Shown here piece after piece: positions 1-64,000 of a stretch of 64,000 nucleotides of DNA (positions within the stretch are counted from its first letter, which is position 1; the number at the start of each line of letters is the position of its first letter). Origin of the DNA: a bacterium (GTDB lineage: Bacteria; Patescibacteriota; Microgenomatia; Levybacterales; UBA12049). Location of the stretch: positions 87,545 through 151,544 of the forward strand of contig JAJYWL010000016.1 in NCBI GenBank assembly GCA_021791545.1. The letters run 5' to 3'. The position numbers were made by a program, and so were the translations under genes. A model generated the notes under the pieces. It worked only from the letters and a program-made list of their open reading frames with translations. It was not told the DNA's origin and searched no databases.

Positions 1-1
1 A

Positions 2-961
2 TTTTTGGAATTTTCATTTCTCTTTGTCTATATTTCATTAAGAAAGAGCGAAATAAGAGAAAGTCTTATTGTCTTTCTTGTGTCCCTGTCTGTGATTTAT
101 GAATCCTTAATTTCTATATTTCAATATTTTAACAGTGGATCATTGAATGGAATATTCTATTTCTTTGGAGAAAGATTTTATAATGCACAAACTCCCGGTA
201 TTGCCAATGTCTCTATAAATGGCGAATTGTTTTTAAGACCTTATGGGACTTTTTCTCATCCAAATGTTTTAGCCGCTTTCCTGGTTTTGTATATGAGTGT
301 TATCATGTTTTTTCTCCTAAGAAAAGCCAAGGGTTTTCTCAAGGTGTTTTTAATAGCAACAATTATTTTGGGAACCACTTCCCTTTTATTTACTTTTTCA
401 AGAACAGGAATTCTTTCTTGGGTTTTAGTTTTGTTTTTGTCTTTTGCCAATGCCTTCTTGAAAAAATATAAGAATTTTACAAGGAACTTCAGTCTTTTTG
501 TTTTGCTCTTTATTTCTCTTCTTATGATTTTTTATTTTCCCTTGTCACAACGAATTTTCAATTTTAACTTAACAGACCAATCGATAACTCAAAGAGAAAC
601 ATTAATTAATGAATCTTTCAAAATGATAAGTAATTATCCTTTACTTGGGGTAGGAGTAAATAATTTTTTAAATAATTTACATAATAACTCTCTCCCCTAT
701 CTTTTGCAGCCGGTTCACAATATTTATCTTTTAGTTTTTGCAGAGACGGGAATTTTAGGTTTTTTGTTTTTAATATTATTTATTCTCATTCTTCTTAAAA
801 AAATATATATTCATCATTCTTTTGAAAGCTTAGTTATCTTGATGGTCATTTTACTAATGTCGTCTTTCGATCATTATTTCCTTACTATTCAACAAGGGCA
901 AATTCTTTTTGCATTTTTCTTAGGACTTATTTATTCCGGTGTCGTCGTCTTAAAAAATTAG
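2..961 (+). CDS. O-antigen ligase family (Wzy_C domain) polytopic membrane protein, 5' partial (runs off window start)
   Basis: Multi-TM protein with a Wzy_C-like motif (FLRPYGTFSHPNVLAAFLVL, FSRTGIL). The frame is open to position 2, so the N-terminus lies outside the window. Confidence 0.55.
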   Translation, partial: FLEFSFLFVYISLRKSEIRESLIVFLVSLSVIYESLISIFQYFNSGSLNGIFYFFGERFYNAQTPGIANVSINGELFLRPYGTFSHPNVLAAFLVLYMSVIMFFLLRKAKGFLKVFLIATIILGTTSLLFTFSRTGILSWVLVLFLSFANAFLKKYKNFTRNFSLFVLLFISLLMIFYFPLSQRIFNFNLTDQSITQRETLINESFKMISNYPLLGVGVNNFLNNLHNNSLPYLLQPVHNIYLLVFAETGILGFLFLILFILILLKKIYIHHSFESLVILMVILLMSSFDHYFLTIQQGQILFAFFLGLIYSGVVVLKN

Positions 962-1014
962 AGGTTTTTATATTTGAAGTTTTTTGTTAGAATTTTATTA
1001 GAAAAGGATTATAA

Positions 1015-1428
1015 ATGGAAATATCAATTCATACAGATGGAGGATCAAGAGGAAATCCTGGAAACGCAGCAATAGGTGTTTTTGTAGAAGGTGATGGAAA
1101 AGTTCTTTCTGGAATAGGGAAGAGAATAGGGGTAGAAACAAATAACGTTGCCGAATATAAAGCAGTAATAGAAGCTTTTGTTTGGTTACTCGAGAATAAA
1201 GAAATTCATTCGATTTCGAAGGTCACTTTCTATATGGATTCTTTGCTTGTCTTTTCTCAACTAACCGGAAAATATAAAATAAAAGACGAAAACATAAGAA
1301 GTATGGTTTTCACGATACGAGAAAAACAAAGTGAACTAAATATACCTGTTTTTTGGAATCATATTCCAAGAGAAAAAAATAAAGACGCAGATTTGCTCGT
1401 CAACAGGGCGCTGGACAACCTCATCTAA
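1015..1428 (+). CDS. rnhA: ribonuclease HI
   Basis: 137 aa with the TDGGSRGNPG and TNNVAEY motifs typical of RNase HI catalytic Asp/Glu regions. Confidence 0.75.
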   Translation: MEISIHTDGGSRGNPGNAAIGVFVEGDGKVLSGIGKRIGVETNNVAEYKAVIEAFVWLLENKEIHSISKVTFYMDSLLVFSQLTGKYKIKDENIRSMVFTIREKQSELNIPVFWNHIPREKNKDADLLVNRALDNLI

Positions 1429-1448
1429 TCTCATTTAAAATAAGCTTA

Positions 1449-4079
1449 ATGACTGCCCTTATCTCTACCGAGAAAAAACACGACCTTCCTATACTTGTCG
1501 TAGACAAAAAAGGATTAATAGGGGAAGAAATCGTAGGAGAGCTTAAGAACGAATCTTTAGTTGTTTACGTAAGCTCTAAAAGACCAGAGTTTACAGATAA
1601 TGTAGTTCATATTCCGTATATAAAAAGATTTCCCACGATTCCCGACAATATTTATTCTCACATCTTTGTAATAGATGAAACCACGAGCTTTTTTAAAGAA
1701 ACTATTTCAGCATTTCTTGAGAAGGCAAAAAACGATAATTCTTTGCTGTTATTCATTTCTAATATAAAAGAAAAAGACGATAAGATAATAGAAAAAGTTA
1801 CAAGCTTTTATCAGAATGCAAAATTTGCAGTTTATGGAGAAATTTTTACGAAAAATGAAATTTTCCAAGGCTCATTAATTAATAAATTCATCTATGAAAT
1901 AAAAACATACGGAAGAATAGAGATTCCAGGAAATGGATTACAGACGATATACCCTGTTTTTCTTGAAGATTTAATATCAGGAATCTTTGAGGCAATGTTT
2001 GCCAGCATGCCTGAAGAAAAAGTATTCTATATTCTTCCTAAACACGGAATAACGTTAATTTCTTTGGCAAGGCTTTTTCAAAGGATAGATCCTGAAATAA
2101 AGATTGATTTTAAAAATCATGAGGGAAAAGAAGAAGAATATCTTCCGGGAGAAGGGAAATATCTTATTTCGGATAATTATGAATTAGGGGAGAAACTCAA
2201 GAAAATAAATTTAAAGAAAAACAAAGAAAAGACATTTACCCCACAATATATCGTCGATGAACCCAAGGCAAAAAGAAACTTTAACTTTAAATATTTATTT
2301 ATATCGTTAATTGTTTTTGTACTTTTGCCTTTTTTATCAACAGGATTATTTGCTTTTTCAGGAAAGATGTTTTTGCAACAAGCACAAAACGAATTATTTA
2401 AAGGAAACTTTAAAACTGCTCCTGTTTTTATCTTACTATCTAAAGATTCTTTCTCTTTGGCAGATAATTTTATGACAATCCTTGCTCCCGAAATGCAGGG
2501 AGTGGGGATGGGGGACAGGGCTATTTTATTGACTGAAAAAATAGATAAGGCTAATAATCTGACACGCTCATTTTACGATGCATATACTTCGGTTTCCGAG
2601 TTATCTTCGAATAACAATCCCCATAACCTTTCAAAAGCATACACAAGTTTAAAAACATTTCTGAGTGAATATGAAAAAGATAAAGATCTTCTTCCTTTAA
2701 GTTTGTCTTCAAAATTAGATCCGCTTGTTTCTTTTTCTGAAGACACTCTTTTAACCTGGCCCGATATACTGGGTTTTAATGGGCAAAGAACATATCTAAT
2801 TCTTTTCCAAAACAACATGGAACTAAGACCCGGTGGGGGATTTATTGGCTCTTACGGATTGCTATCTCTAAGTAACGGCAAGATTAACGACTTTAAGGTT
2901 CATGACGTTTATGACGCAGACGGACAATTGAAAAAACATATAGAACCACCTTTTGCTGTAAGGAGATATCTTCCTCAAGTCCACTGGTATTTGAGAGACA
3001 GTAATTTTGATGTTGACTTCTCAAGGGGAGCAATAGCATCGGCTATGTTACTTGATGAAGAGACATCTCAAAAAGTGGACGGAGTAATAGGTGTAGATAT
3101 TAATTTTGTAAAAAATCTTCTTTCCATAATAGGTCCGGTAAATGTTCCGGATTATAACGAGACTGTTACAGACCAAAATCTATTTCAATTAACCGAATCC
3201 CATGCAGAGAAAAACTTTTTTCCCGGTTCTACTCAGAAAAAAGATTTCTTAAGCTCGTTATTTAATGCTATTCAACAAAAAATTAGTTCCGGAAAGTTTT
3301 CATATCTTAATCTTTCTGAAGCTTTAATAAATTCAGTAGGGCAAAAACATCTTCTTTTTGCATTCAATGAATCTAATATTCAAGACGTATTTTCCGTAAA
3401 TGGATTATCATCATCCATAGATGAAACAAGACCAGTGGAGGACGGAAACATAAATGATTTTATAGGAATTAATGAGGCAAATCTTGGAGCAAATAAGGTT
3501 AACTTTTTCGTCGATAGAAGTGTTTTGGATAGCATAAAAATAGGGGACGATGGGATTATTAAAGGTTCCCTAAATATTACATATAAAAATAAGTCTGACG
3601 GAACCTGGCCCGGAGGAGACTATAAAAACTATCTGAGAGTCATTCTTCCTAAAGGAAGTACTCTTGCTTCAATAAGAATTAACGGTAAATCGCAAAAGAT
3701 CGTAAATGCTGTTACCGACCCCAGTCTTTATGAGGCAAAAAATTTCAAGGTACCTTCGGGGATTGAGGTAGAAAAACTAGACGAAGGTGATAAAACTATT
3801 TTTGGGTTTTTGGTTACAGTGAAAATGGGAGAAACTCAATCAGTCCAGGTGGATTATTCGGAAGGAACTGTTTACAAATTAACGGATAACTTTACCTATA
3901 ACCTTAGAATTTTAAAACAACCCGGAACAGAAGTTTATCCATTCTCTCTTGGTGTTAATTATCCGTCGTCCTTTGCGCCAGTCAACGATAGCGCATTTAA
4001 GACTACGGCTTCCGGAATTTCTTATACAACTAATCTGGAAGGGGATAAAGATTTGTCAGTTATTTTTGGTTCCAGGTAG
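1449..4079 (+). CDS. DUF4012 domain-containing membrane protein with an N-terminal Rossmann-like domain
   Basis: 876 aa with a central TM segment. The ELRPGGGFIGSYG motif is characteristic of DUF4012 and follows the TM. Confidence 0.55.
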   Translation: MTALISTEKKHDLPILVVDKKGLIGEEIVGELKNESLVVYVSSKRPEFTDNVVHIPYIKRFPTIPDNIYSHIFVIDETTSFFKETISAFLEKAKNDNSLLLFISNIKEKDDKIIEKVTSFYQNAKFAVYGEIFTKNEIFQGSLINKFIYEIKTYGRIEIPGNGLQTIYPVFLEDLISGIFEAMFASMPEEKVFYILPKHGITLISLARLFQRIDPEIKIDFKNHEGKEEEYLPGEGKYLISDNYELGEKLKKINLKKNKEKTFTPQYIVDEPKAKRNFNFKYLFISLIVFVLLPFLSTGLFAFSGKMFLQQAQNELFKGNFKTAPVFILLSKDSFSLADNFMTILAPEMQGVGMGDRAILLTEKIDKANNLTRSFYDAYTSVSELSSNNNPHNLSKAYTSLKTFLSEYEKDKDLLPLSLSSKLDPLVSFSEDTLLTWPDILGFNGQRTYLILFQNNMELRPGGGFIGSYGLLSLSNGKINDFKVHDVYDADGQLKKHIEPPFAVRRYLPQVHWYLRDSNFDVDFSRGAIASAMLLDEETSQKVDGVIGVDINFVKNLLSIIGPVNVPDYNETVTDQNLFQLTESHAEKNFFPGSTQKKDFLSSLFNAIQQKISSGKFSYLNLSEALINSVGQKHLLFAFNESNIQDVFSVNGLSSSIDETRPVEDGNINDFIGINEANLGANKVNFFVDRSVLDSIKIGDDGIIKGSLNITYKNKSDGTWPGGDYKNYLRVILPKGSTLASIRINGKSQKIVNAVTDPSLYEAKNFKVPSGIEVEKLDEGDKTIFGFLVTVKMGETQSVQVDYSEGTVYKLTDNFTYNLRILKQPGTEVYPFSLGVNYPSSFAPVNDSAFKTTASGISYTTNLEGDKDLSVIFGSR

Positions 4080-4724
4080 TTTTAAGTTTCTGTTTTTTCT
4101 TCCGTGTGCAATCAGTAAGTGAGTAAGTATAATCCAGTCTTTCTTATCAAAAAGAGCCATTAGGTCTTTTTCAATTTTTAGAGGATCCTCTTCCTTTGTA
4201 AAACCAAAATATCTCGCAAGTCTTTTTACATGAGTGTCGACTGCTACTCCTTCGGAAATTCCGTAGGCTTCTCCTAGTACGACGTTGGCTGTTTTTCTTC
4301 CAACCCCCGGAAGTTTGGTAAATTCTTCTATTGTTCGGGGAAGTTTTCCTTTGTAATCCTCTAGAAGTATCCTTGATGTTTTATTTATATTGTTTGCTTT
4401 TGATTTATAAAGTCCTATGGATTTAATTTCATTTTCAATCTCCAAGATATCGGTAAAAGCAAAATTTATCATCTCGATAAGTTCATCTTTTTGAAGATCA
4501 ATACTCGAATATTTTTCGTAAAGGTTATTAAATTCAGGTTTTTCTTTTTTAAATTTTGGAAAAACAATAGCCATCACTTTATTTACTTGTGCATCTGTGG
4601 TCTGTGCTGAAAGCATGACGGAAATAAGAAGCTCAAGATGATTTGAATAATCTAAAGCAATTTTTGCTTCCGGATAAGTCTTTTTTAGAAAGCTCAATAT
4701 TTCATAAGCTTTACTTTTATCCAT
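4056..4724 (-). CDS. nth: endonuclease III (HhH-GPD base excision glycosylase), apparently lacking the C-terminal 4Fe-4S Cys cluster
   Basis: HhH-GPD motifs (LPGVGRKTANVVL, DTHV). The C-terminus ends HGRKNRNLKLPGTKNN, with no Cys-X6-C-X2-C-X5-C. Confidence 0.8.
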   Translation of the reverse strand: MDKSKAYEILSFLKKTYPEAKIALDYSNHLELLISVMLSAQTTDAQVNKVMAIVFPKFKKEKPEFNNLYEKYSSIDLQKDELIEMINFAFTDILEIENEIKSIGLYKSKANNINKTSRILLEDYKGKLPRTIEEFTKLPGVGRKTANVVLGEAYGISEGVAVDTHVKRLARYFGFTKEEDPLKIEKDLMALFDKKDWIILTHLLIAHGRKNRNLKLPGTKNN

Positions 4725-5051
4725 GAGGAGATTATAGCAAAGATTTAGCCTTTTCTAGGAAGAGGAGTTCTTTGGGATGGAGGAGTGACTCTTGTAAAAA
4801 CCTCCTGACTCCCGTTCTTAGGAACATAAACACCCCTGTCGGTGAAAAAGGCCAAGCGCCTAATTTCTCCCGGCCTGGATGTAGCTCTTTGCATAACGTC
4901 TTTTGGGACGTTGCCTTCTGCTTCTATCATAAGAGTATATTATTACAGGGATATTAATTAGTCTTGACGATTAAAAGATTTCTATCTGACATTAACCTGA
5001 CAATATATCTTGTTGATAAATATATGGTATAGCTTTAGAATATGAGCACTT

Positions 5052-6350
5052 ATGGCACAGGGAATCATTGAGGAAACATATCCTCTAACTTTTAGGCAAG
5101 AAGAGGCGAGGGAACTGGGGCGATATTTAAAAAATAGACAAGGGGTCGTACTGATAGGAATGAAAAAAGTAGGAATAAGTAATTTCCTTCGTTTTTTTCT
5201 TGGGAACAAAGATATCCCCGGAACCTATATTCAAGATTACAAGAAGCATTTATTTATCCCCGTAGATTTAAATGATCTTGTTGAATGTGAGATAGCTCCA
5301 TTCTGGACATTAACTTTAAAGCGTATAGTCGATTCTGTAGAAAACTCAAAAATAGAAGAGAAAGTAAAAAAAAAGATATCTGCTATGTTCATGGAAAGCA
5401 TCCAACTTCAAGACCTCTTTTTTACAATAGATAGCGTAAGAAGGGCACTTTTGAAAATAACAGAACAAGGTTTTTTGCCGACGTTATTTTTTATTAGATT
5501 CGACAGAATGAAAGACTGTGTTACTCCCGAGTTTTTTGCCAACCTGGATGGAATTAAAACGGCAAACCATGAAGCAGCTTTTGTCTTTACAAGTTACATG
5601 CCTTTAAAAAAACTTATTCCGTCTCTTCCTAATACTTCTTGGTCGGTCTTTTTCAAAAATTTGTATATTAAACCTGCAAAAAGAGAAGATGTCGAAACAA
5701 TCTTTAATGCATATAAAAAAAGATTTGATGTCTCACTTCCCAAAAACTTGGAAAGTTATTTTTTTGAATTAGTTGACGGTTATACTCAGTATCTTCAGCT
5801 TTCACTCATTTTTCTTCATGATAGGAAAGAATCTGTTAAGACCGAAGAAAGCTTAGGGGAGGGTTTGTCTAGGGATGAGAGAATTAACCTTCAGTCCGAA
5901 GAGTTGTGGGAAAGCTTGGACGATGAATCAAAAAATGTTCTCGTAAAAGTTATAAATAGTCAAAAAATTTTACCGTCTGAAAAGAAGCGAGCATTGTATC
6001 TTTGGAACACGGGATTTATAAGGGTAAATTCTGCGAGTAATCATGTTTTTAGTCCTCTTTTTGAAGATTTCATAAGAAGAAAAGAGAAGGAAACAAATAC
6101 AAAAGAACTTAGCGAAGAATTTAGTAAAAAAGAAAATTTACTCTTTAATTATCTCCAACAAAGGAAAAATGAAATTTGCGAAAGGGAAGAAATAATAGAA
6201 GCAGTCTGGCCCGAGGAAGAGGAGCTTGGCGTATCTGACTGGGCAATAGATAAGTTGGTTGCGAGGGTAAGAAATAAATTAAAAATTCAGAAAAACAATT
6301 TGGAAATACAGACAATTAAAACAAGGGGATACAAATTGATAGGAGATTAG
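5052..6350 (+). CDS. ATPase-like (degenerate P-loop) N-terminal domain fused to a C-terminal OmpR/PhoB-type winged-helix DNA-binding domain; putative transcriptional regulator
   Basis: GMKKVGIS is a Walker-A-like motif lacking the Lys. The C-terminus (WAIDKLVARVRNKL...IQTIKTRGYKL) resembles the trans_reg_C wHTH. Confidence 0.5.
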   Translation: MAQGIIEETYPLTFRQEEARELGRYLKNRQGVVLIGMKKVGISNFLRFFLGNKDIPGTYIQDYKKHLFIPVDLNDLVECEIAPFWTLTLKRIVDSVENSKIEEKVKKKISAMFMESIQLQDLFFTIDSVRRALLKITEQGFLPTLFFIRFDRMKDCVTPEFFANLDGIKTANHEAAFVFTSYMPLKKLIPSLPNTSWSVFFKNLYIKPAKREDVETIFNAYKKRFDVSLPKNLESYFFELVDGYTQYLQLSLIFLHDRKESVKTEESLGEGLSRDERINLQSEELWESLDDESKNVLVKVINSQKILPSEKKRALYLWNTGFIRVNSASNHVFSPLFEDFIRRKEKETNTKELSEEFSKKENLLFNYLQQRKNEICEREEIIEAVWPEEEELGVSDWAIDKLVARVRNKLKIQKNNLEIQTIKTRGYKLIGD

Positions 6351-6391
6351 CCTCGTTGATAGCCTCAAGAGCTTGTGTTAGAATGAGTTGA

Positions 6392-8497
6392 ATGGATAAA
6401 GTATTTAATCATAAAGAAATTGAAGAGAAAATCTACAAAACTTGGGAAGAAAAAGGTTTTTTTAAGCCTGAGTTAAATCCCAAGGGAAAACCTTACTCAA
6501 TAATTCTTCCTCCCACAAACGCAAACGGTGCTCTTCACTTCGGACATGCAATGTATGTTTTAGAAGATATTCTTGCGAGGGTACATAGGATGAAGGGTTT
6601 TTCAACTCTTTGGCTTCCGGGTACGGATCACGCAGGAATTGAGACTCAATTTGTTTTCGAAAAGAAACTAAGGGAAGAGGGTAAATCAAGGCTGGATTTC
6701 AAAAGGGATGAGCTTTTTGAAATGATAAAAAAATATGTCGATGAAAATAGGGGAGGCATAGAAAAACAACTTAGAAGACTGGGATTTTCCCTTGACTGGA
6801 GTAGGGAAAAATATACCTTGGACAAGAACGTAGTGGAAATCGTATACGACACCTTCAAAAAACTTTTTGACGACGGTTTGGTATATAGGGCAAAAAGATT
6901 AGTTAATTATTGTACTTTTGACGGGACAAGCTTTTCCGATCTTGAAGTAATTTACGAGGAAAAAGAATCAAAACTTTATTACATTAAATATCCATTGGAA
7001 AAAGGTTTTATAACTGTTGCAACTACAAGGCCGGAAACGATGTTTGGTGATACGGCAGTTGCGGTAAATCCAAAAGACCCTAGATATAAGGATTTGGAGG
7101 GAAAAATGATCTCTCTTCCCTTAACCACAAGGGAGATTCCTGTCATATATGACGAATCCGTCAATGTTGAATTTGGTACAGGAGCGGTCAAGGTTACACC
7201 TGCTCATGACCCAAACGATTACGAGTTAGGTAAAAAACATAGTCTTGATCAGATAACCGTAATAGGTTTTGACGGCAAGATGACAAATGAAGCCGGTGAG
7301 TTTGAAGGTTTATATATAAAACAAGCAAGAGCTAAGGTGATAGAGAAACTAAATGAGCTTGGCTTTTTGGAAAAGGAAGAAACGATAAAAAATAGCGTTC
7401 CGGTTTGTTATAAGTGTAAAAATCCGATTGAACCTCTTTTGATGGACCAATGGTTTATCAAAATGGAACCTTTGGCAAAACCGGCAATAGAAGCCGTAAG
7501 AAGCGGAAAAATTAAAATTAATCCCAAGAGTTTCGAGAAGATATATTTTCAGTTTTTAGAAAATATAAGAGATTGGAATGTTTCAAGACAAATTGTCTGG
7601 GGAATACAGATTCCTGCCTGGAAGTGTAACGAATGTAACGAGTGGACTGTGACAAAAGGGGAAACTCCTCAAAAATGTAAATGCGGCTCGGAAAAATTGG
7701 AAAGAGATCAGGATACTTTTGATACTTGGTTTTCCTCAGGGCAATGGCCTTATGCTACTTTGAAAACGACAGATTGCATGGATTTTTATCCCGTGTCGGT
7801 AATGGAGACGGGATACGACATATTAAGATGGTGGGTAGCAAGAATGGCGATGTTGGGGATTTATATAAGAGAAAAAGAAGGGATTAAGGATACGGAAGAA
7901 CAAATTCCTTTTAAGGATGTTGTGCTTCATGGGTTGGTAAACGACCCTTACGGTAAAAAGATGAGTAAATCTAAGGGTAATGTTGTAAATCCCATAGAGC
8001 TTGCCGACCAATACGGTGCAGATTCAGTAAGGTTTGCTCTTGTTTATGGTGCTGCCTTGGGAAATGACCAGGCTCTTTCTTATCCGAAGCTTGAAGCTGC
8101 AAGAAAATTTGCCAATAAGCTTTGGAATATAGCAAGGTTTATAGAAATGAAACAAGAAGAAGCGGGAAAAGTAGGGGAGATAAATAAAAAAGACGAAGAA
8201 TGGTTAATGGAAGCTAAAAAAGTAAGTAAAGAAATTAGTTCTTATTTAAACAAGTATCAATTCAATTATGCTGCAGAAAAGTTATATGAACATATCTGGC
8301 ATAGATTTGCAGACGTATATATAGAAGACGTGAAGGGAAGAATTGACGATAAGTCATATGAATCCTTGAAGAATCAATTTCTTATACTACTTAAACTTCT
8401 TCATCCATTCATGCCATTTATAACAGAGGAGATATATCAAAGGCTTTGGAGTAAAGAGGGATATCTCATGGTATCTAATTGGCCAGATGAAGTTTAA
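6392..8497 (+). CDS. valS: valyl-tRNA synthetase (compact form, 701 aa)
   Basis: Class I aaRS with a HIGH-like motif (GALHFGHA), KMSKS, and WLPGTDHAGIETQ matching the ValRS TDHAGIATQ block. The C-terminal coiled-coil is absent. Confidence 0.8.
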   Translation: MDKVFNHKEIEEKIYKTWEEKGFFKPELNPKGKPYSIILPPTNANGALHFGHAMYVLEDILARVHRMKGFSTLWLPGTDHAGIETQFVFEKKLREEGKSRLDFKRDELFEMIKKYVDENRGGIEKQLRRLGFSLDWSREKYTLDKNVVEIVYDTFKKLFDDGLVYRAKRLVNYCTFDGTSFSDLEVIYEEKESKLYYIKYPLEKGFITVATTRPETMFGDTAVAVNPKDPRYKDLEGKMISLPLTTREIPVIYDESVNVEFGTGAVKVTPAHDPNDYELGKKHSLDQITVIGFDGKMTNEAGEFEGLYIKQARAKVIEKLNELGFLEKEETIKNSVPVCYKCKNPIEPLLMDQWFIKMEPLAKPAIEAVRSGKIKINPKSFEKIYFQFLENIRDWNVSRQIVWGIQIPAWKCNECNEWTVTKGETPQKCKCGSEKLERDQDTFDTWFSSGQWPYATLKTTDCMDFYPVSVMETGYDILRWWVARMAMLGIYIREKEGIKDTEEQIPFKDVVLHGLVNDPYGKKMSKSKGNVVNPIELADQYGADSVRFALVYGAALGNDQALSYPKLEAARKFANKLWNIARFIEMKQEEAGKVGEINKKDEEWLMEAKKVSKEISSYLNKYQFNYAAEKLYEHIWHRFADVYIEDVKGRIDDKSYESLKNQFLILLKLLHPFMPFITEEIYQRLWSKEGYLMVSNWPDEV

Positions 8498-8984
8498 AAA
8501 TACAAAACCATCTAAAAAATCCTTAAAAAAGAAAAAAATAGCTGCTGAAAAGAAAGTTGCTAGTTCGGGAAAAAAACCACAATTCCCGAAGATTTACCGA
8601 ATTATTACCGAAGGCAAATTAATTTTCGAGGCTAAAGCAAAAATAAAATCGACTAACAGCAAGAAAATTCTTCTTGGGTTATATGTAATATTGATAGGTT
8701 TCCTTGTAATCTTGCTTTCTATAGTCATTCTTAAAGGACTAATATATTTAAAAGAATTTCGGGATCTAAATATAAGAAGACAGGAGACAATGGAAAGTAT
8801 AAAACTATGGCAGGGAGTGACGGAAAAATATCCCGGTTTTAAAGACGCATATTTCAGACTAGCTTTACTTGAATATCAATTAGGGGACTATAAAAAGTCG
8901 GAATCTTATAACATTCAGGCGTTAAATTTGGATCCAAACTATAAAGATGCGATAAATCTTCAAAATTTACTTCAGAAGAAATAA
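8487..8984 (+). CDS. TPR-repeat membrane-anchored protein
   Basis: Lys-rich N-terminus, one TM segment, and a C-terminal TPR-like helix pair (AYFRLALLEYQLGDYKKSESYNIQALNLDPNY). The start is uncertain and overlaps the valS end. Confidence 0.45.
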   Translation: MKFKNTKPSKKSLKKKKIAAEKKVASSGKKPQFPKIYRIITEGKLIFEAKAKIKSTNSKKILLGLYVILIGFLVILLSIVILKGLIYLKEFRDLNIRRQETMESIKLWQGVTEKYPGFKDAYFRLALLEYQLGDYKKSESYNIQALNLDPNYKDAINLQNLLQKK

Positions 8985-9698
8985 TTATTCGTTTGAGGGT
9001 TGTTCTTGAGGTTTTTCTCCCTGTTCTTCTTGTGTGGCTTCTCCCTCTGTTGGAGTTTCTCCGCCTTCGGCTGCTTCTCCCGAAGCTTCAGCTGCTGCGG
9101 CTTCTGCGGCTGCTGCCTCTGCTGCGGCTTCTTCTTGTGCTTCTTTTGTAACTAATTCGCCGATTTTTGCCACGACTTGCTCTTTATCTGTAAGTATTTC
9201 TACATCTTCCGGAACTTTTAGTTCGCTAACCGTAATCTGATCGTCTACATTTGCAAGAGCTTCTACATTAACTTCGATATGTTCGGGTAAGTGTTCAGGT
9301 AGTGCCTCAACTTCAACTTCGGACAAAATTTCCATCAAAAGACCTATCTTTTCTGTTACTGCTGCAGGTTCTCCTATAAATTCCAAAGGAACCATTGTTT
9401 TTACTTTTTCTTTAAGATTTACTTGGAAGAAATCGGCATGAAGGACGTTGTGTCTGAAATCTGTCTGAACATTATGGATAAGAACGGGGGTTGTTTTGCT
9501 GTCATGAACCAAATCGACCAATCCTGTTTCTCCGACTTCTCTATATACTTCCAAGAAATCCTTAAGAGGAAGTTGTACTGCTTCCGATTTTATGTTTTTA
9601 CCATAAACGTTAGCAGGTAAGATTCCTTCTCTTCGAAGTTTCTTTATCTGTTTTCCCAAGAGTTTTCTTTCTGTTACTTTAAGGCTTTCCCTTTTCAT
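8985..9698 (-). CDS. rplY: 50S ribosomal protein L25/general stress protein Ctc with an acidic Ala/Glu-rich C-terminal tail
   Basis: The N-terminus LKVTERKLLGKQIKKLRREGILPANVYG is typical of L25/Ctc. A low-complexity AEAAAAEA tail follows. Confidence 0.8.
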   Translation of the reverse strand: MKRESLKVTERKLLGKQIKKLRREGILPANVYGKNIKSEAVQLPLKDFLEVYREVGETGLVDLVHDSKTTPVLIHNVQTDFRHNVLHADFFQVNLKEKVKTMVPLEFIGEPAAVTEKIGLLMEILSEVEVEALPEHLPEHIEVNVEALANVDDQITVSELKVPEDVEILTDKEQVVAKIGELVTKEAQEEAAAEAAAAEAAAAEASGEAAEGGETPTEGEATQEEQGEKPQEQPSNE

Positions 9699-9760
9699 AT
9701 ACTTTTGACATTTTACCGTAAAAGCTAAAGCATTACAAGTGTGCTATCATATCACTACTT

Positions 9761-10246
9761 ATGCGTGTGTTGGGAATAGATCCCGGTATAGGAAGGATGG
9801 GTTGGGGGATAGTTGAGGGAAACGGAAACAGAATAAAGCCAATTGCATTCGACTGTTTTGAAACTAGCTCAAAACTCATGGTTCCAGAAAGACTGGACGC
9901 AATATATAAGGAAGTAAACCGTTTAATAAAAGAATATTCTCCTGACTGTCTTTCTATAGAAGACCTTTTTTTTCAAAATAATGCAAAGACAGCATTTGTT
10001 GTGGGACAGGCAAGGGGAGTGGTTTTGCTTTCCGCTTCTCAGGGGAAACTTCCTATTTCGGTTTATACTCCTTTACAGGTAAAAATGGCTGTAACAGGAT
10101 ATGGTAGAGCAGAAAAAGCACAGGTTGGAAAAATGATTAAGACCTTACTAGTCTTGAAAGAAGTGCCAAAGCCTGATGATACCGCAGATGCTTTGGCTGT
10201 TGCTCTTTGTCACATTTTCTCCGGTAAAATCTCAAAATTAACCTGA
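9761..10246 (+). CDS. ruvC: Holliday junction resolvase RuvC
   Basis: MRVLGIDPG start. It sits immediately upstream of ruvA and ruvB. Confidence 0.85.
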   Translation: MRVLGIDPGIGRMGWGIVEGNGNRIKPIAFDCFETSSKLMVPERLDAIYKEVNRLIKEYSPDCLSIEDLFFQNNAKTAFVVGQARGVVLLSASQGKLPISVYTPLQVKMAVTGYGRAEKAQVGKMIKTLLVLKEVPKPDDTADALAVALCHIFSGKISKLT

Positions 10247-10270
10247 AACTCTTGTGTTATAATCTAACCA

Positions 10271-10849
10271 ATGATCGGAGCCTTAAAAGGAACAGTTGAT
10301 TTTTTGGATAAACCATTTATGGTGATTGATGTTAACGGCGTAGGATATAAGGTTTTGATTAGCGACTCTTTTTATTCAAAATTAACCCCGGGAGAAAAAG
10401 TAAAGGTTTATACATACACCCATGTAAGAGAAGATGCATTAGAGTTATTTGGATTTAGAGAAATTGAAGACCTCAAGCTTTTTGAAAACCTCATAAGTGT
10501 CTCTGGAATAGGTCCCAAGACTGCTCTTAATATTTTTTCATCCGGACAAAGATCAGATATAGTAGAAGCAATTCTTAAGGGAGACGTTTCATTTTTCTCT
10601 TCTGTACCAAGGTTGGGAACAAAAAATGCCCAGAAGATAATAATTGAGTTAAAGAATAAGATGGGAAGTACTGTAGATTTAGACCTTTCGGGAAAAGAAC
10701 AGGCAGAAAATGATGAAGTTGTGGCAGCTCTTAAAAATTTTGGGTTCACTGTTTCGGAAGCCCAAAAAGCATTAAGAGAGATAAAAGGCAAAGAATTAAA
10801 ACCTGAGGAAAAGATAAGACTTGCTTTAAAGAATTTATCAAGAAACTAA
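10271..10849 (+). CDS. ruvA: Holliday junction branch migration protein RuvA
   Basis: N-terminal OB domain (MIGALKG...VNGVGYKV) and HhH motifs (SGIGPKTAL). Confidence 0.85.
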   Translation: MIGALKGTVDFLDKPFMVIDVNGVGYKVLISDSFYSKLTPGEKVKVYTYTHVREDALELFGFREIEDLKLFENLISVSGIGPKTALNIFSSGQRSDIVEAILKGDVSFFSSVPRLGTKNAQKIIIELKNKMGSTVDLDLSGKEQAENDEVVAALKNFGFTVSEAQKALREIKGKELKPEEKIRLALKNLSRN

Positions 10850-11878
10850 ATGAATAAAGATCCAAAACAAGAAGAAGTGACAGAGAGCGTAGAAGAGGAG
10901 ATTCTATTTACTTCCCTTAGAGCAAAAAGCTGGAATGAGTTTGCGGGACAAGGAAAAGTTAAGGAATCCCTTCAGATAGCAATTAAGGCCGCAAAAAAAA
11001 GAGACGAAGCAATTGAGCATATTCTTTTATATGGACCACCGGGTTTAGGTAAAACAACTCTTGCCCATTTAATAGCTAAAGAAATGGGAGTAAATATAAG
11101 GGTAACTTCAGGACCCGCTATAGAAAGGGCGGGAGATTTGGCATCCATTCTAACCAATCTTGAAAAAGGTGACGTTTTATTCATAGATGAAATACATAGG
11201 TTAAATAAAGTAGTTGAGGAGACTTTGTATCCCGCAATGGAGGATTATGCACTCGATATCATTATAGGAAAAGGTCCGAGCGCAAGAACTTTAAGACTTG
11301 ATCTTCCCCAGTTTACTATCATAGGAGCAACTACAAGAGTCGGTCTTTTGTCCGCTCCTTTAAGAGATAGATTTGGAGTAGTACATAGGCTCAACTTTTA
11401 TGATCCTGATAATCTTGGGGAAATAATTAAAAAGGCTGCTTCAAAACTCAATGTTCCCGTAGATATAGAATCAATATCCGAAATAGCAAAAAGAGCAAGG
11501 GGAACACCAAGAATTGCTCTGAAGCTCTTAAAAAGAGCAAGAGATTTTGCCGAAGTTAAAGGAGAGGGGAGAGTAACAAAAGATTTAATAACAAAAGCTT
11601 TGAATATGCTCGAAGTAGACGAGGCAGGTCTTGATTCTTCCGATGTCAGATATCTTAAGGCAATTTTGGAAAAACACGGTGGGGGACCTGTCGGAATAGA
11701 GACAATAGGATCAACCATTTCAGAAGACATAGGAACAATAGAAGATGTCATTGAACCATACCTTCTTCAGACAGGGTTTATAAAAAAGACAACCAGAGGA
11801 AGAATTGCTACGCCTCAAGCCTATAAGCATTTCAAGCTAGAGGTTCCAAAAGAAAATAAACAAGAAAAGCTCTTATAA
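10850..11878 (+). CDS. ruvB: Holliday junction branch migration ATPase RuvB
   Basis: Walker A ([11 protein letters not shown]), LFIDEIHRL, and overall RuvB architecture. Confidence 0.9.
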
Positions 11879-11990
11879 CCTATAGTAATGATAGAGCTTA
11901 ATTTCTTTTTATGCTTTAAAAATTTTCTTTCCACTTTTTAACACTTTTTTTACTTTCTTCATCAAAAACACAACTATTATAGGAAAACCT

Positions 11991-13310
11991 ATGAGACCAA
12001 TTGAATCACGGGACTATATTGTGGAAACCAATCCGGCCGGTGTTTATGTTGGAAAACAGGTCGTGACGGGTTATGAATATAAAAATTTTGATGAAGCTCA
12101 ATCGGATGCCTCAAGATCTTCAAAAATAGAAAGCGCAGAAGCAGCGGGATTTATAGCAGCCGGGCTTACGTTGTCTGCTTTGGGAATATATATGTTAATG
12201 CCTGACGGACGAGAAGGAATTCAACATTATCTTACAGAACCAGTTCATTATCTTGGAGCGGCAGTTGCCTTTATTGGGGGTTATGCTTACGCACACGGAT
12301 TGGATCTTTATGATAGAGCATCGGAATTAAGAGATATTGCCGTAAGAGCAAGAAAAGAACTCGTCAGACGCATTGAAAGGAAGCCTCAGGAAGTTGTCGA
12401 TGAAAATGTTATTCCTCCCGTGGAAGTAGTGGAAGAAAAGCCTACGGTTGAGTTACCCGTAAGTGAGGAAGAAGCTAATAAGCCAATAGAACCACCTTCA
12501 GAAAACGAAGTAGTAGAAGTAGAGCCGGGACAAGAAGCCGTTGTGGATGAAGTTGAGATTTCCGAGACTCCTCCGCCTCCAGAAGAAGCAGCAACTTCGG
12601 GTGATGCGAGTGAAAAAATTCCCCAAGCTCCATTAGAAGGTGTTCTTGCCGGAGCAGGAGCTGACATTGATGCATCCGGTCCTCAGGAGGACCTAAATGA
12701 AGATACTTCTTCAGAGCCTGAAACAGAATCTGAAGAAGAAATACGGGATGAAACTCCGGATGAAAGAGAACAAAGACTTACCAGATGGGAGGAAAGTCTT
12801 TTGGAAAAGCAGGAAAAGCTAGAGCAGAAAAGTGCGGAGCTTGAAGTTTGGGAAGTTAAGTTAAAAGACTGGGAGGAAAAATTAAAATCATGGGAAGAAA
12901 GGTTACAAAATCATGAAGAAAGATTAAAAGAAATAGAAAAAAGAATGGGTCTGGGACAGGAGGATGTTGGTCCTCAGGGTTCAAATCAAGAAGCTTCACA
13001 GGTGCAACCGGAAGATCCAAAGGGAAACGGAAAGGAAAAAGTAAGAAGAGCAGGGAGAAGAACAAAGAAAGCTATTCAAGATTTGGCTGAAAAAATCCAA
13101 AGTACAACTTCATCCAAAGGAGGGGCTCAGGAAGATACACAACAAAGCCCAAGATTAGTAAAAAGAACTCCGGTAGATTGGATTGAATTTAGGGAGATTT
13201 TAGAAAAACCTCAAGGAGAATTGTTTCCCGATCTTCCCCAAGAGTTGGGACACAACTGTCAAGGAAGCGAATGTGAAGAGTGTAAGAAGAGGAGAATTAT
13301 TGCCGCCTAA
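11991..13310 (+). CDS. hypothetical protein with an N-terminal membrane segment, an acidic low-complexity region and a Trp/Glu heptad coiled-coil
   Basis: Long ORF with locally elevated GC. It carries WEEKLKSWEERLQNHEERLKEIEKR repeats and a CQGSECEECKKRR C-terminus. No recognisable family. Confidence 0.45.
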   Translation: MRPIESRDYIVETNPAGVYVGKQVVTGYEYKNFDEAQSDASRSSKIESAEAAGFIAAGLTLSALGIYMLMPDGREGIQHYLTEPVHYLGAAVAFIGGYAYAHGLDLYDRASELRDIAVRARKELVRRIERKPQEVVDENVIPPVEVVEEKPTVELPVSEEEANKPIEPPSENEVVEVEPGQEAVVDEVEISETPPPPEEAATSGDASEKIPQAPLEGVLAGAGADIDASGPQEDLNEDTSSEPETESEEEIRDETPDEREQRLTRWEESLLEKQEKLEQKSAELEVWEVKLKDWEEKLKSWEERLQNHEERLKEIEKRMGLGQEDVGPQGSNQEASQVQPEDPKGNGKEKVRRAGRRTKKAIQDLAEKIQSTTSSKGGAQEDTQQSPRLVKRTPVDWIEFREILEKPQGELFPDLPQELGHNCQGSECEECKKRRIIAA

Positions 13311-13967
13311 TCATTTAAATTCTTCCATTATTACCACATCGGAATTTGTGACTTTGTCCTTAAAGTTATTTTCAGCTTCTTTTGCCCTTTCCCCTAATTG
13401 CATTTTGTAATGCATTGGAATTGTTTTTTTTGCGGCAATAGTATTTGCGGCATCTGCTGCTTCTTCCCAATCCATGGTGTAATGTCCTCCAATAGGGAGC
13501 ATCGCTATATCAAGATTTAAATCTTTGAAGGTATTCATTTCCGGAATAAAATCTGTATCTCCGGCATGGTAAATCTTCATTCCATTCAGGTCAAAGATAT
13601 AACCAACCCAGTTATTTGCTTTAGGATGAAATTCAAGTCTTGCAGGATTTATGTTATAGGCGGGAACTGTTTGAAAAGAAAAACCGTTAACGGTATAGGA
13701 ATTGTTTGGGGAAACAATTATTTTTTCATTATTATTAGGAATTCTATCTATTAAGTCTTGGGTTGCAACTATTACAGTATCTCCCTTCAAAAGTTTTTCG
13801 ATATCTTTTAAGGAAAAATGGTCGGGATGAGCGTGTGTAAGAAAAAGTATGTCCGCTTTTCCTACATTTCTGTCTCCTAGTTCTATCGGATCAATGAAAT
13901 AGACTCGTTTTCCGTTTAAATCATCAAAGAAAAATCCCGCGTTTCCTAACCAATTTATGTTTTCCAT
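13311..13967 (-). CDS. MBL-fold metallo-hydrolase
   Basis: THAHPDHF metal-binding motif. Confidence 0.75.
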   Translation of the reverse strand: MENINWLGNAGFFFDDLNGKRVYFIDPIELGDRNVGKADILFLTHAHPDHFSLKDIEKLLKGDTVIVATQDLIDRIPNNNEKIIVSPNNSYTVNGFSFQTVPAYNINPARLEFHPKANNWVGYIFDLNGMKIYHAGDTDFIPEMNTFKDLNLDIAMLPIGGHYTMDWEEAADAANTIAAKKTIPMHYKMQLGERAKEAENNFKDKVTNSDVVIMEEFK

Positions 13968-14012
13968 AAACTTATAATACTAAAAATTTGTAAAATTAAT
14001 GCAAGAAGTTCT

Positions 14013-15371
14013 TTACGAAACAATTTTCTCGGCAAGGCCAAGATAATTGGAGGGTTTCAGTTTAAGAAGTTCTTTTTTATCTTTATCAGGAATTTCTAGT
14101 TTATTAATAAGATCCGTCCAGGTATTTTCATCAAGCTTTTTTCCTTTAGAAAAAGAAGAAACAAAATAATAAGAATCGTTGAACTTTTTACTTCTAAGGT
14201 AAGTTTGGAGAGCCTCAGTAAGAATTGACCAATCTTTATTTAGTTCTTCCATCATTTTTTGTTCATCAACATCAATCCTGGAAAGTCCGGAAATAATGCT
14301 TTTATAACCTAATAGACTGTAACCCAAAAGGCTTCCCATATTTCTTATAACTGTACTATTCGAAAGATCTCTTTGAAGTCTTGATAAGTACAATTTTTCA
14401 GACATAGTTTTAGAAAGTCCGTTAGCAATAATTAAATTTCCTTCTGAATTCTCAAAATCTATTGGATTAACTTTTTGCGGCATTGTTGATGAACCGACTT
14501 CTTTTTCTTTTACCGCAAGTTTTAGCCAACCGTCACTTATATATCTCCAAATATCCTGGTCAAAATCGATTAATATTCCGTTTATCCTTTCAATCGTTTG
14601 TAAAACGGCGATAATATCTTCAAAAGAATTTATTTGAGTAGTTGCATTATTTGGTATGAGTCCTAATGAAGAGATAAATCTTCTAGAGAGCGAAATCCAA
14701 TTCTTGTTAGGGAATACAAAATATAATGAATTAAAGTTTCCTACTGCGCCATTTAGTTTTCCCGTCAGCCTTAATTTTTTAATATTAATAAGTTCTTTAT
14801 TTATCCTTGAATAAAAAACAAATATTTCTTTTCCGAAGGTAGTTCCTACTGCATTTTGTCCGTGGGTTCTTGCAAGCATAGGAGTCTTTCTGTATTTGAC
14901 GGCTTTTTCTTTAAACGAGTTATCGATTAAAGAAATAAGAGGAATAATAATTTCTTCTAGGGCACTTTTTAACATTAGTCTTTGGGAAATATTATTTACA
15001 TCTTCAGAAGTAAGACCAAAATGTATATATTCCGAAATGTCTGAAAGGGAAGTCTTTTTAAATTTTTCCCTAAGATACTTCTCTACTGCTTTTATATCAT
15101 GTCTTGTCTCGCTTTCTATTTGTTTAATTTTCTGAGCTTCTTTTAATGAGAAATCGGAAATTATTGTTTCTAAGAGGGTTATTTCTTTTTTTAAAAGTTT
15201 TCTCGTTATTTGATTTTCTGAAAGAAAAATTAAGTATTTTACTTCAATCTCTAATCTTAATTTTATGAGGGAGTATTCGCTTAAATAATTTGACAATTCT
15301 TTTGTTTTTTCACGGTATCTTCCGTCAAGAGGGCTTATGGCAGAAAGTTCTGTCAGGGGAAAGGACGTCAT
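14013..15371 (-). CDS. purB: adenylosuccinate lyase
   Basis: The N-terminus (ELSAISPLDGRYREKT) and the fumarate lyase superfamily signature region match PurB. Confidence 0.85.
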   Translation of the reverse strand: MTSFPLTELSAISPLDGRYREKTKELSNYLSEYSLIKLRLEIEVKYLIFLSENQITRKLLKKEITLLETIISDFSLKEAQKIKQIESETRHDIKAVEKYLREKFKKTSLSDISEYIHFGLTSEDVNNISQRLMLKSALEEIIIPLISLIDNSFKEKAVKYRKTPMLARTHGQNAVGTTFGKEIFVFYSRINKELINIKKLRLTGKLNGAVGNFNSLYFVFPNKNWISLSRRFISSLGLIPNNATTQINSFEDIIAVLQTIERINGILIDFDQDIWRYISDGWLKLAVKEKEVGSSTMPQKVNPIDFENSEGNLIIANGLSKTMSEKLYLSRLQRDLSNSTVIRNMGSLLGYSLLGYKSIISGLSRIDVDEQKMMEELNKDWSILTEALQTYLRSKKFNDSYYFVSSFSKGKKLDENTWTDLINKLEIPDKDKKELLKLKPSNYLGLAEKIVS

Positions 15372-16648
15372 ACAATTTCAATTATTTGTTTTCTGTCTGC
15401 TCCGGTTGAAACCAAAGAAATTTTTACTCCGACTTCTTTCTCTATTTCTCTTAAATATTTCTTTGCATTTTCGGGAAGGTCTTTGTATTTTGTTATTCCT
15501 TTTGTTGAGGATTTCCATCCTTTAAGTGTTTTGTATACCGGTTTAACTTTTGAAAGTTGTTCGGCAACCAAATCTTCATAATTTACTTTCTTACCTTTTA
15601 GCGAATATCCTTTGCAGACTTTTATTTCACTAAAATTATCCAAGACATCTAGTTTTGTGATTGCTATTTCCGTATATCCGTTTATTTTTGCTGCAAACCT
15701 TATTAGTTCGGCGTCGAACCATCCGCATCTTCTTTTTCTTCCTGTTGTTGTTCCATATTCATTTCCTTCGGAAGTTAAAGTTTCGCCGTTTTTATCAAAA
15801 AGTTCTGTAGGAAAAGGACCTGAACCTACTCTTGTAGTATAAGCTTTTACTACCCCTATAACATGCTCTATTTTTTGTGGGGGTATTCCTGCTCCTGCAG
15901 TAGCGCCTCCGGAAAGCACTGTTGATGCTGTTACGAAAGGATAAGTTCCCCAGTCATTATCAAGAAAAACCCCATGTGCTCCTTCCAAAAGAATTTTTTT
16001 ATTTAAGTTATTGAAAACTACTGGGAATACTTCTTTTATAAAAGGTTTAATTTTTCTGAAAAGTTTGTAGTATTCTTCTTCTACGTCTTTTTTATTTAAT
16101 GGTTTTTCTCCTAAAGCTTTCAAAACTTTATTTTTTACCATTAACTGCGTTTCAAGTTTTTGGGAAAAAACTTTTTTATCAAAAAAATCGGCAAGTCTTA
16201 TTCCGTTATAGCTTACTTTGTCGGCGTAGGTCGGGCCTATTCCTCTTCCTGTTGTTCCGGTTTTATTTTTTCCTTTTGCTTCTTCATAGAGTCTATCTAA
16301 AAGTTTGTGATACGGCATTATCACATGGCATCTAGGAGAAATGAAAAGTCTTCCGTCTATGGAAACTTTTGCTTTTCTTAGTAAATCTATTTCATTTTTT
16401 AATACTTCTAAATCGATGATTGTTCCGTTTGCAATTACAGCCTTTGCTTTTTTATTGAAAATTCCGGAGGGGATTAAATGCATGGGGAATTTACCAAAAG
16501 AGTTTATTACGGTGTGACCTGCGTTGTTCCCTCCGTGGAATCGTACTATTATGTCCGATTTTTCGGAGAGATAGTCTATTATTTTTCCCTTGCCCTCGTC
16601 TCCCCATTGGGAGCCTATAAGAACTGTGGCTGCCATAACCTCTAGCAT
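15368..16648 (-). CDS. purA: adenylosuccinate synthetase
   Basis: GSQWGDEGKGK P-loop at the N-terminus. The true start may be the internal Met at 16636. Confidence 0.85.
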   Translation of the reverse strand: MLEVMAATVLIGSQWGDEGKGKIIDYLSEKSDIIVRFHGGNNAGHTVINSFGKFPMHLIPSGIFNKKAKAVIANGTIIDLEVLKNEIDLLRKAKVSIDGRLFISPRCHVIMPYHKLLDRLYEEAKGKNKTGTTGRGIGPTYADKVSYNGIRLADFFDKKVFSQKLETQLMVKNKVLKALGEKPLNKKDVEEEYYKLFRKIKPFIKEVFPVVFNNLNKKILLEGAHGVFLDNDWGTYPFVTASTVLSGGATAGAGIPPQKIEHVIGVVKAYTTRVGSGPFPTELFDKNGETLTSEGNEYGTTTGRKRRCGWFDAELIRFAAKINGYTEIAITKLDVLDNFSEIKVCKGYSLKGKKVNYEDLVAEQLSKVKPVYKTLKGWKSSTKGITKYKDLPENAKKYLREIEKEVGVKISLVSTGADRKQIIEIV

Positions 16649-16691
16649 TGTAGACTAGCTTGTTGGGAAATGCAATAGATAGTGATACAAT

Positions 16692-18461
16692 ATGGCCACT
16701 ATGGATCAGGTATCCCAAATAAGAGAAAAAATAGATATAGTTTCCTTCATACAAGAGTTTACTCCCTTAAAAAAACTTGGTAGAAATTTTAAAGCAAATT
16801 GTCCTTTTCATAATGAAAAAACTCCCTCATTCGTTGTATCTCCCGAAAGACAAATATGGCATTGTTTTGGATGCGCAAAAGGCGGAGACGTATTCACATT
16901 TTTAATGGAATACGAGAATATGGAGTTTCCGGAAGCATTAAGAGTTTTGGCAAAGCGTGCAGGAATAGAATTAAAGGAAAGCGAGTTTAAAGCATCTCAT
17001 GCCTCTGAAAGAGAAAAGATATTTTCTATAAATAAACTTGCTTTAAAATTTTATAACTATATTTTGCTTAATCATTCTCTTGCTAAAACCGCACTTTCTT
17101 ATCTTCTGGAAAAAAGAAAAATAAATAAGGGAATAATAGAAACTTTCGAGATAGGTTTTGCTCCCGGAAGCGGTTCTTCTTTATCCGAGTATTTAATAAA
17201 AAAGAAAGGATATTCAAGAAAAGATTTAATAGACGCAGGTATCTCTTTTGAATCCAGAGGAAGGCTTTTTGATTTTTTTAGGGGCAGAATAATCTTTCCG
17301 TTATTTGATCATAGGGGAAATGTCGTCGGTTTTTCCGGAAGATCAATGGATGAGGAAGCAAATCCTCCCAAGTATATAAATACCAAGGAAACGGAAGTTT
17401 ACCACAAAGGAAGTATGTTCTTTGGCTTGAATAGCGCAAAAGAAGAAATTAAAAGTCAGCAGAATGCAATTATTGTAGAAGGGGAATTTGATGCAATTTC
17501 TTTATACATGGAGGGAGTTAAAAATGTAGTAGCAATAAAAGGGACTGCCTTAACAGAAGAACAGGTTGCTCTTTTATCAAGGTTTACTCCCAAAGTTTCA
17601 TTATGTCTCGATCAGGATAGTGCAGGTTTTGAAGCAACAAAAAGAAGCCTCGCCGTCTTAGAAAAAAGAGGAATTACGACAACAATTATAGTTATAGAAA
17701 ACGGAAAAGATCCTGACGAGGCAATAAAAGATAATCCGTCTCTAGTAAAAAAAGCTATAAAAAATGATGTAAATGTTTATGAATATTTAATAGAAAAATT
17801 CATAAAAGAAAATAATAAAAATACGGTCGATGGAAAGAAAAAAATAACGGATAATATACTTCCTCTTTTGTCACAGATTTCAAACGAAATAATAAAAGAA
17901 CATTATCTAAAAAAACTTAGTAAAGAATTGGATATTACTTTAGAAAGCCTTTCAAAAGAGATAGAGAAGATTCAGAAAGGAAAAGAAGAGGAAAAAATAG
18001 TAATAGCAAAGAAAGATAAAAGAGGAAGAAGAGAACTTCTTGAAGAATATCTTCTGGCGTTGGTTTTACAGGAAGAAAATTCTAAGGAACTTTTGGAAAA
18101 AATAGACGGACATCTCGAGACGTATGAATTTGAAATACCCTCTTATGGAAAGATTTTTGAAAGGATACAGGTGTATATGAAGACCCACGAAAAAATGGAT
18201 GTTAAAGAGATCTCAAAAGCTCTTCCATCAGAGCTTCTTACTTCTTTTGATTCATGTTATCTCTTACCTCTTCCCAAATTTGACACCCGCCTTTTGTTAC
18301 TGGAGGAAGTAGAAAAAGTAATCAAAGATTTAAGGGAGATTTTTGTAAAAGAAAGAATAAAAAAAATTACGGGAGAATTAAATGAAGATTTGGACGATGT
18401 GAAATCGGAAAAATTAAGAGAAGAAATGAAAAATCTTTTTCTGCTTTTACCCAAAGACTAA
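16692..18461 (+). CDS. dnaG: DNA primase
   Basis: Zinc ribbon CPFHNEKTPSF...CFGC and a TOPRIM region (EGEFDAISL). It sits upstream of rpoD (MMS operon arrangement). Confidence 0.85.
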   Translation: MATMDQVSQIREKIDIVSFIQEFTPLKKLGRNFKANCPFHNEKTPSFVVSPERQIWHCFGCAKGGDVFTFLMEYENMEFPEALRVLAKRAGIELKESEFKASHASEREKIFSINKLALKFYNYILLNHSLAKTALSYLLEKRKINKGIIETFEIGFAPGSGSSLSEYLIKKKGYSRKDLIDAGISFESRGRLFDFFRGRIIFPLFDHRGNVVGFSGRSMDEEANPPKYINTKETEVYHKGSMFFGLNSAKEEIKSQQNAIIVEGEFDAISLYMEGVKNVVAIKGTALTEEQVALLSRFTPKVSLCLDQDSAGFEATKRSLAVLEKRGITTTIIVIENGKDPDEAIKDNPSLVKKAIKNDVNVYEYLIEKFIKENNKNTVDGKKKITDNILPLLSQISNEIIKEHYLKKLSKELDITLESLSKEIEKIQKGKEEEKIVIAKKDKRGRRELLEEYLLALVLQEENSKELLEKIDGHLETYEFEIPSYGKIFERIQVYMKTHEKMDVKEISKALPSELLTSFDSCYLLPLPKFDTRLLLLEEVEKVIKDLREIFVKERIKKITGELNEDLDDVKSEKLREEMKNLFLLLPKD

Positions 18462-18512
18462 AATCCTATAAAGGTTTCATTTTGAAGCAAAAAGTGCTAA
18501 AATAAACAAATC

Positions 18513-19595
18513 ATGAAGCAATCCACACCTAACATCCTTGGGGATATTGTGACTTCGGCGAAAAAAAGAGGATACATAACCCAAGAAGAAATCTTATCCA
18601 TATATCCACATCCTGAAGAACACATTGATGAGCTTGATGAACTTTATAACAAGCTTATGAGATCGGATATTGATGTATTCGAATCGGTCGCTCAGAGTCA
18701 GGATGAGGAAAAGCCAATAGAGGATTTAGAGAAAGAGTTGGAAGCACTTACCGTTTTGACTGAAGGAACAGTTTCGGACCCTGTAAGAATGTACCTCAAG
18801 GAAATCGGAAGAATTCCCCTTTTGACTTTTGATCAGGAAATAGATTTGGCAAAAAAAGTTGAAAAAGGAGATAAAAGAGCAAAACAAATGCTTATCAACT
18901 CCAATTTAAGACTCGTCGTTTCAATCGCCAAAAAATATGTAGGAAGAGGATTAACTCTTTTGGATTTAATACAGGAGGGAAACCAAGGATTAATTAGGGC
19001 AGTTGAAAAATATGATTGGCAAAGAGGATTTAAGTTTTCTACTTATGCCACTTGGTGGATAAGACAATCTATAACAAGAGCAATAGCAGATCAGGCAAGA
19101 ACAATAAGAATTCCTGTTCACATGGTTGAAAATATAAATAGATTCCTGAGAGCATCCAGAAAATTAATGCAGGAATTAGGAAGAGAACCCACTCCCGAAG
19201 AAGTTGCAAAAGCATTGGGAATAGAACCTGATAAAGCATTGGAGATAATTAAAATTTCTCAGGAACCTGCAAGTTTGGAATCTCCTGTTGGAGATGAGGA
19301 AGATTCAAGGCTTGGAGACTTTATTCATGATACTTCCGCTCCTACACTTTTTGATACCGCATCAAGAGAACTTTTGAAAGAGCAAATAGACCAAGTATTA
19401 TCAACTCTTTCGGATAGAGAAAAAAGAGTGTTGGAGGAAAGATTTGGACTTAAAGACGGAAGACCAAAGACATTGGAGGAAGTTGGAAAAATGTTTGCCG
19501 TTACGAGAGAAAGAATAAGACAGATAGAGGCAAAAGCACTCAGAAAATTAAGACATCCTTCCAGAGGAAATAAATTAAAAGATTACCTCGGTTAA
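18513..19595 (+). CDS. rpoD: RNA polymerase primary sigma factor (sigma-70 family)
   Basis: Region 2 ([27 protein letters not shown]) and region 4 ([27 protein letters not shown]). Confidence 0.9.
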
Positions 19596-19652
19596 AAGCA
19601 ATTTTCCCTATTGAAAATATTTTTTGAAATCACTTATTATATTTAATAAGAA

Positions 19653-20300
19653 GTGGTTGAAAGGGTTGATTTACCAGTATCAGACCTGCCTGTAAAAACA
19701 AGAAAAGAAATACTTCCTGCCTCTCGCCTTCGAATAACTCCACATGGTGTTTTTCTAACCGGAGAACCCACTCGTAATCAGTCAAGAATTTATGAAGACA
19801 TGTGTGCAAAACTTGCTCGTTTATCACATCCCGATAAATTTATTATTAGTCCTCCCGTTTTGGATAGAATGGCAAGAGCAAAGGGTTCAATTTTTTCCGG
19901 CAGTAGACCGGACTCTTTATTGTTAAGTACGGATGGCAATAGGGTTTTTTTGTGGGGAATGCAGGAATATAAAAGTGGAGATGAGACAACAAGTTATAAG
20001 TTACCTCAAAAGGCAGGAGGATTTAGGACAATAATGTCGAGATTGGAGGATAATCCTTCTGCAATAGCAACAGATTTAATCGATGCAATTGGAGATTCTT
20101 ATGAAAGAATACCAATCGATCTTTCAACGGTTTTAGTTCCACATATTGTTCATGTAGATTTTATAACTCACTCTCCTGCTACACCTGTTTCTGATGAAGC
20201 ATATCCTAGACTTTCTCTTCACTATAGAGAGATAGAGGCTCCTGTTCGAACTCCAAGCTTGGAAAAGGGAATCGAACATGTAGTATTTAATGCTGCTTAA
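19653..20300 (+). CDS. hypothetical protein (GTG start), no recognisable domain
   Basis: 215-aa ORF between rpoD and tRNA-Asn. It shows noticeably more C at third codon positions than its neighbours. Confidence 0.4.
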   Translation: MVERVDLPVSDLPVKTRKEILPASRLRITPHGVFLTGEPTRNQSRIYEDMCAKLARLSHPDKFIISPPVLDRMARAKGSIFSGSRPDSLLLSTDGNRVFLWGMQEYKSGDETTSYKLPQKAGGFRTIMSRLEDNPSAIATDLIDAIGDSYERIPIDLSTVLVPHIVHVDFITHSPATPVSDEAYPRLSLHYREIEAPVRTPSLEKGIEHVVFNAA

Positions 20301-20350
20301 GGTTATTGAGATATATCCTCATTAATGTTAAAATTCATAGTGAATTTCAT

Positions 20351-20422
20351 TCCGCGATAGCTCAATGGTAGAGCAGGTCGCTGTTAACGACAAGGTTCTA
20401 GGTTCGAGTCCTAGTCGCGGAG
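20351..20422 (+). tRNA. tRNA-Asn (anticodon GTT), CCA not encoded
   Basis: Cloverleaf read directly from the sequence. The acceptor stem is TCCGCGA/TCGCGGA. D-arm AGCTCAATGGTAGAGC, anticodon loop CTGTTAA, T-arm GGTTCGAGTCC, discriminator G. Confidence 0.85.
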
Positions 20423-20483
20423 CATTCCTCATTAATTTTTCTTACCTTCTATTTAAAATAACTTAACAATATTAACTTATTCT

Positions 20484-20825
20484 TTGTTTATGGGAAATGA
20501 TATAAGATTATTGGTTTACCCCGTAAAGGATATAGCAAAAGCAAAGAATTTTTTTAGGAAGTTTTTAGGGACAGATCCATATGTTGAAAGTGATTTTTAT
20601 GTTGGGTTTAAGATAGGTGAACATGAAATAGGATTAGATCCAAACTCCGATTCTCAAGGGCCTATCGGATACATTGATGTTCAGGATATAAAAACTACCC
20701 TTCAGGAATTATTAGAAGATGGAGCAGAGTTGGTATTGGATGTAAAAGATGTAGGGCAAGGCTTACTTGTAGCGCAAGTAAGAGATGATAATGGAAATAT
20801 CTTGGGTCTTCGGCAAGCTCCATAA
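20484..20825 (+). CDS. VOC (glyoxalase/bleomycin resistance) family protein
   Basis: 113 aa with a beta-alpha-beta-beta-beta pattern (LLVYPVKDIAKAKNFF...NGNILGLRQ) typical of small VOC proteins. Confidence 0.55.
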   Translation: MFMGNDIRLLVYPVKDIAKAKNFFRKFLGTDPYVESDFYVGFKIGEHEIGLDPNSDSQGPIGYIDVQDIKTTLQELLEDGAELVLDVKDVGQGLLVAQVRDDNGNILGLRQAP

Positions 20826-20847
20826 TAGGTATGTTATACTCAAGTAG

Positions 20848-21276
20848 ATGAGACTTAAAGTCTTGACGCTTTTAGCTTTTCTCGTCTTAGGAGTTTTTGC
20901 TTACTATTTTATTAATAGACCATCGGTTAGTAATCAAAATATAACTCCATCCCTAACTCCAACTCCAACAAATCAACAAACAGTTTCTCCGACTTACTAT
21001 CCTGATACAAAAAGCGCAATCCAGGCTTTTATGGCTAATAAATATAAGAAACAATTATCGGAAGTAAAGATAACGGTTGATAAAGAAGTTCCGGGTTATG
21101 CAGCCGGAACTGTTATGTTCGGAGAAGGTGGGCCCGGAGAGGCGGGAGCCTGGTTAGCGGTGTTGGGAAATGGTTGGAATGTGGTATGGGACGGAAACGG
21201 AAATGTTGATTGTGTAAAAATGCGACAAGAATATGGTTTTCCTGATACTATACTCAAACCCAATTTCTGTAACTAA
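20848..21276 (+). CDS. hypothetical secreted or membrane-anchored protein
   Basis: N-terminal hydrophobic segment, a T/P-rich stretch, and two C-terminal Cys. No recognisable family. Confidence 0.4.
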   Translation: MRLKVLTLLAFLVLGVFAYYFINRPSVSNQNITPSLTPTPTNQQTVSPTYYPDTKSAIQAFMANKYKKQLSEVKITVDKEVPGYAAGTVMFGEGGPGEAGAWLAVLGNGWNVVWDGNGNVDCVKMRQEYGFPDTILKPNFCN

Positions 21277-21464
21277 ATTCTCCTAAAAAATCTGTTATAG
21301 ATATTTTTATTAAGAAAATAAAAACCTGTGAATATAACAAGAAAAATAGTTACATAAGGTTTCTTAAAGAAGAAAACGTCAATCAATTCTAGGATACAAA
21401 GAGTATTTCCTATAAAAAACATCAACGCAAAGCTTGTCCAAATTTTTTCTGATTCTTTATCCAT
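21273..21464 (-). CDS. hypothetical small membrane protein
   Basis: 63-aa hydrophobic ORF. Weak support. Confidence 0.2.
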   Translation of the reverse strand: MDKESEKIWTSFALMFFIGNTLCILELIDVFFFKKPYVTIFLVIFTGFYFLNKNIYNRFFRRI

Positions 21465-21577
21465 GATAATCTTTTTTCAGTCCACGATTACCTTCATTAA
21501 TGCGTCCACTGAGGTTTTAAGAGGCTTATTGCTTAACTAAATTCTTTTATGAAGTAATTTTTTTCTGCAACCTGCCG

Positions 21578-21943
21578 TTATTCAAAATGAGTATCTAATA
21601 TAAATACTTCAATCATTTCTCCCGTTTTTGTACTTATGTCGCTATGTGAACTTATTACCTTATGTCCCGTAACATCGCTAACGATAGAGCTTAAATGAGT
21701 GGTAAGAACTTGATGAAGTTTTTTCCTTATGTTTTTTACCAAATCAATTCCCTTTTCTCCCTCAAGAAGTTTTTCTTCTATTGGAAGAAGTTTCCCCTTG
21801 AGTCTTACTATTACCATGTCTTCCAGAATATATACCCTTGTCTCTTCAGGTCCTGTTCCTAGAGTATCTGAATAAAATTTGGTAACTTGTTTAGAGATAG
21901 TGTCTTTTACTTGTCCTAAGCTTAACTTTTTGTCCATAACCAT
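21578..21943 (-). CDS. DUF2294 (MpsC-like) family protein
   Basis: 121-aa sequence pattern (YSDTLGTGPEE...RVYILEDMVIVRLKG) matches the DUF2294 family. Confidence 0.55.
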   Translation of the reverse strand: MVMDKKLSLGQVKDTISKQVTKFYSDTLGTGPEETRVYILEDMVIVRLKGKLLPIEEKLLEGEKGIDLVKNIRKKLHQVLTTHLSSIVSDVTGHKVISSHSDISTKTGEMIEVFILDTHFE

Positions 21944-21949
21944 AAAAAA

Positions 21950-21977
21950 AGACCAGGCTTTTTAAGCTTTCTGGTCT
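21950..21977 (-). promoter_or_regulatory. 7-bp stem hairpin followed by a U-run directly abutting the AUG of the DUF2294 gene; candidate attenuator/expression platform
   Basis: AGACCAG-14 nt palindromic loop-CTGGTCT. On the minus strand it is followed by U6-7 and then ATG. A consensus-like sigma70 promoter (TTGAGT-17-TATAAT) lies about 50 nt upstream on the minus strand, at 22051..22023. Confidence 0.3.
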
Positions 21978-22072
21978 ACTCCCCAAACGATTAAAATAAT
22001 CTTTCAGCGGTCTACCAGTAGAGATTATACTATAAAACTGAGGCTAACTCAAGGTTTTGATATAATCCGGTT

Positions 22073-22357
22073 ATGAGCGATACAAAAATTCTTGAACAAA
22101 AAATTAAAGATCTTGAAGAAAAAATAAAAAAACTTGAAGGAGAGCTTGAATATTATTCGGAAGAAAGAAAGTGGATGGAACAACTTTATGAACATGCGGA
22201 AAAACTTGTGATTAAAAACAAGAAAGCTACTGCCTTTTTTCTTCAAAGACATCTATTAATAGACTTTCAAAGAGCTTCGGAATTACTGAAAAGACTGGAA
22301 AAAAATGGTGTAGTGGGAAAAGATCTGGGTTTTGAGTCAAGAAAGGTTTTAAAATGA
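22073..22357 (+). CDS. small coiled-coil protein with a C-terminal FtsK-gamma-like winged-helix domain
   Basis: The C-terminus (TAFFLQRHLLIDFQRASELLKRLEKNGVVGKDLGFESRKVL) aligns with the FtsK gamma consensus ([37 protein letters not shown]). TATAAT lies 6 nt before the ATG. Confidence 0.5.
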   Translation: MSDTKILEQKIKDLEEKIKKLEGELEYYSEERKWMEQLYEHAEKLVIKNKKATAFFLQRHLLIDFQRASELLKRLEKNGVVGKDLGFESRKVLK

Positions 22358-22707
22358 AAAAAGCAAAAGATGTAGAAGAATATATTAATCAAGCACCTTT
22401 TGAAATTCAGGATAAACTTCGGGGACTTAGAGAAATTATTAAAGAAATAGTTCCTCTGGCAAAGGAGAAAATAAGTTACGGAATGGCATTTTATGAATAC
22501 AAGGGAAGATTAGTATATTTTGGATACCAGAAAAAACATATAGGTCTCTACATTCCTCCTCCCGTAATTGAAAACAATACAGATTTATTAAAGGATTATG
22601 TGACAACAAAATCTGCGGTTCATTTGTCTTTGGATAAAAAGCTTCCTAAAGCTCTTATAACAAAACTTGTAAAAGACAGGATTAAATGGAACGAAAGTAA
22701 TAAATAA
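22354..22707 (+). CDS. DUF1801 (YdhG-like) domain protein
   Basis: 117 aa with a pattern typical of DUF1801. It shows an ATGA start/stop overlap with the upstream gene. Confidence 0.55.
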   Translation: MKKAKDVEEYINQAPFEIQDKLRGLREIIKEIVPLAKEKISYGMAFYEYKGRLVYFGYQKKHIGLYIPPPVIENNTDLLKDYVTTKSAVHLSLDKKLPKALITKLVKDRIKWNESNK

Positions 22708-22765
22708 AGCTACCTTTTACAAAGTACTCCTTGAAAATTATTTATGTATTTTTTATATTAAAATT

Positions 22766-23152
22766 GTGGGTAGGAAATTTCTTAAGGACTATCTATTTTG
22801 GGGTTTCCTTCTTTGGCTTCTTGGCTATCTTCTAGGTTTATTATTCTTTATTCTAGTTCCCAGAGATTTTATCGGTTGGGTCATAATGCCGATCGGAATT
22901 TTAGCTACTGTCATTGTTCTCTTTAAAAAGATTAAGAGTAAAAGTTTTAAGCATTATGTAAAAATAGGAATCGCCTGGACATTAATCGCAATTATTCTGG
23001 ATTATGTTTTTCTCGTTAAGCTCTTAAGGCCTCAGGATGGTTATTATAAGTTTGATGTTTATGTTTACTATCTTTCTACTTTTCTTTTACCTGTTTTAGT
23101 GGGTTGGCTTATTACAAAGAAAAAGTTGAAGATTTCCCTTAAGTGGCAATAG
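22766..23152 (+). CDS. hypothetical 4-TM membrane protein
   Basis: Hydrophobicity pattern only. Confidence 0.4.
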   Translation: MGRKFLKDYLFWGFLLWLLGYLLGLLFFILVPRDFIGWVIMPIGILATVIVLFKKIKSKSFKHYVKIGIAWTLIAIILDYVFLVKLLRPQDGYYKFDVYVYYLSTFLLPVLVGWLITKKKLKISLKWQ

Positions 23153-23220
23153 TAAAGGACTTACTAATTTCTTACATTCTTCTTTTCAAACTCTTCAGCT
23201 AAAAGTAGTAAATTTTTTAC

Positions 23221-23682
23221 GTGAACAACAAAATTTTTCCTTGTCTATGGTTTGATAGAGAGGCTGAAGAAGCTGCAAAGTTCTATACCTCTGTTTTTAG
23301 AAATTCAAAAATAATTACCACAACAAGATATGACGCTTCATCTGCAAAAGCTGCCGGTTTACCGGAGGGAACGGTAATGACTGTAATATTTGAACTCGAT
23401 GGAATGCAGTTTATGGCATTAAACGGAGGACCTTTGTTTAAATTTTCGGAAGCAATTTCGTTTGTTGTAAATTGTAAAGATCAGGAAGAAATAGATTACT
23501 ATTGGAAAGCTCTTTCTGCCCATCCAGAGAATGAGCAGTGTGGCTGGTTAAAAGATAAGTTCGGGCTTTCGTGGCAGATAGTTCCCGGAAATTTAGGAGA
23601 GCTTATTACTTCTCCTAAGGCAACAGCAAAACTTATGGATATGAAAAAGATTGTAATAGATGAATTGAAAAACGCACAGTAA
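23221..23682 (+). CDS. PhnB-like / VOC family protein (3-demethylubiquinone-9 3-methyltransferase-like domain)
   Basis: CLWFDREAEEAAKFY N-terminal signature of PhnB-like proteins. Confidence 0.65.
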   Translation: MNNKIFPCLWFDREAEEAAKFYTSVFRNSKIITTTRYDASSAKAAGLPEGTVMTVIFELDGMQFMALNGGPLFKFSEAISFVVNCKDQEEIDYYWKALSAHPENEQCGWLKDKFGLSWQIVPGNLGELITSPKATAKLMDMKKIVIDELKNAQ

Positions 23683-23696
23683 TTGAAAGGAAATAT

Positions 23697-24128
23697 ATGG
23701 TTCAACTTTATCCTTATTTAAATTTTAACGGACAAGGACAAGAAGCAATGCAATTTTATCAATCGGTTCTGGGTGGGGATTTGAAAATCCAAACTTATGA
23801 AGAATCCGGACAGGCAAAAAAACCTGAAGAAAATAATCTTTTGATGCATGGAGAATTAAGAACAGATAACGGGATTATTTTTTATGCAGCTGACGGAAAT
23901 GAAGAACATAAGGTAGAAATGGGAAACAGCGTTCATATGAGTCTACAGGGAGATGATGAGGAGCTTTTGACAAAATATTTTAATGGTTTGTCTGAAGGAG
24001 GGAATGTTGAGTTTCCTTTGTCGAAGCAATTTTGGGGAGATACTTTCGGTATGTTTACGGATAAGTTTGGGATTCATTGGATGGTAAACATTACTTCTAA
24101 GGAAAGAATGAGTGGAGGTGAAAAATGA
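23697..24128 (+). CDS. PhnB-like / VOC family protein
   Basis: PYLNFNGQGQEAMQFYQSVLGG N-terminal PhnB-like signature. Confidence 0.6.
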   Translation: MVQLYPYLNFNGQGQEAMQFYQSVLGGDLKIQTYEESGQAKKPEENNLLMHGELRTDNGIIFYAADGNEEHKVEMGNSVHMSLQGDDEELLTKYFNGLSEGGNVEFPLSKQFWGDTFGMFTDKFGIHWMVNITSKERMSGGEK

Positions 24129-24520
24129 ATTTTATTTCAATTCTTCTTTTTTCGGAAAATCCGGAAAAGCTTTCAGATTTTTATTCAAAAGTTTTTCAAA
24201 AAGATCCTGATTGGTCCGAGAGTGGTTACTACGGATTTATGGTAGGCCAGTCGGTAATAACGATAGGCCCACACGATAAGGTAAAAGGAAAGAGCAAAAA
24301 TCCGGAAAGGATAATGCTTAATTTTGAAACAGAAGATGTTAAGGGTGAATTCGAAAGAGTAAAAGATATTGAGGGAGCAGAAGTTATAGCTGAACCTTAC
24401 TCGCCTGATGAGGAAGAAAAAACTTTTATTTCTACGCTTGCAGATCCTGACGGAAATTTTTTCCAGATAACTTCAACATGGGAAGAAATGTCTGAAGGTA
24501 TGGAAAACCTTTCAAACTAA
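24125..24520 (+). CDS. VOC/glyoxalase-like family protein
   Basis: Small protein with a VOC-like pattern (FYSKVF...ADPDGNFFQI). Confidence 0.45.
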   Translation: MNFISILLFSENPEKLSDFYSKVFQKDPDWSESGYYGFMVGQSVITIGPHDKVKGKSKNPERIMLNFETEDVKGEFERVKDIEGAEVIAEPYSPDEEEKTFISTLADPDGNFFQITSTWEEMSEGMENLSN

Positions 24521-24522
24521 AA

Positions 24523-24993
24523 CTATTTAATCCCTTTGTTTTTAAACCATGAAGTGCCGACAAGGGCTTTAAAAATATCTCCCTTGGTTATTATTCCGAT
24601 GAGTTTTCCTTTACTGTCAACGACGGGCAGTCGGCTTATGCTCTTTACTGACATTATTGACTCGGCCTTTAGGACGGCATCGTCTATATGTATACTAACT
24701 ACCTTCTTGCACATGGCATCCTTTACTTTTTGGGATAGAACATTTTTTACCCTTGCTTCCATTACCTCAAAATCCCTTTCGTGGACATAGTCTTCCATTA
24801 AATTTCTTACATCCGGGAATACTCTGGAAAGGATATCCTGTTCGGTTATGAAACCTATCAGTTTTTTTGTTTTTCCATTTATCACAGGGAGACCTTTATG
24901 TTTATGCCCAAAAATATACTTAGAGGCTTCGGAAAGCGAAGTATCTGGTGTAAGATAGTTTACTTTTTTCTGGAAAATATCTCTGACTTTCAT
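24523..24993 (-). CDS. CBS domain pair protein
   Basis: Two CBS motifs (GLPVINGKTKKLIGFITEQDIL and RLPVVDSKGKLIGIITKGDIF). Confidence 0.7.
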   Translation of the reverse strand: MKVRDIFQKKVNYLTPDTSLSEASKYIFGHKHKGLPVINGKTKKLIGFITEQDILSRVFPDVRNLMEDYVHERDFEVMEARVKNVLSQKVKDAMCKKVVSIHIDDAVLKAESIMSVKSISRLPVVDSKGKLIGIITKGDIFKALVGTSWFKNKGIK

Positions 24994-25165
24994 TATTTCA
25001 CCCCCTTCCAGAATTTTCCCGTTCTATAACTTCAACTTTTACTTTCTTATATATGAGTTTACCACTTTTATGCAACATAAATAATTCTGTCTATATATTT
25101 GTTATAGGAGAATCAAAATCAGTAACAGTTATGCAAGTTTATTGGAAAAGAGTGGTTAAGAAGTC

Positions 25166-25249
25166 TTAGTTGTGCTGTGTTCCGTGTCTTAATCCTTTTT
25201 TTCTCTTAGCTATTCCTTTTCCTAGTTTTTTTCTTTTAGATTTAGCCAT
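25166..25249 (-). CDS. unannotated 27-aa highly basic peptide (MAKSKRKKLGKGIAKRKKGLRHGTQHN), possible small ribosomal-type protein
   Basis: A perfect AGGAGG sits 9 nt upstream of the ATG on the minus strand. The ORF was too short for the supplied ORF track. Confidence 0.3.
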   Translation of the reverse strand: MAKSKRKKLGKGIAKRKKGLRHGTQHN

Positions 25250-25345
25250 TGTTAATTACCTCCTACATATATTTTACCATTTAGCTTGTGTTAAGAGAAG
25301 TCTCACTTTAATGAATTCTTTACATAAAGAGTTTATACTCGATTT

Positions 25346-25831
25346 ATGGATGAAACTAAAATTTTAAGAATGGAACTTTTGAGTTTATTAAGAGGAGGAA
25401 ATGCTCATATGACTTTTGATCAAGCTATTGAAGAGTTTCCGAGAAATAGAATAAACGAAGTTTTCCCAAACGGAAATTATTCTTCATGGGCTTTGTTGGA
25501 GCATATAAAAAGAACACAATCAGACATCCTAGAATTTATAAAAGAGAATAATTATAAGGAAAAAGAGTGGCCAAAGGATTACTGGCCAGATTCTTCCATT
25601 AAGGCAGATGAACATGATTGGAAGAAGACAATAGAAGAGTATAAAAAAGACTTAAGGGACTTGGAAGAGATTGTTAACGATGAAAAGATAGATTTATATA
25701 AAGAGATTCCTTGGGGAGAGGGACAAAATATATTAAGAGAAATTCAACTTGTCGCAGATCACTCTTCCTATCATATAGGAGAATTTGCGATAATGAGACA
25801 GGTCATGGGAACTTGGGGAAAAGGCCATTAA
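25346..25831 (+). CDS. DinB/YfiT-like (DinB_2) family protein
   Basis: Four-helix-bundle DinB_2 pattern, including the HSSYHIGE metal-binding His region. Confidence 0.55.
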   Translation: MDETKILRMELLSLLRGGNAHMTFDQAIEEFPRNRINEVFPNGNYSSWALLEHIKRTQSDILEFIKENNYKEKEWPKDYWPDSSIKADEHDWKKTIEEYKKDLRDLEEIVNDEKIDLYKEIPWGEGQNILREIQLVADHSSYHIGEFAIMRQVMGTWGKGH

Positions 25832-25882
25832 GGTTCAACTTTTTTTAAGCTTTTTCTAAGGTTACTTTTTTAGACTGAATCA

Positions 25883-26371
25883 ATGAAAAAATATCTTCAG
25901 ATAACTCTTATCCTAGGCGCTTTTGGACTATTGGTTATTTTTAGACAGTTAAGAGGATCCGAAACTCCCGTAATCGGCAAGCAAAATCAGAACTCTTTTG
26001 GCGTAGGACAGACACAGACACAAACACAAACAACAACTCCTACGGGAAGTCCTCAAAATCAAAATCAACCCCAAACCAGCGCAATGGCATATAAAGACGG
26101 GACTTACACAGGAAGTGTGGAAGACGCATTTTACGGAAATGTTCAGGTCCAAGTTATTGTAAGCGGAGGAAAGATAAGCGATGTTAATTTTCTCCAATAC
26201 CCAAATGACAATCAGACATCACAATTTGTAAATTCTCAGGCAATGCCCCTTCTAAAACAAGAAGCTTTACAAGCACAAAGTTCACAAGTTGATATTGTTT
26301 CGGGAGCTTCCGCGACGAGTCAGGCTTTTCAAGCTTCTCTTACCAACGCTTTAAATCAGGCAAAAATATAA
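25883..26371 (+). CDS. FMN-binding domain protein (NqrC/RnfG-like), membrane anchored
   Basis: N-terminal TM segment. FMN_bind signature (YKDGTYTGS...VDIVSGASATSQAF), including the flavinylation-site motif D-x-x-S-G-A-S. Confidence 0.7.
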   Translation: MKKYLQITLILGAFGLLVIFRQLRGSETPVIGKQNQNSFGVGQTQTQTQTTTPTGSPQNQNQPQTSAMAYKDGTYTGSVEDAFYGNVQVQVIVSGGKISDVNFLQYPNDNQTSQFVNSQAMPLLKQEALQAQSSQVDIVSGASATSQAFQASLTNALNQAKI

Positions 26372-27111
26372 TGAAAAAAACTGCGGTAATTATGGGGATG
26401 CCCGTAATTATAGAAATACTGGATAAAAATGCAAAAGAAAGCGATATTGACGAGGTCTTTAGTTACTTTGTCTCTATAGACGAAAAATTTAGTCCTTACA
26501 AAAATGATAGTGAAGTATCAAAAATTAATAGAAAAGAAATTGATGAGAGAAACTACAGTAAAGAGATGAAATATATATTAAAGGAAGCCGCAAGAACAAA
26601 GAAAGAAACAAACGGATATTTTGAAATAAATCTCAACGGTAAGTTCGATCCTTCGGGAATAGTTAAAGGGTATGCAATCTTTGAAGGGGCAAGAAAATTA
26701 AAAGCGAAAGGATTTAAGAATTATTACGTTGAAATTGCGGGGGATATTCAGGTTTCCGGAACGAATAAAGAAGATAAGTCTTGGAAAGTGGGAATTCGTA
26801 ATCCATTCAATCAGGAAGAAATAGTAAAAGTAGTTAACATTTCAGATAATGGAATTGCAACTTCAGGAAATTATATAAGGGGAAAGCATATTTTTAATCC
26901 GGTTTCTAATAAAGAAGCAGACGAGATTGCGAGTATAAGCGTAATTGCCAAAAACGTCTATGATGCAGACAGGTATGCAACTGCTGCGTTTGCCATGGGG
27001 GAGAAAGGAATATATTTTCTTGATAAACTTAAAGGAGTAGAGGGATACATGATAACAAAAGATAAAAAAGCAGTGTACACTAAAAATTTTGAAAAGTTCG
27101 TAATAAATTAA
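26371..27111 (+). CDS. apbE: FAD:protein FMN transferase
   Basis: The ApbE family pattern and its position between an FMN_bind protein and a flavoprotein membrane subunit support the call. It is 246 aa, shorter than typical ApbE. Confidence 0.7.
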   Translation: MKKTAVIMGMPVIIEILDKNAKESDIDEVFSYFVSIDEKFSPYKNDSEVSKINRKEIDERNYSKEMKYILKEAARTKKETNGYFEINLNGKFDPSGIVKGYAIFEGARKLKAKGFKNYYVEIAGDIQVSGTNKEDKSWKVGIRNPFNQEEIVKVVNISDNGIATSGNYIRGKHIFNPVSNKEADEIASISVIAKNVYDADRYATAAFAMGEKGIYFLDKLKGVEGYMITKDKKAVYTKNFEKFVIN

Positions 27112-27112
27112 A

Positions 27113-28636
27113 ATGAAATTCATAGATTCTATTTTGAACAGGGTTACAATGTACAGACTCACTCTGTATTATTTGATATTTTTGGTAGGTTCGGCTTCTC
27201 TTCTGAGTTTTCTTGGATTCTTTAAAACTTTTTCTTTTGATGATATCTTAATTTCATCAGGTATAGTCATTATTACTTCATATATTTCTAATTACATTTT
27301 CTCTAAGTTATTAAGTGCTCCAACGAATGTAGAATCTGTCTATATTACCGCCTTAATACTCGTACTCATAGTGCCGGTAAGGCTTCCAGTAGATCTTCCG
27401 TTTCTGGTTGCAGCTTCTGTTGTAGCAATGGCTTCTAAATATCTCTTAACTATTGAAAAGACTCATGTATTTAATCCCGCAGCTGTTTCTGTTGCTGCTA
27501 TTGCACTTCTTTCGCCGGAACATACCGCTACTTGGTGGATCGGGACTCCAATAATGTTCCCTTTTGTTTTGGCAGGAGGGTTATTGCTTATAAGAAAGAT
27601 TGAAAGAGCTAATATGGTTTTTACTTTTTTAATCGCTTATCTTGTCATTATCGGTTCGGCAACAATTCTTTCGGGAGGCTCAATATTTAAAGTTTGGGAA
27701 ATAAGTCTTTTAAGAACAGCTCTTTTATTCTTTGCTTTTGTAATGTTTACAGAACCCATTACTAGTCCTTCCGTTTCTAAATTTAGAGATTACTATGCTT
27801 ATGTTGTAGCCTTTTTTTATGCTACGCCACAACTAAATTTTTTAAGCATAGGACTTACTCCTGAAATAGCTCTTTTACTTGGCAACGTTTTTTCATATAT
27901 TGTTAATCCTAAATATAAATTGGTGCTTCCTTTAAAATTTACAAATTGGTTGTCTCCAACAACTGCAGAATTTGCTTTTGCTCTTCCCCAAAAAATTAAA
28001 TTCAATCCGGGACAATATATGGAATGGACCCTTCCTCACAAAAATACCGATTCTAGAGGCAATAGGAGATACTTTAGTATTTCATCAACGCCAAATGAGG
28101 AAGATCTAAAAGTTACAGTAAGATTTAATAATCCCTCAAGTTCTTATAAACAATTCTTAAGCAAGATGAGAGAAGGAGATAAAATCTTTGCGTCTCAGCT
28201 TTCAGGAGATTTCGTTTTGTCTGACGATCCTAAACCAATTGCCTTAATAGCAGGTGGAGTTGGAGTTGCTCCTTTTAAAAGTATGATACAGGATATTATT
28301 GAAAAAGGTATTAAAAAAGACATAATTTTAATTTATTCAAATAAAACGGAAGACGAAATAATTTTTAAAGATTTATTTGAGAAAGCTAAAGGTTATGGAG
28401 TAAAAACAGTTTATGTTTTGACGGATGTTGAACATCTTCCTTTAGGATGGACGGGAGAAAAAGGAAGATTAAATCAAGATAAAATAAGAGAGATTATTCC
28501 CGATTATAATCAAAGGATATTTTATCTTTCGGGGCCACAGCTCATGGTACAGTCTTTTCAGGAGATACTCAAAGAGATGGGAGTTAAGAGAACTCAGGTT
28601 AAGAAAGACTTCTTCCCTGGTTATGAAGAAAAGTGA
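27113..28636 (+). CDS. fusion of an RnfD/NqrB-like membrane domain and an NqrF-like FAD/NAD(P)-binding oxidoreductase domain
   Basis: The N-terminal polytopic domain has HVFNPAA and MFTEPITSP motifs resembling the NqrB/RnfD NPA and M-x-TDP-TSP blocks, plus GSATILSGGS. The C-terminus has RRYFSISS (RxYS FAD site) and GGVGVAPF (NAD site). Confidence 0.6.
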   Translation: MKFIDSILNRVTMYRLTLYYLIFLVGSASLLSFLGFFKTFSFDDILISSGIVIITSYISNYIFSKLLSAPTNVESVYITALILVLIVPVRLPVDLPFLVAASVVAMASKYLLTIEKTHVFNPAAVSVAAIALLSPEHTATWWIGTPIMFPFVLAGGLLLIRKIERANMVFTFLIAYLVIIGSATILSGGSIFKVWEISLLRTALLFFAFVMFTEPITSPSVSKFRDYYAYVVAFFYATPQLNFLSIGLTPEIALLLGNVFSYIVNPKYKLVLPLKFTNWLSPTTAEFAFALPQKIKFNPGQYMEWTLPHKNTDSRGNRRYFSISSTPNEEDLKVTVRFNNPSSSYKQFLSKMREGDKIFASQLSGDFVLSDDPKPIALIAGGVGVAPFKSMIQDIIEKGIKKDIILIYSNKTEDEIIFKDLFEKAKGYGVKTVYVLTDVEHLPLGWTGEKGRLNQDKIREIIPDYNQRIFYLSGPQLMVQSFQEILKEMGVKRTQVKKDFFPGYEEK

Positions 28637-28690
28637 TTGAATTAAGTTTTCCCTTACGCTATTCTTAATAAGCTTATTTAAAATACTTGA

Positions 28691-29122
28691 ATGAATAAAA
28701 ACAGTCTTTATCTAGTAATAGGTGCTTTTGTAATCTTGATTCTTGTAGTTTGGGGATGGATAATTTTACACCCCTCAAAAGGAAAACCTATTTTCAGCTT
28801 TAATATTTCTCGTCCTACATTAAAGCCTTCTCCTACTCAATCTGGTCAGGCTCCTTCCGGTACAATTACCCCAAATACCACTTTATCGGGTAGTCTTGTA
28901 AGGAAAGGTCCTTCATCGGGAGAGGCCATAGGTTCCTGGCAGATATCCTCGGGAAATCGAATCGTAAAAATATTTATTACCCCTCAAAGTAAGTGTAACT
29001 ATGGGAAGGGACTTCAATTACCTTGCTCCGAAGAAAGTTTTCAAAACGGGGAAAACGTCAGTGTCAGCGGAGTAATGTCGGGGGATAATCTTATAATTTC
29101 GGCAATGTCTTTCTCTGGTTAA
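28691..29122 (+). CDS. hypothetical membrane-anchored/secreted protein
   Basis: N-terminal TM segment and an S/T/P-rich region. No recognisable family. Confidence 0.4.
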   Translation: MNKNSLYLVIGAFVILILVVWGWIILHPSKGKPIFSFNISRPTLKPSPTQSGQAPSGTITPNTTLSGSLVRKGPSSGEAIGSWQISSGNRIVKIFITPQSKCNYGKGLQLPCSEESFQNGENVSVSGVMSGDNLIISAMSFSG

Positions 29123-29125
29123 CTT

Positions 29126-29920
29126 ATGGAAGCAATAATCAAAGTAGAAAATCTTATTAAAAAATTTTCCAGTTTTACTGCAGTAGATAATATCTCTTTT
29201 AATATTGAAAAAGGAGAAAGGTTTGCATTCCTGGGTCCTAATGGAGCAGGTAAAAGTACAACTATAAAAATGCTTACAACTCTTCTTGACCCCACAAGCG
29301 GAACAATAGAAATTAACAGTTACAATCCAAATAAAAACAAAGATCTAGTGAGAAAATCTTTCGGGATAGTATTCCAAGACCCAAGCCTAGATGATGATTT
29401 AACAGCTTTGGAAAATATGGAATATCATGCAGTTTTATATAACATTCCTGCTAATCTAAGAAAAAAGCGAATAGAAGACCTTCTAAATTTTGTGGAGCTT
29501 TGGGATAGGCGAAATGATCTTGTAAAAAATTTTTCCGGAGGAATGAAGAGAAGGCTTGAGATAGCAAGGGGACTTTTACATCATCCCAAGATACTCTTTT
29601 TAGATGAGCCAACTTTGGGTCTAGATCCACAAACTAGAAATCACATGTGGAACTATATTAAGGATGTAAATAATAAAGAAGAAATGACAGTATTTTTTAC
29701 CACACATTATATGGAGGAAGCAGAAAAGATGGCGCAAAGGATTGCGATTATAGATAAAGGTAAAATAATTGCGATGGGAACAGCCGAAGAGTTAAAGAAA
29801 AAGACAGATACAAAAACCCTTGAAGATGCTTTTCTTAAACTAACCGGACATGAGATTAGGGAAGAAGAGGCGGGGGGAATTGACAGGATGAGAATGATGA
29901 GAAGGATGCATGGAAGATGA
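29126..29920 (+). CDS. ABC transporter ATP-binding protein
   Basis: Walker A (GPNGAGKST), ABC signature (FSGGMKRRLEIA), Walker B (LFLDEPT). Confidence 0.85.
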   Translation: MEAIIKVENLIKKFSSFTAVDNISFNIEKGERFAFLGPNGAGKSTTIKMLTTLLDPTSGTIEINSYNPNKNKDLVRKSFGIVFQDPSLDDDLTALENMEYHAVLYNIPANLRKKRIEDLLNFVELWDRRNDLVKNFSGGMKRRLEIARGLLHHPKILFLDEPTLGLDPQTRNHMWNYIKDVNNKEEMTVFFTTHYMEEAEKMAQRIAIIDKGKIIAMGTAEELKKKTDTKTLEDAFLKLTGHEIREEEAGGIDRMRMMRRMHGR

Positions 29921-30663
29921 AAGTAGTTTATATATTGTGGCTTAGGCAACTTAAAAAATATGTGAGATCCAGGTCAAGGATCATAGGGTCTTTAGGACAA
30001 CCTGTTTTATTTTTGATAGCTTTTGGTTTTGGTTTTGGCCCGGTCTTCCAAAGAGCAGGACAAGGAAATTACATTAATTTTTTGGCTCCGGGAATAATAT
30101 TAATGAGTGTTCTGTTCACGGCAATATTTTCAGGTATAGATCTGATTTGGGACAGACAGTTTGGATTTTTAAAAGAAACAATGGTTGCTCCGGTCTCAAG
30201 GTTTGAAATAATGTTAGGGAAAACTGCGGGAGGTGCAACAGTCGCAATGATACAGGGAATAGTTGTTTTTCTTTTAACATTAATTATTGGTTTCAGGCCT
30301 CATAATATTGCTATGCTTCCTACGGCTTTTTTGTTTCTTGTATTGGTTGCTTTACTTTTTACATCTCTAGGTACAGTTATCGCATCTACTCTTGAAGATA
30401 TGCAAGGATTCCAGTTAATTATGAATTTCTTGGTAATGCCAATATTCTTTTTATCAGGTGCTCTGTTTCCTCTTAATGGGTTGCCTTCCGCTTTAGCTCT
30501 TGTTACGAGAATAGACCCCTTAGCCTATGGAATAGACGGATTGAGAGGAGCTTTGATAGGTCAAAATATTTTTTCTTTAACTACCGATTTATCTATTTTG
30601 CTGGTTATTACCTTAGTTTTACTTTTATTAGGAAGTTATCTTTTTGAGAGGATTCAAATTTAA
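29917..30663 (+). CDS. ABC-2 type transporter permease
   Basis: Six-TM ABC-2 family pattern. It is translationally coupled to the upstream ATPase. Confidence 0.7.
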   Translation: MKVVYILWLRQLKKYVRSRSRIIGSLGQPVLFLIAFGFGFGPVFQRAGQGNYINFLAPGIILMSVLFTAIFSGIDLIWDRQFGFLKETMVAPVSRFEIMLGKTAGGATVAMIQGIVVFLLTLIIGFRPHNIAMLPTAFLFLVLVALLFTSLGTVIASTLEDMQGFQLIMNFLVMPIFFLSGALFPLNGLPSALALVTRIDPLAYGIDGLRGALIGQNIFSLTTDLSILLVITLVLLLLGSYLFERIQI

Positions 30664-31364
30664 ACCATTTCTTTTTCACTCATTAAGGTAAAAAGTTCGT
30701 AATCGGAACCACTCCAGTCTTTTCTTTCTAAAAATCTTTCCCAGTCTTTATGTTGGGTTTTATGTTCCTTTAGCGCTTTTATTTTAATTTCTTTTGTTTC
30801 CTTGATATCAACCAATGTTGTTATTTCGCTGTCCTTAGTTCCTTTTACCTTGCCGAAGGCATTGTAGCCAAGTCCCATTTTTTCAAATTTTTTAATCATA
30901 CTTCTGGGGCTTGCCGTATGGTAGAGCCTTACGTGTTTTGTAGCTTCTTTTTTGTATTGTTCGAATACTCTTGTGGCAGCTCTTGAAATGGCTTTATGGT
31001 CGGGATGATTGGATCCTCCAAACTTATCAAAGGTAATAATGACATCTGGCTTTTCTTTCTTTACGACTTTTAATATCTTTTCGTCAATTTCTTTATTTTT
31101 TATATACCTTAATCTTCCGTCCCAAAAACCCAAGAAGTAAATTTTTGATATTCCTAGAATTTTTGCAGCATTTCTCAGTTCCTGTTCTCTGACTTCTCCG
31201 ATTTTTTCTTTTGTGGTAATCGGTGGATCTCCAACCATTCCTTCCTCGCCCCTGGTAGCTGTTGCCAAGTTAACCTTGTGACCCATTGAGGTTAACTTTG
31301 CAATTGTTCCACCACTCGAAAAAGTCTCATCATCGGGATGTGCAAATACCAACAAAAATTTCAT
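30660..31364 (-). CDS. PIG-L family (LmbE-like) N-acetylglucosaminyl deacetylase
   Basis: AHPDDE zinc-binding motif at the N-terminus (LLVFAHPDDETFSSGGT) and a later HPDH motif. Confidence 0.75.
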   Translation of the reverse strand: MKFLLVFAHPDDETFSSGGTIAKLTSMGHKVNLATATRGEEGMVGDPPITTKEKIGEVREQELRNAAKILGISKIYFLGFWDGRLRYIKNKEIDEKILKVVKKEKPDVIITFDKFGGSNHPDHKAISRAATRVFEQYKKEATKHVRLYHTASPRSMIKKFEKMGLGYNAFGKVKGTKDSEITTLVDIKETKEIKIKALKEHKTQHKDWERFLERKDWSGSDYELFTLMSEKEMV

Positions 31365-31413
31365 ACTAAAATTATTACATTATTTTGTTAAAATTGCATT
31401 AAAATAGAAGAGG

Positions 31414-32568
31414 ATGAAAATTTATAACAGCAGGACCAGGAAAAAGGAAGAATTCAAGCCCCTCAAGAAAGGGGAAGTTACGTTATATGTATGTGGAATT
31501 ACCCCTTATGACACTACCCACTTGGGGCATGCATTTACTTATATTTCTTTTGACGCTGTCGTTAAGTACCTAATCTACAAAGGATATAAAGTAAATTACA
31601 CACAAAATGTAACGGACATTGATGATGATATTTTAAGAAAAGCTAAAGAAGAAAAAGAGGACTGGAGAAAGCTTGGTAATTTTTGGACAGAAAAATTTCT
31701 TGAGGATCTTAAATTCTTAAATATTTTAATTCCGAATCATTATGTAAAAGCGACAAATTCTATAGATGAAATAATAGAAATAAATAAAGATCTTTTTAAA
31801 AAAGGAATGGCATATGAAAATGGAGGAAACCTTTATTATGATGTATCAAAATTTAAAAGTTATGGAAAACTTTCTAAATATTCAAAAAGGCAAATGTTAA
31901 TTCTTCTTAAGGAAAGAGGAGGAGATCCCAACGATCCATTAAAGAAAAATAAACTGGATTTTATTTTGTGGCAAAAGTCTAAAAAAGGGGAGCCATTTTG
32001 GGAAAGTCCTTGGGGTAACGGAAGACCCGGTTGGCATATAGAATGTTCGGCAATGGTCAGAAGATTCTTGGGAGAACAGATAGATATTCATGGAGGAGGA
32101 AAAGATCTTATATTTCCCCATCACGAAAGCGAAATTGCCCAATCAGAAAGCTATACGGAGAAGGAGCCTTTCGTTGGTAAATGGATGCATACGGCAATGG
32201 TAATGTGCAGCGGAGAAAAAATGTCTAAATCGCTAGGAAATCTGGTAATGGTTTCAAAGCTAAGCAAAAAATATCCGTCAAATGTAATAAGGTGGATGCT
32301 TTTGTCTAACCATTACAGGATGCCTTGGGAATATGACGATTCTCTAATGACTATTGCCAAAAAGGAATATTCAATGATAGAAAAAATACTTGAAAAGAAA
32401 GGAAATTATTCGGTAAATCCAAAAGCCGTTAAGAAATTCGAAGAATTTATGGAAGATGATTTTCAAGTGCAAAAAGTATTAAGATTTGTCCTGCGTCTTT
32501 CTGGGAAAGAGGAAAATAAAGAAACTATAAAGATGATATTAGAAATTTTAGGCTTTAAAGTGATATAA
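31414..32568 (+). CDS. cysteinyl-tRNA synthetase homolog (384 aa) lacking most of the anticodon-binding domain; CysRS or MshC-like cysteine ligase
   Basis: HIGH-type motif (TTHLGHAFTY) and KMSKS are present. CysRS zinc ligand positions are conserved (CGITPYD, HIECS, HGGGKDLIFPHHESE). Only about 115 aa follow KMSKS, versus about 190 in E. coli CysRS. Confidence 0.7.
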   Translation: MKIYNSRTRKKEEFKPLKKGEVTLYVCGITPYDTTHLGHAFTYISFDAVVKYLIYKGYKVNYTQNVTDIDDDILRKAKEEKEDWRKLGNFWTEKFLEDLKFLNILIPNHYVKATNSIDEIIEINKDLFKKGMAYENGGNLYYDVSKFKSYGKLSKYSKRQMLILLKERGGDPNDPLKKNKLDFILWQKSKKGEPFWESPWGNGRPGWHIECSAMVRRFLGEQIDIHGGGKDLIFPHHESEIAQSESYTEKEPFVGKWMHTAMVMCSGEKMSKSLGNLVMVSKLSKKYPSNVIRWMLLSNHYRMPWEYDDSLMTIAKKEYSMIEKILEKKGNYSVNPKAVKKFEEFMEDDFQVQKVLRFVLRLSGKEENKETIKMILEILGFKVI

Positions 32569-32575
32569 TTTTTTC

Positions 32576-33130
32576 ATGTTACCTAAAAGACTTTTACTCC
32601 TCTGGCTTCCTTTTGTAATAGTCTCAACTGTTTTATGTGGTCTTGTCTATCTTTCCGTTCAGCAAAATTATAGAATGTCGGCGAATGATCCCCAAATTCA
32701 AATTGCAGAAGATATAGCTACAGGTTTTCAAACAGGTATGACTTCTCCTCAGGCGTTTGTTTCTCCTTACAAAATAGACATGGCAAATAGTCTAGGTACC
32801 TTTGTTATGATTTTTGATAAAAACAGAAATAATGTTGCTTCAAATGTGCAGGTAGATGGAAAAACCCCAAGTTTACCAAAAGGAGTTTTTGATTATGTAG
32901 ATAAACGAGGGGAAAATAGATTTACCTGGCAACCAAAACCAGGAGTAAGAAGCGCCGTGGTAGTAGTTTCATATAAAGATCAGAAAGAACAAGGTTATAT
33001 TTTAGTAGGAAGATCTATGAGAGAAGTTGAAATAAGAGAGGAAAATCTTACTAAAATGATTTTTGTATTTTGGTTAGTTTCTCTTATAGGAACGTATATA
33101 CCCCTTTTCCTCCTAAGAAAAACAAAATAA
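32576..33130 (+). CDS. hypothetical protein with N- and C-terminal TM segments
   Basis: Hydrophobicity pattern only. Confidence 0.4.
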   Translation: MLPKRLLLLWLPFVIVSTVLCGLVYLSVQQNYRMSANDPQIQIAEDIATGFQTGMTSPQAFVSPYKIDMANSLGTFVMIFDKNRNNVASNVQVDGKTPSLPKGVFDYVDKRGENRFTWQPKPGVRSAVVVVSYKDQKEQGYILVGRSMREVEIREENLTKMIFVFWLVSLIGTYIPLFLLRKTK

Positions 33131-33223
33131 CTTCAAGCAAAATCTTAAATTATTCTTACTTGTTTCTTTCGCCTCTTTCTACTTTGGTTAATAGAATGTC
33201 CTAGAGTGGAAGGAGGTGTATTT

Positions 33224-33397
33224 ATGAAAAGAAAAGCAATTGTTATGACAGCGGCTGCACTTTCGTTTCTCTTTGCAGCAGGAGTTGTATTCGGACAAAC
33301 AGCGACTCCTACAACAAGCCCTACTCCAAAAGTTAGCCCTACTACTACGAGTGGGACTACCCCAAGTAGTGCTCCGGCAACAGGTTTTGGGGGTTAA
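33224..33397 (+). CDS. small secreted Thr/Pro-rich peptide (57 aa) ending ...SAPATGFGG
   Basis: AGGAGGTG sits 6 nt upstream of ATG 33224. Signal-peptide-like N-terminus (MKRKAIVMTAAALSFLFAAGVVFG). The mature part is about 33 aa of T/P/S-rich sequence. It lies immediately upstream of the sortase. Confidence 0.4.
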   Translation: MKRKAIVMTAAALSFLFAAGVVFGQTATPTTSPTPKVSPTTTSGTTPSSAPATGFGG

Positions 33398-33407
33398 CAG
33401 TATGTTG

Positions 33408-33433
33408 AACAGGTACTATAATTGGTACCTGTT
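33408..33433 (+). terminator. perfect 9-bp inverted repeat (AACAGGTAC-TATAATTG-GTACCTGTT) followed by GGTTTTA, between the small peptide gene and the sortase; weak terminator/attenuator
   Basis: Read directly from the sequence. Confidence 0.35.
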
Positions 33434-33439
33434 GGTTTT

Positions 33440-34018
33440 ATGAAAAAAGTATTATCTTTAGTCCTTATATCCTTAATAGTAATTTTTGCAGGAATAAAAA
33501 TAGGGGGAATATTTAGAGATAAAAGGAATGATAATACTCAGATAAAAAATACTGCAGTATCGGTTACTCCTTTTCTCTCCGAGCCTTCCAGGATTGTTAT
33601 TCCTAAAATAAATGTTGATGCAAATATTGAAAGCGTGGGATTAGATAATAAAAACGCGATGGATGTGCCAAAGAAGGTGGAAGATACTGCTTGGTATAAC
33701 CTTGGGAAGAAGCCCGGAGAAGTTGGAAATGCGGTGATAGATGGACATTATGATACTCAGACAGGTGCACCGGCAGTTTTTTATTACTTATCAAAATTAT
33801 CAAAAGGTGACGAGATAATAATTTATGCTAAAGACGGTTCGAAAAAGATATTTAAAGTGACAGAGGGAAAATTTTATCCTTATAATACTTTTCCAATACA
33901 ATACGTTTTTGGACCTACAAACAGAAAGAGGCTTGAATTAATAACATGTGGAGGAGTCTGGGATAAAACATCAAGAAATTATTCTGAAAGATTTGTCGTG
34001 AGTTCGGAAATGGAATAA
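33440..34018 (+). CDS. sortase (transpeptidase), membrane anchored
   Basis: N-terminal TM segment, catalytic His (VIDGHYD), TLXTC-type Cys motif (LITCGG), and Arg (ERFVV). The ATG at 33440 is preferred over the TTG at 33422. Confidence 0.75.
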   Translation: MKKVLSLVLISLIVIFAGIKIGGIFRDKRNDNTQIKNTAVSVTPFLSEPSRIVIPKINVDANIESVGLDNKNAMDVPKKVEDTAWYNLGKKPGEVGNAVIDGHYDTQTGAPAVFYYLSKLSKGDEIIIYAKDGSKKIFKVTEGKFYPYNTFPIQYVFGPTNRKRLELITCGGVWDKTSRNYSERFVVSSEME

Positions 34019-34022
34019 ATAA

Positions 34023-34775
34023 ATGAGCGGAACAATTAATAAAATGAAAAATTTTTACATTGGAACTTCAGGTTACAATTATAAACATTGGAAAGAAGTT
34101 TTCTATCCTCGCGGACTTTCTTATTCTAAGTGGTTAAATTATTATTCCCAACATTTTTCTACGGTTGAAATTAATGCTACATTTTACGGCAATTTTAGAA
34201 GAACTGTTTTTGAGAAATGGAAAGAAGAGACAGGCGATGATTTTATATTTACCCTCAAAGGACCAAGGTTAATCACTCATACAAAGAAGTTAAATGATAT
34301 TGATGAAAGTTTAGGGATATTCTTGGGGAATACGGAAGGTTTAGGTAAAAAGTTGAATATGATTTTATGGCAATTCCCTCCAAGTTTTAAGTGTGAAACA
34401 GAAACGTTAGGCAGATTAAAAGAATTTAGAAATAAGCTCCCAAAAAACATAAGACAAGCTTTTGAGTTTAGGCATAAATCTTGGTATGAAACTAATATGA
34501 AAGAAGAATTACAAAAAAATAAAATAAATATTGTTATTGCCCAATCTAAAAGATTTCCTGAAGAAAAGAACATAAACGGAGACTTTTATTACATAAGATT
34601 TCATGGACCTCAAAGACTGTATTCTTCATCTTATTCTCCTAAAGAACTTTTGGAGTGGGCTAACTTTGTAAAGAACGAAACAGATAATAAAGATGTTTAT
34701 TGTTACTTTAATAATGATGTTAGGGGATTTGCAGTAAGAAATGCTAAAGAGCTTAGTGCGTTAGTTATTTCTTAA
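34023..34775 (+). CDS. DUF72 (YecE-like) family protein
   Basis: The N-terminal FYIGTSGYNYKHW and the overall pattern are typical of DUF72. Confidence 0.7.
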   Translation: MSGTINKMKNFYIGTSGYNYKHWKEVFYPRGLSYSKWLNYYSQHFSTVEINATFYGNFRRTVFEKWKEETGDDFIFTLKGPRLITHTKKLNDIDESLGIFLGNTEGLGKKLNMILWQFPPSFKCETETLGRLKEFRNKLPKNIRQAFEFRHKSWYETNMKEELQKNKINIVIAQSKRFPEEKNINGDFYYIRFHGPQRLYSSSYSPKELLEWANFVKNETDNKDVYCYFNNDVRGFAVRNAKELSALVIS

Positions 34776-37226
34776 TTTAATCCTTTCATTTATTTGAAGT
34801 TTTTCTAATGCTATCGCCAGATCTGATTCCTCATCTAGTACGGGTGACCAAATATCGCCTATTTTTTCAAGTCTTTCAAATATGTTTTCAATATTAAAAT
34901 CTTTTGGGTTAAGACCTATCTTTACTTCTTCCCATCTTAGTGGTGTCGATACAGATGCTTTTTCAACAGGCTTAAGGCTATATGGCGCAGCAATTGTTTG
35001 TCCATCTCTATTCTGTAGGAAATCAAGATAAACTTTTTTCTTTCTGTTTTGTGGATTTCTTTCAACGCTAGTGAAACTGGGAATTTTTCTATGAATTATT
35101 TTGCATAAAATTTCGGCAAATTGTCTGCTTTGTTTGAACGAATATCTTGATTTCAATGGAACGAAAATATGAAGTCCTGTTGCTCCCGATGTTTTACAAT
35201 AACTATTAAGGCCCACTGCGTCTAGGATTTCTTTACTCCTTATGGCTGTTTCAACTACATAATCAAAAGATATGTCGAGTGGATCAAGGTCTATTACCAG
35301 ATAATCTGGTTTATCCAGACTGATAATTCTTGAAAACCATGGATTTATCTCAATGCATCCGAGATTTGCCATATAGACCAGAGTTTCTTTGTTTTGACAA
35401 ATTATGTAATTAATATTTTTTTCTTCCGACCCGGAATAAATGTCTTTAGTTTCAATCCATTTAGGAAAAAGTCCTCTTGTATCTTTTTGCCAGAATTTTT
35501 CTCCATTAATCCCATTTGGAAATCTATGAAGATTTTCAGGTCGATCTTTAAGGTAGGGAAGGATATAGGGCGAAATTTTATAGTAAAATTTTACGAGGTC
35601 TCTTTTGGTATAACCATCAGTTGGCCAATAAGTTTTTTCAAGATTAGAAAGTTTAAAATTTATCTTTTCGTCTTTTACGGTTTTTGCATTAACTGCTTTT
35701 TCTTTTCTTACGTTTTTTGGATCAAGGTCTTCCCTAAATCCTAAAAATTTAGGCTGACGCATTACTCCTTCATTTGTCCATTCTGTAAACTCCACCTCGC
35801 AAACAATAAGGGGTTTAATCCATGTAACCGGCATATCGGTTTTGGGAGGGCTTAAAAACGGACTTTCTTTTTGGCTAAGGTTTTCAAGCTTTTCTCCAAT
35901 TTCTTTCAATTCTGTATCGTTAAATCCTCCTCCCGAATTCCCTATATATATAAAATTTTTTTCATCATCATAGACACCAAGAATAAGAGAACCAAAGTAT
36001 TTTCTTGAACCACGTGGTTTAGTAAATCCTCCTATTACGGCTTCTTGTTGAAGGCGGCTTTTTATTTTTACCCAGTCTTCTGTTCTTTTTCCCTCTAAAT
36101 ATCTACTTTCCAAATTTTTTCCTATTATTCCCTCAAGTTTTTGTTTTGCTGCGGCATTAAAAAATGAAACTCCTCTTTCACTAATGAAATCGCTAATTTT
36201 TATGTTAGGAAGGTTGGGAAGTACATTCTTTAGTATGTCTTTCCTTTTATATAAAGGAAGATTTGTTAGATCAGAATCTTTGAAATATAGAATATCGAAT
36301 ATGTAATATACTAAATTTCCTTTTTCGGATCTTACAAAATTTTGAAGAAGCTGAAAACTTGATTTCCCATTTTTATCTAAGACTACGACTTCACCGTCCA
36401 AAATCATGTTTTCTTTTATTTCCTTTAAAGATTCTTGAATAGGTTTAAATTTTTCGTTAAAAGAAATATTATTTCTTGAAAGTAAGTTTGCCTTTCCATT
36501 ATTTATTACAGAAATTATCCTATAACCGTCCCATTTAATTTCAAATATCCAATTTCTGTTGTCAAAAGGATTTTTTATGAGGGTTGAAAGCATGGGCTTG
36601 ATAAAATCAGGCATTTTCTTTTTTGTAGCTCCGTCTAAATTTAGCGATTCTTTTGGTTTTTCTCCATTTTTTATTTCGTCCATACTTCTTCCGGTTTTTA
36701 CAGAAAGGTCCTGTTTTATGAGTTCATCTTCGTTTGCAAATTCATCTTTTCCTTTCATCAGCATCCATGAATTTTCGGAAGTATTTATTTTAAATAAGTG
36801 ATATTCCCCCTTAATTTTATTGCCGTTTAAGATTATCTTAAGATTTCCTTTTTCAAGTTCATCCAGTAATGTTTTCCCAATATCTCCCTTTGTCTCCAGC
36901 GGCATATAATTGCCCTGGTCCCAAACCATTACTGTACCCGCCCCATAATTTCTTTTTGGAATTGTTCCTTCGAAATCTCTGTAGTCGTACGGATGGTCTT
37001 CCACCATCATTGCGAGCCTTTTTATATTGGGATCGGAGGATGGTCCCTTGGGTATTGCCCAACTTTTGAGAACTCCTTCCATTTCCAAGCGGAAATCGTA
37101 GTGAAGATGAGAAGCTTGGTGTTTTTGAATAACAAATCTTAGGACACCCTTATTTTTTGTTGGTTTTCCTTGTGGTTCGGGCGTTTCATCAAATCTTCTT
37201 TTTTCATTATATTTGGCTAGGCTCAT
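34761..37226 (-). CDS. ligD: ATP-dependent DNA ligase D (NHEJ) with phosphoesterase, ligase and primase-polymerase domains
   Basis: N-terminal PE domain (RFVIQKHQASHLHYDFRLE). Ligase motif I KxDG (EIKWDGYR). C-terminal LigD polymerase domain. Confidence 0.85.
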   Translation of the reverse strand: MSLAKYNEKRRFDETPEPQGKPTKNKGVLRFVIQKHQASHLHYDFRLEMEGVLKSWAIPKGPSSDPNIKRLAMMVEDHPYDYRDFEGTIPKRNYGAGTVMVWDQGNYMPLETKGDIGKTLLDELEKGNLKIILNGNKIKGEYHLFKINTSENSWMLMKGKDEFANEDELIKQDLSVKTGRSMDEIKNGEKPKESLNLDGATKKKMPDFIKPMLSTLIKNPFDNRNWIFEIKWDGYRIISVINNGKANLLSRNNISFNEKFKPIQESLKEIKENMILDGEVVVLDKNGKSSFQLLQNFVRSEKGNLVYYIFDILYFKDSDLTNLPLYKRKDILKNVLPNLPNIKISDFISERGVSFFNAAAKQKLEGIIGKNLESRYLEGKRTEDWVKIKSRLQQEAVIGGFTKPRGSRKYFGSLILGVYDDEKNFIYIGNSGGGFNDTELKEIGEKLENLSQKESPFLSPPKTDMPVTWIKPLIVCEVEFTEWTNEGVMRQPKFLGFREDLDPKNVRKEKAVNAKTVKDEKINFKLSNLEKTYWPTDGYTKRDLVKFYYKISPYILPYLKDRPENLHRFPNGINGEKFWQKDTRGLFPKWIETKDIYSGSEEKNINYIICQNKETLVYMANLGCIEINPWFSRIISLDKPDYLVIDLDPLDISFDYVVETAIRSKEILDAVGLNSYCKTSGATGLHIFVPLKSRYSFKQSRQFAEILCKIIHRKIPSFTSVERNPQNRKKKVYLDFLQNRDGQTIAAPYSLKPVEKASVSTPLRWEEVKIGLNPKDFNIENIFERLEKIGDIWSPVLDEESDLAIALEKLQINERIKLRNN

Positions 37227-38026
37227 GTTTGATTGTATATTCTTTTTGGTTCTTCTTTTTCTTTTTCTTGTTCAAGACTTTTCTTTAAAAGCGCCATCAA
37301 ATCCGTTACGTTGGATGTTTCCTGGATAGTTTCTTCTTTGGCTGTTATTTTTTCTCCTTTCGCTTTTTCGTCTATTAGTTTTTTCAAATCTTCAGTATAG
37401 GTATCATGAAATTCTTCGGGCTTAAAATCTCCGCTTAATTGGTTTATTAAGGCAAGAGCCATTTCAATCTCTTTATCGCTAACCTCAAGGTTTGGTGCCT
37501 TAATTTCTTTTGCATCTTTTATCTCGCTTTGAAATCTCATTTGATTTAGGACGATAACATTGTCTAGGGGTTTTATGATTCCCAGCCTTTGTCTGGTTCT
37601 TATGACAAATTTTGCTATCCCTACTTTCTTACTTTTTCTTAAAGCTTCTATCATTAGAGAGTATGCTTTTTGAGCAGATTTGTCGGGTTCGAGATAATAG
37701 GGTTTCTCGTAGTAAACAGAATCTATTTCACCCTCATTTACAAACTCCAGCACATCTATTGTTTTAGTTTTTTTGACGTTAGCTTTAATAAAATCATCTT
37801 GTTGTAATATTACATAATCTCCTTTTTCATATTCATAACCTTTTACAAGTTCGTTATAGGGAACTTCTTTTTCTTCGGTTTTACACACTTTCGCATATCT
37901 AATGGGGGAATAGTCTTTCTTATGAAGAAGATCAAAATCCAAACCCTCATCTTTCGAAGCGGTATACATTTTTATGGGAATATTAACGAGCCCGAAACTT
38001 AAAGCTCCTGACCATATAGCTCTCAT
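37223..38026 (-). CDS. ku: Ku protein (NHEJ DNA end-binding)
   Basis: MRAIWSGALSFGLVNIPIKMY N-terminus is typical of bacterial Ku. Its stop overlaps the ligD start (operon). Confidence 0.85.
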   Translation of the reverse strand: MRAIWSGALSFGLVNIPIKMYTASKDEGLDFDLLHKKDYSPIRYAKVCKTEEKEVPYNELVKGYEYEKGDYVILQQDDFIKANVKKTKTIDVLEFVNEGEIDSVYYEKPYYLEPDKSAQKAYSLMIEALRKSKKVGIAKFVIRTRQRLGIIKPLDNVIVLNQMRFQSEIKDAKEIKAPNLEVSDKEIEMALALINQLSGDFKPEEFHDTYTEDLKKLIDEKAKGEKITAKEETIQETSNVTDLMALLKKSLEQEKEKEEPKRIYNQT

Positions 38027-38139
38027 GGGTCGGATTATCGATTTTTTCTAAGAATTTAGATTTAGATTGCTGTATGAGTTTTGTAAGATTCTTACGGCCT
38101 TTTTATTAATTTTTGTCAAAAATTTTGTAGTCTAGACTC

Positions 38140-38253
38140 ATGACTGAGACAGCTGAAGAAAATCCTCCGGTAACTAAAGGGATGGGTTGCGCTCCTGTTC
38201 TGTTAATTTTATTGCTGCCTCTTTTGTTAATTCTTATCATTTTGAAATTTTAA
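38140..38253 (+). CDS. unannotated 37-aa single-TM peptide (MTETAEENPPVTKGMGCAPVLLILLLPLLLILIILKF)
   Basis: Shares an NPP-Gly-rich-TM organisation with the 62-aa peptide at 38534. It is preceded by a TTGTCA...TAGACT promoter-like sequence with almost no leader. Confidence 0.3.
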   Translation: MTETAEENPPVTKGMGCAPVLLILLLPLLLILIILKF

Positions 38254-38318
38254 CTCTTTCAAAAGTCTTACAGTTTTTAAACCCAAAATATTTTCTTAAG
38301 TCCTATATATGTTCTACT

Positions 38319-38531
38319 ATGTCAAGGATAAATTACAAAAGCCAGCCAAATATTTTCCATTCATTACTTGCTTCATTGGGAGCGATTCTTTTTGGGATAA
38401 CAATTCAATTTATAAGTTTATATTTTTTTGATTTTTTGCAAAACGTGTCTTATCTTCCTTTTTTTTCCGGAATAATCTTTTTTTCGATAGTAATGTCTTT
38501 TCTTGTATACGGTTTTAAGGGGGTGAGATAG
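38319..38531 (+). CDS. small 2-TM membrane protein (70 aa)
   Basis: Internal Met start of the 38187..38531 track ORF. The longer start would overlap the 37-aa peptide gene. Confidence 0.3.
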   Translation: MSRINYKSQPNIFHSLLASLGAILFGITIQFISLYFFDFLQNVSYLPFFSGIIFFSIVMSFLVYGFKGVR

Positions 38532-38533
38532 TT

Positions 38534-38722
38534 ATGGCAACCGTAGTAAATAATCCTCCGGCAGGATCTAATAATGGATTCGGTTTTTTGCTTGGAGTAC
38601 TGGTGTTATTGGTAGTAATTGCTTTGTTTTTTATTTATGGACTTCCGAGAATTATTCCCCAGTATTTCGGCGGAGTTCAGGTCAATGTTCCCAAAAGCGT
38701 TGATGTTCATGTTTCCAAATAA
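38534..38722 (+). CDS. small single-TM membrane peptide (62 aa)
   Basis: The sequence MATVVNNPPAGSNNGFGFLLGVLVLLVVIALFF resembles the 37-aa peptide upstream and suggests a paralog. Confidence 0.4.
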   Translation: MATVVNNPPAGSNNGFGFLLGVLVLLVVIALFFIYGLPRIIPQYFGGVQVNVPKSVDVHVSK

Positions 38723-38746
38723 AATAAAATGAGATAAAATTAAATA

Positions 38747-39085
38747 GTGAATATATTAGTCAGTCTCATAATCAATGCAATTGTTATTTTTGTTACCGCA
38801 AATATATTACCCGGAGTGCATATTGCCGACTTTCAAACTGCTTTAATAGCAGCAGTTGTCTTGGGAGTAATTAATACTCTTTTGAAACCCATCCTTATGT
38901 TTTTGACCCTCCCCATTACAATTTTGACTTTGGGACTTTTTACTTTGATCATAAACGGTCTTTTAGTTTTATTGGCGACTCATATTGTTCCCGGTTTTCG
39001 AGTTGACGGATTTTTGTGGGCAATAATATTTAGCATAGTCGTTTCAATAATAAATGCCGTTGTTAACAAATTTCCCCTCAAATAA
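38747..39085 (+). CDS. phage holin 4_2-like (PF04020-like) 4-TM membrane protein
   Basis: The LPGVHIADF...LLKPILMFLTLPITILTLGLF...VPGFRVDGF pattern is typical of this family. Confidence 0.5.
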   Translation: MNILVSLIINAIVIFVTANILPGVHIADFQTALIAAVVLGVINTLLKPILMFLTLPITILTLGLFTLIINGLLVLLATHIVPGFRVDGFLWAIIFSIVVSIINAVVNKFPLK

Positions 39086-39123
39086 CTCTTGATAAAAGAC
39101 CTTAAGTCTAGTAATATTCAGTA

Positions 39124-39669
39124 ATGCAAAAAATTGCTCCGGCAGCTATAGTGGTATTAGTAGTTGCACTTGGGATATTAGGAGTTTATTATCTTTCTAC
39201 TCAAAATTTTCAAACGCAATCTTTGGAGTCGATAATGAATAACAGAAAACCAACAGATCAACCTTTTCAAACGATAACTCCTGTAGCTTCAAACCCTACA
39301 CCTACGGGTCCTGTTGTTACTCCAATCTCATCGGAAGAATTACAAGACGGGTTAAAGATAGCTGATTATAAAATTGGGACGGGCAGCGCCGTAAAAGCAG
39401 GCGATACAGTTGTTATAGACTACGTGGGAATGTTGGAAAATGGTCAAGTCTTCGATAGTTCTCTTCAGAGAAATCAACCTTTTGAAACTCAGATAGGTGT
39501 TGGAAAAGTAATAAAAGGATGGGACGAGGGAGTCGTAGGGATGCAAGTAGGTGGAAGAAGAAGACTTATAATACCCGCAAGCTTGGGCTATGGAGAACAG
39601 GGAGCGGGTGGAGTTATTCCTCCAAATGCTACCTTAATCTTTGACGTTCAACTTCTCCAAATCAAATAA
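39124..39669 (+). CDS. FKBP-type peptidyl-prolyl cis-trans isomerase, membrane anchored
   Basis: FKBP signature (DYVGMLENGQVFDSS...GWDEGVVGMQVGGRRRLIIPASLGYG). Confidence 0.8.
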   Translation: MQKIAPAAIVVLVVALGILGVYYLSTQNFQTQSLESIMNNRKPTDQPFQTITPVASNPTPTGPVVTPISSEELQDGLKIADYKIGTGSAVKAGDTVVIDYVGMLENGQVFDSSLQRNQPFETQIGVGKVIKGWDEGVVGMQVGGRRRLIIPASLGYGEQGAGGVIPPNATLIFDVQLLQIK

Positions 39670-39704
39670 TCTTGTAAATATAGTAAAAAAGGTATATTCT
39701 ATTC

Positions 39705-40472
39705 TTGATGAGCATTAAAGATTTTTTCTCAAACAAGAAAAGGTTCTACCCGCTTTTCGAAACAAAAAATATTAAAAACCCAAACAGATGGCTTTCTTTC
39801 CCTATTTTGGGATTCGTTTTTAAAGGTATAGTTTTAATCCCCGTATTTATTGAACTGGTTATTCTTGGAATTATTTATTTTATCTGTGTAATTCTATTGA
39901 ATCCGTTCGTAATCCTTTTTACAGGTAAATATTGGAATTTAGCGTATGAGCTAAATGTAGGAGTAATAAAATTGGGTGCAAAAGTTTACTATTATTTTGC
40001 GGGTCTTACCAATCAATATCCATGGTTTAATCTTGAAATAAAAGATGATTTGATCAGTCTTAAAATAGAGAAACCAAAGAATCCAAACAGAGTATTGAAT
40101 TTCCCAATACTCGGTTTTATTGTTAAGGCGATAGCCTTAATTCCTATTTATCTTGTAATGAGGGTCGTAAGCACAGCTGCTCAGATCGCATTCTTCTTTA
40201 CTTCTTTTGTAATATTCTTTACAGCAAGATATCCTGAGAGCTCTTATGAAATAAACAGAGATTATCTAAGATTGGACTTTGCTACAGGAATGTATCTGAC
40301 AGGTCTTTCGGATACATATCCCAGTATGTTCGTTTCTTTAAACCATAAAAAAATAAAGATCTTCCTTTTGATTTTAGGTTTCATTTTCTCCTTTATGAAC
40401 ATCACGGCAAATAACAGAAGCAATTATCATTATCAAAATACAGGCGGAATACAAAATAACAGATCCTTCTAG
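39705..40472 (+). CDS. DUF4389-like membrane protein with internal tandem duplication
   Basis: Two repeats: PNRWLSFPILGFVFKGIVLIPVF and PNRVLNFPILGFIVKAIALIPIY. Confidence 0.45.
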   Translation: MMSIKDFFSNKKRFYPLFETKNIKNPNRWLSFPILGFVFKGIVLIPVFIELVILGIIYFICVILLNPFVILFTGKYWNLAYELNVGVIKLGAKVYYYFAGLTNQYPWFNLEIKDDLISLKIEKPKNPNRVLNFPILGFIVKAIALIPIYLVMRVVSTAAQIAFFFTSFVIFFTARYPESSYEINRDYLRLDFATGMYLTGLSDTYPSMFVSLNHKKIKIFLLILGFIFSFMNITANNRSNYHYQNTGGIQNNRSF

Positions 40473-41464
40473 ATTTCTTCGTAGGCAACAACGGCTTTAG
40501 CTTTTTTTAAAATTTCTTCTTTTGTTAAAAGACCTTTCTGTGCCCCTATATTTGTAATTACTCCGGAAGAATCTAACGCTCCCCATTGCATAGCTTCCGG
40601 TAAGGAAAGTCCGTTAAGGAATCCGGCAAGAAAACCCGAGGAATAGGCATCTCCGGCTCCTGTCTTTTCAACAACATTCGTTTCGACTGCCGCTAAATGA
40701 TATGACTTATTGCTCTCATCTTCTAAGTAAGAACCGTTTTTTGAATCGGTTATTACTACGTTTTTAGGTCCGAGACCCTTAAGACCGTAAAGAAGTTTTT
40801 TTATTGAACCGTCACCTTTAGGAAGTTCAATCTCTTTTCCGTAAAGAAGCTCTTCGGCTTCTTCTTTATTTACGAATAATATATCTGTTTTTTCAAGAAT
40901 AGACCATATAACATTGCCTCTCTTTATGATTTGCCTTGTTCCCGGATTAAAGGCAAGAATGCAACCATTTTTTGTACTGTATTCAAGAGCATCCGTATAA
41001 GCTTTCTCCCATTTATCGCCAAGACTTGTAAGGTACATAAGTTTTGGAGGATTTTCGGGAAATTTAAAGTTGTGGTCTCTTTCTACATGCTCGACGAGAA
41101 GAGTTCTCTCTCCGTTATAGTTAAGCGAAACTGAAAATGATGTCTTTCCGGAGGGATTTTTTAAGACATAAGAAACGTTTACTTTTTCTGCATCCAGAGA
41201 GTTAATGATTTTTTGTGCAAACTCGTCTTTTCCTATTTCAGCAACTAATTTAGTCTTTATGCCAAGGCGTGAAAGACCAACGGCAGTATTTGAAGCATTT
41301 CCTCCAAGATCTATTTCATATTTATCTACAGCAATTTTTTCACCCAACGTGATAAACAAATTATTCCCTTTTTCGTCTAGTCCGAAGTGAGGATTATTTT
41401 GAGGTATTTTTAAGAAGATATCGATAACGGCATCGCCAACGCAAAGGGCAGTTAAATCTTGCAT
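40469..41464 (-). CDS. PfkB family carbohydrate kinase (ribokinase-like)
   Basis: GG dipeptide region (DLGGNASNTAVG) and the C-terminal GAGDAYSSGFLAGFL anion-hole motif. Confidence 0.8.
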   Translation of the reverse strand: MQDLTALCVGDAVIDIFLKIPQNNPHFGLDEKGNNLFITLGEKIAVDKYEIDLGGNASNTAVGLSRLGIKTKLVAEIGKDEFAQKIINSLDAEKVNVSYVLKNPSGKTSFSVSLNYNGERTLLVEHVERDHNFKFPENPPKLMYLTSLGDKWEKAYTDALEYSTKNGCILAFNPGTRQIIKRGNVIWSILEKTDILFVNKEEAEELLYGKEIELPKGDGSIKKLLYGLKGLGPKNVVITDSKNGSYLEDESNKSYHLAAVETNVVEKTGAGDAYSSGFLAGFLNGLSLPEAMQWGALDSSGVITNIGAQKGLLTKEEILKKAKAVVAYEEI

Positions 41465-41523
41465 ACTTTAATGTTACATGAAATAAACTTCAGCTTCAAA
41501 TATAAGAGTGGTATAATCTTTTT

Positions 41524-41955
41524 ATGGCAGAAGTACAATTGGACATGGGATTAGTTCCCGAAGTAGGTAGTACCGAAAGAGCAATTGCGAACGGAACTAC
41601 AATTTTTGAATCTCCAGACGGGAAAAAACTCGTCTTGAATCCGGAATTGGACTGGATATTCAGGTGGATAAAGTCGGGAACAGAGTTTCATACCGCTCCA
41701 GAAGGATCAGAGGGGGGAAGTCCTTTCGCAGGAAGACCGGAAGGTAAAGTCCTAGTAGCAATCCAAGGGAAAAAAATTGAATTTACACATAGAAGCGGTA
41801 TATTATCTTTTGGTGCCCGTATTTTAGGAGTTAAAAACCCAGATGACAGAAGATTTATAGGAAATTTTGGATGGTGGAGAAAGGGAGTTTTTAGTCAAGA
41901 TAGTAAAGATACCGACGAAGCAGAGTCTCTTAAGCTTGGACTTAAAAAGAAGTAA
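41524..41955 (+). CDS. hypothetical protein
   Basis: No recognisable domain. Confidence 0.4.
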   Translation: MAEVQLDMGLVPEVGSTERAIANGTTIFESPDGKKLVLNPELDWIFRWIKSGTEFHTAPEGSEGGSPFAGRPEGKVLVAIQGKKIEFTHRSGILSFGARILGVKNPDDRRFIGNFGWWRKGVFSQDSKDTDEAESLKLGLKKK

Positions 41956-42399
41956 TTATTTTTTTTCCTCTAATTTTTTTAGTATTTCCTGTAGCAGGTT
42001 TTCCTGATTTTTAAGATATTCAGTAATTGTTTCTATTTCTTTTTCTGCTTTCTTATCTGTTTCGAAGTCGTGTTCTGATCTAAGTTCTGCATGTTTTCCT
42101 TGTACATTTTGTCCTATTAAGAGAAGTGGCATCAAATGTAGCTGAATAAGATTGGAAATGAATAACCATAAGACAAAAGCAGGATAAGGATCGAACTTTA
42201 GATCTTTTGGAGCAAATATATTCCAACCGAGCCATAATATCGTCCAAGTAAAAATAATAAAAAAGAATCCCATTGTTCCAATTTTTTCGGTCACGAATAG
42301 GGCAAGTTTGTCCATTTTCGATAATCTTCCCTTATGGATTACGTTTACGTTTATGATTGGGAATTCTTTTCTTATATTCTCCAGAGAAGTCTTTTCCAT
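41956..42399 (-). CDS. DUF1003 family membrane protein
   Basis: Two-TM core (LGWNIF...FDPYPAFVLWLFISNLIQLHLMPLLLIGQN) and a C-terminal coiled-coil. Confidence 0.55.
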   Translation of the reverse strand: MEKTSLENIRKEFPIINVNVIHKGRLSKMDKLALFVTEKIGTMGFFFIIFTWTILWLGWNIFAPKDLKFDPYPAFVLWLFISNLIQLHLMPLLLIGQNVQGKHAELRSEHDFETDKKAEKEIETITEYLKNQENLLQEILKKLEEKK

Positions 42400-42492
42400 A
42401 ACTTTAGACTAACACAATCTTATTCTTATTTTCAAACGATTTATTAATCTTTTTCTGATGATTTTCTTACCAAACTCAAGTATAATAACTTA

Positions 42493-43032
42493 ATGCGGTT
42501 AGTGGGAATAGGCGGAACTTTCAGAAAAGACTCATTCAGTATGGGTCTTTTGAAGGCTGTAAAAGAATTATTACCTGAAGGAATAACATTCGAAATATTG
42601 GATTTTAAAGATTTTCCTCCATACAATCCTGATATAGAAATACCGGAAGAAATTAAGATCTTCAAGGATAAAATCAAACAGTCTGATGCGGTTCTTTTTT
42701 CAACGGCTGAATATAATTATTCGGTACCCGGCAATCTAAAAAACGCAATTGACTGGGCATCAAGACCTTATGGAGATAATTCTTTCGAAGACAAGCCTGC
42801 GGCAATAATTAGTGAATCAACAGGACAGTTGGGTGGATCAAGAGCTCAATATCATTTAAGACAGATAATGGTATTTTTAAATATGCATCCGATTAATAAG
42901 CCGGAAGCGATCGTTCCTTTTGCTCAAGACAAGTTTGATGAAGACGGAAAACTGACTGACGAAAAAACGAGAGAGAAAATAAAAGAATTATTAGAGGCAT
43001 TGGCAAAATGGGCAGAAAGATTAAGTATATGA
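42493..43032 (+). CDS. NAD(P)H-dependent FMN reductase family protein
   Basis: The pattern MRLVGIGGTFRKDS...LFSTAEYNYSVPGNLKNAIDWASRP is typical of NADPH-dependent FMN reductase/chromate reductase. Confidence 0.75.
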   Translation: MRLVGIGGTFRKDSFSMGLLKAVKELLPEGITFEILDFKDFPPYNPDIEIPEEIKIFKDKIKQSDAVLFSTAEYNYSVPGNLKNAIDWASRPYGDNSFEDKPAAIISESTGQLGGSRAQYHLRQIMVFLNMHPINKPEAIVPFAQDKFDEDGKLTDEKTREKIKELLEALAKWAERLSI

Positions 43033-43508
43033 AACTAAAACAATTATTATTTTTTCTAAAAGAAAGAGTCGCTTATGCACACTGTGACATTCCCTGTGGA
43101 ATCTACGATCCACACGCTTCTCAGGTTGCTGCACATACCATTCTAAGAATGACTCAGCTTATTAGTGAAATAAAAAGAGAAAACGAAACAAAAGCAGAGC
43201 ATGATATTGCAAGAACGACTTTTGTAAAAGAAGAACATTCCGATCTTTTGGAAGAAGAATTAGATACATTGGCACACGACTATTTTAAACAGGAACAATA
43301 TGAACAATTTCCAAACTTGAAAGAATTATTTGAAAAGACATTAAAGGCCGGTGCAAAAGCAAGACAAAATATAGATATTGAAGCAGCAAAAGAAACTTTA
43401 GAAAATACAATGCAGATAGCCGAGATTTTTTTCAAATCTAAAGGCGTAGAAAGCATTAGAGTTCCCTCACTTTTTCCCACAGGCGGAGAAATAGTTGTTC
43501 AAAAATGA
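43008..43508 (+). CDS. sodN: nickel superoxide dismutase precursor
   Basis: The Ni-hook motif HCDIPCGIYDP matches Streptomyces SodN (HCDLPCGVYDP). It follows a cleavable leader ending AYA. The alternative start ATG 43029 gives a 17-aa leader and an ATGA overlap with the upstream gene. Confidence 0.8.
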   Translation: MGRKIKYMKLKQLLFFLKERVAYAHCDIPCGIYDPHASQVAAHTILRMTQLISEIKRENETKAEHDIARTTFVKEEHSDLLEEELDTLAHDYFKQEQYEQFPNLKELFEKTLKAGAKARQNIDIEAAKETLENTMQIAEIFFKSKGVESIRVPSLFPTGGEIVVQK

Positions 43509-43792
43509 CAATTTTATCCAAGTACAAGATTTCGGGCCACAGCATGGAACCTGCAATTAAAGATAAGGATTATGTTTTGGTTTCAGGACTTACCTATCTT
43601 TTTAGAAAACCCCAGGTAGGAGATGTTGTTCTTTTCAGAATAAAGAAGGAGACATATATAAAAAGAATAGAAAGGATAAATGGTGAAAAATTCTTTGTTT
43701 TAGGCGATAATAGTAATGATAGCCTAGATAGTAGAGATTTTGGGTGGATTCCTAAAAATAAAATTTTGGGGAAAGTTATCCTTAAAATATGA
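43505..43792 (+). CDS. sodX: NiSOD maturation protease (signal peptidase I-like S26/S24 family)
   Basis: 95 aa with the Ser nucleophile motif SGHSMEP and a GDNSNDSLDSR box. ATGA overlap with sodN. Confidence 0.7.
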   Translation: MTILSKYKISGHSMEPAIKDKDYVLVSGLTYLFRKPQVGDVVLFRIKKETYIKRIERINGEKFFVLGDNSNDSLDSRDFGWIPKNKILGKVILKI

Positions 43793-44304
43793 TATTTAAT
43801 TTATTTCTAATATTCGCAATTCTTTTTCTTCTTTTTTTCCTCTCAATGATTTGGCCACCCGATAGTCCTTGGGCGCCTTGGTGGAGAACAGACAGTAGTG
43901 TAGCAGAAAGAATTTGTAGGCTGGCGAATGTTAAAAGAGGAGAGGTAATTTACGAATTAGGAAGTGGAGATGCACAAACTTTAATTGCTGCGGCTAAAAC
44001 TTTTAATGCAAAGGGAGTGGGAATTGAAATCGATCCTCTTAGGGTTTTTATCTCTAAATTTTTCTTAAGAATAAAAGGATTAACCAAAGATGTAAGAATA
44101 ATAAGAGGCAATTTTTTTGAAGAAGATTTGAGTAAAGCAGATGTCATCTTTGTGTATTTAGTCCCTAAGACCTTGGATAAGTTGTTGCCAAAATTTAGAA
44201 AGGAACTAAAAAAAGGCACAAGGATAGTAAGTTATAGATACAAAATGAAGCTAAAGGAAGTAAAAGTTGATAAAGAACTCCAACTTTATCTGTACACTAT
44301 TTAA
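43789..44304 (+). CDS. class I SAM-dependent methyltransferase
   Basis: Motif I (VIYELGSGDAQTL) and a Rossmann-fold pattern. Confidence 0.7.
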   Translation: MIFNLFLIFAILFLLFFLSMIWPPDSPWAPWWRTDSSVAERICRLANVKRGEVIYELGSGDAQTLIAAAKTFNAKGVGIEIDPLRVFISKFFLRIKGLTKDVRIIRGNFFEEDLSKADVIFVYLVPKTLDKLLPKFRKELKKGTRIVSYRYKMKLKEVKVDKELQLYLYTI

Positions 44305-45295
44305 ATCTGAGGAAAGCCCATCTTAATTTATTCAAAGCTTTATATCCAAGATAAGCTTTTTTATTTATCACCAGATCATAACTTCCCAAATATTCCGTAA
44401 GCTTTGGTCCGTATCCCTGTTTAAATCTATGAAAACCAAACCAGGGATCTTTTGGATCAGGATTAGGTCCTAATGATCCCCACATGTCAAAGTATTTAAG
44501 CCCCAGTTTCTTTCCCCACTTTATTACCTCCCACATCATTAAGTTTGATGCCATTACCTCTCTATGATTACTGCTTGATGCTCCATAAGGATAATAAAGG
44601 GTATCTTTAAAAACAAAAACAATCCAGGTTACCAAAACCTCTTTTTCATAAATAGCCTTAAAAAGGTGAGCGGTTAATTTTTCTTTATCAATTTTGTTTT
44701 TCCTTAATGTCTCCCACATTAGCCTATGATAATTTTTTGTATGCGCATAAAACTTTTGTCTCGTTGTTGTTTCTTCAGTCAGCCTGAGATATTCTTCAAA
44801 TGCTTTTTCAGAGCTGTCTTCTTCAATTTTTACTCCTTTTTTTTCTGCAACTCTGATGTTGTATCTGGTTTTTGGATGCATATTCTTAAGAAGCTCTTCT
44901 TCGGATTTGGAAATATCCAGAATAAAGTTGTATTTTGTAAATAAAGGATGGGCGGAGGGAACTAGTCCTAACTCTCTCATTTTATTGAAGTTATCTTTTT
45001 CGAAAACAATATTTGGTTCAAGTTGAATAAATACGCAATTTTCTTTTTCTCCGATTTCCCTTAAATTCCTTACCATTTCTTTGTCGGGCATTTTGCCTTT
45101 AGGAAAGTAGCCGATATTAAAGGAAGTTCTGGGAACTTTGTGGATGGTGATTTGCATTCCTTTCTCGCTGACTACCTTTACTCCCGTTTTTTCCCTAAAT
45201 GTCGTCCATTCATGGGTTTGAAGCGGGTGTGATGCTAAATCGTTAATTTTTTTTGGATCCATATTAATAAAAATCGGAACCCTCTTTGCCTTCAA
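44297..45295 (-). CDS. FemAB-family peptidoglycan bridge-formation aminoacyltransferase-like protein
   Basis: About 330 aa with the Fem/FemX-like pattern (two GNAT-like halves). Its start overlaps the uvrD stop. Confidence 0.5.
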   Translation of the reverse strand: MKAKRVPIFINMDPKKINDLASHPLQTHEWTTFREKTGVKVVSEKGMQITIHKVPRTSFNIGYFPKGKMPDKEMVRNLREIGEKENCVFIQLEPNIVFEKDNFNKMRELGLVPSAHPLFTKYNFILDISKSEEELLKNMHPKTRYNIRVAEKKGVKIEEDSSEKAFEEYLRLTEETTTRQKFYAHTKNYHRLMWETLRKNKIDKEKLTAHLFKAIYEKEVLVTWIVFVFKDTLYYPYGASSSNHREVMASNLMMWEVIKWGKKLGLKYFDMWGSLGPNPDPKDPWFGFHRFKQGYGPKLTEYLGSYDLVINKKAYLGYKALNKLRWAFLRFK

Positions 45296-47123
45296 AAATT
45301 TCTCTGTTTCTGGTCAAAGTTTCCTCAGGTAATTCCATTATAAACCTTGATACAATATTACTCGTTCTTTGCCCGAAATATAACCTCCTTCTTGCATATG
45401 TAAGGAAAAGTTTTTCTTTTGCCCTTGTCATTCCTACATAGCAAAGTCTTCTTTCTTCCTCAAGTTCCTGTCTATTCATGAGGCTTCTTGAGTGTGGGAA
45501 AAGACCTTCTTCCATTCCTACCATAAAAACAACAGGGAATTCTAAGCCTTTTGCTGCATGTAAAGTCATTAAATTAACAGTGTTTTTTATATTGTCGGGA
45601 TCTACGTGATCAGGAATATATTCTTGTTCTACGAGGGCAACATTTTCAAGAAATTCCGAAGGAATAGGAAATTCTATAGCAACCGATCTTAATTCTTTTA
45701 TGTTTTCAAGTCTTGCCCTATCTTCTTCATCTTTTTCGTCAAACATCGTAAGATACTCAGTTGCTTTTATTACACTGTCCATAACGTCTATGGTTTTAAG
45801 TTCTTTTATCTTTTCTCCCAAGCTTTCCTGAAATTCCAAGAATTTTTTAAGTCTGGTTTTGCCTATTTTTTCTATCCTCTTAAGAGAAGTTTTGTCTTTG
45901 GGATTATCTAAGACCTTAAGAAAAGCCAGGATATCTTTTATTTCTTTTCTTTCATAAAATCTTACTCCTCCTATTAGGATATAGGGGATAGAGAAATGGA
46001 GAAGGGCCTCTTCAATTGATCTTGATTGAGCATTCGTCCTGTAAAGAACGGCAAAATCCGAATATTTTAAATCCGGTCTTTGATATTTTATTTTTTCGAT
46101 CTGGTCAATTATGAATTGTGCTTCTTTTTCCTCATTCAAAGCTTCATATATTGCTATGTCTTCTCCTTTTTTATTTTCCGTCCAAAGTTTAAGAACTGGA
46201 TGTGAGTTGTTCCTTGAGATTACCGAGGAAGCGGCATCAAGAATTCGTTGTGTTGAGCGATAATTTTGGGATAAAGAAAAGGTTTTAACGTTTGAAAAAT
46301 CATCTTTGAATTTTGAAAGATTCTGGTAATCGGCTCCTCTAAAGCTATATATACTTTGGGCAAAATCTCCGACCACGCATACGTTTTTCCATTTGGCAGA
46401 CAAAAGTCTTGTAAGAGAATACTGCGCATGATTTGTATCCTGGTATTCGTCTACGAGTATATATCTGAATCTTGTTTGGTATTTTTCAAGTATTTCAGGA
46501 TAGGTTTTTAGGATTGAAACAGTTTTTAGTATGAGATCATCAAAGTCTAGTGCGTTATTTTCCTTCAAATGTTTTTGATAGAGAAGATATACTTTTGCCG
46601 CTGTTTCCTGGAAAAGACCCCTTGCATATTGGGGATATTGAGTTTCGTCTATCAGCTCATTTTTGGCTTCGGAAATAGTATTTAATATTGAAGAGGGTTT
46701 AAATTCTTTTATTGAGATTCCTAATTCTTTATAACACTCTTTTATCGTGTCTTTTTGATCCTGGTCGTCATAAATGGCAAAATTTGAACCCAGTCCCACT
46801 CTATTTCCTTCTACCCTTAATATCTTTGCGCAAAGTGAATGAAAAGTAGAGACAGTGGGTAAAGGTTGATCGGGAAGAAGCCTAAGAATTCTTTCTTTCA
46901 TCTCTTTGGCTGCCTTATTTGTAAAGGTAACCATCAGGATTTCCGATGGATCTACCCCTTTTTCTTTTATAAGATAGACTACTTTATAGGTTAAAACCCT
47001 TGTTTTTCCCGATCCTGCGCCGGCAAGAATTATCATCGGACCATCGGTGTTTTTTACTGCTTCTTGTTGTTCGGGGTTCAAATCATTGAGAAGTTCGAGC
47101 TTCATATCGTATAATGATATCAC
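45264..47123 (-). CDS. ATP-dependent DNA helicase UvrD/PcrA family (compact, 619 aa)
   Basis: Walker A (AGAGSGKTRVL), helicase motifs (ILVDEYQDTN, YRS) and a UvrD C-terminal region. Confidence 0.8.
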   Translation of the reverse strand: MISLYDMKLELLNDLNPEQQEAVKNTDGPMIILAGAGSGKTRVLTYKVVYLIKEKGVDPSEILMVTFTNKAAKEMKERILRLLPDQPLPTVSTFHSLCAKILRVEGNRVGLGSNFAIYDDQDQKDTIKECYKELGISIKEFKPSSILNTISEAKNELIDETQYPQYARGLFQETAAKVYLLYQKHLKENNALDFDDLILKTVSILKTYPEILEKYQTRFRYILVDEYQDTNHAQYSLTRLLSAKWKNVCVVGDFAQSIYSFRGADYQNLSKFKDDFSNVKTFSLSQNYRSTQRILDAASSVISRNNSHPVLKLWTENKKGEDIAIYEALNEEKEAQFIIDQIEKIKYQRPDLKYSDFAVLYRTNAQSRSIEEALLHFSIPYILIGGVRFYERKEIKDILAFLKVLDNPKDKTSLKRIEKIGKTRLKKFLEFQESLGEKIKELKTIDVMDSVIKATEYLTMFDEKDEEDRARLENIKELRSVAIEFPIPSEFLENVALVEQEYIPDHVDPDNIKNTVNLMTLHAAKGLEFPVVFMVGMEEGLFPHSRSLMNRQELEEERRLCYVGMTRAKEKLFLTYARRRLYFGQRTSNIVSRFIMELPEETLTRNREIFEGKEGSDFY

Positions 47124-47765
47124 ATGGAAACCCCTTTAATAATTGCAAATTTTAAGTCAAACATGACGCTTATGGATGCTCAAAAATGGCTTCAATCCTT
47201 TTCAAATAAGAGCAGTAAGAAAGTCATAATTCTGCCTCCGTTTACTCTTCTTTCCTTTTTTAGATCATTTATCGAAAATGCAAAAATAAAGGTCTCTCTT
47301 GGTTCACAAAACGTTTCGCAATATGGAGAAGGAGCATATACAGGAGAAGTAAATGCAAAACAAGTAAAGGATTATTGTGAATATGTTCTGATAGGGCATT
47401 CTGAAAGAAGAAAGTATTTTTCGGAAAAAAAAGAAGACCTTGCCAAGAAGGTAGAGAAAGCATTAGAATCTAAGCTTGTACCCATTTATTGTGTACAAGG
47501 AGAAGAGGAGGTTCCTCAAGGCATAGAAATAGTAGCCTACGAGCCCACATTTGCTATAGGAACAGGAAATCCCGATTCTCCGGAAAATGCACAAAAAGTC
47601 TCAGACTATTTTAAGAAAAAAGGAATTAAAATCTTTCTGTACGGAGGAAGCGTAAATTCAATGAATGTGGGAAATTTCACAAAAAAAGAAAATATAGACG
47701 GAGTTTTGGTGGGAGGAGCAAGTCTTGACCCTCAAGAATTTAAAAAAATCATTGAAAATGCCTAA
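47124..47765 (+). CDS. tpiA: triose-phosphate isomerase (compact, 213 aa)
   Basis: Catalytic motifs NFK, IGHSERR, and AYEPTFAIGTG. Confidence 0.8.
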   Translation: METPLIIANFKSNMTLMDAQKWLQSFSNKSSKKVIILPPFTLLSFFRSFIENAKIKVSLGSQNVSQYGEGAYTGEVNAKQVKDYCEYVLIGHSERRKYFSEKKEDLAKKVEKALESKLVPIYCVQGEEEVPQGIEIVAYEPTFAIGTGNPDSPENAQKVSDYFKKKGIKIFLYGGSVNSMNVGNFTKKENIDGVLVGGASLDPQEFKKIIENA

Positions 47766-48864
47766 AAAGATAACCCTAATTATTCTTACGGTTTTTGTTG
47801 TTGTGGGATTATTTATACTAAGAACAGTAAATATATATCCTTTTTTATTCCAACTTCTTTTTAATCAGGGGGTCTCTCTTAAGCAAAACGACAGTAAGGT
47901 AAATATCCTACTTTTAGGAATCGGTGGAGGTTCCCATGACGGACCTAATCTTACAGACACAATTATTCTTGCTACTCTTGATCAAAAAGCCGACAGAATT
48001 ACTTTAACTTCAATCCCAAGAGACCTTTGGTTTCCCGACATAAATGCGAAAATAAACGATGCATACGCAGACGGAGAGGATAAAAGAAAAGGTGGAGGAC
48101 TTATCGAAGCAGAAGCATCGATAGCAAAAATAACCGGACAAGAAATTGATTATGGAGTAAGGATAGACTTTTCAGGCTTCGTAAAGGCCGTAGATATCGT
48201 AGGAGGATTGGATATAAACGTTGACAATACTTTCGATGATTATGCTTACCCTATAAGCGGCAAAGAGGATGATACTTGCGGTAATACTCCCGAGGACATA
48301 AAAGCATACACGGAAAGTGGAACCGCTTCTGCGGAACTGGAACTTCAAAAGTTTCCATGTAGGTATAAACATATACATTTCAATAAGGGAATGACTCATA
48401 TGGATGGGGAAACCGCTCTTGAATTTGTAAGATCAAGACATGCCTTGGGCGTTGAGGGGAGCGATTTCGCAAGAAGTAAAAGACAGGAGAAGGTAATCTC
48501 GGCTTTTAAGAGTAAAGTTCTTTCTGCTCAAACCCTTATAAATCCCGGTAAGATAATCAGTCTCTATACTGTCTTAGCGGGAAGCATAGACACAGACATA
48601 AAACAGACCGAATTCGACGATTTCATTAGGCTTGCCGAGAAAATGAGAGGCGCAAAAATACAAAGTACTTCGATAGATCAGGGGGATGAGGCAACAGGAA
48701 GGCCGGGATTGCTTGTTAACCCAGATCCTTCTGCAACATATAATTATGCTTGGGTTTTAATACCCAGAACGGGAAATGGAAATTATTCAGAAATACAATC
48801 TTATATATCTTGCCAAATTAGTAAGGGCGGATGTAATGTAGCTCCGGCAAAAGTCTCTCAATAG
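47758..48864 (+). CDS. LytR-CpsA-Psr (LCP) family cell envelope-associated phosphotransferase
   Basis: The N-terminal TM segment and LLLGIGGGSHDGPNLTDTIILATLD...LTSIPRDLWF are typical of LCP. The ATG at 47758 is preferred over the track start at 47725. Confidence 0.75.
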   Translation: MPKKITLIILTVFVVVGLFILRTVNIYPFLFQLLFNQGVSLKQNDSKVNILLLGIGGGSHDGPNLTDTIILATLDQKADRITLTSIPRDLWFPDINAKINDAYADGEDKRKGGGLIEAEASIAKITGQEIDYGVRIDFSGFVKAVDIVGGLDINVDNTFDDYAYPISGKEDDTCGNTPEDIKAYTESGTASAELELQKFPCRYKHIHFNKGMTHMDGETALEFVRSRHALGVEGSDFARSKRQEKVISAFKSKVLSAQTLINPGKIISLYTVLAGSIDTDIKQTEFDDFIRLAEKMRGAKIQSTSIDQGDEATGRPGLLVNPDPSATYNYAWVLIPRTGNGNYSEIQSYISCQISKGGCNVAPAKVSQ

Positions 48865-48868
48865 AGAT

Positions 48869-51058
48869 TTATTTCTTCACGGAAATTATTAGGGTCTGAT
48901 TATTTTGATAAATTATTTTTCCTAACTTCTTGAATTTTTCGATATTTAGAGAAGGATATTTTTCTCTTTCCAAGTCTCCGATAAATATAAGGTCTATTCC
49001 ATATTTTTTAATTAATTTTTGTGTAAGTTTAATATCATTTGTTTCATAGATTGTTTTTATATCTTCTATTCTTGGGGAAACAACTTCATAGCTATTTCTC
49101 CAGAACCATTCATGTACTGTCCATCCTAGTACTGTAGGAAGGCCCGTGTTTACGGATATCCTTCCGTAATCCGTATAGGAATCTCCTTGAGCTTCCAGGA
49201 TTATTGGTTGTCCTTTTATATTCTTATTGATCCACGATATTGCTTCGTAATCTGAAGGATAAAGAGTCTTAAGGTAGTTTATTCCATTAAGACCATTATA
49301 AGTTCGTAGATTATTGTAATAAGAGTTAATAGAGAAAATAGGATATATTGAAACAAGATAGAAAAGAACGCCTGCAGGAATTAACAATAAGACAAAGATG
49401 ATCCATTTTATAAAACTTTTTGATACAACAGACTTTATGTTAAAGACGATATTTGTAACTGCAAAGCTGCTTGCGATAGAGAGCATAATAAAAATTTGAT
49501 AAGCAACCTTAAACATTGTATTTGCTCTGGGGTAAGTGGCAAAAATATCTTTAAAATAAACAGTCTCGGGGATTAAAATTAAAAATGCTCCCGTAAACAT
49601 CAGTAAAAGAATGAACTTATCGCTTGGGTTTATTTTTAATTTACTTTTAAATTTCCAAGTCAAAAATAAGAGGAATGAAATTATCCAAAAGAAGAAAAAT
49701 CCGTAAAGTATTAAAAGTTCCCAAAAATATGAGTGTTGACAGACAGGGTCAAAAACAAAAGGACCAATCTTGCCTATGTTAACAAGAAATTGTGGAGGAC
49801 AAAGAAAGCTTATTCCGGAGACGAAAGGTTTATAAAAAATATTAAAAGGTAGAGTAAAGATAAAATAAAAAATAGAAGTAAGAGCAACGGGAACTACAAA
49901 ATTTTTCAAGTTTTTCATGTTTACTGTTTTTTTCGAAAACGAATTAAATGAAGTGAAAAGAAATAGAAGGACAACCAAGAAAAGATATATTATTCCATCC
50001 CAGGCATTAGTCATATACATGATGGCAAGCATAAGACTTAAAAGAAGAATATAGAAAATGAAGAATCCTCTTCGGAGAAAATTAAGTTTTATTTCTTTGT
50101 CTTTTATTTTAAGAAATAGCGAAAAGATTAAGGCGATAGCAAATAAAGTAAAAGGTGTATCGAGTAAGTGTCCGTGTAGATCGGAAAGCGCCAGGGCATA
50201 TGAGGGGAATTCATGTATTGTATGATAAATGAACCTCGTAGCTGAGGGGTACCAGTAGGAGTTTGGAAATGTCTGGGGCGAAAAAACCAATTGCCAAAAA
50301 GGAATAGGATTGTCTCCTTTATAAGGTACAAAAAATGCATAGACGGTTTGAAGATTGCCCGAAAGAGTAACTAAAAAAGCCGTAAGTAATCCTCCTAGAA
50401 AAGCTTTCCATTTTTTTAGATTAATTTGTCCGAGTAAGTTATATCCTATTGAAAAAGAGGAAGAGAAAATAAGAGAGAATAAAGTAGCGATCATAAGATT
50501 ATAGGTGATATAAGAGGGAATACTTGAAAGCTTGGTAAGTAGTGCAGTAACAAAATGCCCATAATAGTAATAGTTAATCGTAAAAGGAGCAAACCACATG
50601 TCTTTTGGAGGAAAGTAATCACTTCTTAAAAGAGTATTAACGAAACCAAAATCCATAAACTTTTCTATCCCATGTATATCCGGTTGATAGGACCTAATGA
50701 TTGCCCAAAACGATAACGAAAGAATAAATATAATTTCTTCGACAAGAAAGATTTTCCATTTAGTTTTTACGAGTAAGGTAAAGTCATGCAAAAGACTTCT
50801 TTTGTAAAAAGCAAAAACTCCAAATAGAAGAAGATAACCTAAGATAACGATATATGAGTTTAGAAAGTTGAACTTAAGAAGTCTTAAGGTCCCGAGTAAA
50901 AAAACGGTATAAGAAACTAAAGAAATGCCAAGAATTTTTGAGAATATGTAACCTTTGTCTTGAAATTTAGAAAAGACGTAAGAAGATAAAGGAAGGAATA
51001 ATAATCCAATTATAAAAATAACGAACCACCAAATGGAGGCATTAATTAAGTCAGACAT
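48869..51058 (-). CDS. Chlor_Arch_YYY/DUF2298-type large polytopic membrane protein (GT-C-like) with a C-terminal soluble domain
   Basis: Conserved motif INYYYYGHFVTALL. About 16 predicted TM helices. Confidence 0.55.
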   Translation of the reverse strand: MSDLINASIWWFVIFIIGLLFLPLSSYVFSKFQDKGYIFSKILGISLVSYTVFLLGTLRLLKFNFLNSYIVILGYLLLFGVFAFYKRSLLHDFTLLVKTKWKIFLVEEIIFILSLSFWAIIRSYQPDIHGIEKFMDFGFVNTLLRSDYFPPKDMWFAPFTINYYYYGHFVTALLTKLSSIPSYITYNLMIATLFSLIFSSSFSIGYNLLGQINLKKWKAFLGGLLTAFLVTLSGNLQTVYAFFVPYKGDNPIPFWQLVFSPQTFPNSYWYPSATRFIYHTIHEFPSYALALSDLHGHLLDTPFTLFAIALIFSLFLKIKDKEIKLNFLRRGFFIFYILLLSLMLAIMYMTNAWDGIIYLFLVVLLFLFTSFNSFSKKTVNMKNLKNFVVPVALTSIFYFIFTLPFNIFYKPFVSGISFLCPPQFLVNIGKIGPFVFDPVCQHSYFWELLILYGFFFFWIISFLLFLTWKFKSKLKINPSDKFILLLMFTGAFLILIPETVYFKDIFATYPRANTMFKVAYQIFIMLSIASSFAVTNIVFNIKSVVSKSFIKWIIFVLLLIPAGVLFYLVSIYPIFSINSYYNNLRTYNGLNGINYLKTLYPSDYEAISWINKNIKGQPIILEAQGDSYTDYGRISVNTGLPTVLGWTVHEWFWRNSYEVVSPRIEDIKTIYETNDIKLTQKLIKKYGIDLIFIGDLEREKYPSLNIEKFKKLGKIIYQNNQTLIISVKK

Positions 51059-51074
51059 AATAAAGAATTATACA

Positions 51075-52841
51075 TCACTTGATCTTGTAAAGAGTAAATT
51101 CTGGATTTTGATAAACGACAGGATATTTATTATCAAAAAGATTTTTATCTACTCCCATATCTATGATATCTTCGTTACTTAATAAGACATATTTTATAGG
51201 AAACTCTTTTAAAAGAGGATTATTATTTGAAGGATTTCTATAAAAATTTTCAAGTAAATTTTGTCTTGATAAATAATTTATTCCTCTACTCCAAAGCCAT
51301 CCCGGATATCCAACTATTACCGGTCTTCCTGCCAGAGAATCAACCGGATTACGGTGATATGTACCCGTAAGAATCAAATCTTTTTGACTGATGTTTTGTT
51401 TAATATAATCTGCAGTTTCTCTGGCATAAGGGTCAAAAATAACAGGAAGGGAATTGTAGGGCGTTGCAATTCTGGGAAGCATATCTAAGACTCCGGAGAA
51501 AAGAGAGAAGAATGAGAAAAGAATAATCAAGGTAAGTCCCAGATATTTTTTGTTTAATGCGATTTCTTTGAGTAAAAGTAAAATTACAGGAACAGCAAAG
51601 AACTGAAAATAAACAAATATTTTATTATCGTCAAAATCCCAAGGTTGAAACCTTATTAACTGTCCACATAAGAAAAGTAAAATAGAAGCAAGGGAAAATG
51701 ATAGGAAGATAAGAAAACCCTTTTTTAAAAAATATTCTTTTTTCCATAAGATAATCAGAAAAGAAATAACGAATAGAGGAAGAATGACTCCAAAATTTAG
51801 CCAGAGGAATTGCAAATAATAAATACTGAGGGCACTTGGTAAAACGCCGGGAGGGAAAACGACGGAACCAATTGTAGGAGGGACCATCCAGCCAAACCTA
51901 AATACAAGAAAGCTGTCTTTTACATATGTACTCGGCTGTAATAAAAAAAGAAGCTGTGGAAGAGAAATTATAAAACCTACGATTCCCGTAAAAAGAATTC
52001 TTTTTACGAAAGGAAAATCTTTTCTAATAAAGCTTATGAAAAGAAAAGAAAAAATAGTAATTACTGCGGCAACAAAACTATGAGTATGCATCATCGGGAG
52101 AAGTCCCAGGGAAATCCCGCTTAGATAAATCCATTTTTTGCTTTTATTTTTTTCAAGAATTAATAATGTTGCAAGAAAAAGCATAAAGCCTGTCATTCCT
52201 AAAAAGAATGCTCTCTGATGTAAAAGGACTAAGCTAAGCGGAGCACCAAAATCTATACTTTGCATGGGATATTTTGCATCAAGCCTGACGACTGTAGTCA
52301 AATGATTTTGAATAAAATAGGTAATAAACTGGGTGAAATTTAATCCTTTTCTTAGAGCATCTCCCAAATACTCAAATCCCGCGACTCCACTTCCCAAAAA
52401 GAATATCAAGAGAGAAAGAAAAGCGAGTCTTCTGTCTTTAAGAAAACGATTATAGATATAAAAGATAAGAAGAATATTTAATGAAGCAAATACAAAAGAA
52501 GGAAAAAGAAAAGAGAATGAAAAAAGACCAGTGAATCTTAGGAGTAAGCCGCTAATTAGGTTAATAATGAAAGGATAATCAAGTTTTTGTCCATAAAAAA
52601 TAGGTTCGTTAAGATTGAAATTATTTTCAAATGCAAATTTTGTAACTTGGGTAAGATGAAGAGGAATATCTCCATAACCCGTAATTGTGCTTCTTATATT
52701 TCCGTCTCCACCTATATAGAAAGTTTGAGAAATTAGAAATAGGTGAAACATTATAAAAGCCGAAAGAAGGATAACAAGAAGTAAATTTTTTCTGTCGTAG
52801 TACGAAAGAATTTTTCTTTTAAAGGATTTTAAAAAACTCAT
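51075..52841 (-). CDS. large polytopic membrane protein, putative GT-C fold glycosyltransferase
   Basis: 588 aa, multi-TM. It lies adjacent to the YYY protein. No specific family recognised. Confidence 0.4.
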   Translation of the reverse strand: MSFLKSFKRKILSYYDRKNLLLVILLSAFIMFHLFLISQTFYIGGDGNIRSTITGYGDIPLHLTQVTKFAFENNFNLNEPIFYGQKLDYPFIINLISGLLLRFTGLFSFSFLFPSFVFASLNILLIFYIYNRFLKDRRLAFLSLLIFFLGSGVAGFEYLGDALRKGLNFTQFITYFIQNHLTTVVRLDAKYPMQSIDFGAPLSLVLLHQRAFFLGMTGFMLFLATLLILEKNKSKKWIYLSGISLGLLPMMHTHSFVAAVITIFSFLFISFIRKDFPFVKRILFTGIVGFIISLPQLLFLLQPSTYVKDSFLVFRFGWMVPPTIGSVVFPPGVLPSALSIYYLQFLWLNFGVILPLFVISFLIILWKKEYFLKKGFLIFLSFSLASILLFLCGQLIRFQPWDFDDNKIFVYFQFFAVPVILLLLKEIALNKKYLGLTLIILFSFFSLFSGVLDMLPRIATPYNSLPVIFDPYARETADYIKQNISQKDLILTGTYHRNPVDSLAGRPVIVGYPGWLWSRGINYLSRQNLLENFYRNPSNNNPLLKEFPIKYVLLSNEDIIDMGVDKNLFDNKYPVVYQNPEFTLYKIK

Positions 52842-54253
52842 ATGGTAAAGCTTCCGCGAGATAGAAGGAAAAGAAGGGCAGCAAAAATAGTTATTCCTAT
52901 TCCCATGAATCCTGCAAGTATTATATTAGGATTTCCGCTTGCCGGAAGAGGTGATACTGATGCAGTAGGACTTGCAAAAATTGTCGGTGTTGCCGACGCA
53001 GAATTGTCTATGAATGGCGTTACGGTAATTACGGGAGTAGCGGCAACAGTTACCAAAGGAGTCGGTGTTGCGGTAGGAAGAACTGTAGGAGTTGGAGTGC
53101 TTGTGGGTAGGGGTGTAGCAGAAGGAATAGGAGTAGGAGAAATTGTCGTAGTCCCGTTAGGCAATTGAGTTCCAGCAGCATATACGGTAAAGGATTCGGT
53201 CAGTGTTTTTACAAGACCCGAAGCATCTGTTGTGATAATTGAAATTGTATGTTGTCCTGGAGAGAGGGGAGTAGTTGGCCTGTAAGACCAGTTTCCGCTC
53301 GAGTCGGTTTTTACGGTAGTATTTATCTGGCTATCCGAGTGGATAATAATTTGTACATCTTTATTGGGAACAGCTGTTCCTTTAAATTCCGGTTTTTGAT
53401 CGGTTAGTCCTTGTCCACTTGTCGGAGATGTTATCTTAATATTTGCGGAAGAAGTACTCGTAAGAGACGGAAAAGAAGACAATGATCCCGAAGGAGTTGA
53501 GATAGGGTTTTGGCCTTGTGTGAAATCATAATCTTTACCCAATATTACGGGCGGGATAGGATTTATTTGATTAATTGAAGCTGAAACATTGGAGTTTCCC
53601 ATAGGAGAAATGATGAGCATTCTTAAAATAGAATCAGACGAGAAATTAAAATAGGAAGTTAAAGTAGAATTTCTAACCGAGTTTAATGGGATAAGATATG
53701 ACCCGTCACTTTTTACTAAAGCAGAGATTACCTGGGAATCGGCGGTTGTAAGATAGATTACGGTATCGGAAAGGTTATTTCCATCTGTAATTATTTTACC
53801 AACGATAGGCTTCTGGTCAGACGGACTTCCTATGGATGCTCCCGTTGTTACAAGAAAAAAACTTCCATTATTGTAGTAACTGGTAGAGCCGCTGGTAATA
53901 GTAAAGTAATAAGTAGTCGTGGGTTTAAGGTTTCTTACGGAAAAATAATGGGACTTATAAGTTTTTATAGTTGATTGTCCTTGATCTCTGTCGTCGAGTG
54001 CATTTTGCCCAAGTTTCTTGTCGCTTCCGTATGAAAGAGATCCTGTAACCGAGTCACTTGTAAGGTAGGAAACAGTAAAGGAATTATCGGAAATATTTGT
54101 TATTCTTACGTTTTGAGGTTCTTGTCCTGGTGCCGCTTTACTTACGAAAATGACCCCCTTGTTAACTAAAAAAGTGGTAACTCCGACTCCAATTACTATG
54201 ACAAGAATTCCAAACAGAGTTGGAATTCTTCTATCCCAAAAATTTTTCCTCAT
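52838..54253 (-). CDS. cell-surface protein with an N-terminal signal anchor, FN3/Ig-like beta-rich regions, a T/P-rich linker and a C-terminal LPASG-hydrophobic-SRGS sorting-signal-like tail
   Basis: The C-terminus is SPLPASGNPNIILAGFMGIGITIFAALLFLLSRGSFTI. TPTPT repeats are present. Confidence 0.45.
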   Translation of the reverse strand: MRKNFWDRRIPTLFGILVIVIGVGVTTFLVNKGVIFVSKAAPGQEPQNVRITNISDNSFTVSYLTSDSVTGSLSYGSDKKLGQNALDDRDQGQSTIKTYKSHYFSVRNLKPTTTYYFTITSGSTSYYNNGSFFLVTTGASIGSPSDQKPIVGKIITDGNNLSDTVIYLTTADSQVISALVKSDGSYLIPLNSVRNSTLTSYFNFSSDSILRMLIISPMGNSNVSASINQINPIPPVILGKDYDFTQGQNPISTPSGSLSSFPSLTSTSSANIKITSPTSGQGLTDQKPEFKGTAVPNKDVQIIIHSDSQINTTVKTDSSGNWSYRPTTPLSPGQHTISIITTDASGLVKTLTESFTVYAAGTQLPNGTTTISPTPIPSATPLPTSTPTPTVLPTATPTPLVTVAATPVITVTPFIDNSASATPTIFASPTASVSPLPASGNPNIILAGFMGIGITIFAALLFLLSRGSFTI

Positions 54254-54588
54254 GGTAATAAATTACCTCCAGGCGAGGCTTGCGCAGAAGAACTCGCCGG
54301 CAAAGAAGGCGTTGGTGACGCGATAGGAGTGGGTGTAAGTTGGGGAACGGGTGTAGGTGTGATAACGGCAGAAGCCGAGGCATTCTCAAAAACTGGATTT
54401 ATTTGTGTTCTTGCCTTTAGTTTATCTAATGTTGCCATATCAAAAATAGGAGAGATTGGTGAAATTTGTGAATCTAAAGTTTGAGAGACAGTCGATGTCC
54501 TCAAGTTATGGAAAACACCAAAAATTATCCAAAGAATTACAAATATTACGCTTGGCACCAGAATCATTAAAATATCTTTTCTTTTCAT
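54250..54588 (-). CDS. small membrane-anchored Pro/Thr-rich protein (possible PilP-like component)
   Basis: N-terminal TM segment and a P/T-rich C-terminus. It is translationally coupled within the pilN-pilO gene string. Confidence 0.3.
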   Translation of the reverse strand: MKRKDILMILVPSVIFVILWIIFGVFHNLRTSTVSQTLDSQISPISPIFDMATLDKLKARTQINPVFENASASAVITPTPVPQLTPTPIASPTPSLPASSSAQASPGGNLLP

Positions 54589-55193
54589 TGTTTAAAGTAA
54601 ACTGTTCCTCTAATACTTACCTGTAAGCCTCCTCCGGTATCGGATTTTTTAGTTACTGTTACAGAGTCGACTGTAAGAATTCTTTGGAAATTTGTTACGT
54701 CCGAAAGGAAAGAGGATATATCCGAATAATTTCCGTCGGCGCTAAAGTTAAAATTATAACTATAGAATTTTTTAGGAGGAAGATTTGTATCGGCCACAAC
54801 TTGGTTTGTCTGGAATGTTGTAAGAGTAAGATTATATTTACTCATAAGAGCTTGTACTTGGGCCATTACTAGTGGAACATCCGGTTTTTGAGGAATAGCA
54901 GATAAAACAACGGGTATGTCTTGTTGAATTTGAGCATATTTGTCTTGAAGTGTCGAAAGGTTGTTAATTTTTGTTTGAAGTGCTTGATCAACGGCCTGAT
55001 CATCTGACAATTCTTTCTGAAGCTGGGCAATAGTAGAAAGAGTAGGGCTTAAGGCAAAAAGTCCGAAAAATATTATGGCTATCAAGGTTAGAACAATTGT
55101 TGTAAATTTCTGGGTTTTTTCTTCCTTGAACGAAGGAAGAAGTTCCATATATTTATTTTTTTGTAAATCTTTAAATAAATTAGTTACCTGCAT
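54585..55193 (-). CDS. type IV pilus assembly protein PilO-like
   Basis: Single N-terminal TM segment, a coiled-coil, then an alpha/beta periplasmic domain. It lies directly downstream of pilN. Confidence 0.5.
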   Translation of the reverse strand: MQVTNLFKDLQKNKYMELLPSFKEEKTQKFTTIVLTLIAIIFFGLFALSPTLSTIAQLQKELSDDQAVDQALQTKINNLSTLQDKYAQIQQDIPVVLSAIPQKPDVPLVMAQVQALMSKYNLTLTTFQTNQVVADTNLPPKKFYSYNFNFSADGNYSDISSFLSDVTNFQRILTVDSVTVTKKSDTGGGLQVSIRGTVYFKQ

Positions 55194-55734
55194 TTTTTGC
55201 TCCTTTCAATGTCGCTGTTATGCTTACCGTTAGAGACGAAGAACTTGATTTATTTTCTATTTTATCGATACTAACCGATTCAACAGGAGAATATTTCCTG
55301 AGTTGATTTGCAAGGGAAGTAAGTGAATTAACGGAATCTACATTAGCATCTATTCTTATTTGTCCTGAGCTCACGGCCAAAACGTTGTATGTTACTCCCT
55401 GAGGAGTAAAGGCAATGACATCTTTAAAGATATTTACATTGGCCGCTGAATCTTGGGAAAAAGAAGACGCGAGAAGAAGTCTTTCCTGAAGGTTTCTGAA
55501 TTTAGCTTCCTGATCCTTGAAATTATAGACTATCGCTTGTTTCTGTTTTACTGCCTGTTTTGTGTCAATAATTTGTTGATCGAGAGTAAACCTATAAAGA
55601 AAAGCTGCAAGAGCAATAAGTTCGACTACTACCACCAAAATTCTTCCTGTAGTTAGGGACCAGTTAATAACACGGTCTACCGTTTTGCCCTTCTGATTGG
55701 AAAGCAAATTAATAGAGCTGCCCTTTTTTTGCAT
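55180..55734 (-). CDS. pilN: type IV pilus assembly protein PilN
   Basis: Conserved N-terminal INLL motif (SSINLLSNQKG), followed by a single TM segment and a periplasmic domain. Confidence 0.55.
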   Translation of the reverse strand: MQKKGSSINLLSNQKGKTVDRVINWSLTTGRILVVVVELIALAAFLYRFTLDQQIIDTKQAVKQKQAIVYNFKDQEAKFRNLQERLLLASSFSQDSAANVNIFKDVIAFTPQGVTYNVLAVSSGQIRIDANVDSVNSLTSLANQLRKYSPVESVSIDKIENKSSSSSLTVSITATLKGAKNAGN

Positions 55735-55781
55735 TACAAATTTAGTCTAGGGTTTTTTTGAGGTTTTGTCAAAGAGAAAGT

Positions 55782-56087
55782 TTATTTTTTAGCTTTGCTT
55801 TTTGGGGTTTTTGCCGCCGGTTTCTCAACCTTTTTTGACGGTTCTTTTGCTGCCGCAAGTTTTGAAAGTTTTGATTTCATTCTTGCCGCTTTATTTTTAT
55901 GGATAAGCTTATTTTTTGCAGATTTATCGATCGCTTTAAAAGCATGCTGCAAATTTGTTGCAGTAGGGCTTTTGGTAGCTTTCTTTGATAATGATTTAAA
56001 TAAGTTCTCTAGTGCCGAATTTGATTTTTCTCTTTTTCGGTCTTTTTTCAACTTTTTCTTAGCTGATTTTATTACTGGCATGGCCAT
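55782..56087 (-). CDS. rpsT: 30S ribosomal protein S20 with a Lys-rich C-terminal extension
   Basis: The N-terminal IKSAKKKLKKDRKREKSN and helical pattern match bS20. Confidence 0.8.
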   Translation of the reverse strand: MAMPVIKSAKKKLKKDRKREKSNSALENLFKSLSKKATKSPTATNLQHAFKAIDKSAKNKLIHKNKAARMKSKLSKLAAAKEPSKKVEKPAAKTPKSKAKK

Positions 56088-56119
56088 ATTTTATCATGCT
56101 ATACTGTTAAAAACAACAT

Positions 56120-57787
56120 ATGCCTAATGACCTACTGAGAAAAGGGCTTAGTCTCCTATTGAAAAGACAGACCAATATTATATCCGCAGCCTTTATAATA
56201 ATGGCTACAATTATTTTCTCCCAGATACTCGGACTTTTTAGACAAAGACTTTTGGTAGCAATTTTCGGAGCATCCAATACTTTAGGTGTATATCTTGCTT
56301 CTACAAGACTTCCCGATTTTCTTTTTCAACTGATAATTGCAGGCGCATTGTCTTCAGCATTCATTCCCGTTTTTTCCGATTATCTCGTAAAAGGAAGGGA
56401 AGTAGAAGCACATAAAGTGGCGTCTACTCTTCTTACTTTATCTTTGGCTATTTTTATAGTTCTCTCTGTATTTCTTTTTATATTTGCCGATTATTTCTCA
56501 AAACTTGTAGCTCCGGGTTTTTCTTCACAGCAAGTCATGCTTATGGCAAATCTTACAAGGATAGTAATTTTTGGAGAAATACTTTTTATTGTAGGAAGTT
56601 TTCTTTCGGCAATTTTGCAATCTTACAATCATTTCTTTATCCCGGGTATTGCCTCTGCTCTTTATAACTTGGGAATGATCTTAGGAATATTTTTCCTTTC
56701 TCCTTTTGTGGGAATATATTCCGCGGCTTACGGGGTAGTTTTGGGAGCACTAATTTTTGTGATAGCCCAGGTACCATTAGTCAGAAAATTGGGTTTTTCA
56801 TTTAGGGCCTCTTTATCAATGCAGTCGATAAGATCTTCGGGAGTAATTGATGTATTTAAACTTATTTGGCCAAGAACTCTTTCCATAGGAGTTTTTCAGC
56901 TGGGCTCCATAGTTACCGTTGCTCTTGTCTCTTTTTTGCCTGATCCGGGAAGAAATTATGTAATTTTTGATTATGCCCTTACTCTTGGAAATGCCGCAGT
57001 TGTCCTTTTTGGACAGGCAATAGCTCAGGCAGCATTCCCTGTCTTGTCTAAGGAAAAAGACAAGATGGAAGATTTTAAGTCTACTTTTGTTTCAAGTTTT
57101 AACCAGATGCTTTATCTCGTTCTTCCCATATCGGTTTTGTTTTTGGTATTAAGAATTCCGATAGTAAGGCTTGTATATGGAGCTTCTCAGTTTGACTGGG
57201 CGGCTACTGTACTAACGGGAAGAACTCTTGCCCTTTTCTCGATCTCAATTTTTGGTCAGGCCCTTGTCTATCTTATCTCGAGAGGTTTTTATGCACTCCA
57301 CGATACGAAAACCCCTCTTATTATCGGATCTTTGACGACGGGGCTTATGATTTTACTTTCCTGGATATTTATTTTCTTCTACAAAGGAGGAGTACAGGGG
57401 ATAGCTTTTGCTTTTTCCATAGCAAGTCTTCTTAACTTTCTTTTACTTTTTCTTTTCTTGGATAGGAAAGTACACGGGTTCGGAAAGCTTCATCTTCTCT
57501 ATTCAAGCTCCAAGATATTCCTTGCAAGTTTCTTTACCGGTTTTGCTCTGTATATTCCCATAAAACTTTTAGACCAGTTGGTTTTTGATACGACGAGAAC
57601 CGTTAATTTAATTCTTTTAACAGGTATCTCAAGTCTTGCAGGACTTTCTTTGTATCTTTTCCTTACATGGGTATTTAACGTAGAGGAAGCAGGAACATTT
57701 ATCTTGATGTTCAAAAGGCTTGGAGACTGGAGACAAATACTCAGAAAATCCGAAGAAACTATCGACGGAACACGCTTCAGTCCTTGA
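56120..57787 (+). CDS. murJ: lipid II flippase MurJ (MviN)
   Basis: 14-TM MOP superfamily pattern with an N-terminal (SQILGLFRQRLLVAIFGAS) typical of MurJ. Confidence 0.8.
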   Translation: MPNDLLRKGLSLLLKRQTNIISAAFIIMATIIFSQILGLFRQRLLVAIFGASNTLGVYLASTRLPDFLFQLIIAGALSSAFIPVFSDYLVKGREVEAHKVASTLLTLSLAIFIVLSVFLFIFADYFSKLVAPGFSSQQVMLMANLTRIVIFGEILFIVGSFLSAILQSYNHFFIPGIASALYNLGMILGIFFLSPFVGIYSAAYGVVLGALIFVIAQVPLVRKLGFSFRASLSMQSIRSSGVIDVFKLIWPRTLSIGVFQLGSIVTVALVSFLPDPGRNYVIFDYALTLGNAAVVLFGQAIAQAAFPVLSKEKDKMEDFKSTFVSSFNQMLYLVLPISVLFLVLRIPIVRLVYGASQFDWAATVLTGRTLALFSISIFGQALVYLISRGFYALHDTKTPLIIGSLTTGLMILLSWIFIFFYKGGVQGIAFAFSIASLLNFLLLFLFLDRKVHGFGKLHLLYSSSKIFLASFFTGFALYIPIKLLDQLVFDTTRTVNLILLTGISSLAGLSLYLFLTWVFNVEEAGTFILMFKRLGDWRQILRKSEETIDGTRFSP

Positions 57788-57828
57788 TATTAGCTTCTTT
57801 GCCTTCTAAATGTTAAAATTGCATAGCT

Positions 57829-59565
57829 ATGACAGACAAGAATAACATAAGAAATTTTGCGATCATTGCACATATCGATCATGGTAAATCTACTCTTGCC
57901 GACAGGTTTCTGGAAATAACGAGTACTGTTTCCAAAGACAAGATTAAAGAACAGTTTCTTGACCAGAATCCTATTTCAAGAGAAAGAGGAATAACGATTA
58001 AACTCGCACCTGTAAGGATGAAATACTCCTTAAATGGCAGAGATTATGAATTGAATCTAATCGATACTCCCGGCCATATAGATTTTTCCTACGAAGTTTC
58101 AAGGACTCTGGCAGCGTGCGACGGAGCAATCCTTTTAATAGACGCGACACAGGGAATTCAGGCCCAGACAGTCGCACATTTAAAAGCTGCACAAAAACAG
58201 AATCTTTTCATAATCCCTGCAATAAACAAGATTGATCTGGATACTGCAAAAACAGAGGATGTCATAAGAGACCTCGATGAAATGTTCGGATTTAAAAGGG
58301 AAGAGATATATCTTGTTTCCGCTAAAACGGGAAAGAATGTAGAAGAATTATTAAAAGGAGTAATAGAAAAAGTTCCATCCCCAAAGGGTGACTTGGAAAA
58401 ACCCTTAAGAGCTTTGGTTTTTGACGCACAGTTTGACGAACATAGAGGAGTAATAATATTCGTAAGGATATTCGACGGAAAATTAAGAAAGAATGAAAAG
58501 ATAGAGTTCTTCCAAAGCAATGTAAAAGTAGATGCTTCAGACGTAGGTTATTTTTCTCCATTCTTAATTCCCAAAGAAGACCTTTCTTGTGGAGAAATAG
58601 GATATATAGTAACGGGAATAAAAAACATCAGGGAAACAAGAATCGGAGATACGATTACTCAGGAAGGTTTTAAAGAAACAACAACTCCTCTTGCCGGTTA
58701 TCAGATGCCGAAACCTATGGTTTTCTTCGGCGTCTATCCAAAGTCTTCTGACGAGTATGTACATTTAAGAGAAGCTTTGAATAAGCTCTCGTTAAACGAC
58801 GCTTCACTTTCTGTTTCATCCGAGTATTCTGCCTTTTTAGGAAGCGGTTTCAGGGTCGGATTCCTGGGACTTTTGCACGCAGAGATAGTCAAGGAAAGAT
58901 TAAAACAGGAAGAGGGAATAGATCCTTTGCTTACAATGCCTAGAGTCTTGTATAAGGAAGAAAACGAGCAGATGTTTGAGCCGTATATGGACCTTACGAT
59001 ATATACTCCTTCGGAATACGTAGGCGGAGTAATGAATGTTGCTCAAAACAGGAAAGGAAACCTTAAGAACCTCTCATATCATAAAGACAGTGCAATATTG
59101 GAATATGAAATGCCTTACAGTATGTTTATAAGGGGATTATCCTCCGAGATTAAAACTGTTTCTTCCGGTTTTGCGAGTTTGGATTATGAATTAATAGGGT
59201 ATAAGGCGGCAAATTTGGTAAAAATGGATATTCTTGTGAACGGAAATCCGATAGATGTTCTTTCGGAACTTGTATATTCCGATGAACTGAATTATGTAGC
59301 AAGAGAAAAAACAGAAAAACTAAAAGAGTTACTGGATAGACAGCAATTTAGGCAGATAATCCAGGCAGCAGTAGACAGCCATATTCTTGCAAGGACGGAA
59401 ATTCCTCCTTATAGAAAAGACGTTCTCGCGAAGATGTCGGGTGGAGACAGGACAAGAAAAGATAAACTCTTGGAAGCACAGAAAAAAGGAAAATCAAAAA
59501 TGATAAATATTGCAAAGATAGATATCTCCCAGAAAGCTTTACTTTCTATGTTAGAGGGCAAATAG
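57829..59565 (+). CDS. lepA: translation elongation factor 4 (LepA)
   Basis: GTP-binding motifs (AHIDHGKST, DTPGHIDF, NKID) and LepA-specific N-terminal conservation (IRNFAIIAHIDHGKSTLADR). Confidence 0.9.
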   Translation: MTDKNNIRNFAIIAHIDHGKSTLADRFLEITSTVSKDKIKEQFLDQNPISRERGITIKLAPVRMKYSLNGRDYELNLIDTPGHIDFSYEVSRTLAACDGAILLIDATQGIQAQTVAHLKAAQKQNLFIIPAINKIDLDTAKTEDVIRDLDEMFGFKREEIYLVSAKTGKNVEELLKGVIEKVPSPKGDLEKPLRALVFDAQFDEHRGVIIFVRIFDGKLRKNEKIEFFQSNVKVDASDVGYFSPFLIPKEDLSCGEIGYIVTGIKNIRETRIGDTITQEGFKETTTPLAGYQMPKPMVFFGVYPKSSDEYVHLREALNKLSLNDASLSVSSEYSAFLGSGFRVGFLGLLHAEIVKERLKQEEGIDPLLTMPRVLYKEENEQMFEPYMDLTIYTPSEYVGGVMNVAQNRKGNLKNLSYHKDSAILEYEMPYSMFIRGLSSEIKTVSSGFASLDYELIGYKAANLVKMDILVNGNPIDVLSELVYSDELNYVAREKTEKLKELLDRQQFRQIIQAAVDSHILARTEIPPYRKDVLAKMSGGDRTRKDKLLEAQKKGKSKMINIAKIDISQKALLSMLEGK

Positions 59566-60732
59566 TATTACTAACCCCAAGACCGAGAGGATTGCTCCCA
59601 AAGCTCCGACTGTTATTACTGTATTGCCGGGCCCTGTAGGTGCAAGTGTAGGTGTTGCAGATGCTTCAAGTGTAGGCTGAGCCGTTATTGCTACGGTAGG
59701 TGTAGCCGTTACGGTTCCCGCATCGCTTATCGTTATAGCCTGTGTGCAGTTTGTCGCTACGCTTGCGTTACCGTTTGAATCAGTGAGAGTTGCGGTTGCG
59801 GTATAATTTCCGGCTGTTGAATAGGTGTGAGAAGTGACTGCACTTACTGTCTGTGTTCCAATTCCTCCTGTTTGAGTAAGATCTTGATTTTGTCCGTCTC
59901 CGAAATCAAATGTTACTTTAGTGATATTTGAAACAGTGCTCGAGCCGTTTACGGTAAACGTTATTGCATAAGGAGCAGTTCCTGTCGCGCTTCTATCAAG
60001 AGTAAGGCTTGAACATACAGGAGCTTCGGGTGCTGCCGTTACGACTGCCGTAGGTGAAGGACTCACGGTCGGAGTAGCAGATGGCGTAACCGTAGGGGAA
60101 ACACTGGGAATAATAGAGGGAGTAGGAGATGCTGTAAGATCGGCAATGTTAATAGTTATTGGAGGAGCGGACGAAAGAACAGGCTCGCTATACTGGTCGG
60201 ATGTACCCAATGATCTTACGTCTGTCTGTGGAGCTGCTCCAAAGCTTACTTGTGTTGGAGTACTTCCCGTTGTTGCCAAAGCCTTAAAGTTAACGGTCGC
60301 GACTCTTGTGGGAGCAGTAATAACATTTTGTGGAGTATTTCCCGTACTTAAAGTAAAGGTAATTGTACCTGCCGTATTATCTACGGTCGGACCCGCAAGA
60401 ACGGTAGGCTTAAAGGTAGAACCTGAAGATGTCTGCCATGAATTTATAGTTACATCTGTCTGGGAAGTAGAAAGTTTCGCAGGATCATATTTTACCGCTA
60501 CCTTCAAGAAAGTTACCTGGTTTATATTTGAAGGGTCGACATTAATATCTACGTTTATAGTGTCTCCGACCTTGGCGTTTGTTGTAGAAGGAATAAATTT
60601 AAGTGTTGTTGCAGGTTGTGCTCCTGTCTTTGTCTTTTGCTGTTGTTGGACCAGATATACGGTTAAGGGGATAGCTACAAGAAGTACAACTACAAAACCT
60701 AATAATATTAATTTTTTAGGTGATAATGACAT
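59551..60732 (-). CDS. cell-surface protein with an N-terminal signal anchor, Ig/cohesin-like beta-rich domains and a C-terminal LAPTG-hydrophobic segment (LAXTG-type sorting signal)
   Basis: The C-terminus is ATPTLAPTGPGNTVITVGALGAILSVLGLVILFAL. It is T/S-rich. Confidence 0.45.
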   Translation of the reverse strand: MSLSPKKLILLGFVVVLLVAIPLTVYLVQQQQKTKTGAQPATTLKFIPSTTNAKVGDTINVDINVDPSNINQVTFLKVAVKYDPAKLSTSQTDVTINSWQTSSGSTFKPTVLAGPTVDNTAGTITFTLSTGNTPQNVITAPTRVATVNFKALATTGSTPTQVSFGAAPQTDVRSLGTSDQYSEPVLSSAPPITINIADLTASPTPSIIPSVSPTVTPSATPTVSPSPTAVVTAAPEAPVCSSLTLDRSATGTAPYAITFTVNGSSTVSNITKVTFDFGDGQNQDLTQTGGIGTQTVSAVTSHTYSTAGNYTATATLTDSNGNASVATNCTQAITISDAGTVTATPTVAITAQPTLEASATPTLAPTGPGNTVITVGALGAILSVLGLVILFAL

Positions 60733-60798
60733 AATCTACTATAAATTTATCGTATATAGATTTTTATACTCTGTCAAGCTTGTGCTTCAAAAAAATTC

Positions 60799-60827
60799 TT
60801 GACAGAAAAAAATTTTTAGTGTATAAA
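60799..60827 (+). promoter_or_regulatory. sigma70-type promoter upstream of groES (TTGACA-17 nt-TATAAA)
   Basis: TTGACA at 60799..60804 and TATAAA at 60822..60827, 43 nt upstream of the groES ATG. Confidence 0.4.
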
Positions 60828-60828
60828 T

Positions 60829-60861
60829 TTAGCAGTCACTTTTGTAAAGTGATATTTTTAG
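60829..60861 (+). promoter_or_regulatory. degenerate CIRCE-like inverted repeat (TTAGCAGTCACTTT-TGT-AAAGTGATATTTTTAG) between the promoter and groES
   Basis: Imperfect match to the HrcA operator consensus TTAGCACTC-N9-GAGTGCTAA. The first half-site has 8 of 9 matches. Confidence 0.25.
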
Positions 60862-60869
60862 GATTAAAT

Positions 60870-62818
<1,949 letters not shown>

Positions 62819-62853
62819 TCTCCTCGTATGATATGCTTTAAAACAGACTTTTT

Positions 62854-63711
62854 ATGAAGCGGATTCTATATCTCATATCTCCAATCCTTATAGCAGTAGT
62901 AGTTTTTCTTCTAATCACCTTTATCGTCAATAGAAAACCTCAGATGGGGGCTTTGCAAGTTACTTCAAGTCCTGTTTCCGATGTCTACCTAAACGGTAAA
63001 TTGATAGGTCAGACTCCTCTTTGTAAATGTGATCTTCCAAATTTGATACAAACAGGAGATTACACACTTAAACTTGTTCCAAAGACAGGTAATTTCCAGC
63101 CTTTTGAACAGAAAGTCACTGTTTCACCAAAGATAATTACCGTTGTAGACAGGACTTTTGCTCCAAGTGGACTTGACCAGGCGAGTATTCTTACTTTTGA
63201 ACCTCTATCTGATTCAAAAGATTCCCAGATTTCCGTCGTTACTTTCCCAAGTAAAGCTCAGGTTTTTCTTGATAACAATGTCTCAGGTCTTTCACCACTT
63301 TTGCTTCAAAGCGTCACCGCTTCGGATCATGAACTCAAAGTAACAAAGGACGGATATAAAGATAAGATCGTTAAGATAAGTACAAAAGTAGGATATAAAC
63401 TAGACGCCGTTATCTATATGGGAGTAAATTCCGAAGCTCAGCCTTCAGGTACTCCAAGTGCAAAAACAACTCCTACGCCTACAAAAGGTGCTACTCAATC
63501 GGGATCATTAAAACAGCAGATAACAATATTAGAAACTCCCACGGGATTTCTTAGAGTAAGACAGGACCCTTCTGTAGGATCTGCTCAGGTGGGACAAGTC
63601 AATCCCGGAGAAAAATATAATCTTTTGAACGAACAGACGGGTTGGTATCAGATAAAACTAAAAGACGGAACAGTCGGGTGGGTAAGTAGCCAGTACGCTT
63701 CAAAATCCTAA
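62854..63711 (+). CDS. PEGA domain protein with a C-terminal bacterial SH3 domain, membrane anchored
   Basis: N-terminal TM segment and two PEGA-like repeats (SPVSDVYLNGKLIGQTP, FPSKAQVFLDNNVSGLSP). SH3b-like C-terminus (GFLRVRQDPS...GWYQIKLKDGTVGWVSSQY). Confidence 0.6.
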   Translation: MKRILYLISPILIAVVVFLLITFIVNRKPQMGALQVTSSPVSDVYLNGKLIGQTPLCKCDLPNLIQTGDYTLKLVPKTGNFQPFEQKVTVSPKIITVVDRTFAPSGLDQASILTFEPLSDSKDSQISVVTFPSKAQVFLDNNVSGLSPLLLQSVTASDHELKVTKDGYKDKIVKISTKVGYKLDAVIYMGVNSEAQPSGTPSAKTTPTPTKGATQSGSLKQQITILETPTGFLRVRQDPSVGSAQVGQVNPGEKYNLLNEQTGWYQIKLKDGTVGWVSSQYASKS

Positions 63712-64000
63712 GGGGATATCCAATAGACGATAAGAATTACCAAAATAACCCAAACTCCTACGGTAACAAGTAAAGGTTTATCGGAAAGAAGAACTTTTTC
63801 AGGACTTTCCCCTTCATGTTTTTCATAAATATCCTGAAGATATCTCATGAGTCCGTAGACTACTGGAATTATTGTTATCATCAGCCATTTCCTTTGGAAG
63901 AATGTCGGGAAAAAATCTGGAAGAGATATTCCTCCAAGAGTTAGTCTAAATCCTCCCCCCGAAGTCTCAAGGAAAGTAAAAAGAGAGTAGGAAATAAAGG
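63708..64000 (-). CDS. membrane protein, 3' end only (N-terminus beyond window end)
   Basis: Open minus-strand frame ending ...GGGFRLTLGGISLPDFFPTFFQRKWLMITIIPVVYGLMRYLQDIYEKHEGESPEKVLLSDKPLLVTVGVWVILVILIVYWISP, with a stop at 63710..63708. It is not in the supplied ORF track. Confidence 0.35.
   Translation of the reverse strand, partial: FISYSLFTFLETSGGGFRLTLGGISLPDFFPTFFQRKWLMITIIPVVYGLMRYLQDIYEKHEGESPEKVLLSDKPLLVTVGVWVILVILIVYWISP

Follow-up and report, generated by a model that had tools for sequence, protein, structure and literature searches.

The three genes described here form an ordinary member of the flavinylation-associated "NQR/RNF-like" system, which is already known, and their products probably constitute a two-subunit transmembrane electron conduit, accompanied by its maturase, leading from NAD(P)H to an FMN carrier outside the cytoplasm. 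The system was defined by Méheust et al. (2021, eLife; PMC8238504) as a PF03116 membrane domain fused to a C-terminal PF00175 domain and clustered with ApbE and FMN_bind genes, and its two-subunit complex was modelled by Huang et al. (2024, mSystems; PMC11334425). An earlier note on this DNA had proposed that two polypeptides and their maturase make up a minimal Nqr/Rnf-like module, by which electrons of NAD(P)H would reach an extracytoplasmic FMN carrier, and this agrees with the published reading (PMC8238504, PMC11334425). The form of the module, which the note took to be unlike canonical Nqr or Rnf and did not recognise, is in fact a described one (PMC8238504). The three co-directional, tightly packed open reading frames that it had pointed out are present in the window (the whole 64-kb stretch of DNA that was analysed), with the following features:

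25883..26371, + strand: FMN_bind subunit, predicted to be flavinylated, 162 aa, NqrC/RnfG-like (PF04205)
26291..26311, + strand: flavinylation motif D137-I-V-S-G-A-S143 of this subunit, matching the ApbE target motif (PMC8238504)
26371..27111, + strand: ApbE FAD:protein FMN transferase, 246 aa (PF02424)
27113..28636, + strand: fusion protein, 507 aa, RnfD/NqrB-like membrane domain plus FNR-type FAD/NAD(P)H domain
27113..27910, + strand: RnfD/NqrB-like membrane domain, fusion residues 1-266
27512..27547, + strand: truncated "five-helix linker", fusion residues 134-145, SPEHTATWWIGT, in the predicted extracytoplasmic loop
27917..28636, + strand: FNR-type FAD/NAD(P)H domain, predicted to be cytoplasmic, fusion residues 269-507

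The FMN_bind and ApbE genes are clustered with the fusion gene, as in the published definition: both lie directly upstream of it in the same orientation, and successive genes overlap or abut at their stop and start codons. The FMN_bind stop and the ApbE ATG overlap by 1 nt (26371), the ApbE start being translationally coupled to that stop, and a gap of 1 nt (27111/27113) separates ApbE from the fusion gene. Public gene calls begin the fusion protein at a 495-aa start. Residues D5, L8 and T12 are conserved in at least 95% of the family, which places the true N-terminus at 27113, the ATG of the 507-aa frame. Promoter and terminator scans at the cluster returned sites no more numerous than in shuffled sequence, and neither an FMN riboswitch nor any other Rfam element was found near it. 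In what follows, motif and residue counts for the membrane domain refer to 84 sequences (the 507-aa protein and 83 relatives), synteny counts to 87 related loci, ApbE counts to the 75 loci that carry one, and FMN_bind counts to 73 distinct orthologues.

The domain assignments follow from Pfam. The first protein matches FMN_bind (PF04205, E 7.8e-11, 42.9 bits), with a weak NCBIfam match to PplA, and the second matches ApbE (PF02424, E 1.5e-42, 146 bits). The third combines in one protein an N-terminal NQR2_RnfD_RnfE match (PF03116, residues 46-142, 31.4 bits against a gathering cutoff of 27.7) with a C-terminal NAD_binding_1 match (PF00175, E 2.7e-16), which is the fusion that defines the published system; FAD_binding_6 matched weakly, at 19 bits, below its cutoff. 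The C-terminal half contains an RxYS-type FAD motif, R318-R-Y-F-S322, within RRYFSISS (318-325), and the nucleotide motif GGxGxxP (381-387) within GGVGVAPF (381-388), and Pfam detects no Fer2 domain in this protein. The FNR domain is generic and not, as had been suggested, specifically NqrF-like. All the peptide blocks quoted in the earlier note were located: HVFNPAA at fusion residues 118-124, MFTEPITSP at 211-219, GSATILSGGS at 181-190, and VDIVSGASAT, intact, at FMN_bind residues 136-145. GSATILSGGS does not hold up as an NqrB/RnfD-like block, since it belongs to a transmembrane stretch that is variable across the family.

The AlphaFold2 model of the fusion protein (pLDDT 87.8, pTM 0.83) places ten helices in the membrane domain, from which we infer an N-in/C-in topology, and hhalign aligns the domain to RnfD over 243 columns. 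The main departure from RnfD and NqrB concerns the outer linker. In the profile alignment, the 21 residues 128-148 of the fusion protein span 68 residues of NqrB (211-278, containing T236), and in hhalign the RsxD segment from after W142 to about residue 225, which holds DGISQAT187PL, is almost wholly gapped. Judged by these alignments, an extracytoplasmic loop of about 50-70 residues, bearing the flavinylated Thr of RnfD/NqrB, is deleted. The covalent-FMN site D-G-x-[ST]-x-A-T, visible in RsxD and in three solved RnfD chains, has no counterpart in the membrane domain of the fusion protein or of its 83 relatives (0/84), and the loss of this Thr is a published trait of the NQR/RNF-like membrane subunit (PMC11334425). 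The covalently flavinylated membrane subunit of the earlier note, which by its own account called for a flavinylatable residue in an extracytoplasmic loop, has to be given up. A vestigial site at A139-[S/T]140 or G144-T145 of the short outer loop was also considered, since hhalign pairs T145-P146 with RsxD T187-P188, two isolated residues with long gaps on either side. It was rejected because the family motif Q-x-A-[ST]-W-W aligns with Q-M-T-S-W of RnfD, upstream of the flavinylation site, and because 10/84 sequences have N, V or I at position 140 and only two of the five motif positions fit.

The non-covalent site has been retained. In NqrB, riboflavin is bound by T162, N200, N203 and D346 (PMC10643135). 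The equivalent positions of the fusion protein, T/S79, H118, N121 and E214, are each invariant in 84/84 sequences, His replacing N200, and this conservation suggests that the site would be occupied by a flavin. The same residues bear on the ion-pump alternative of the earlier note, a redox-coupled cation transporter, in which the RnfD/NqrB-like domain would keep ion conduction and couple NAD(P)H-driven export to Na+/H+ translocation or, in a variant, an ion gradient would drive or gate electron flow. Conserved residues do not separate ion transport from electron conduction here, because the same residues bind riboflavin. What makes the transporter an unlikely reading is that the module lacks NqrD/E (RnfA/E) and the cycle of a moving NqrC, on which current pumping models centre, that it has lost the linker which has been proposed to occlude the outer half-channel, and that NqrB D397 lacks an acidic counterpart, position 265 of the fusion protein being Asn or Ser.

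In the electron conduit that we favour, the outer carrier would be the FMN_bind subunit. This protein consists of an anchor (residues ~4-20), a Q/T/S/P-rich linker (~28-68) and the FMN_bind domain (84-158), and it opens with MKK and a hydrophobic anchor of 17 residues (mean hydropathy 2.2), which a signal-peptide predictor would probably recognise. The anchor-helix sequence KK[FY]xLSxxV... is conserved among orthologues, and K and R are enriched N-terminal to it (2-5 before, 0-3 after, in the 73 orthologues), the Chloroflexota proteins having N-tails of 15-20 residues with 4-5 positive charges. An N-in/C-out topology with an extracytoplasmic domain is predicted. The motif [DNS]xx[ST]GA[ST] is found in 73/73 orthologues, with D or N at its first position in 70/73, and its distance to the C-terminus is 18-21 residues in 72/73; Ser143, 19 residues before the C-terminus, is the predicted attachment site of a phosphoester-bound FMN.

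The cognate ApbE does not sit easily with this topology. Its residues 3-238 align with solved ApbE/FmnB structures, residue 3 standing opposite residue 24 of Listeria FmnB (chain 7esa), where the catalytic fold starts, and about 40 residues of helical subdomain are missing compared to 7esa. The longest possible open reading frame begins with MKKTAVIMGMP, already at the first strand of the fold. With longest possible frames used throughout, no hydrophobic N-terminal segment was found in 74/75 orthologues, and in the single one flagged (1/75) the hydrophobic segment is the first beta-strand. By the criterion of sequence, the cognate ApbE is thus devoid of a signal peptide or lipoprotein sequence in effectively 75/75 loci, from CPR and Chloroflexota alike. 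ApbEs with extracytoplasmic substrates typically carry an N-terminal lipoprotein or secretion signal. The leaderless enzyme fits badly with an extracytoplasmic FMN_bind substrate, and this counts against the explanation we consider best. A uniformly leaderless cognate ApbE was not found in the text of PMC8238504 or PMC11334425, and it presents a concrete puzzle open to experiment.

It is possible, if doubtful, that ApbE flavinylates the FMN_bind subunit in the cytoplasm and that the subunit is exported afterwards, already flavinylated. This idea is based on the leaderless ApbE together with the N-in signal anchor, the surface-type linker and the C-terminal target Ser/Thr of the substrate. If it holds, the C-terminal motif would receive its flavin from ApbE before the tail passes through the Sec/YidC machinery or while it does so, and the export of FAD, required by other extracytoplasmic flavinylation systems, would no longer be needed. 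Tat export of a pre-folded flavoprotein, which would also reconcile the leaderless ApbE, is unlikely, the anchors having KK or RK and not RR. Alternatively, the FMN_bind domain could be modified and then retained in the cytoplasm by an N-out anchor, shuttling electrons from the FAD of the FNR domain to the membrane domain or back; a diffusible acceptor such as free flavin or quinone would then bind in the open outer pocket of the membrane domain. The lack of a leader in effectively 75/75 loci and the start of the present ApbE at the first catalytic strand speak for such an arrangement, and known leaderless ApbEs have cytoplasmic substrates, for example the second ApbE of K. pneumoniae (PMC12052999). 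Still, the positive-inside rule favours an N-in/C-out anchor, surface tethers typically have a long linker rich in S, T, P and Q, as here, and a published AF-multimer model puts the domain on the extracytosolic face (PMC11334425). We regard a cytoplasmic subunit as quite improbable; were it correct, the published topology of the whole complex would be wrong.

The fusion architecture is common to more than 3,700 database proteins, and a relative is encoded in at least 593 species genomes, the nearest ones (57-61% identity) being from Levybacteria/Microgenomates. The order FMN_bind-ApbE-fusion on one strand is kept in 59/87 loci, and both partners are present in 75/87. Given these numbers, with the trio syntenic in most loci, the grouping goes far beyond chance. 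No further conserved neighbour gene, an acceptor gene included, was found near the related loci. Genes that do recur, in 10-19/84 loci and 2-3 kb away, encode a two-component system, MacB/HlyD-type efflux parts and a hydrolase; they are not core genes. As possible components of the system, a 143-aa open reading frame was discarded, being seen in the same species alone (3 loci), and so was the downstream DrrAB-like ABC pair noted earlier as a neighbour of the module, whose permease recurs in 4 loci and whose ATPase matches are generic.

That these genes are scattered or decayed parts of a standard Rnf or Nqr, with the other subunits elsewhere in the genome, is barely credible: the DNA inspected amounts to 64 kb of the genome and Pfam names the membrane domain NQR2_RnfD_RnfE, but the D-like domain forms one polypeptide with an FNR domain and has no flavinylation loop, an architecture conserved in so many proteins and genomes is not that of a decayed copy, and, to our knowledge, CPR genomes are generally without respiratory complexes. 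When E. coli RsxA/B/C/D/G/E were compared by phmmer with all open reading frames of the window, no match was obtained at E <= 10, and the other window genes scanned were housekeeping genes with no Nqr or Rnf subunit among them. The literature likewise treats the NQR/RNF-like system as a separate one (PMC8238504).

The conduit would operate as follows. NAD(P)H would reduce the FAD of the cytoplasmic FNR domain, and the electron would next reach a flavin bound non-covalently at the conserved riboflavin site, which lies in the membrane domain on its cytoplasmic half, and from there the FMN attached covalently by ApbE at Ser143 of the membrane-anchored FMN_bind subunit. We propose that the outer flavin pocket is open, so that the tethered FMN of the partner can dock there, because the covering linker with its flavinylation Thr has been deleted. 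The reduced FMN would then depart on its flexible tether and reduce an extracytoplasmic acceptor. This path would in effect be the Rnf branch NADH to RnfC to RnfD (riboflavin, FMN) to RnfG, with the FNR domain in place of RnfC and the RnfA/E/B return path absent. Distances in Rnf of 7.7 Å between FMN_D and riboflavin and 11.7 Å between riboflavin and the Fe-S cluster of RnfC (PMC9588780) indicate that RnfD alone can bridge the membrane. In a fermentative CPR bacterium lacking a respiratory chain, the module would likely serve as a sink for NAD(P)H or as a source of reducing power for the cell surface, for example for ferric iron reduction.

CPR/Patescibacteria are thought to be fermentative and to lack respiratory chains. 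A self-contained conduit from NAD(P)H to the cell surface in hundreds of their genomes would be among the few candidate membrane redox devices there, and could regenerate NAD(P)+ as an electron sink, act as a ferric reductase or connect the cell to hosts or minerals. Having a single membrane subunit and no cofactors but flavins, it would also be the smallest relative of the Rnf/Nqr pumps known so far, and a tractable model of how RnfD/NqrB moves electrons, and perhaps ions, across the membrane. As ideas these are not new; no biochemical characterisation of any family member was found in the literature, and the need is for biochemistry and not for discovery.

With the published NQR/RNF-like system there is no essential difference: the architecture, the taxa (CPR are named, and Ktedonobacter belongs to the Chloroflexota) and the proposed one-way flow from NAD(P)H to the outside are the same. 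The AF-multimer model of a Ktedonobacter homologue places the flavinylation site of the partner at the non-covalent flavin site of the membrane subunit (PMC11334425). Our analysis goes beyond these accounts in the number of species genomes from CPR and Chloroflexota (at least 593, compared to 127 first reported), the invariance of the riboflavin-site residues and the uniformly leaderless ApbE.

In canonical Rnf, the genes of RnfA, B, C, D, G and E lie together, and RnfB and RnfC contain Fe-S clusters. This set is not encoded within the 64-kb window, and compared to the RnfC-RnfD-RnfG branch (PDB 7zc6, 8ahx, 9eri) the present module has no RnfA/E/B and no Fe-S clusters, has a fused FNR domain where Rnf has RnfC, and has lost the five-helix linker with its covalent-FMN Thr; the path is semicircular in Rnf and would be open-ended here. 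Canonical Na+-NQR is built from NqrA-F, six subunits among which are NqrD/E and an NqrF that carries a 2Fe-2S ferredoxin domain at its N-terminus. The fusion protein lacks a Fer2 domain, and no NqrD/E-family homologue occurs in the window. Relative to the enzyme (PDB 7xk3, 8a1u), NqrA is also absent, the fusion protein shows no obvious N-terminal region for a quinone site, its B-like domain lacks the FMN, and the FNR module, which in Nqr (NqrF) sits at NqrD/E, is joined to the NqrB-like domain. Listeria-type extracellular electron transfer (Ndh2, EetA/B, DmkA/B, PplA, FmnB) likewise belongs to a monoderm fermenter, and there, as proposed here, an ApbE-flavinylated, surface-tethered FMN_bind protein is the last carrier between cytoplasmic NADH and outside acceptors. 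It crosses the membrane via the quinone pool and EetA/B, whereas the present module would use a single fusion protein, and its FmnB is a secreted lipoprotein supplied with FAD by a dedicated ECF transporter (PMC9973259), unlike the leaderless ApbE found here. Finally, NOX/FRE-type oxidases and ferric reductases (SpNOX, PDB 8qq7) have an unrelated membrane domain, a six-helix di-haem ferric-reductase domain as opposed to the ten-helix flavin-binding RnfD fold of the fusion protein, and the likeness is one of analogy and not of homology.

The three co-directional ORFs of the module have exactly the coordinates read in the earlier note, all the peptide blocks cited there were found in the sequence, and Pfam names FMN_bind, ApbE and NQR2_RnfD_RnfE in them.

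Genes of the module and the ORFs that follow it (window positions)
25883-26371, + strand: FMN_bind ORF (the partner), 162 aa; Pfam FMN_bind, E 7.8e-11
26371-27111, + strand: ApbE ORF, 246 aa; Pfam ApbE, E 1.5e-42
27113-28636, + strand: fusion ORF, 507 aa; Pfam NQR2_RnfD_RnfE and NAD_binding_1
28691-29122: 143-aa ORF separating the fusion gene from the ABC transporter; detected only in contigs of this species
29126-30663: DrrA/DrrB-type ABC-2 exporter pair, directly downstream; TIGR01188 318 bits, TIGR01247 218 bits

The junctions between the first three ORFs overlap or are spaced by 1 nt, a pattern typical of a translationally coupled operon. For the fusion protein, Pfam reports NQR2_RnfD_RnfE at 31.4 bits (gathering score 27.7), NAD_binding_1 at E 2.7e-16 and a sub-threshold match to FAD_binding_6. 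Public gene calls start it at Met13 (window position 27149; 495 aa), with an upstream ATG at 27113. Because D5, L8 and T12 of the added segment are each at least 95% conserved among 84 relatives, the 507-aa form is likely to be the true product. In RnfD and NqrB, the N-terminal arm is where the cytoplasmic subunit attaches.

A confident AlphaFold2 model of the fusion protein, with 57 homologues as input (pLDDT 87.8, pTM 0.83), shows ten membrane helices leading into a beta-barrel and Rossmann-type domain. The membrane domain aligned with four RnfD sequences over 243 columns at 94.5% probability (profile-profile alignment). The C-terminal half had been likened specifically to NqrF, but the NqrF model of NCBIfam scores 54 bits, below BenC (84 bits) and flavohemoprotein (100 bits); judged by these scores, this domain is a generic FNR module.

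The membrane domain had also been taken for a covalently flavinylated subunit. The covalent-FMN Thr of RsxD, and of three solved RnfD chains, lies within D-G-x-[ST]-x-A-T-[PA]-L, in a long extracytoplasmic linker joining two five-helix halves; this "five-helix linker" has been described as residues 140-190, carrying Thr153 (PMC9588780). Profile alignment with V. cholerae NqrB matched residues 59-127 and 149-250 of the fusion protein to NqrB 144-210 and 279-378, leaving 21 residues between the blocks versus 68 in NqrB, T236 among them. Similarly, in hhalign the RsxD stretch with T187, from after W142 to about residue 225, is almost all gap. The leftover loop has the consensus Q-x-A-[S/T]-W-W-V-G, which aligns with RnfD Q-M-T-S-W, upstream of the flavinylation site. 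A comparison of 84 distinct CPR and Chloroflexota members of the family found neither [DN]xx[ST]xA[ST] nor [ST]GA[ST] in the membrane domain of any of them. GSATILSGGS (residues 181-190), previously listed as an NqrB/RnfD-like block, falls within a transmembrane helix that varies across the family. By sequence, then, this domain is no target for flavinylation, with the linker deleted relative to NqrB and RsxD. The Nqr/Rnf-like membrane subunit was likewise reported by Huang et al. (2024) to be missing the conserved Thr (PMC11334425).

The inner, non-covalent flavin site appears to have been kept. The riboflavin of NqrB is bound by T162, N200, N203 and D346, together with backbone contacts (Hau et al., 2023; PMC10643135, Extended Data Fig. 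6). In the NqrB profile alignment these correspond to T79, H118, N121 and E214 of the fusion protein, positions occupied by T/S, H, N and E in 84/84 relatives, and the proposed gate residue F338 corresponds to F206 (at least 95% conserved). The outer pocket, lacking the flavinylated linker that covers it in RnfD and NqrB, would be uncapped.

The partner begins with MKK and a hydrophobic anchor, followed by a Q/T/S/P-rich linker and the FMN_bind domain, which ends in D137-I-V-S-G-A-S143, 19 residues short of the C-terminus. All 73 distinct partner orthologues carry [DNS]xx[ST]GA[ST] (first position D or N in 70), and in 72 of them 18-21 residues separate the motif from the C-terminal end. K/R enrichment N-terminal to the anchor in these 73 orthologues predicts an N-in/C-out topology.

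The maturase is complete yet compact: its residue 3 corresponds to residue 24 of FmnB from Listeria (chain 7esa), where the catalytic fold starts, and its helical subdomain is about 40 residues shorter than in solved ApbEs. No signal or lipoprotein sequence was found here or in 74 of 75 orthologues (longest possible ORF; CPR and Chloroflexota loci among L005-L087, related loci fetched from other genomes); in the single flagged orthologue the hydrophobic stretch is the first beta-strand, not a leader. The searchable text of Méheust et al. (2021) and Huang et al. (2024) does not mention a leaderless ApbE in this system. A leaderless ApbE with an extracytoplasmic-looking substrate is a puzzle. 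Possibly the partner's tail is flavinylated before export, in which case FAD export would no longer be needed; the anchors carry KK or RK instead of RR, which argues against Tat as the route. Alternatively, the FMN_bind domain may in fact be cytoplasmic, or ApbE may leave the cell by an unrecognised route.

The architecture of the fusion protein recurs in over 3,700 database proteins, and at least 593 genomes contain a relative (one genome scanned per species). The 80 fetched loci come from CPR (Levy-, Ames-, Gottesman-, Davies-, Doudna-, Wirth- and Nomurabacteria, WWE3, Saccharimonadales, Paceibacteria) and Chloroflexota (Anaerolineales, Chloroflexia, Herpetosiphonaceae, Oscillochloris). FMN_bind and ApbE are both present at 75/87 loci, and 59/87 keep the FMN_bind-ApbE-fusion order on one strand, the exceptions being mostly contig ends. 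The Levyibacteriota MAG clean1537 (DAHWUP01) has two paralogous fusion genes (L010 and L083; 57% and 46% identity to ours), the second with an FMN_bind neighbour and no ApbE detected in the fetched flank. Many MAG records with CPR-like clusters of 47-54% identity to ours (L016, L017, L019, L023, L024 and others) are titled "uncultured Gammaproteobacteria bacterium", probably a placeholder or wrong taxonomy.

Clustering of all neighbouring ORFs at 84 loci revealed no further broadly conserved neighbour. A histidine kinase paired with an OmpR-type response regulator, and efflux parts of the MacB/HlyD/ABC-ATPase kind, occur at only 10-19 of the 84, in loci such as L058, L068, L070 and L075 at 2-3 kb from the fusion gene. 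The DrrA/DrrB-type pair may be co-transcribed at this locus (junctions of 3 nt and overlapping). This ABC transporter association does not extend further: a DrrB-like permease accompanies the module in 4 loci, and the pair is not kept with it elsewhere. The product of the 143-aa ORF, without a Pfam or NCBIfam match, has an anchor at its N-terminus, from which an S/T/P-rich linker leads to a small C-terminal domain containing two cysteines, C102 and C112. L007, a Levybacteria-like contig, encodes an Rrf2 regulator and an FTR1 iron permease (272-1509, - strand) some 3 kb upstream of its cluster, reminiscent of the VIT1 iron-transporter association of six clusters in Méheust et al. (2021; PMC8238504).

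No window ORF matched E. coli RsxA, B, C, D, G or E at E <= 10 (phmmer), a result that applies to the window. The other scanned genes are housekeeping, envelope and repair functions typical of a small CPR genome, including tRNA synthetases, RuvB, purine genes, primase, RpoD, MurJ, PilO and sortase. At 34761-38026 (- strand) this apparently small genome encodes a non-homologous end-joining pair, Ku and a multidomain LigD (ligase, LigD_N, Prim-Pol). Just upstream of the cluster (23221-24520), three consecutive small glyoxalase/PhnB-like genes (3-dmu-9_3-mt, Glyoxalase) and, after them, genes for a CBS-pair and a DinB-like protein may form a stress or detoxification neighbourhood.

The module is real and, as a bioinformatic prediction, already published. 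The earlier note read its outline correctly; a flavinylated membrane subunit, a resemblance to NqrF in particular and a link with the ABC transporter are not supported. We found no experimental characterisation of any NQR/RNF-like member in the literature; the interest of the locus is modest, its value lying in its biochemistry and in the ApbE localisation puzzle. We propose that NAD(P)H would reduce the FAD of the FNR domain, from which the electron would pass to a non-covalent flavin bound at T79/H118/N121/E214 and on to the FMN on partner Ser143, docked in the uncapped outer pocket; the tethered FMN would then reduce an external acceptor. Huang et al. (2024) modelled the two-subunit complex with AF-multimer and suggested that the covalently bound FMN of the partner samples the non-covalent flavin site of the membrane subunit (PMC11334425). 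The path mirrors the Rnf branch NADH to RnfC, riboflavin (RnfD), FMN (RnfD) and FMN (RnfG), where the measured distances of 11.7 Å and 7.7 Å (PMC9588780) show that a single D-type subunit is able to span the membrane. Since the locus fits, feature by feature, the "NQR/RNF-like system" defined by Méheust et al. (2021) as a flavinylation-associated cluster with a PF03116 + PF00175 fusion (PMC8238504), it is a typical member of that described kind.

What the first reader, a model, noticed from the sequence alone, without database searches (positions are those of the whole stretch)
30660..32568. Divergent PIG-L deacetylase and anticodon-domain-less CysRS homolog: possible MshB/MshC-like low-molecular-weight thiol module rather than (or as well as) housekeeping cysS
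The CysRS homolog keeps the HIGH and KMSKS motifs and all zinc/cysteine-binding ligands (Cys in CGITPYD and HIECS; His/Glu in HGGGKDLIFPHHESE). It ends about 115 residues after KMSKS, so most of the helical anticodon-binding domain that reads the GCA anticodon is missing. That is exactly the architecture of MshC, the CysRS paralog that ligates cysteine to GlcN-inositol in mycothiol synthesis. The divergently transcribed neighbour is a PIG-L/LmbE deacetylase with the AHPDDE motif, the family of MshB and BshB. The pairing is suggestive of a cysteinyl-aminosugar thiol pathway. The same window also holds other redox-stress genes (NiSOD, FMN reductase). The alternative is a minimal true CysRS, as expected in reduced genomes, so this needs checking.
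Basis: partly seen in the sequence, partly recalled or inferred. Interest (0 to 1): 0.6.

Follow-up and report, generated by a model that had tools for sequence, protein, structure and literature searches.

The report
Deacetylase paired with MshC-like cysteine ligase
A tiny-genome (CPR) bacterium keeps a sugar deacetylase gene next to a shortened cysteinyl-tRNA-synthetase relative from the same branch as the mycothiol enzyme MshC, and related organisms fuse the two genes, so they probably work together; I could not establish whether the pair makes a cysteine-sugar compound or whether the short enzyme is simply the cell's only cysteine-tRNA charger.

Summary
Both genes are real: a 234-aa PIG-L deacetylase (30660-31364, -) and a 384-aa CysRS homolog lacking the C-terminal anticodon domain (31414-32568, +), separated by 49 bp.

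The short protein is not an ordinary CysRS. With hundreds of ~385-aa CPR proteins it falls in a clade (87% bootstrap) that contains M. smegmatis MshC and short homologs from Chloroflexota and Actinomycetota, apart from canonical CysRS. In two Actinomycetota loci the short gene sits beside a full-length CysRS. The whole clade has replaced four canonical-invariant residues (R42, K73, K185, N237) and reshaped the CP loop.

The PIG-L link is not chance. The divergent pair recurs in 5 of 8 CPR loci with different flanks; 23 short-ligase and PIG-L clusters share exact contig lengths (about 1 expected); one lineage has a tight operon; two divergent proteins are ligase::PIG-L fusions.

Against a simple MshC call: the protein passes NCBI's cysS cutoff, fails the MshC cutoff, keeps the fourth zinc ligand, and no other thiol-pathway genes are nearby.

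I could not check the rest of the genome for a canonical cysS, which is the decisive test. Estimates: MshB/MshC-like deacetylase-ligase module about 0.55; sole housekeeping CysRS about 0.35.

The parts
30660..31364 (-). PIG-L/LmbE-family zinc deacetylase or amidase, 234 aa
   Evidence: ORF. PF02585 133.8 bits. Below all NCBIfam equivalog cutoffs: BshB2 129.4/195, MshB 97.8/224, Mca 90.7/277, BshB1 74.5/182. Best solved relatives: diacetylchitobiose deacetylase 75.6 bits, MshB 60 bits. 55-72% identical 234-aa orthologs in Levybacteria, Daviesbacteria and Microgenomates.
31326..31343 (-). AHPDDE metal-binding/catalytic motif of the PIG-L protein (aa 8-13)
   Evidence: Read from the translation; aligned to the HPDD motif of solved PIG-L enzymes.
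31365..31413 (.). 49-bp AT-rich divergent intergenic region that must hold both promoters
   Evidence: The spacer is 42-50 bp in five lineages (window, L002, L089, L090, L093) with back-to-back -10-like boxes. Promoter function is inferred, not shown.
31414..32568 (+). 384-aa cysteine-activating class I synthetase homolog of the short, MshC-containing clade; lacks the anticodon-binding domain
   Evidence: PF01406 372.7 bits. TIGR00435 418.8 (cutoff 340), TIGR03447 373.8 (cutoff 485.1). Clade with MshC 174/200, CPR subclade 191/200. AF2 pLDDT 94.3.
31519..31530 (+). HIGH motif (HLGH, aa 36-39), followed by F41 where canonical CysRS has invariant R42
   Evidence: Alignments.
31912..31929 (+). 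ERGGDP segment of the CP insertion (aa 167-172), shared with M. smegmatis MshC and gapped in canonical CysRS
   Evidence: alignments; motif table. The CP1 loop in canonical CysRS reads the first acceptor base pair (PMC5389517).
32116..32133 (+). PHHESE (aa 235-240): zinc ligands H236 and E240; S239 replaces canonical N237
   Evidence: MshC has PHHEYS and only three protein zinc ligands (PMC9736012).
32218..32232 (+). KMSKS loop (aa 269-273)

Best explanation
The two genes form a conserved functional module built on MshB/MshC logic. The PIG-L enzyme removes an acetyl group from an N-acetylglucosamine-type compound to expose an amine. The short synthetase-like enzyme activates cysteine with ATP (Cys-AMP, zinc-selected) and transfers it to that amine, giving a cysteinyl-aminosugar: a low-molecular-weight thiol, its precursor, or a cysteinylated envelope glycan. 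The acceptor is not known and is probably not GlcN-inositol. Shown: gene identities, clade membership, the physical linkage patterns, and retention of all adenylation and zinc residues. Inferred: the direction of the chemistry, the acceptor, and independence from tRNA. The enzyme may in addition charge tRNA-Cys if the genome has no canonical CysRS.
For: (1) All short forms, MshC and the fusions are monophyletic and separate from 94 canonical CysRS in 174/200 bootstraps (75% in an earlier tree). (2) Outside CPR the short form is a paralog. In L086 and L057 it lies immediately upstream of a full-length CysRS with DALR_2 and CysS_C domains. (3) Two proteins only 56% identical to each other (P0130 634 aa, P0297 648 aa) are fusions of a short-clade ligase with a PIG-L domain. 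(4) The divergent PIG-L/ligase pair occurs in the window, L002, L089 (different flanks), L090 and L093. L171 has a translationally tight PIG-L to short-ligase operon. (5) 23 of the top 120 ligase clusters and top 120 PIG-L clusters share the exact longest-contig length, against 1.1 expected; 11 of these are contigs under 10 kb. (6) The whole clade, CPR included, replaced canonical-invariant R42, K73, K185 and N237, lost the anticodon domain, and shares the CGITPYD, DWRxLG and ERGGDP motifs with MshC. (7) Characterised members of the PIG-L family act on GlcNAc-type amides; MshB precedes MshC in mycothiol synthesis (PMC9736012).
Against: It passes NCBI's cysS equivalog cutoff and fails the MshC cutoff, and it leans further toward cysS than any other short-clade member tested. 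It keeps the Glu zinc ligand and uniquely retains canonical Y152, K188 and I239. No GT4, GNAT or inositol genes were seen in the window or flanks. Three CPR lineages (L003, L004, L005) have the short gene without an adjacent PIG-L, in housekeeping contexts with tRNA-Glu just upstream. L171 places it where housekeeping cysS sits in Bacillus gltX-cysE-cysS. No canonical CysRS was seen in any CPR locus held, and an anticodon-domain-less CysRS can charge tRNA (PMC5389517). The window PIG-L is only about 30% identical to the fused PIG-L domains.
Confidence: 0.55

Rival explanations
1. The short protein is the organism's only, housekeeping cysteinyl-tRNA synthetase, a natural CysRS without an anticodon domain. 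The PIG-L enzyme is linked to it because it supplies cysteine, for example as an Mca/Bca-like amidase that releases cysteine from scavenged host bacillithiol- or mycothiol-type compounds. In that case PIG-L plays the role that cysE plays in the Bacillus gltX-cysE-cysS operon. Alternatively the two genes merely share a bidirectional promoter.
For: TIGR00435 418.8 bits, above the cutoff of 340. All adenylation and zinc residues are kept. The protein is very conserved and abundant in CPR, at 58-66% identity over more than 100 clusters. Contexts are housekeeping: tRNA-Glu, RNase H-like, DNA pol III delta. L171's gltX-PIG-L-cysS mirrors gltX-(T-box)-cysE-cysS. CysRS* lacks the anticodon domain and still charges tRNA. 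No second CysRS homolog lies in the 64-kb window or in any CPR locus held. Small genomes rarely keep paralogs (general knowledge). The PIG-L's best NCBIfam hit is BshB2, with Mca also matched.
Against: The clade is separate from canonical CysRS and contains MshC. Its non-CPR members coexist with a canonical CysRS. Three invariant basic residues and the CP1 loop that reads the acceptor stem are changed in the same way as in those paralogs. Regaining tRNA charging after such losses would be unparsimonious. I know of no precedent for fusing an aaRS to a PIG-L domain, whereas consecutive pathway enzymes often fuse. No amidase activity on free thiols is known for this PIG-L subgroup.
Confidence: 0.35
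2. The adjacency is a chance or purely syntenic neighbourhood with no functional meaning. The short protein is an ordinary CysRS whose resemblance to MshC is convergent domain loss.
For: The pair is divergently transcribed rather than an operon in the window. PIG-L is absent next to the gene in L003, L004 and L005. One canonical CysRS locus (L009) has a PIG-L about 9 kb away, which gives a sense of background.
Against: 23 shared contig fingerprints against 1.1 expected. The pair is kept while both flanks change. An independent operon and two fusions exist. Shared derived residues and motifs plus 87% bootstrap argue against convergence.
Confidence: 0.05

Closest known systems
MshC (L-cysteine:GlcN-inositol ligase, mycothiol synthesis; PDB 3c8z, 8hfm) with MshB (PIG-L deacetylase)
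   Same: Same fold and domain set without an anticodon domain (TM 0.91-0.93, rmsd 1.8-2.1 A). Same clade. Shared CGITPYD, DWRxLG and ERGGDP motifs. Partnered with a PIG-L enzyme, as MshC follows MshB in the pathway.
   Different: Fails TIGR03447 (373.8/485.1). Keeps the Glu238-equivalent zinc ligand (PHHESE against PHHEYS). No MshA, MshD or inositol genes nearby. The PIG-L fails the MshB model (97.8/224). Host is a CPR bacterium, not an actinobacterium. The acceptor is probably different.
Canonical bacterial cysteinyl-tRNA synthetase (E. coli CysRS, PDB 1li5/1u0b; TIGR00435)
   Same: HIGH, KMSKS, all four zinc ligands and Trp205 are conserved. Passes the curated HMM cutoff. 39-43% identity to solved CysRS.
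   Different: Lacks the CysS_C anticodon domain. R42F, K73D, K185Q and N237S at canonical-invariant positions. Remodelled CP loop. Branches outside 94 canonical sequences.
CysRS* of Desulfobacterales (anticodon-domain-less CysRS that charges selC* tRNA-Cys; PMC5389517)
   Same: No anticodon-binding domain and an altered CP1 loop, showing that such an enzyme can still aminoacylate a tRNA.
   Different: CysRS* is a second copy beside a normal CysRS, is genetically coupled to selB*/selC*, and has not been reported with a PIG-L partner.
Bacillithiol pathway BshA/BshB/BshC
   Same: The PIG-L partner's best curated match is BshB2 (129.4 bits). The pathway has the same deacetylate-then-add-cysteine logic.
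   Different: BshC is unrelated to CysRS (from my own knowledge, not tested here). The PIG-L is below the BshB1 and BshB2 cutoffs. No BshA-like GT4 is nearby.
Bacillus gltX-(T-box)-cysE-cysS operon
   Same: L171 has gltX, then PIG-L, then short cysS-like in the same order, with PIG-L in the cysE position.
   Different: The middle gene is a deacetylase/amidase, not serine acetyltransferase. No T-box is possible in the 49-bp spacer of the window.

Membership tests
Canonical CysRS (cysS, TIGR00435) | Class I catalytic core with HIGH, KMSKS and the Cys/Cys/His/Glu zinc site | tested here: met
   H36-H39, K269-S273, C27, C211, H236, E240.
Canonical CysRS (cysS, TIGR00435) | Score above the curated equivalog cutoff | tested here: met
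   418.8 bits against 340, but only profile positions 1-375 of 466 are matched.
Canonical CysRS (cysS, TIGR00435) | C-terminal anticodon-binding domain (Pfam CysS_C, PF23493) | tested here: not met
   No PF23493 hit. The protein ends 111 aa after KMSKS. Canonical partners and P0133 do hit PF23493.
Canonical CysRS (cysS, TIGR00435) | Canonical-invariant residues R42, K73, K185, N237 (at least 91% conserved in 161 canonical sequences) | tested here: not met
   F41, D72, Q187, S239 in the window protein; the same pattern holds across the short clade.
Canonical CysRS (cysS, TIGR00435) | Branches among canonical CysRS | tested here: not met
   Separate clade with MshC in 174/200 bootstraps.
Canonical CysRS (cysS, TIGR00435) | Charges tRNA-Cys; the only CysRS of the genome | not testable with these tools
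   Only 64 kb plus flanks of the genome could be read. No second homolog there. No tRNA-Cys gene in the loci held.
MshC (TIGR03447) | Score above the curated equivalog cutoff | tested here: not met
   373.8 against 485.1. None of 10 other short-clade members passes either.
MshC (TIGR03447) | CysRS-like fold without an anticodon domain | tested here: met
   Foldseek TMq 0.91-0.93, rmsd 1.8-2.1 A to 3c8z/8hfn.
MshC (TIGR03447) | Common ancestry with MshC to the exclusion of canonical CysRS | tested here: met
   87% NJ bootstrap. Only one MshC sequence (a fragment from the PDB alignment) was available, and the position inside the clade is unresolved.
MshC (TIGR03447) | Three-ligand zinc site (Glu238 equivalent lost; PHHEYS) | tested here: not met
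   PHHESE with E240 retained. MshC ligands are C43, C231, H256.
MshC (TIGR03447) | Coexists with a separate housekeeping CysRS | not testable with these tools
   Met for relatives L057 and L086. Unknown for this genome.
MshC (TIGR03447) | Genomic company of MshA (GT4), MshD (GNAT) and inositol-phosphate synthase | tested here: inconclusive
   None in the window or 10-kb flanks. The rest of the genome was not seen.
PIG-L / LmbE deacetylases (MshB, Mca, BshB1, BshB2) | PF02585 domain with AHPDDE and HPDH metal motifs | tested here: met
   133.8 bits; motifs aligned to solved enzymes.
PIG-L / LmbE deacetylases (MshB, Mca, BshB1, BshB2) | Passes one of the curated equivalog cutoffs (substrate-specific subfamily) | tested here: not met
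   BshB2 129.4/195.25, MshB 97.8/224.35, Mca 90.7/277.15, BshB1 74.5/182.5.

The most novel reading that the evidence does not exclude
Microgenomates-type CPR bacteria make a previously unknown cysteinyl-aminosugar (a new low-molecular-weight thiol or cysteinylated glycan) with a two-enzyme PIG-L plus MshC-like module. The same anticodon-domain-less enzyme is also their only CysRS. That would make it a naturally bifunctional enzyme and a living intermediate between CysRS and MshC.
Probability: 0.2. Interest if true: 0.85.

Novelty: new variant of a known kind. Interest (0 to 1): 0.62.

Why it matters
Whichever explanation holds, current annotation is misleading. NCBI calls these proteins cysteine--tRNA ligase, JGI calls many of them the mycothiol ligase, and neither curated model fits.

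If the module makes a cysteinyl-aminosugar, it would be the first thiol-type pathway proposed for CPR bacteria in the literature I could search. It would also show that MshC is one specialised tip of a much wider ligase family spanning CPR, Chloroflexota and Acidimicrobiia.

If instead the short enzyme is the sole CysRS, a large bacterial group reads tRNA-Cys without an anticodon domain and without three residues invariant elsewhere. That would revise the rules of tRNA-Cys identity and identify the stock from which MshC evolved.

Both outcomes can be tested directly with one recombinant protein pair.

Tried and rejected
(1) The GTDB genome scan with the short protein was saturated by the generic WHIECSAM pattern. 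It returned mostly canonical CysRS from unrelated phyla, so it could not test for a second cysS in CPR genomes, though it was useful as a comparison panel.

(2) The metagenome scan seeded with PIG-L was saturated by VFAHPDDE. Only one ortholog-level locus (L093) came back.

(3) Ten literature searches found no paper on short CPR CysRS, no aaRS inventory for Microgenomates, and no residue-level roles for R42, K73 or K185. Their link to tRNA binding therefore remains my inference.

(4) Cluster-name look-ups for AT-rich canonical-length representatives did not reveal a CPR canonical CysRS to use as a probe. Most clusters carry no name, so this is not evidence of absence.

(5) Fold comparison does not separate CysRS from MshC.

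(6) tRNA scans of CPR loci found no tRNA-Cys.

(7) The three anticodon-domain-less sequences with canonical motifs (P0161, P0208, L024) look like truncated fragments, not CysRS*-type enzymes, so they give no control.

(8) The downstream 184-aa membrane ORF is not conserved with the equivalent ORF in L002 and was dropped from the module.

(9) Orthology between the window PIG-L and the fused PIG-L domains was rejected. They are about 30% identical, no closer than to an unrelated PIG-L in L009.
Full report
OBSERVATION. One is a 234-aa protein on the minus strand (30660-31364) and the other is a 384-aa protein on the plus strand (31414-32568). A 49-bp AT-rich spacer separates them. Pfam assigns the first to PIG-L (PF02585, E=6.7e-39) and the second to the class I CysRS catalytic domain (PF01406, E=1.9e-111). 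In the second protein the HIGH and KMSKS motifs and all four zinc ligands are present. It ends 111 residues after KMSKS.

One detail needs correcting. The helical bundle is largely kept: the cysS profile is matched to position 375 of 466, and the AlphaFold model (pLDDT 94.3) has helices to residue 378. What is absent is the linker and the small C-terminal anticodon-binding domain (Pfam CysS_C), which canonical homologs do carry. The window is from a low-GC (about 35%) Patescibacteria/CPR genome of the Microgenomates type, judging from the source names of the closest homologs.

WHAT THE SHORT PROTEIN IS. The curated models disagree with each other. It passes NCBI's cysS equivalog (418.8 bits, cutoff 340) and fails the MshC equivalog (373.8, cutoff 485.1). 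Database sources disagree too: NCBI names the relatives cysteine--tRNA ligase, and JGI names many of them the MshC-type ligase.

Residue-by-residue comparison with solved structures shows a mosaic. With M. smegmatis MshC it shares CGITPYD-THLGHA, DWR-LG and an ungapped CP-domain segment containing ERGGDP, whereas the canonical CysRS need gaps there. With CysRS it shares PHHE-S-EIAQSE, including the Glu zinc ligand. MshC has replaced that Glu and has three protein ligands (PMC9736012).

Hundreds of proteins of about 385 aa, 58-66% identical to this one, exist in CPR. An exhaustive search of 50%-identity representatives and a panel of 80 named GTDB CysRS genes revealed a wider pattern. Proteins with a short tail nearly always combine CG[IV]TPYD with PHHE[S/C/A]E, and long ones have PHHENE.

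In neighbour-joining trees of the catalytic core, all short forms, the MshC sequence and two fusion proteins form one clade apart from 94 canonical CysRS. Support is 75% in the first tree and 174/200 with a better alignment. The CPR proteins form a subclade (191/200). None of ten other short-clade members reaches the MshC cutoff, and they straddle the cysS cutoff at 315-398 bits. The family therefore sits between the two curated models. The predicted structure matches the CysRS-tRNA complex and MshC equally well (TM 0.93 each, lowest rmsd to MshC), so fold does not decide.

THE SHORT FORM IS A PARALOG ELSEWHERE. In L086 (a 4.45-Mb, 66% GC contig) the short gene is immediately followed by a 459-aa CysRS with DALR_2 and CysS_C domains. 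In L057 (an Acidimicrobiales chromosome) the same tandem occurs. In L085 the short gene lies in a cluster that I recognise, from memory, as the actinobacterial thrS-HIT-pgsA-acyltransferase-GT4 arrangement. So at least in Actinomycetota the short form coexists with the housekeeping enzyme, as MshC does.

A site analysis compared 161 canonical sequences with the short groups. Every short group, CPR included, has replaced four canonical near-invariant residues: R42 to F/A, K73 to D/S, K185 to Q, and N237 to S/C. Three of these are basic. I infer, but could not document, that they serve the tRNA acceptor end. The CP1 loop remodelled here is the one that reads the first acceptor base pair in canonical CysRS (PMC5389517). 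The CPR subclade alone keeps canonical Y152, K188 and I239.

THE LINK TO PIG-L IS REAL. Several independent lines point the same way.

(a) The divergent pair, always with a 234-aa PIG-L and a 42-50-bp spacer, is found in the window/L001, L002, L090, L093 and L089. In L089 both flanks are entirely different.

(b) The PIG-L protein is as conserved in these CPR as the ligase, at 55-72% identity. Among the top 120 clusters of each protein, 23 share the identical longest-contig length against 1.1 expected by chance. Eleven of these are contigs under 10 kb, where the genes must be neighbours.

(c) L171 (40% GC) has a tight co-directional arrangement of gltX, PIG-L and a short-clade ligase. The ligase start codon directly follows the PIG-L stop.

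(d) Two proteins only 56% identical to each other, P0130 (634 aa) and P0297 (648 aa, in L087 at 31% GC), are fusions of a short-clade ligase with a C-terminal PIG-L domain.

Some limits apply. PIG-L is absent beside the gene in L003, L004 and L005. The fused PIG-L domains are only about 30% identical to the window's PIG-L. The fusions group with Dehalococcoidia/Chloroflexota forms rather than inside the CPR subclade. The PIG-L itself cannot be assigned a substrate: it is below every equivalog cutoff (best BshB2, 129/195), and its best solved relatives are diacetylchitobiose deacetylase and MshB.

MOST LIKELY MECHANISM. Three things point to MshB/MshC logic: clade membership with MshC, paralogy elsewhere, and three independent kinds of physical coupling to a family whose characterised members work on GlcNAc-type amides. 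Under this logic, deacetylation exposes a sugar amine, and the ligase then transfers ATP-activated cysteine to it. I put this at about 0.55, counting the case in which the enzyme also charges tRNA. The acceptor is unknown. No MshA-like GT4, MshD-like GNAT or inositol genes are in the window or in the flanks of relatives, and the protein is not a member of MshC by the curated test.

THE MAIN RIVAL. The short enzyme may be the only CysRS of these small genomes (about 0.35). Several facts favour this. It exceeds the cysS cutoff and is the most cysS-like member of its clade. It sits in housekeeping contexts with tRNA-Glu just upstream. In L171 it occupies the position of cysS in the Bacillus gltX-(T-box)-cysE-cysS operon (PMC4342826), with PIG-L in the place of the cysteine-supplying enzyme. 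That suggests PIG-L could be an Mca/Bca-like amidase salvaging cysteine from host thiols. An anticodon-domain-less CysRS that charges tRNA is documented. Against this rival: a tRNA-charging origin for the CPR subclade requires that the changes it shares with proven paralogs be compatible with tRNA charging, and it leaves the fusions unexplained. Pure chance adjacency is nearly excluded (about 0.05).

WHAT COULD NOT BE DONE. The decisive test is whether a full-length CysRS (or SepRS/SepCysS) lies elsewhere in the same genome. It was out of reach. Only the window and 10-kb flanks could be read, the one genome-collection scan was swamped by a generic motif, and no paper in the library inventories CysRS types in CPR. 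There is no second CysRS homolog in the 64-kb window or in any CPR locus held, but that covers a small fraction of a genome.

NOVELTY. The components belong to known families, and the logic resembles mycothiol and bacillithiol synthesis, so this is a new variant of a known kind. New relative to the literature I could search are: (i) a large short CysRS/MshC-like clade across CPR, Chloroflexota and Acidimicrobiia that fits neither curated model; (ii) its recurrent coupling, including fusion, to PIG-L enzymes; and (iii) its presence as a conserved pair in CPR, where no thiol pathway is described. One recent preprint simply zeroes such non-actinobacterial 'mycothiol' calls. Interest is moderate to high because either resolution is informative, and one recombinant protein pair would settle it.

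Noticed in passing
L108:590-3396 (JGI Ga0180437_10052873): A canonical 454-aa CysRS is followed by a DinB-like protein weakly matching mycothiol transferase MST_Rv0443 (80.6 bits, cutoff 170) and then a PIG-L (BshB2-like, 116 bits). This is a thiol-type cluster beside a canonical cysS in a 50% GC organism.
   Followed up: partly
L171:1333-3727 (JGI Ga0155912_133): gltX, PIG-L and a short-clade cysS-like gene form a tight operon: PIG-L overlaps the gltX end, and the ligase ATG directly follows the PIG-L stop. The order mirrors the Bacillus gltX-cysE-cysS operon.
   Followed up: partly
L057:9995-12663 and L086:8001-10636: Tandem short CysRS-like gene plus full-length CysRS in two high-GC Actinomycetota genomes. 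The short copies score higher on the MshC model (407 and 391 bits) than on cysS but are still below the MshC cutoff, so Acidimicrobiia-type MshC candidates escape the curated model.
   Followed up: partly
L003:5860-5934 and L089:4297-4371: A tRNA-Glu(UUC) gene lies just upstream of the short cysS (67 nt in L003) or of the PIG-L/cysS pair (L089). This repeats a Glu-Cys translation-gene linkage.
   Followed up: no
window:34761-38026: LigD (821 aa: LigD_N, ligase, primase-polymerase domains) and Ku (267 aa) form a non-homologous end-joining pair in a small CPR genome.
   Followed up: no
window:42493-43800: FMN reductase, nickel superoxide dismutase (Sod_Ni) and an S26/S24-type peptidase (probably the NiSOD maturation protease) lie in a row. 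The same trio is found in L002.
   Followed up: no
window:25883-28636: FMN_bind protein, ApbE flavin transferase and a 507-aa membrane protein combining an RnfD/NqrB-like region with an FNR-type NAD-binding domain. This is a possible flavinylated membrane reductase, and it is also found next to the pair in L090.
   Followed up: no
window:44297-45295: A FemAB-family aminoacyl-tRNA-dependent peptidyltransferase gene lies about 12 kb from the short synthetase. It is also present in L002.
   Followed up: no
window:32576-33130: A 184-aa ORF with N- and C-terminal hydrophobic segments directly downstream of the ligase has no family match in NCBIfam and no Pfam hit on record. It is not conserved with the ORF at the same position in L002.
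   Followed up: partly
L087:1626-3179: The contig carrying the ligase::PIG-L fusion (31% GC) encodes a helicase with an archaeal-type domain 4 (Helicase_dom4_arc). The organism's affiliation (CPR, DPANN or other) was not determined.
   Followed up: no

Follow-up and report, generated by a model that had tools for sequence, protein, structure and literature searches.

Organization of the locus

The window, by which we mean the whole 64-kb stretch of DNA analyzed, contains only one sortase gene and only one gene for a 57-residue mini-protein, and the two are adjacent. Their features are listed below, together with two distant surface protein genes whose products end in sorting-signal-like sequences.

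33208..33218, + strand: Shine-Dalgarno of the mini-ORF, GGAAGGAGGTG, 5 nt 5' of the ATG (read from the sequence)
33224..33397, + strand: mini-protein gene, 57 aa plus stop, translation MKRKAIVMTAAALSFLFAAGVVFGQTATPTTSPTPKVSPTTTSGTTPSSAPATGFGG
33224..33295, + strand: predicted Sec signal peptide, residues 1-24 (inspection and family alignment)
33296..33361, + strand: Thr/Pro/Ser-rich linker opening with Gln25, QTATPTTSPTPKVSPTTTSGTT (family alignment)
33362..33385, + strand: extended sorting motif P47-S-S-A50-P51-A-T53-G54, predicted cut Thr53/Gly54 (family alignment)
33386..33394, + strand: tail F-G-G, three residues, predicted leaving group (comparison across the family)
33408..33433, + strand: intercistronic hairpin, 11 pairs with a 4-nt loop (folding), followed by GGTTTT and the sortase ATG
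33440..34018, + strand: class F-like sortase, 192 aa (NCBIfam, Pfam, alignment, AF2 model)
33746..33748, + strand: catalytic His103, codon CAT, in DGHYD, invariant in alignments A1 and A4
33947..33949, + strand: catalytic Cys170, codon TGT, in LITC, invariant in alignments A1 and A4
33989..33991, + strand: Arg184, codon AGA, invariant in A1, conserved at 90% or above in A4
52838..54253, - strand: fn3/Big_13 protein ending PLPASGNPNIILAGFMGIGITIFAALLFLLSRGSFTI, LPASG followed by a hydrophobic tail and RGSFTI, possible substrate
59551..60732, - strand: cohesin and PKD surface protein ending TLAPTGPGNTVITVGALGAILSVLGLVILFAL, LAPTG followed by a hydrophobic tail, possible sortase substrate

Reading of the sequence confirmed that a 57-aa ORF with a strong Shine-Dalgarno lies where an earlier note on this DNA had placed it, and gene callers predicted the identical product on public contigs. 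The mini-protein begins with MKRK and a hydrophobic segment of ~20 residues, with V-F-G ahead of the predicted cleavage site. At the other end, the segment VSPTTTSGTTPSSAPAT precedes F-G-G, and peptides spanning the predicted T|G bond read VPSSAPATGFGG and TTPSSAPATGFGG. After F-G-G there is neither a hydrophobic segment nor a charged tail, which bears out the earlier description of an xPxTG-like end without a membrane anchor, with 3 residues after the Gly. The mini-ORF is truly protein-coding, as had been supposed, since it is conserved in hundreds of clusters and since a related strain, 1.6% divergent, differs from it at 2 positions, both synonymous. Neither Pfam nor NCBIfam matched the mini-protein, and sources naming members of its family call them 'hypothetical', in agreement with the earlier note, which did not recognize a described family in it. 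The 184-aa ORF upstream of the mini-ORF likewise lacks a Pfam or NCBIfam match.

The spacer between the two genes contains an inverted repeat (AACAGGTAC / GTACCTGTT) that is perfect over 9 bp, as previously reported, and it folds into a stem of 11 pairs, including one G-U, with a dG of about -16 kcal/mol. The hairpin is identical in the related strain. The earlier note had paired this hairpin with a T-run; the hairpin stands, while the run amounts to 4 T only (GGTTTT) and abuts the sortase ATG at 33440. In the transcript the stem, with G-C at 4 of its 11 pairs, is followed by GGUUUU. No Rfam family matched the spacer, one tRNA being the sole match in the whole window. A promoter-like TTAACA-17-TATAAT arrangement over the hairpin loop was put down to chance (9 against 8.6 expected from shuffles; other loci are without it). 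For the sortase gene, TTG 33422 was rejected as the start in favor of ATG 33440, all homologues beginning MKK.

Classification of the sortase

The sortase has its TM helix at residues 2-24 and its catalytic domain at residues 49-191, joined by a linker, and the features previously ascribed to it (TM anchor, His, the TLxTC-type Cys motif LITC and Arg) are all in place, with the residues invariant or nearly so in alignments. Its score with the class F model NCBIfam NF033748 was 146.1 bits (model positions 9-154 of 155), under the curated class F cut-off (146 vs 166 bits). The next class, GN with 29.7 bits, trails by 116 bits, and class E, whose model has a cut-off of 160, reached 26.7. Pfam Sortase PF04203, with a cut-off of 26.6, returned 79 bits. 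Homologues at 37-56% identity that NCBI names 'class F sortase' came from Levyibacteriota, the Patescibacteria group, Methylomirabilota, Bacillus, Rossellomorea and Priestia. In the scan of genome contigs, among which the window's own species was not recovered, the best sortase identity was 48%. The AF2 model had a pLDDT of 92, and its best PDB matches were class C, E and A sortases. Taken together, these findings indicate that the protein is a class F-like sortase whose His/Cys/Arg triad is intact and whose sortase fold is modeled with confidence.

The earlier note had instead proposed a class E-like enzyme of the LAXTG type. Based on the HMM scores (146 bits for class F vs 27 for class E), and with the relatives named class F, we rejected this assignment. 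LAXTG-type specificity for the mini-protein was set aside as well, its motif being A-P-x-T-G, a variant of LPXTG at position 1.

The mini-protein family

A word-index search returned 288 clusters of mini-protein relatives, and an exhaustive profile search 340 representatives. All members are 50-115 aa in length, and the matches span the proteins end to end. By sequence comparison, the family is large and unannotated, and the gene pair recurs across hundreds of ultra-small CPR bacteria. Our searches of the literature on class F sortases, CPR/Microgenomates sortases, APATG and Patescibacteria small ORFs did not find the pair.

Members share an architecture of predicted signal peptide, Gln at the predicted mature N-terminus, variable Thr/Pro/Ser-rich linker and C-terminal motif. 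A basic n-region, hydrophobic core and small-x-small site are visible family-wide, as judged by inspection and alignment rather than by a predictor; position -1 is small (A/G) and -3 small or aliphatic, both conserved. The Gln at +1 is invariant (34/34 and 60/60 aligned members). As a rough control, Gln followed 1 of 37 signal peptides in the same loci, counted with a heuristic that also takes in TM anchors and cytoplasmic proteins, and we gave this figure no weight. Cys is absent from the window's mini-protein and from the aligned family, and the +1 residue is Gln, hence there is no lipobox; a lipoprotein was thus ruled out.

The mature part comprises 20-60 Thr/Pro/Ser-rich residues without a Pfam domain, and its linker begins with a conserved QT(A/S/T)TP and varies in length among members. 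P51, T53 and G54 are invariant, and P47 and A50 are kept in at least 90% of members. Each of the 233 members inspected ends in xPxTG followed by 1-8 residues, and none carries a membrane anchor. Position 2 of the motif is Pro in all 233 and position 1 is Ala, not Leu as in LPXTG; APATG (108) and APSTG (52) are the commonest forms. The first two residues after the motif Gly are usually FG, RA, RG, MG or LG, and tails of other members include RAE, MGGN, FGPN and the like. All four synonymous codons occur at each invariant motif position, which places the conservation of the motif at the level of the protein. The type of tail (RA or ΦG) follows sortase clades in a manner inseparable from shared ancestry, and we did not count this match as co-evolution. 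Lys is present in 7 of 122 mature peptides. With Lys mostly lacking and no folded domain, the pilin-like building block suggested by the earlier note is unlikely.

Gene linkage and expression signals

The mini-ORF is strictly linked to a sortase gene. Homologues of the mini-protein adjoin sortases in related genomes: a class F sortase lies directly downstream at every locus with enough DNA, whereas the flanking genes are unrelated. Of the 80 nearest genome loci, about 43 have both genes. One genome contains two mini-protein/sortase pairs, each with its own sortase.

Expression signals differ between the two genes. Matches to AGGAGGT of at least 6/7 precede 31 of 34 orthologous mini-ORFs compared to 1 of 29 sortase genes, and the window's sortase gene has no Shine-Dalgarno. 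A strong hairpin (z = -4 to -8) occurs in ~25 of 35 orthologous spacers although its sequence is not conserved, and this recurrence across loci is more than chance. A Rho-independent terminator would have a U-tract directly after its G+C-rich stem; reading of the post-stem sequences found a clear one 3' of the hairpin at only ~6 of 25 orthologous spacers. Approximately 8 loci have no hairpin yet retain the peptide. The conserved combination of strong Shine-Dalgarno and hairpin implies that more peptide than enzyme would be made, in line with the earlier view that this layout favors the peptide over the sortase.

Candidate substrates of related class F sortases

Bacillaceae class F sortase genes have as their upstream neighbor a DUF4397 or other surface protein that ends (M)Pxx-MPKTG-(M/L/F)GG, followed by a spacer, TM segment and K/R tail. 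This pairing was seen at loci L051, L057, L061, L066, L077, L080, L081, L083, L085 and L090, and we found no description of it in the literature, including that on DUF4397 with sortase. The Bacillaceae pairs resemble the window's pair in sortase subfamily (42-48% identity), in the position of the substrate gene directly upstream and in the extended motif ΦPxx[A/M]PxTG[Φ/R]G. In contrast to the window's product, a 57-aa protein that has no folded domain and ends 3 residues past the motif, the substrates in Bacillaceae are folded, measure 269-496 aa and carry the sorting signal in full. Because these anchored neighbors share the extended motif, the tail of the mini-protein appears to be a genuine sorting motif.

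The earlier note had also drawn attention to two distant proteins ending in LAPTG and LPASG plus a hydrophobic segment. Their endings are as described; neither protein fits the extended class F motif. The LPASG protein (52838..54253) is encoded in a PilO-containing operon.

A proposed substrate-enzyme cassette

The conservation of the family, its strict linkage to the sortase, the shared motif, the intact triad and the asymmetry of expression signals lead us to propose that mini-protein gene and sortase gene work as a dedicated cassette of substrate and enzyme. Under this model, the mini-protein would be made in large amounts from its perfect Shine-Dalgarno and exported by Sec, and signal peptidase I would cut just 5' of the invariant Gln, yielding a disordered Thr/Pro-rich peptide of ~30 residues. 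Its C-terminus would serve as a class F sorting motif (...P-x-x-A-P-x-T-G-(Φ/R)-(G/A)). The membrane-anchored sortase, whose gene has no Shine-Dalgarno and a stable hairpin just before the start codon, would be made in small amounts. Cys170 would attack the Thr-Gly bond, releasing a tail of 2-4 residues and forming a thioester with Thr53, and the peptide would then pass to an amine acceptor, most probably a peptidoglycan precursor (the window includes a gene for the lipid II flippase MurJ), although the acceptor could be something else. The wall might in this way be decorated with many short, protease-resistant, possibly glycosylated peptides consisting of stalk alone. We hold it moderately probable that the mini-protein is an abundant, dedicated, anchor-less sortase substrate, with the wall as its presumed destination; T|G cleavage, removal of the signal peptide, the nature of the acceptor and the abundance are all inferred.

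Several points count against the cassette, among them the score of the sortase under the class F cut-off and the scarcity of U-tracts after the hairpin. Canonical substrates are retained by means of a hydrophobic segment and a charged tail, both of which they need and neither of which the mini-protein has. Since it has no C-terminal anchor, an uncleaved signal peptide would have to hold it at the membrane while the sortase acts. Moreover, simple wall anchoring leaves the invariant N-terminal Gln unexplained.

Alternative roles of the mini-protein

The lack of a retention tail in all 233 members is what would be expected of a peptide that the sortase matures for secretion, by hydrolysis or by transfer to water or a small amine, so as to release a signal, adhesive or antimicrobial. 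Sortases hydrolyze their substrates when a nucleophile is absent, and the order of small structural gene, hairpin and enzyme gene resembles that of peptide-precursor operons. Nevertheless, the low complexity of the peptide, and a linker whose length and sequence differ among members, suit a spacer more than a ligand, and the same motif is found in the fully anchored substrates that accompany related class F sortases; we therefore regard a secreted product as unlikely.

Slightly less probable is a membrane-to-wall tether analogous to Braun's lipoprotein, in which the N-terminal signal anchor is retained, the C-terminal Thr is joined to peptidoglycan and the length of the linker sets the distance between membrane and wall. 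Such a role would suit a small protein with very strong expression signals, a hydrophobic segment of the length given above and a topology that places the motif outside the cell, and an uncleaved anchor would solve the problem of retention. It is at odds with the family-wide conservation of a signal-peptidase-I-type site (small -1 and -3), as well as with the lack of a lipobox and Cys.

The otherwise unexplained invariance of Gln25 would find an explanation in head-to-tail ligation, in which the Gln alpha-amine resolves the Thr-thioester of another peptide to form a polymer, or of its own to form a ring. Because Lys is lacking from most of the peptides, the N-terminus would be their only amine, which favors this possibility, as does the finding that each pair has its own sortase. 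However, N-terminal Gln cyclizes readily to pyroGlu, which would take the amine away, and we know of no natural sortase that uses a Gln N-terminus. We judge this ligation doubtful, and lower in probability again than the tether. If true, it would mean that CPR class F sortases build a Thr/Pro-rich, mucin-like surface polymer or ring, in effect a wall polymer made of protein and put together extracellularly from the product of a 57-aa gene.

The strict one-to-one linkage of the genes could also reflect a pseudo-substrate or regulator that fills the active site of the sortase, or an adaptor ligated onto another surface protein. Both seem very improbable, since the expression design favors making far more peptide than enzyme, an uncommon arrangement for a regulator, and since the motif equals that of true anchored substrates. 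Finally, a cis-acting leader ORF whose translation, together with the hairpin, regulates the sortase while its peptide has no function would account for a hairpin between the ORFs and a sortase gene without a Shine-Dalgarno, but it is already disfavored, with barely any probability left to it, by an amino-acid motif that is conserved with free use of synonymous codons, a conserved predicted signal peptide, a hairpin whose sequence is not conserved and which the above-mentioned ~8 loci do without, and a spacer that matches nothing in Rfam.

Relation to known systems and implications

The cassette resembles several described systems in part. Like the canonical LPXTG substrates of housekeeping (class A) sortases, the mini-protein has a predicted N-terminal signal peptide and, before its Pro-x-Thr-Gly core, a Thr/Pro-rich stalk of the wall-spanning kind; it differs in having Ala at position 1 and in lacking the hydrophobic segment, charged tail and passenger domain. 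Class C sortase/pilin cassettes likewise place a dedicated sortase gene beside that of its own substrate, but in the mini-protein there is no pilin-motif Lys and no Ig-like (CnaA/CnaB) domain, and the sortase is of a different class. Lpp of E. coli is a very small, highly expressed protein whose C-terminal residue is covalently attached to peptidoglycan. The mini-protein would be comparable as a tiny envelope protein with strong expression signals and a putative wall linkage, whereas a lipobox with lipid anchor, a coiled coil and attachment through Lys by L,D-transpeptidases rather than by a sortase are found in Lpp only. The CPR 'Pam' pilus was considered and found to be unrelated, its pilins assembling by donor-strand exchange.

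SspA of Actinoplanes missouriensis is a sortase-dependent, disordered spore-surface protein (PMC13293333, PMC13251363). The mini-protein is presumably likewise disordered and attached to the wall by a sortase, although in the case of SspA the sortase is of class E and the protein carries a sorting signal at its C-terminus. The same organism has four class F sortases without a detectable phenotype (PMC13293333, PMC13251363), and recent work still calls the physiological role of class F sortases unknown (PMC13251363). The class F sortase of Cutibacterium acnes recognizes LPXTG (PMC8225981). Sortases are near-ubiquitous in Microgenomates (PMC6744442). Our findings would provide the widespread class F with a candidate cognate substrate that is strictly linked, probably very abundant, synthesizable and directly testable. 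The family further challenges the textbook rule that sortase substrates carry a hydrophobic segment and charged tail, and it points to a possible major surface component, so far without annotation, of ultra-small CPR bacteria, in which the surface governs attachment to hosts.

The engineered S. aureus SrtA variants F40, A1-22 and cW11 accept APxTG (PMC8248031, PMC11638967), and their target, APATG/APSTG, is the commonest natural motif of the mini-protein family. In contrast to these laboratory-evolved class A enzymes, those of class F are natural, and their cognate motifs suggest a specificity for APxTG. If that specificity is true, they would recognize the native histone H3 sequence (APATG/APSTG), which S. 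aureus sortase A needed engineering to accept (PMC8248031), and natural class F enzymes may then serve as ligation tools.

Tail-less sortase neighbors were also observed in Chloroflexota, where they are TAT-exported ferritin-like proteins.

Organization of the mini-protein and sortase genes

Inspection of the sequence agreed with the earlier note, which had described a mini-ORF, a hairpin and a sortase gene in succession:

33208..33218, + strand: GGAAGGAGGTG preceding the mini-ORF, read from sequence
33224..33397, + strand: mini-ORF of 57 codons, read from sequence
33408..33433: spacer hairpin of 9 perfect pairs, 11 when a G-U is allowed; dG ~-16 kcal/mol
33440..34018, + strand: sortase ORF of 192 aa, start ATG 33440

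The mini-ORF product (the mini-protein) consists, in order, of MKRKAIVMTAAALSFLFAAGVVFG, QTATPTTSPTPKVSPTTTSGTTPSS, APATG and FGG. The hairpin is followed by GGTTTT and then by the ATG of the sortase ORF. We assigned the start to ATG 33440 because all homologues begin with MKK, which ruled out TTG 33422. Directly upstream of the mini-ORF lies a gene (32576..33130, + strand) for a 184-aa protein with hydrophobic segments at both termini; it had no family match, and was kept in the same species and absent at other mini-protein loci. A promoter-like TTAACA-17-TATAAT (33394..33422; 11/12 matches), with its -10 box formed by the hairpin loop, was no more frequent than in shuffles and was not seen at other loci.

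The mini-protein belongs to a conserved family

A single-sequence search with the mini-protein returned relatives of 52-73 aa, and a profile built from 34 members gathered 288 clusters, all of 50-99 aa. None of these 288 clusters bore a Pfam domain, and names, where given, were 'hypothetical'. When 1.84 billion representatives were searched exhaustively with a profile, 340 matched at E<=1e-3, and the best 150 of these were all 52-115 aa long and aligned from end to end. In alignments, the N-terminus comprised a basic n-region, a hydrophobic core of ~20 residues and a small-x-small site, beyond which came an invariant Gln and, usually, Thr. This Gln, at the predicted mature N-terminus (Gln25; 33296..33298), was present in 34/34 and 60/60 aligned members, and may serve as a pyroGlu cap or a nucleophile. 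After a Thr/Pro/Ser-rich linker of widely variable length came a conserved end, P-x-x-A-P-x-T-G, with only 1-8 further residues, mostly 3-4 (usually FG., RA., RG., MG. or LG.). The ending was tail-less in all 233 members inspected, the commonest motifs being APATG (108), APSTG (52) and APNTG (28).

Across loci, all four synonymous codons occurred for each of the invariant Ala, Pro, Thr and Gly residues, indicating selection on the protein. Compared with the window, a strain at 1.6% divergence showed 2 differences in the mini-ORF, both synonymous, and none in the hairpin. Both the conservation and the coding signature on which the earlier note had made a real gene depend were thus found. The mini-protein represents a real, conserved and unannotated family.

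The adjacent enzyme resembles class F sortases

A class E-like, LAXTG-type enzyme had been suggested previously; HMM scores and the NCBI names of relatives ('class F sortase') instead pointed to class F. The sortase scored 79 bits against Pfam Sortase and 146 bits over nearly the whole NCBIfam class F model, which is below the curated cut-off of 166, versus <=30 for classes GN, E, D and C. His103, Cys170 (LITC) and Arg184 were conserved in sortase alignments. The AF2 model was confident (pLDDT 92) and displayed a TM helix at the N-terminus, then a disordered linker leading to a sortase barrel. Its nearest solved structures were class C, E and A sortases at ~20% identity, so there was no close class F structure among those compared.

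Class F sortases are described as poorly understood (PMC8225981, PMC13251363). The C. acnes enzyme is the one characterised, with LPXTG specificity (PMC8225981), while deletion of four class F genes in Actinoplanes gave no phenotype, and physiological roles 'remain unknown' (PMC13251363). Sortases are reported to be near-ubiquitous in Microgenomates (PMC6744442).

Linkage and expression signals

Mini-protein homologues beside sortases, which the earlier note had proposed to seek in related genomes, were found at every mini-protein locus with downstream DNA (the window and homologous loci L003-L009, L011, L092, L094 and L095), the sortase gene being next on the same strand. Neighbours differed from locus to locus, L003-L009 being flanked by GT2, MFS and ArsP genes. 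Conversely, of the 80 genome loci closest to the sortase of the window, ~43 had a mini-ORF directly upstream of the sortase or, at L089, in front of a second sortase. These were mostly Microgenomates-type CPR, e.g. Daviesbacteria, Levyibacteriota and Roizmanbacteria; the window's own species was absent from the GTDB representatives scanned, and the best sortase identity was 48%. The 1.61-Mb contig of GCA_965230895.1 carried two separate pairs, L092 and L094, which differ in their tails (APATGLRAN and APATGKAE); one lies among DsbA/DsbD/HMA genes. Two class F sortase genes stood in tandem at both L060:2304-3543 and L089:3692-5342, with the mini-ORF between the two at L089 and an upstream mini-ORF of deviant tail (PPEAGFGGSQR) at L060.

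An AGGAGGT match of at least 6/7 at the right distance preceded 31 of 34 mini-ORFs versus 1 of 29 sortase genes. The spacer held a hairpin of 10-20 bp in ~25 of 35 loci (dG -18 to -34 kcal/mol, z -4 to -8), whose sequence was not conserved and whose stem often ended ~5-20 nt from the sortase start; in ~8 loci the genes abutted without a hairpin. Because a clear U-tract followed the stem in only ~6 of the ~25 hairpin loci (read by eye), the hairpin may act as a leaky terminator, stabilise 3' ends or occlude the start of sortase translation; any of these roles predicts a large excess of peptide over enzyme. At two abutting junctions (L018:3857, L019:4001), the last Gly-Gly codons of the mini-ORF (GGAGGT) are the sortase's only Shine-Dalgarno-like sequence.

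The mini-protein as a candidate substrate

The same scan recovered other genes directly upstream of class F sortases:

L051:3063-3872, L066:2399-3733, L083:2203-3693 and similar: Bacillaceae surface-protein genes
L036:2867-3541, L063:2698-3465, L072:2735-3493, L074:3282-3482: Chloroflexota ferritin-like/class F sortase loci

The Bacillaceae neighbours, DUF4397 or other surface proteins, end in (M)P-x-x-M-P-K-T-G-(M/L/F)-G-G, with a spacer of ~10-12 residues behind it and then a hydrophobic stretch and a K/R tail, which is a canonical sorting signal. Aligned on the Gly, they share the mini-protein's extended motif, V/x-P-x-x-A-P-x-T-G-Φ/R-G/A (Φ, hydrophobic), including Pro at -7 and residues past the scissile bond. 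That these anchored proteins combine the motif with a canonical signal marks the mini-protein tail as a sorting-type motif. In Caldilineaceae and relatives, the neighbour is a TAT-signal ferritin-like (PF13668) protein ending in MPxTGRG(G/E) plus 10-17 residues with no membrane segment, a putative second kind of tail-less class F substrate. The Bacillaceae proteins, with (E/D)MPKTG(M/L/F)GG before the TM segment and K/R tail, gave only a weak, sub-threshold NCBIfam match, to the 'GVDTG_CTERM' sorting domain.

The best-supported reading is that the neighbouring sortase would have the mini-protein as its dedicated substrate, made in abundance. The mini-protein would be exported by Sec and captured by the membrane-bound enzyme before the chain is freed from its signal-peptide tether; a thioester would form at Thr53, releasing FGG, and the peptide would pass to an amine acceptor, most plausibly a peptidoglycan precursor given the MurJ gene in the window. 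With signal peptidase cutting ahead of Gln25, what stays on the wall would be a stalk of ~29 residues, possibly pyroGlu-capped. Release as a sortase-matured soluble peptide is unlikely; a membrane-wall tether, should the signal peptide stay uncleaved, is about equally so, head-to-tail ligation through the amine of the invariant Gln is improbable, and a pseudo-substrate role is very improbable. With almost no Lys in the mini-proteins, a pilin role is disfavoured, as is a purely cis-regulatory leader ORF in view of conservation at the protein level. The earlier interpretation is supported in part: its essentials stand, the sortase class excepted. Taken together, the cassette appears to be a sortase-substrate pair, widespread in CPR bacteria and unannotated, whose substrate lacks both passenger domain and retention tail. 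More generally, this class F subfamily seems to be encoded behind its own substrate, apparently reduced in CPR to signal peptide, stalk and motif.

Literature searches found no description of the mini-protein or of a DUF4397-sortase pairing. The family's two commonest motifs, APATG and APSTG, match histones H3.1 and H3.3 exactly at residues 29-33, the target for which the engineered S. aureus SrtA variants F40, A1-22 and cW11 were evolved (PMC8248031, PMC11638967). Since SrtA needed evolving for these motifs, natural enzymes with APxTG cognate substrates may be useful tools.

Other features of the window

The two distant proteins said to end in LAPTG and LPASG do so, each with a hydrophobic tail behind. 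The former is a cohesin+PKD protein; the latter is an fn3/Big_13 protein inside a PilO operon. This operon-like block (48869..55734, - strand) encodes the PilO-like protein (54585..55193), the fn3/Big_13 'LPASG' protein and two membrane proteins, one of 588 aa with no family match and one of DUF2298 (GT-C-like) type; it is a possible locus for pili or surface glycosylation. G+C content is ~34%. This genome, small and AT-rich, has a complete NHEJ module right after the sortase/DUF72 genes: a pair of genes (34761..38026, - strand) for Ku and for LigD with ligase, primase-polymerase and phosphoesterase domains.

Follow-up and report, generated by a model that had tools for sequence, protein, structure and literature searches.

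Immediately upstream of ku, on the opposite strand, the compact genome of an uncultivated Patescibacteria-type bacterium carries a string of very small open reading frames (ORFs). The question that this locus raises is whether these ORFs are genes at all and, if so, whether they make up a toxin or holin/antiholin module or a set of stress-related membrane proteins, both of which had been put forward in an earlier note on this DNA. The locus was analyzed within a 64-kb window, the window being the whole stretch of DNA that was studied (64,000 nucleotides). ORF and Pfam analyses recovered the arrangement that the note had described, with ORFs of 37, 70, 62, and 112 aa (here p37, p70, p62, and p112) that all lie on the plus strand, divergent from the minus-strand ku-ligD genes (Table 1). 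In Kyte-Doolittle windows, p37, p70, p62, and p112 showed one, two, one, and four hydrophobic segments, respectively, which backs their description as a string of small membrane proteins. The p70 stop codon is followed after 2 nt by the start codon of p62, suggesting translational coupling of the two, and 24 nt separate p62 from p112. The gene for the FKBP isomerase follows in the same direction 38 nt downstream of p112, and its product has an N-terminal hydrophobic segment at residues 1 to 28; given the short intergenic gaps, it is probably part of the same transcription unit as p112. The DUF4389 gene is the last co-directional one, with a convergent PfkB kinase gene beyond it. Around the cluster, the neighbors (Ku, LigD, FKBP, DUF4389, PfkB, DUF1003, FMN reductase, NiSOD, and sortase) are housekeeping or stress genes, and the GC profile showed no compositional island around ku-ligD.

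Table 1. Features of the small-membrane-protein locus and the adjoining ku-ligD genes, in window coordinates
Feature	Position (nt)	Strand	Description
ligD	34761-37226	-	LigD_N, DNA_ligase_A_M/C, and LigD_Prim-Pol domains (Pfam)
ku	37223-38026	-	Ku domain (Pfam); operon with ligD
ku/p37 divergent intergenic region	38027-38139	.	113 nt
p37, 37 aa	38140-38253	+	ORF; one hydrophobic segment; peptide MTETAEENPPVTKGMGCAPVLLILLLPLLLILIILKF; peptide stretch MTETAEENPPVTK
p70, 70 aa	38319-38531	+	ORF; two hydrophobic segments, hairpin membrane protein
p62, 62 aa	38534-38722	+	ORF; single-pass membrane protein, one hydrophobic segment
p112, 112 aa	38747-39085	+	PF04020; four hydrophobic segments; GTG start
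FKBP-type peptidyl-prolyl isomerase, membrane-anchored	39124-39669	+	PF00254, E 4e-37
DUF4389 polytopic membrane protein	39705-40472	+	PF14333, E 2.4e-7, two stretches

Public annotations of identical contigs omit both p37 and p70, and the sole public trace of p37 was a 28-residue partial at a contig edge in a relative that is ~85% identical (L183). That gene callers skip both ORFs on full-length contigs would be expected if p37, p70, or both were not genes, the 508-bp gap being instead a long 5' leader and promoter region that serves p62 and ku, with the ORFs as chance frames in AT-rich DNA. In keeping with such a view, neither ORF has an SD motif, p70 lacks any homologue in protein searches, and the codon-usage log-odds of both fall in an overlap zone (0.136 for p37 and 0.061 for p70), with 8 to 12% of spurious ORFs scoring as high. 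However, the absence of an SD motif says nothing here, since genes in this genome show no SD enrichment at all, and an empty gap of 508 bp would be atypical for a genome so densely packed. Classification by codon-usage log-odds did not distinguish p37 and p70 from spurious ORFs and gave an ORF antisense to p37 a higher score than theirs; substitution patterns were therefore preferred.

Among ~99% identical strains, p70 carries eight polymorphic sites, five of which are synonymous third-position changes while the other three fall within codon 59 (M/T/A), an excess at third positions (Fisher p = 0.018). The p37 ORF differs in strain L101 by four synonymous changes and L32F and likewise showed an excess of third-position substitutions (Fisher p = 0.022). 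For p37 and p70 combined, the concentration at third positions gave a one-sided Fisher p of 0.0013 in the first strain set. At the greater distance of L183, which covers p37 codons 1 to 28 only, the ATG and the frame are kept and residues 1 to 17 are identical. Over these codons the pN/pS of p37 was 0.16, compared with 0.62 for the antisense ORF and 0.04 for Ku, whereas the adjoining intergenic DNA has taken 20 changes in 113 nt. In the antisense ORF, of 44 aa, the ATG is gone from L101 and the stop from L183. To judge from this piling up of substitutions at third codon positions, p37 and p70 are coding and under purifying selection, and we regard it as very unlikely that either is a chance frame in an empty gap. 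The earlier note's statement that the 37-aa ORF is real, conserved, and unannotated is in agreement with these results: p37 is very likely a gene that the gene callers missed. An apparent 214-bp deletion variant (L006) was rejected, as its contig simply begins inside the region.

Neither ORF could be placed in a family. No family match was found for p37, and a word-index search of a 5.8-billion-protein collection gave no homologue of p70. Exhaustive phmmer comparison of p70 with 1.84 billion representatives returned a single match, to a repetitive 1977-aa protein (E 2.7e-4), and tblastn found no match to p70 in 94 loci of the p62 family described below. At E <= 1, none of p37, p70, and p62 matched Pfam. 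By these searches p70 appears to be a lineage-specific orphan, and p37 and p70 would both be lineage-specific additions. In this compact Patescibacteria genome, routine gene calling has overlooked two conserved microprotein genes, of 37 and 70 aa.

The 37-aa and 62-aa peptides had been described as paralogous, the product of a gene duplication. A resemblance between them is visible, both having the layout NPP, Gly-x-Gly, and TM with a similar NPP-to-TM spacing, and it could be explained if p37 were a truncated p62 paralogue that arose by local duplication, kept these elements, and lost the C-terminal GGVQVNVP tail. The tail motif is missing from p37 because p37 ends two residues after the TM. 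The exact 10-mer AATCCTCCGG occurs just twice in the 64 kb, at nt 22 to 31 of p37 and nt 19 to 28 of p62 (expected, 0.12), and the N-P-P codons of the two are identical, including the rare CCG. Furthermore, the best N-terminal local alignment score was matched by 4 of 500 block-shuffles, and some family members (P0075, P0087, and P0098) have acidic N-terminal extensions that resemble p37. Nevertheless, the proposed duplication fails in the alignment statistics: comparison of p37 with p62 gave a BLASTP E of 31 and an hhalign probability of 8.9% over 14 columns, and p37 scored 3.7 bits against the p62-family HMM (E 2), ranking 10th among 584 window ORFs and falling outside the family. Of 500 shuffles, 43 did as well as the real pair in full-length alignment score and 256 in mean score. 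The motif evidence was gathered post hoc, and a truncated second copy was found in none of the 94 other p62-family loci. The statistics do not support homology between p37 and p62, the shared 10-mer being a weak hint of it, and an origin of p37 by duplication of p62 seems unlikely.

For p62 itself, a profile search gathered at least 518 clusters at E <= 0.01, with named members from Patescibacteria, Saccharimonadales, and Levybacteria. Against an HMM of 120 members p62 scored 85 bits (E 8e-26), which places it in the family. Its identity to other members is 47 to 63%, with P8, G15, G21, P38, and P53 invariant, and the family shares the motifs MAT-x-V-x-NP(A/P), G-x-G-F, a TM, LP, and GG(V/I)Q(V/I)N(V/I)PK-x-(I/V)(D/N)V. 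All p62 polymorphisms among strains are synonymous. AlphaFold2 predicted one helix, at residues 14 to 45 (mean pLDDT, 76), and nothing beyond this single TM helix, and no relative of p62 was found in Pfam, NCBIfam, or the PDB. By these comparisons, the p62 family is large and conserved and lacks a Pfam or NCBIfam model; with more than 500 clusters and a recurrent neighborhood of small stress membrane proteins, it could reasonably be proposed as a new family entry. A possible anti-SD-like RNA motif, CCTCC within the NPP codons, was rejected as a conserved feature because it is present in 4 of 35 family genes.

A census of neighbors at the 94 other p62-family loci counted YggT (33 loci), an unnamed protein of ~98 aa (28), Transgly_assoc (27), a 102-aa protein (15), DUF5670 (14), Crp (12), NUDIX (12), LapA-like proteins (10), and DUF3096 (7), the "stress" label of these neighbors coming mostly from annotation names and a few organisms. 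In these other genomes the family sits within islands of small membrane proteins of the stress type, in some cases close to a Crp/Fnr regulator. A GlsB-family protein, when overexpressed, raised acid survival 22-fold (PMC12731931). In Patescibacteria, such islands regularly include the p62 family, together with GlsB/YeaQ/YmgE (PF04226), lmo0937/DUF5670, YggT, DUF3096, and LapA-domain proteins, and the window locus resembles them in consisting of consecutive genes for very small integral membrane proteins. Unlike the islands, however, it lacks their partner families and an adjacent Crp regulator and has p37, p70, PF04020, FKBP, and DUF4389 instead, so that p62 is flanked by p70 and PF04020 and not by YggT, Transgly_assoc, or DUF5670. 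None of the 94 other loci has a p62-family gene beside PF04020, p37, or p70, so a dedicated pairing of p62 with p112 is not conserved. In tblastn searches of the same loci, p37, p70, p112, FKBP, and DUF4389 gave no meaningful match, and weak p112 matches were traced to Transgly_assoc, lmo0937-like, or other small membrane proteins.

The assignment of the 112-aa protein to PF04020 with four TM segments was confirmed at full length. The profile was covered from position 1 to 105 of 105 with 119 bits (cutoff, 28.8; E 1.7e-34), and the protein has the size and topology of the family (~110 to 120 aa, four TM), with 112 aa and four hydrophobic segments; 9 of its 10 polymorphisms are at third positions. 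The family, also listed as Phage_holin_4_2 and formerly DUF360, is of the YvlD/LiaZ type. Its Pfam name, "Mycobacterial 4 TMS phage holin," together with the TCDB 1.E.40 label "MP4 holin," the small four-TM form of p112 (~110 aa), and the tiny hydrophobic peptides that make up the cluster, invites the reading that p112 forms lethal membrane holes while the small peptides act as antiholins, toxins, or antitoxins. The finding that unregulated LiaZ is deleterious and may be restrained by LiaY (10.1101/2023.08.02.551704) would also suit a holin. Phage holin/antiholin cassettes, in contrast, differ from the window locus in their endolysin, phage context, phage homologues, and known holin PHROGs: no endolysin, spanin, or phage gene was found in the roughly 6 kb that flank the cluster on each side, which places it outside a lysis-cassette context. 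Searches of PHROGs returned no holin and one weak p112 match, to a family of unknown function (E 1e-3), and PADLOC returned no match. No tblastn match to p112 was found in 50,697 phage genomes, and no relative of p62 in IMG/VR (2.9 million viral contigs). With respect to a type I toxin-antitoxin pair, in which a small hydrophobic toxin would be accompanied by an antisense RNA, conservation is lacking in the ORF antisense to p37, and the 5' region yielded no structured RNA: an Rfam scan gave no family and RNA folding was unremarkable (z = 0.69). Moreover, characterized chromosomal PF04020 proteins sit in envelope-stress regulons. By these searches, p112 is a genuine PF04020 member without phage association, and the cluster probably does not serve as a lysis or toxin module, an identity that we rate as highly improbable. 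The label "phage holin" is misleading here, PF04020 standing for a chromosomal YvlD/LiaZ-type protein. Of the options in the earlier note, that of a stress-induced membrane peptide module fits, both with the stress-type islands of the p62 family and with the envelope-stress role of characterized PF04020 proteins.

The closest characterized counterparts are the Firmicute yvlABCD and liaXYZ loci. Previous studies have placed yvlABCD in the sigma-W envelope-stress regulon (PMC3498285), YvlD/DUF360 in a Psp-like system that is induced by a bacteriocin (PMC12791056), and liaXYZ under LiaR regulation (PMC7033496). In Enterococcus, the small PspC-type protein LiaY precedes LiaZ, interacts with it, and appears to restrain it, the two genes overlapping (10.1101/2023.08.02.551704). 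Like these systems, the window locus is chromosomal and non-phage and encodes a full-length PF04020 protein; as in liaY-liaZ, a small single-pass protein, p62, is encoded co-directionally just upstream of it. In contrast to them, p62 has no PspC domain, a YvlB/toastrack protein is absent, the domains carried by the neighbors are FKBP and DUF4389, and neither sigma-W nor LiaFSR regulators are found nearby, so that the locus does not qualify as an operon of the yvlABCD or liaXYZ kind. Two orphan peptides, p37 and p70, are present in addition, ahead of the p62-p112 pair, and other genomes show no link between the p62 family and PF04020.

We favor, with a confidence only somewhat better than even, the explanation that six co-directional genes form a lineage-specific chromosomal operon for membrane proteins, which acts in membrane or envelope homeostasis under stress and not in lysis or as a toxin. 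The order of the operon would be p37 (one TM), p70 (two TM), p62 (one TM), p112 (four TM), the FKBP isomerase, and the DUF4389 protein, and we infer joint transcription of all six from the divergent intergenic region, which is conserved. The small proteins with one or two passes may insert N-out/C-in and, with LiaY-LiaZ as a precedent, could serve larger membrane proteins such as p112 as accessory or modulating subunits, the role of the locus probably being homeostasis of the cytoplasmic membrane or envelope. What the locus adds is annotation-level knowledge of a poorly understood Patescibacteria membrane biology, and no major concept is changed by it. Some observations sit less easily with a role in homeostasis, namely, the p62 family not being beside PF04020 in the 94 other loci, p62 not being a PspC-domain protein, and the codon-usage scores of p37 and p70 being ambiguous.

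The position of the peptides beside ku-ligD can be interpreted in two ways. The divergent Ku/p37 arrangement is kept in L183, where the intergenic region is identical at 93 of 113 positions; within it, a 44-nt block (38052 to 38095) is invariant while its flanks vary. The region at 38027 to 38139 is probably a shared promoter/operator, a putative regulatory role to which its conservation points; promoter and terminator scans of it gave nothing usable, and no Crp-type site was demonstrated. Bacterial NHEJ operates mainly in non-growing cells. The retained arrangement and the invariant block, together with nearby genes for NiSOD with its peptidase and for FMN reductase, are consistent with a peptide operon coupled to NHEJ, in which ku-ligD and the membrane-protein genes would be turned on jointly from the shared divergent region, for instance during dormancy, desiccation, or oxidative stress. 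However, the conserved block could serve just one of the two operons, and among the loci inspected the link to ku/ligD did not extend beyond this close relative. The best Ku match in GTDB genomes, from a Saccharibacteria MAG (L021; 53% identity), lies in a different context with no such peptides beside ku, and the p62-family loci have other neighborhoods, the 94-locus census containing no Ku/LigD-like cluster (Ku was not used as a query). Coupling to NHEJ is, on this balance, decidedly unlikely, and the position beside ku-ligD would reflect local gene order and not a conserved functional coupling. A more far-reaching proposal, which we hold to be scarcely probable, would combine these elements into a Patescibacteria-specific membrane-stress regulon, often under a Crp-type regulator, in which p37, p70, and p62 of this lineage are dedicated modulators of p112 and all are co-switched with Ku-LigD from one conserved divergent region as part of a dormancy or desiccation program of an ultra-small episymbiont. 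The invariant 44-nt block holds a direct repeat, TTTAGATTTAGATT, and a palindrome, GTAAGATTCTTAC, which elsewhere in the window occur at no more than chance level.

Four consecutive small open reading frames (ORFs), p37, p70, p62 and p112 (named by length in amino acids), are present on the + strand divergent from Ku and LigD genes verified by Pfam, as the earlier note had described, and its observation was largely right. The p112 product aligned along the entire PF04020 profile (119 bits; E, 1.7e-34; Pfam), and its gene is followed by FKBP isomerase and DUF4389 protein genes before the co-directional run ends at a convergent PfkB kinase gene. As these two genes lie on the same strand after short gaps, the unit therefore comprises six co-directional membrane proteins: p37, p70, p62, p112, the FKBP isomerase and the DUF4389 protein. 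Public gene calls on identical contigs include p62 and p112 and omit p37 and p70; p70 is also absent from a 5.8-billion-protein collection.

Features of the locus (hydrophobic segments of p37 to p112 counted from hydropathy windows)
Feature	Position	Strand	Description
LigD	34761-37226	divergent from p37-p112	three-domain (phosphoesterase, ligase, primase-polymerase); Pfam
Ku	37223-38026	divergent from p37-p112	Pfam
p37	38140-38253	+	37-aa ORF, MTETAEENPPVTKGMGCAPVLLILLLPLLLILIILKF; 1 hydrophobic segment
p70	38319-38531	+	ORF; 2 hydrophobic segments
p62	38534-38722	+	62-aa ORF; 1 hydrophobic segment
p112	38747-39085	+	GTG start; PF04020; 4 hydrophobic segments
FKBP isomerase		+	38-nt gap after p112; N-terminal hydrophobic segment; membrane protein
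DUF4389 protein		+	35-nt gap after FKBP isomerase gene; membrane protein

Codon usage was undecided on whether p37 and p70 code. An SD motif is missing at both, which is uninformative because SD enrichment is absent before any gene of the genome. Across the whole window, SD-like motifs before genes are no commoner than at random positions, with none at 52 of the 67 long ORFs; a strong AAGGGGGTGA ahead of p62 is an exception to this scarcity. The deciding evidence came from substitution patterns. In close strains ~99% identical to the window (contigs L001-L006, L101, L182 and L184), p70 has 8 variable sites, 5 of them synonymous third-position sites and 3 within one codon (M59/T/A; one-sided Fisher test of the third-position excess, p = 0.018), and p37 in L101 differs by four synonymous changes and the conservative replacement L32F. 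In the contig L183, from a more distant relative with ~85% nucleotide identity (Ku pS, 0.66; Ku pN/pS, 0.04), p37 retains its ATG and frame, and residues 1-17 show no difference although several synonymous changes have occurred. Up to codon 28, where the L183 contig stops, pN/pS was 0.16 for p37 versus 0.62 for an overlapping antisense 44-aa ORF; 20 of the 113 adjoining intergenic nt differ. By their substitution patterns, both p37 and p70 evolve as proteins. On this comparative evidence p37 is very probably a real gene, in line with the earlier suggestion that a 37-aa gene was missing from the ORF track, and the same high confidence applies separately to p70.

The antisense ORF (38106-38240, - strand) shares its third-codon-position register with p37, and third-position bias by itself cannot separate the two frames. 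Its codon-usage score exceeds that of p37, and gene calling lists it as a partial gene where contig L006 ends. It was rejected as spurious, since L101 has lost its ATG and L183 its stop. p70 is an orphan; a word-index search found no homologues, tblastn against 94 other loci with a p62-family member gave no match, and the sole match in an exhaustive phmmer search of 1.84 billion representatives was a repetitive 1977-aa protein.

A single-sequence search with p62 found three relatives only, while a profile from those three retrieved 518 clusters at E <= 0.01, whose named sources were all Patescibacteria (Levybacteria, Saccharimonadales and 'Patescibacteria group'). Conservation is striking for such a short protein, with a layout of MAT-T-I-I-NP-A-P, an N/S-rich linker, G-M-G-F, one TM, LPY and then GGVQVNVPKSIDVNV. 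A 120-member family HMM scores p62 at 85 bits, and AlphaFold2 gave a single helix only (residues 14-45). The family has no model in Pfam, NCBIfam, PHROGs or PADLOC and no relative with a solved structure.

The neighboring ORFs at the 94 loci were clustered, and cluster representatives were annotated with Pfam. Neighbors included YggT (33/94; usual position, -2), Transgly_assoc (GlsB/YeaQ/YmgE; 27/94; +1), DUF5670 (lmo0937 family; 14/94; +1, +2) and an upstream Crp/Fnr regulator (12/94), together with two membrane proteins without a Pfam match, one unnamed and ~98 aa long (28/94; position varied) and one polytopic and 102 aa long (15/94; usually -1). NUDIX (12/94), LapA-domain (10/94) and DUF3096 (7/94) proteins occurred at varied positions. 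The p62 family is thus a regular component of a 'small membrane protein' island. This island recurs on many Patescibacteria contigs (L012-L019 and L102-L181; e.g., L012:3219-5741 and L019:2466-5604), with YggT, the 102-aa protein, the p62 family, Transgly_assoc/GlsB, the ~98-aa protein and DUF5670, the last commonly in two copies; VKOR/TspO and a two-component system are frequent downstream, and at some loci the Crp/Fnr regulator precedes the island. Relatives of PF04020, p37 or p70 stood beside the p62-family gene at 0/94 loci, and the clustered neighbors contained no Ku-like cluster. In the window, the arrangement is idiosyncratic, with one member taken from the island. A sortase gene lies only a few kb from the p62-family gene both in the window (33422-34018) and at no fewer than two other loci (L019:7386-7955 and L120:1033-1614). 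In general shape (a short polar motif, a TM and a basic end), p37 resembles a free-standing sorting-signal-like peptide, with no assignable sortase motif.

The earlier note suggested that p37 and p62 arose by gene duplication. Their common layout is visible by eye, and the GC-rich 10-mer AATCCTCCGG, which codes for N-P-P with a rare CCG codon in both, has only two sites in the 64 kb, each ~20 nt into the small ORF (38161-38170 in p37 and 38552-38561 in p62); the best N-terminal alignment score was equalled by only 4/500 shuffles. However, sequence comparison gives no significant similarity (BLASTP E, 31; hhalign probability of 8.9% across 14 columns), the p62-family HMM gives p37 3.7 bits (rank 10 of 584 window ORFs), 43/500 architecture-preserving shuffles equalled the full-length score, and no truncated second copy of a p62-family gene was present in the 94 other loci. 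We consider a duplication unlikely. Since AATCCTCCGG is not conserved in other p62-family genes, the pair may be left over from duplication or gene conversion, or may be a coincidence. One 50-aa ORF, MTKKNVTKLVNIIFMTGYVLIILYFGIPTINRMQSERVSIQIDSEVISDK (L140:2420-2572), is the only possible divergent second copy in the 94 loci; it lies ~300 nt downstream from the p62-family gene there and has a weak family HMM match (E, 0.049).

Neither duplication nor a holin or toxin module, also raised in the earlier note, is supported as an interpretation of the locus. The neighborhood of p37-p112 contains no phage, lysin or defence gene; p112 had only a weak match in PHROGs, to an entry of unknown function, and none in PADLOC or, by tblastn, in 50,697 phage genomes; and 2.9 million viral contigs held no relative of the p62 family. 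We take YvlD, DUF360 and PF04020 to denote one family. Its chromosomal proteins are, in the literature, envelope-stress proteins. The core regulon of sigma-W includes yvlABCD (PMC3498285), a bacteriocin induces YvlD/DUF360, a component of a Psp-like system, in Listeria (PMC12791056), and the Enterococcus counterpart, LiaZ, belongs to the liaXYZ cluster under LiaR (PMC7033496). The gene for the small PspC-type Enterococcus protein LiaY overlaps liaZ, and LiaY interacts with LiaZ and may restrain it (10.1101/2023.08.02.551704). Acid survival rose 22-fold when a GlsB-family protein was overexpressed (PMC12731931). Of the options weighed, the 'stress membrane peptide module' of the earlier note fits best. 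As in LiaY-LiaZ, a small protein accompanies a PF04020 protein here; however, PspC and toastrack components are absent, so a LiaY-LiaZ-like relation of a small protein with p112, the most concrete model, would be a working analogy and not family membership. A single transcript from the conserved ku/p37 intergenic region would encode the six membrane proteins; as just 2 nt separate the p70 stop from the p62 ATG, translation of p70 and p62 is probably coupled. The small proteins, predicted by the positive-inside rule to insert with their N termini outside, may serve membrane homeostasis as accessory or modulating subunits.

Within this intergenic region, a 44-nt block (38052-38095) is unchanged between the window and L183, while flanking bases vary. 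The block holds a direct repeat, TTTAGATTTAGATT, and a palindrome, GTAAGATTCTTAC; it is probably regulatory and a candidate operator or promoter of one or both divergent operons. No Rfam family, unusual folding or recurrence within the window was found for it. As to synteny beside ku/ligD, which the earlier note proposed as a check, the divergent Ku/p37 arrangement is kept in L183, but the one further Ku locus inspected (L021, Saccharibacteria) has a different neighborhood. The nearest other Ku proteins, from Saccharibacteria and next from Bacteroidota and Peribacteria, share only 53-54% identity with it. Ku and three-domain LigD are complete in the window (34761-38026), in a Patescibacteria-type genome, and across species-representative genomes the best Ku matches (only 48-54% identical) are scattered among Saccharibacteria, Cytophagaceae, Peribacteria, Gammaproteobacteria and Chitinophagaceae. 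This low identity and scatter suggest that Ku-LigD was horizontally transferred; the GC content of ku-ligD is not anomalous and is uniform across the ku-ligD/peptide region. Approximately 4 kb from the peptide operon lies an oxidative-stress cluster, in which an FMN reductase gene (42493-43032) is just upstream of Sod_Ni (nickel superoxide dismutase), which in turn precedes a small S26/S24-type peptidase (Sod_Ni and peptidase, 43008-43792), probably the Sod_Ni maturation protease.
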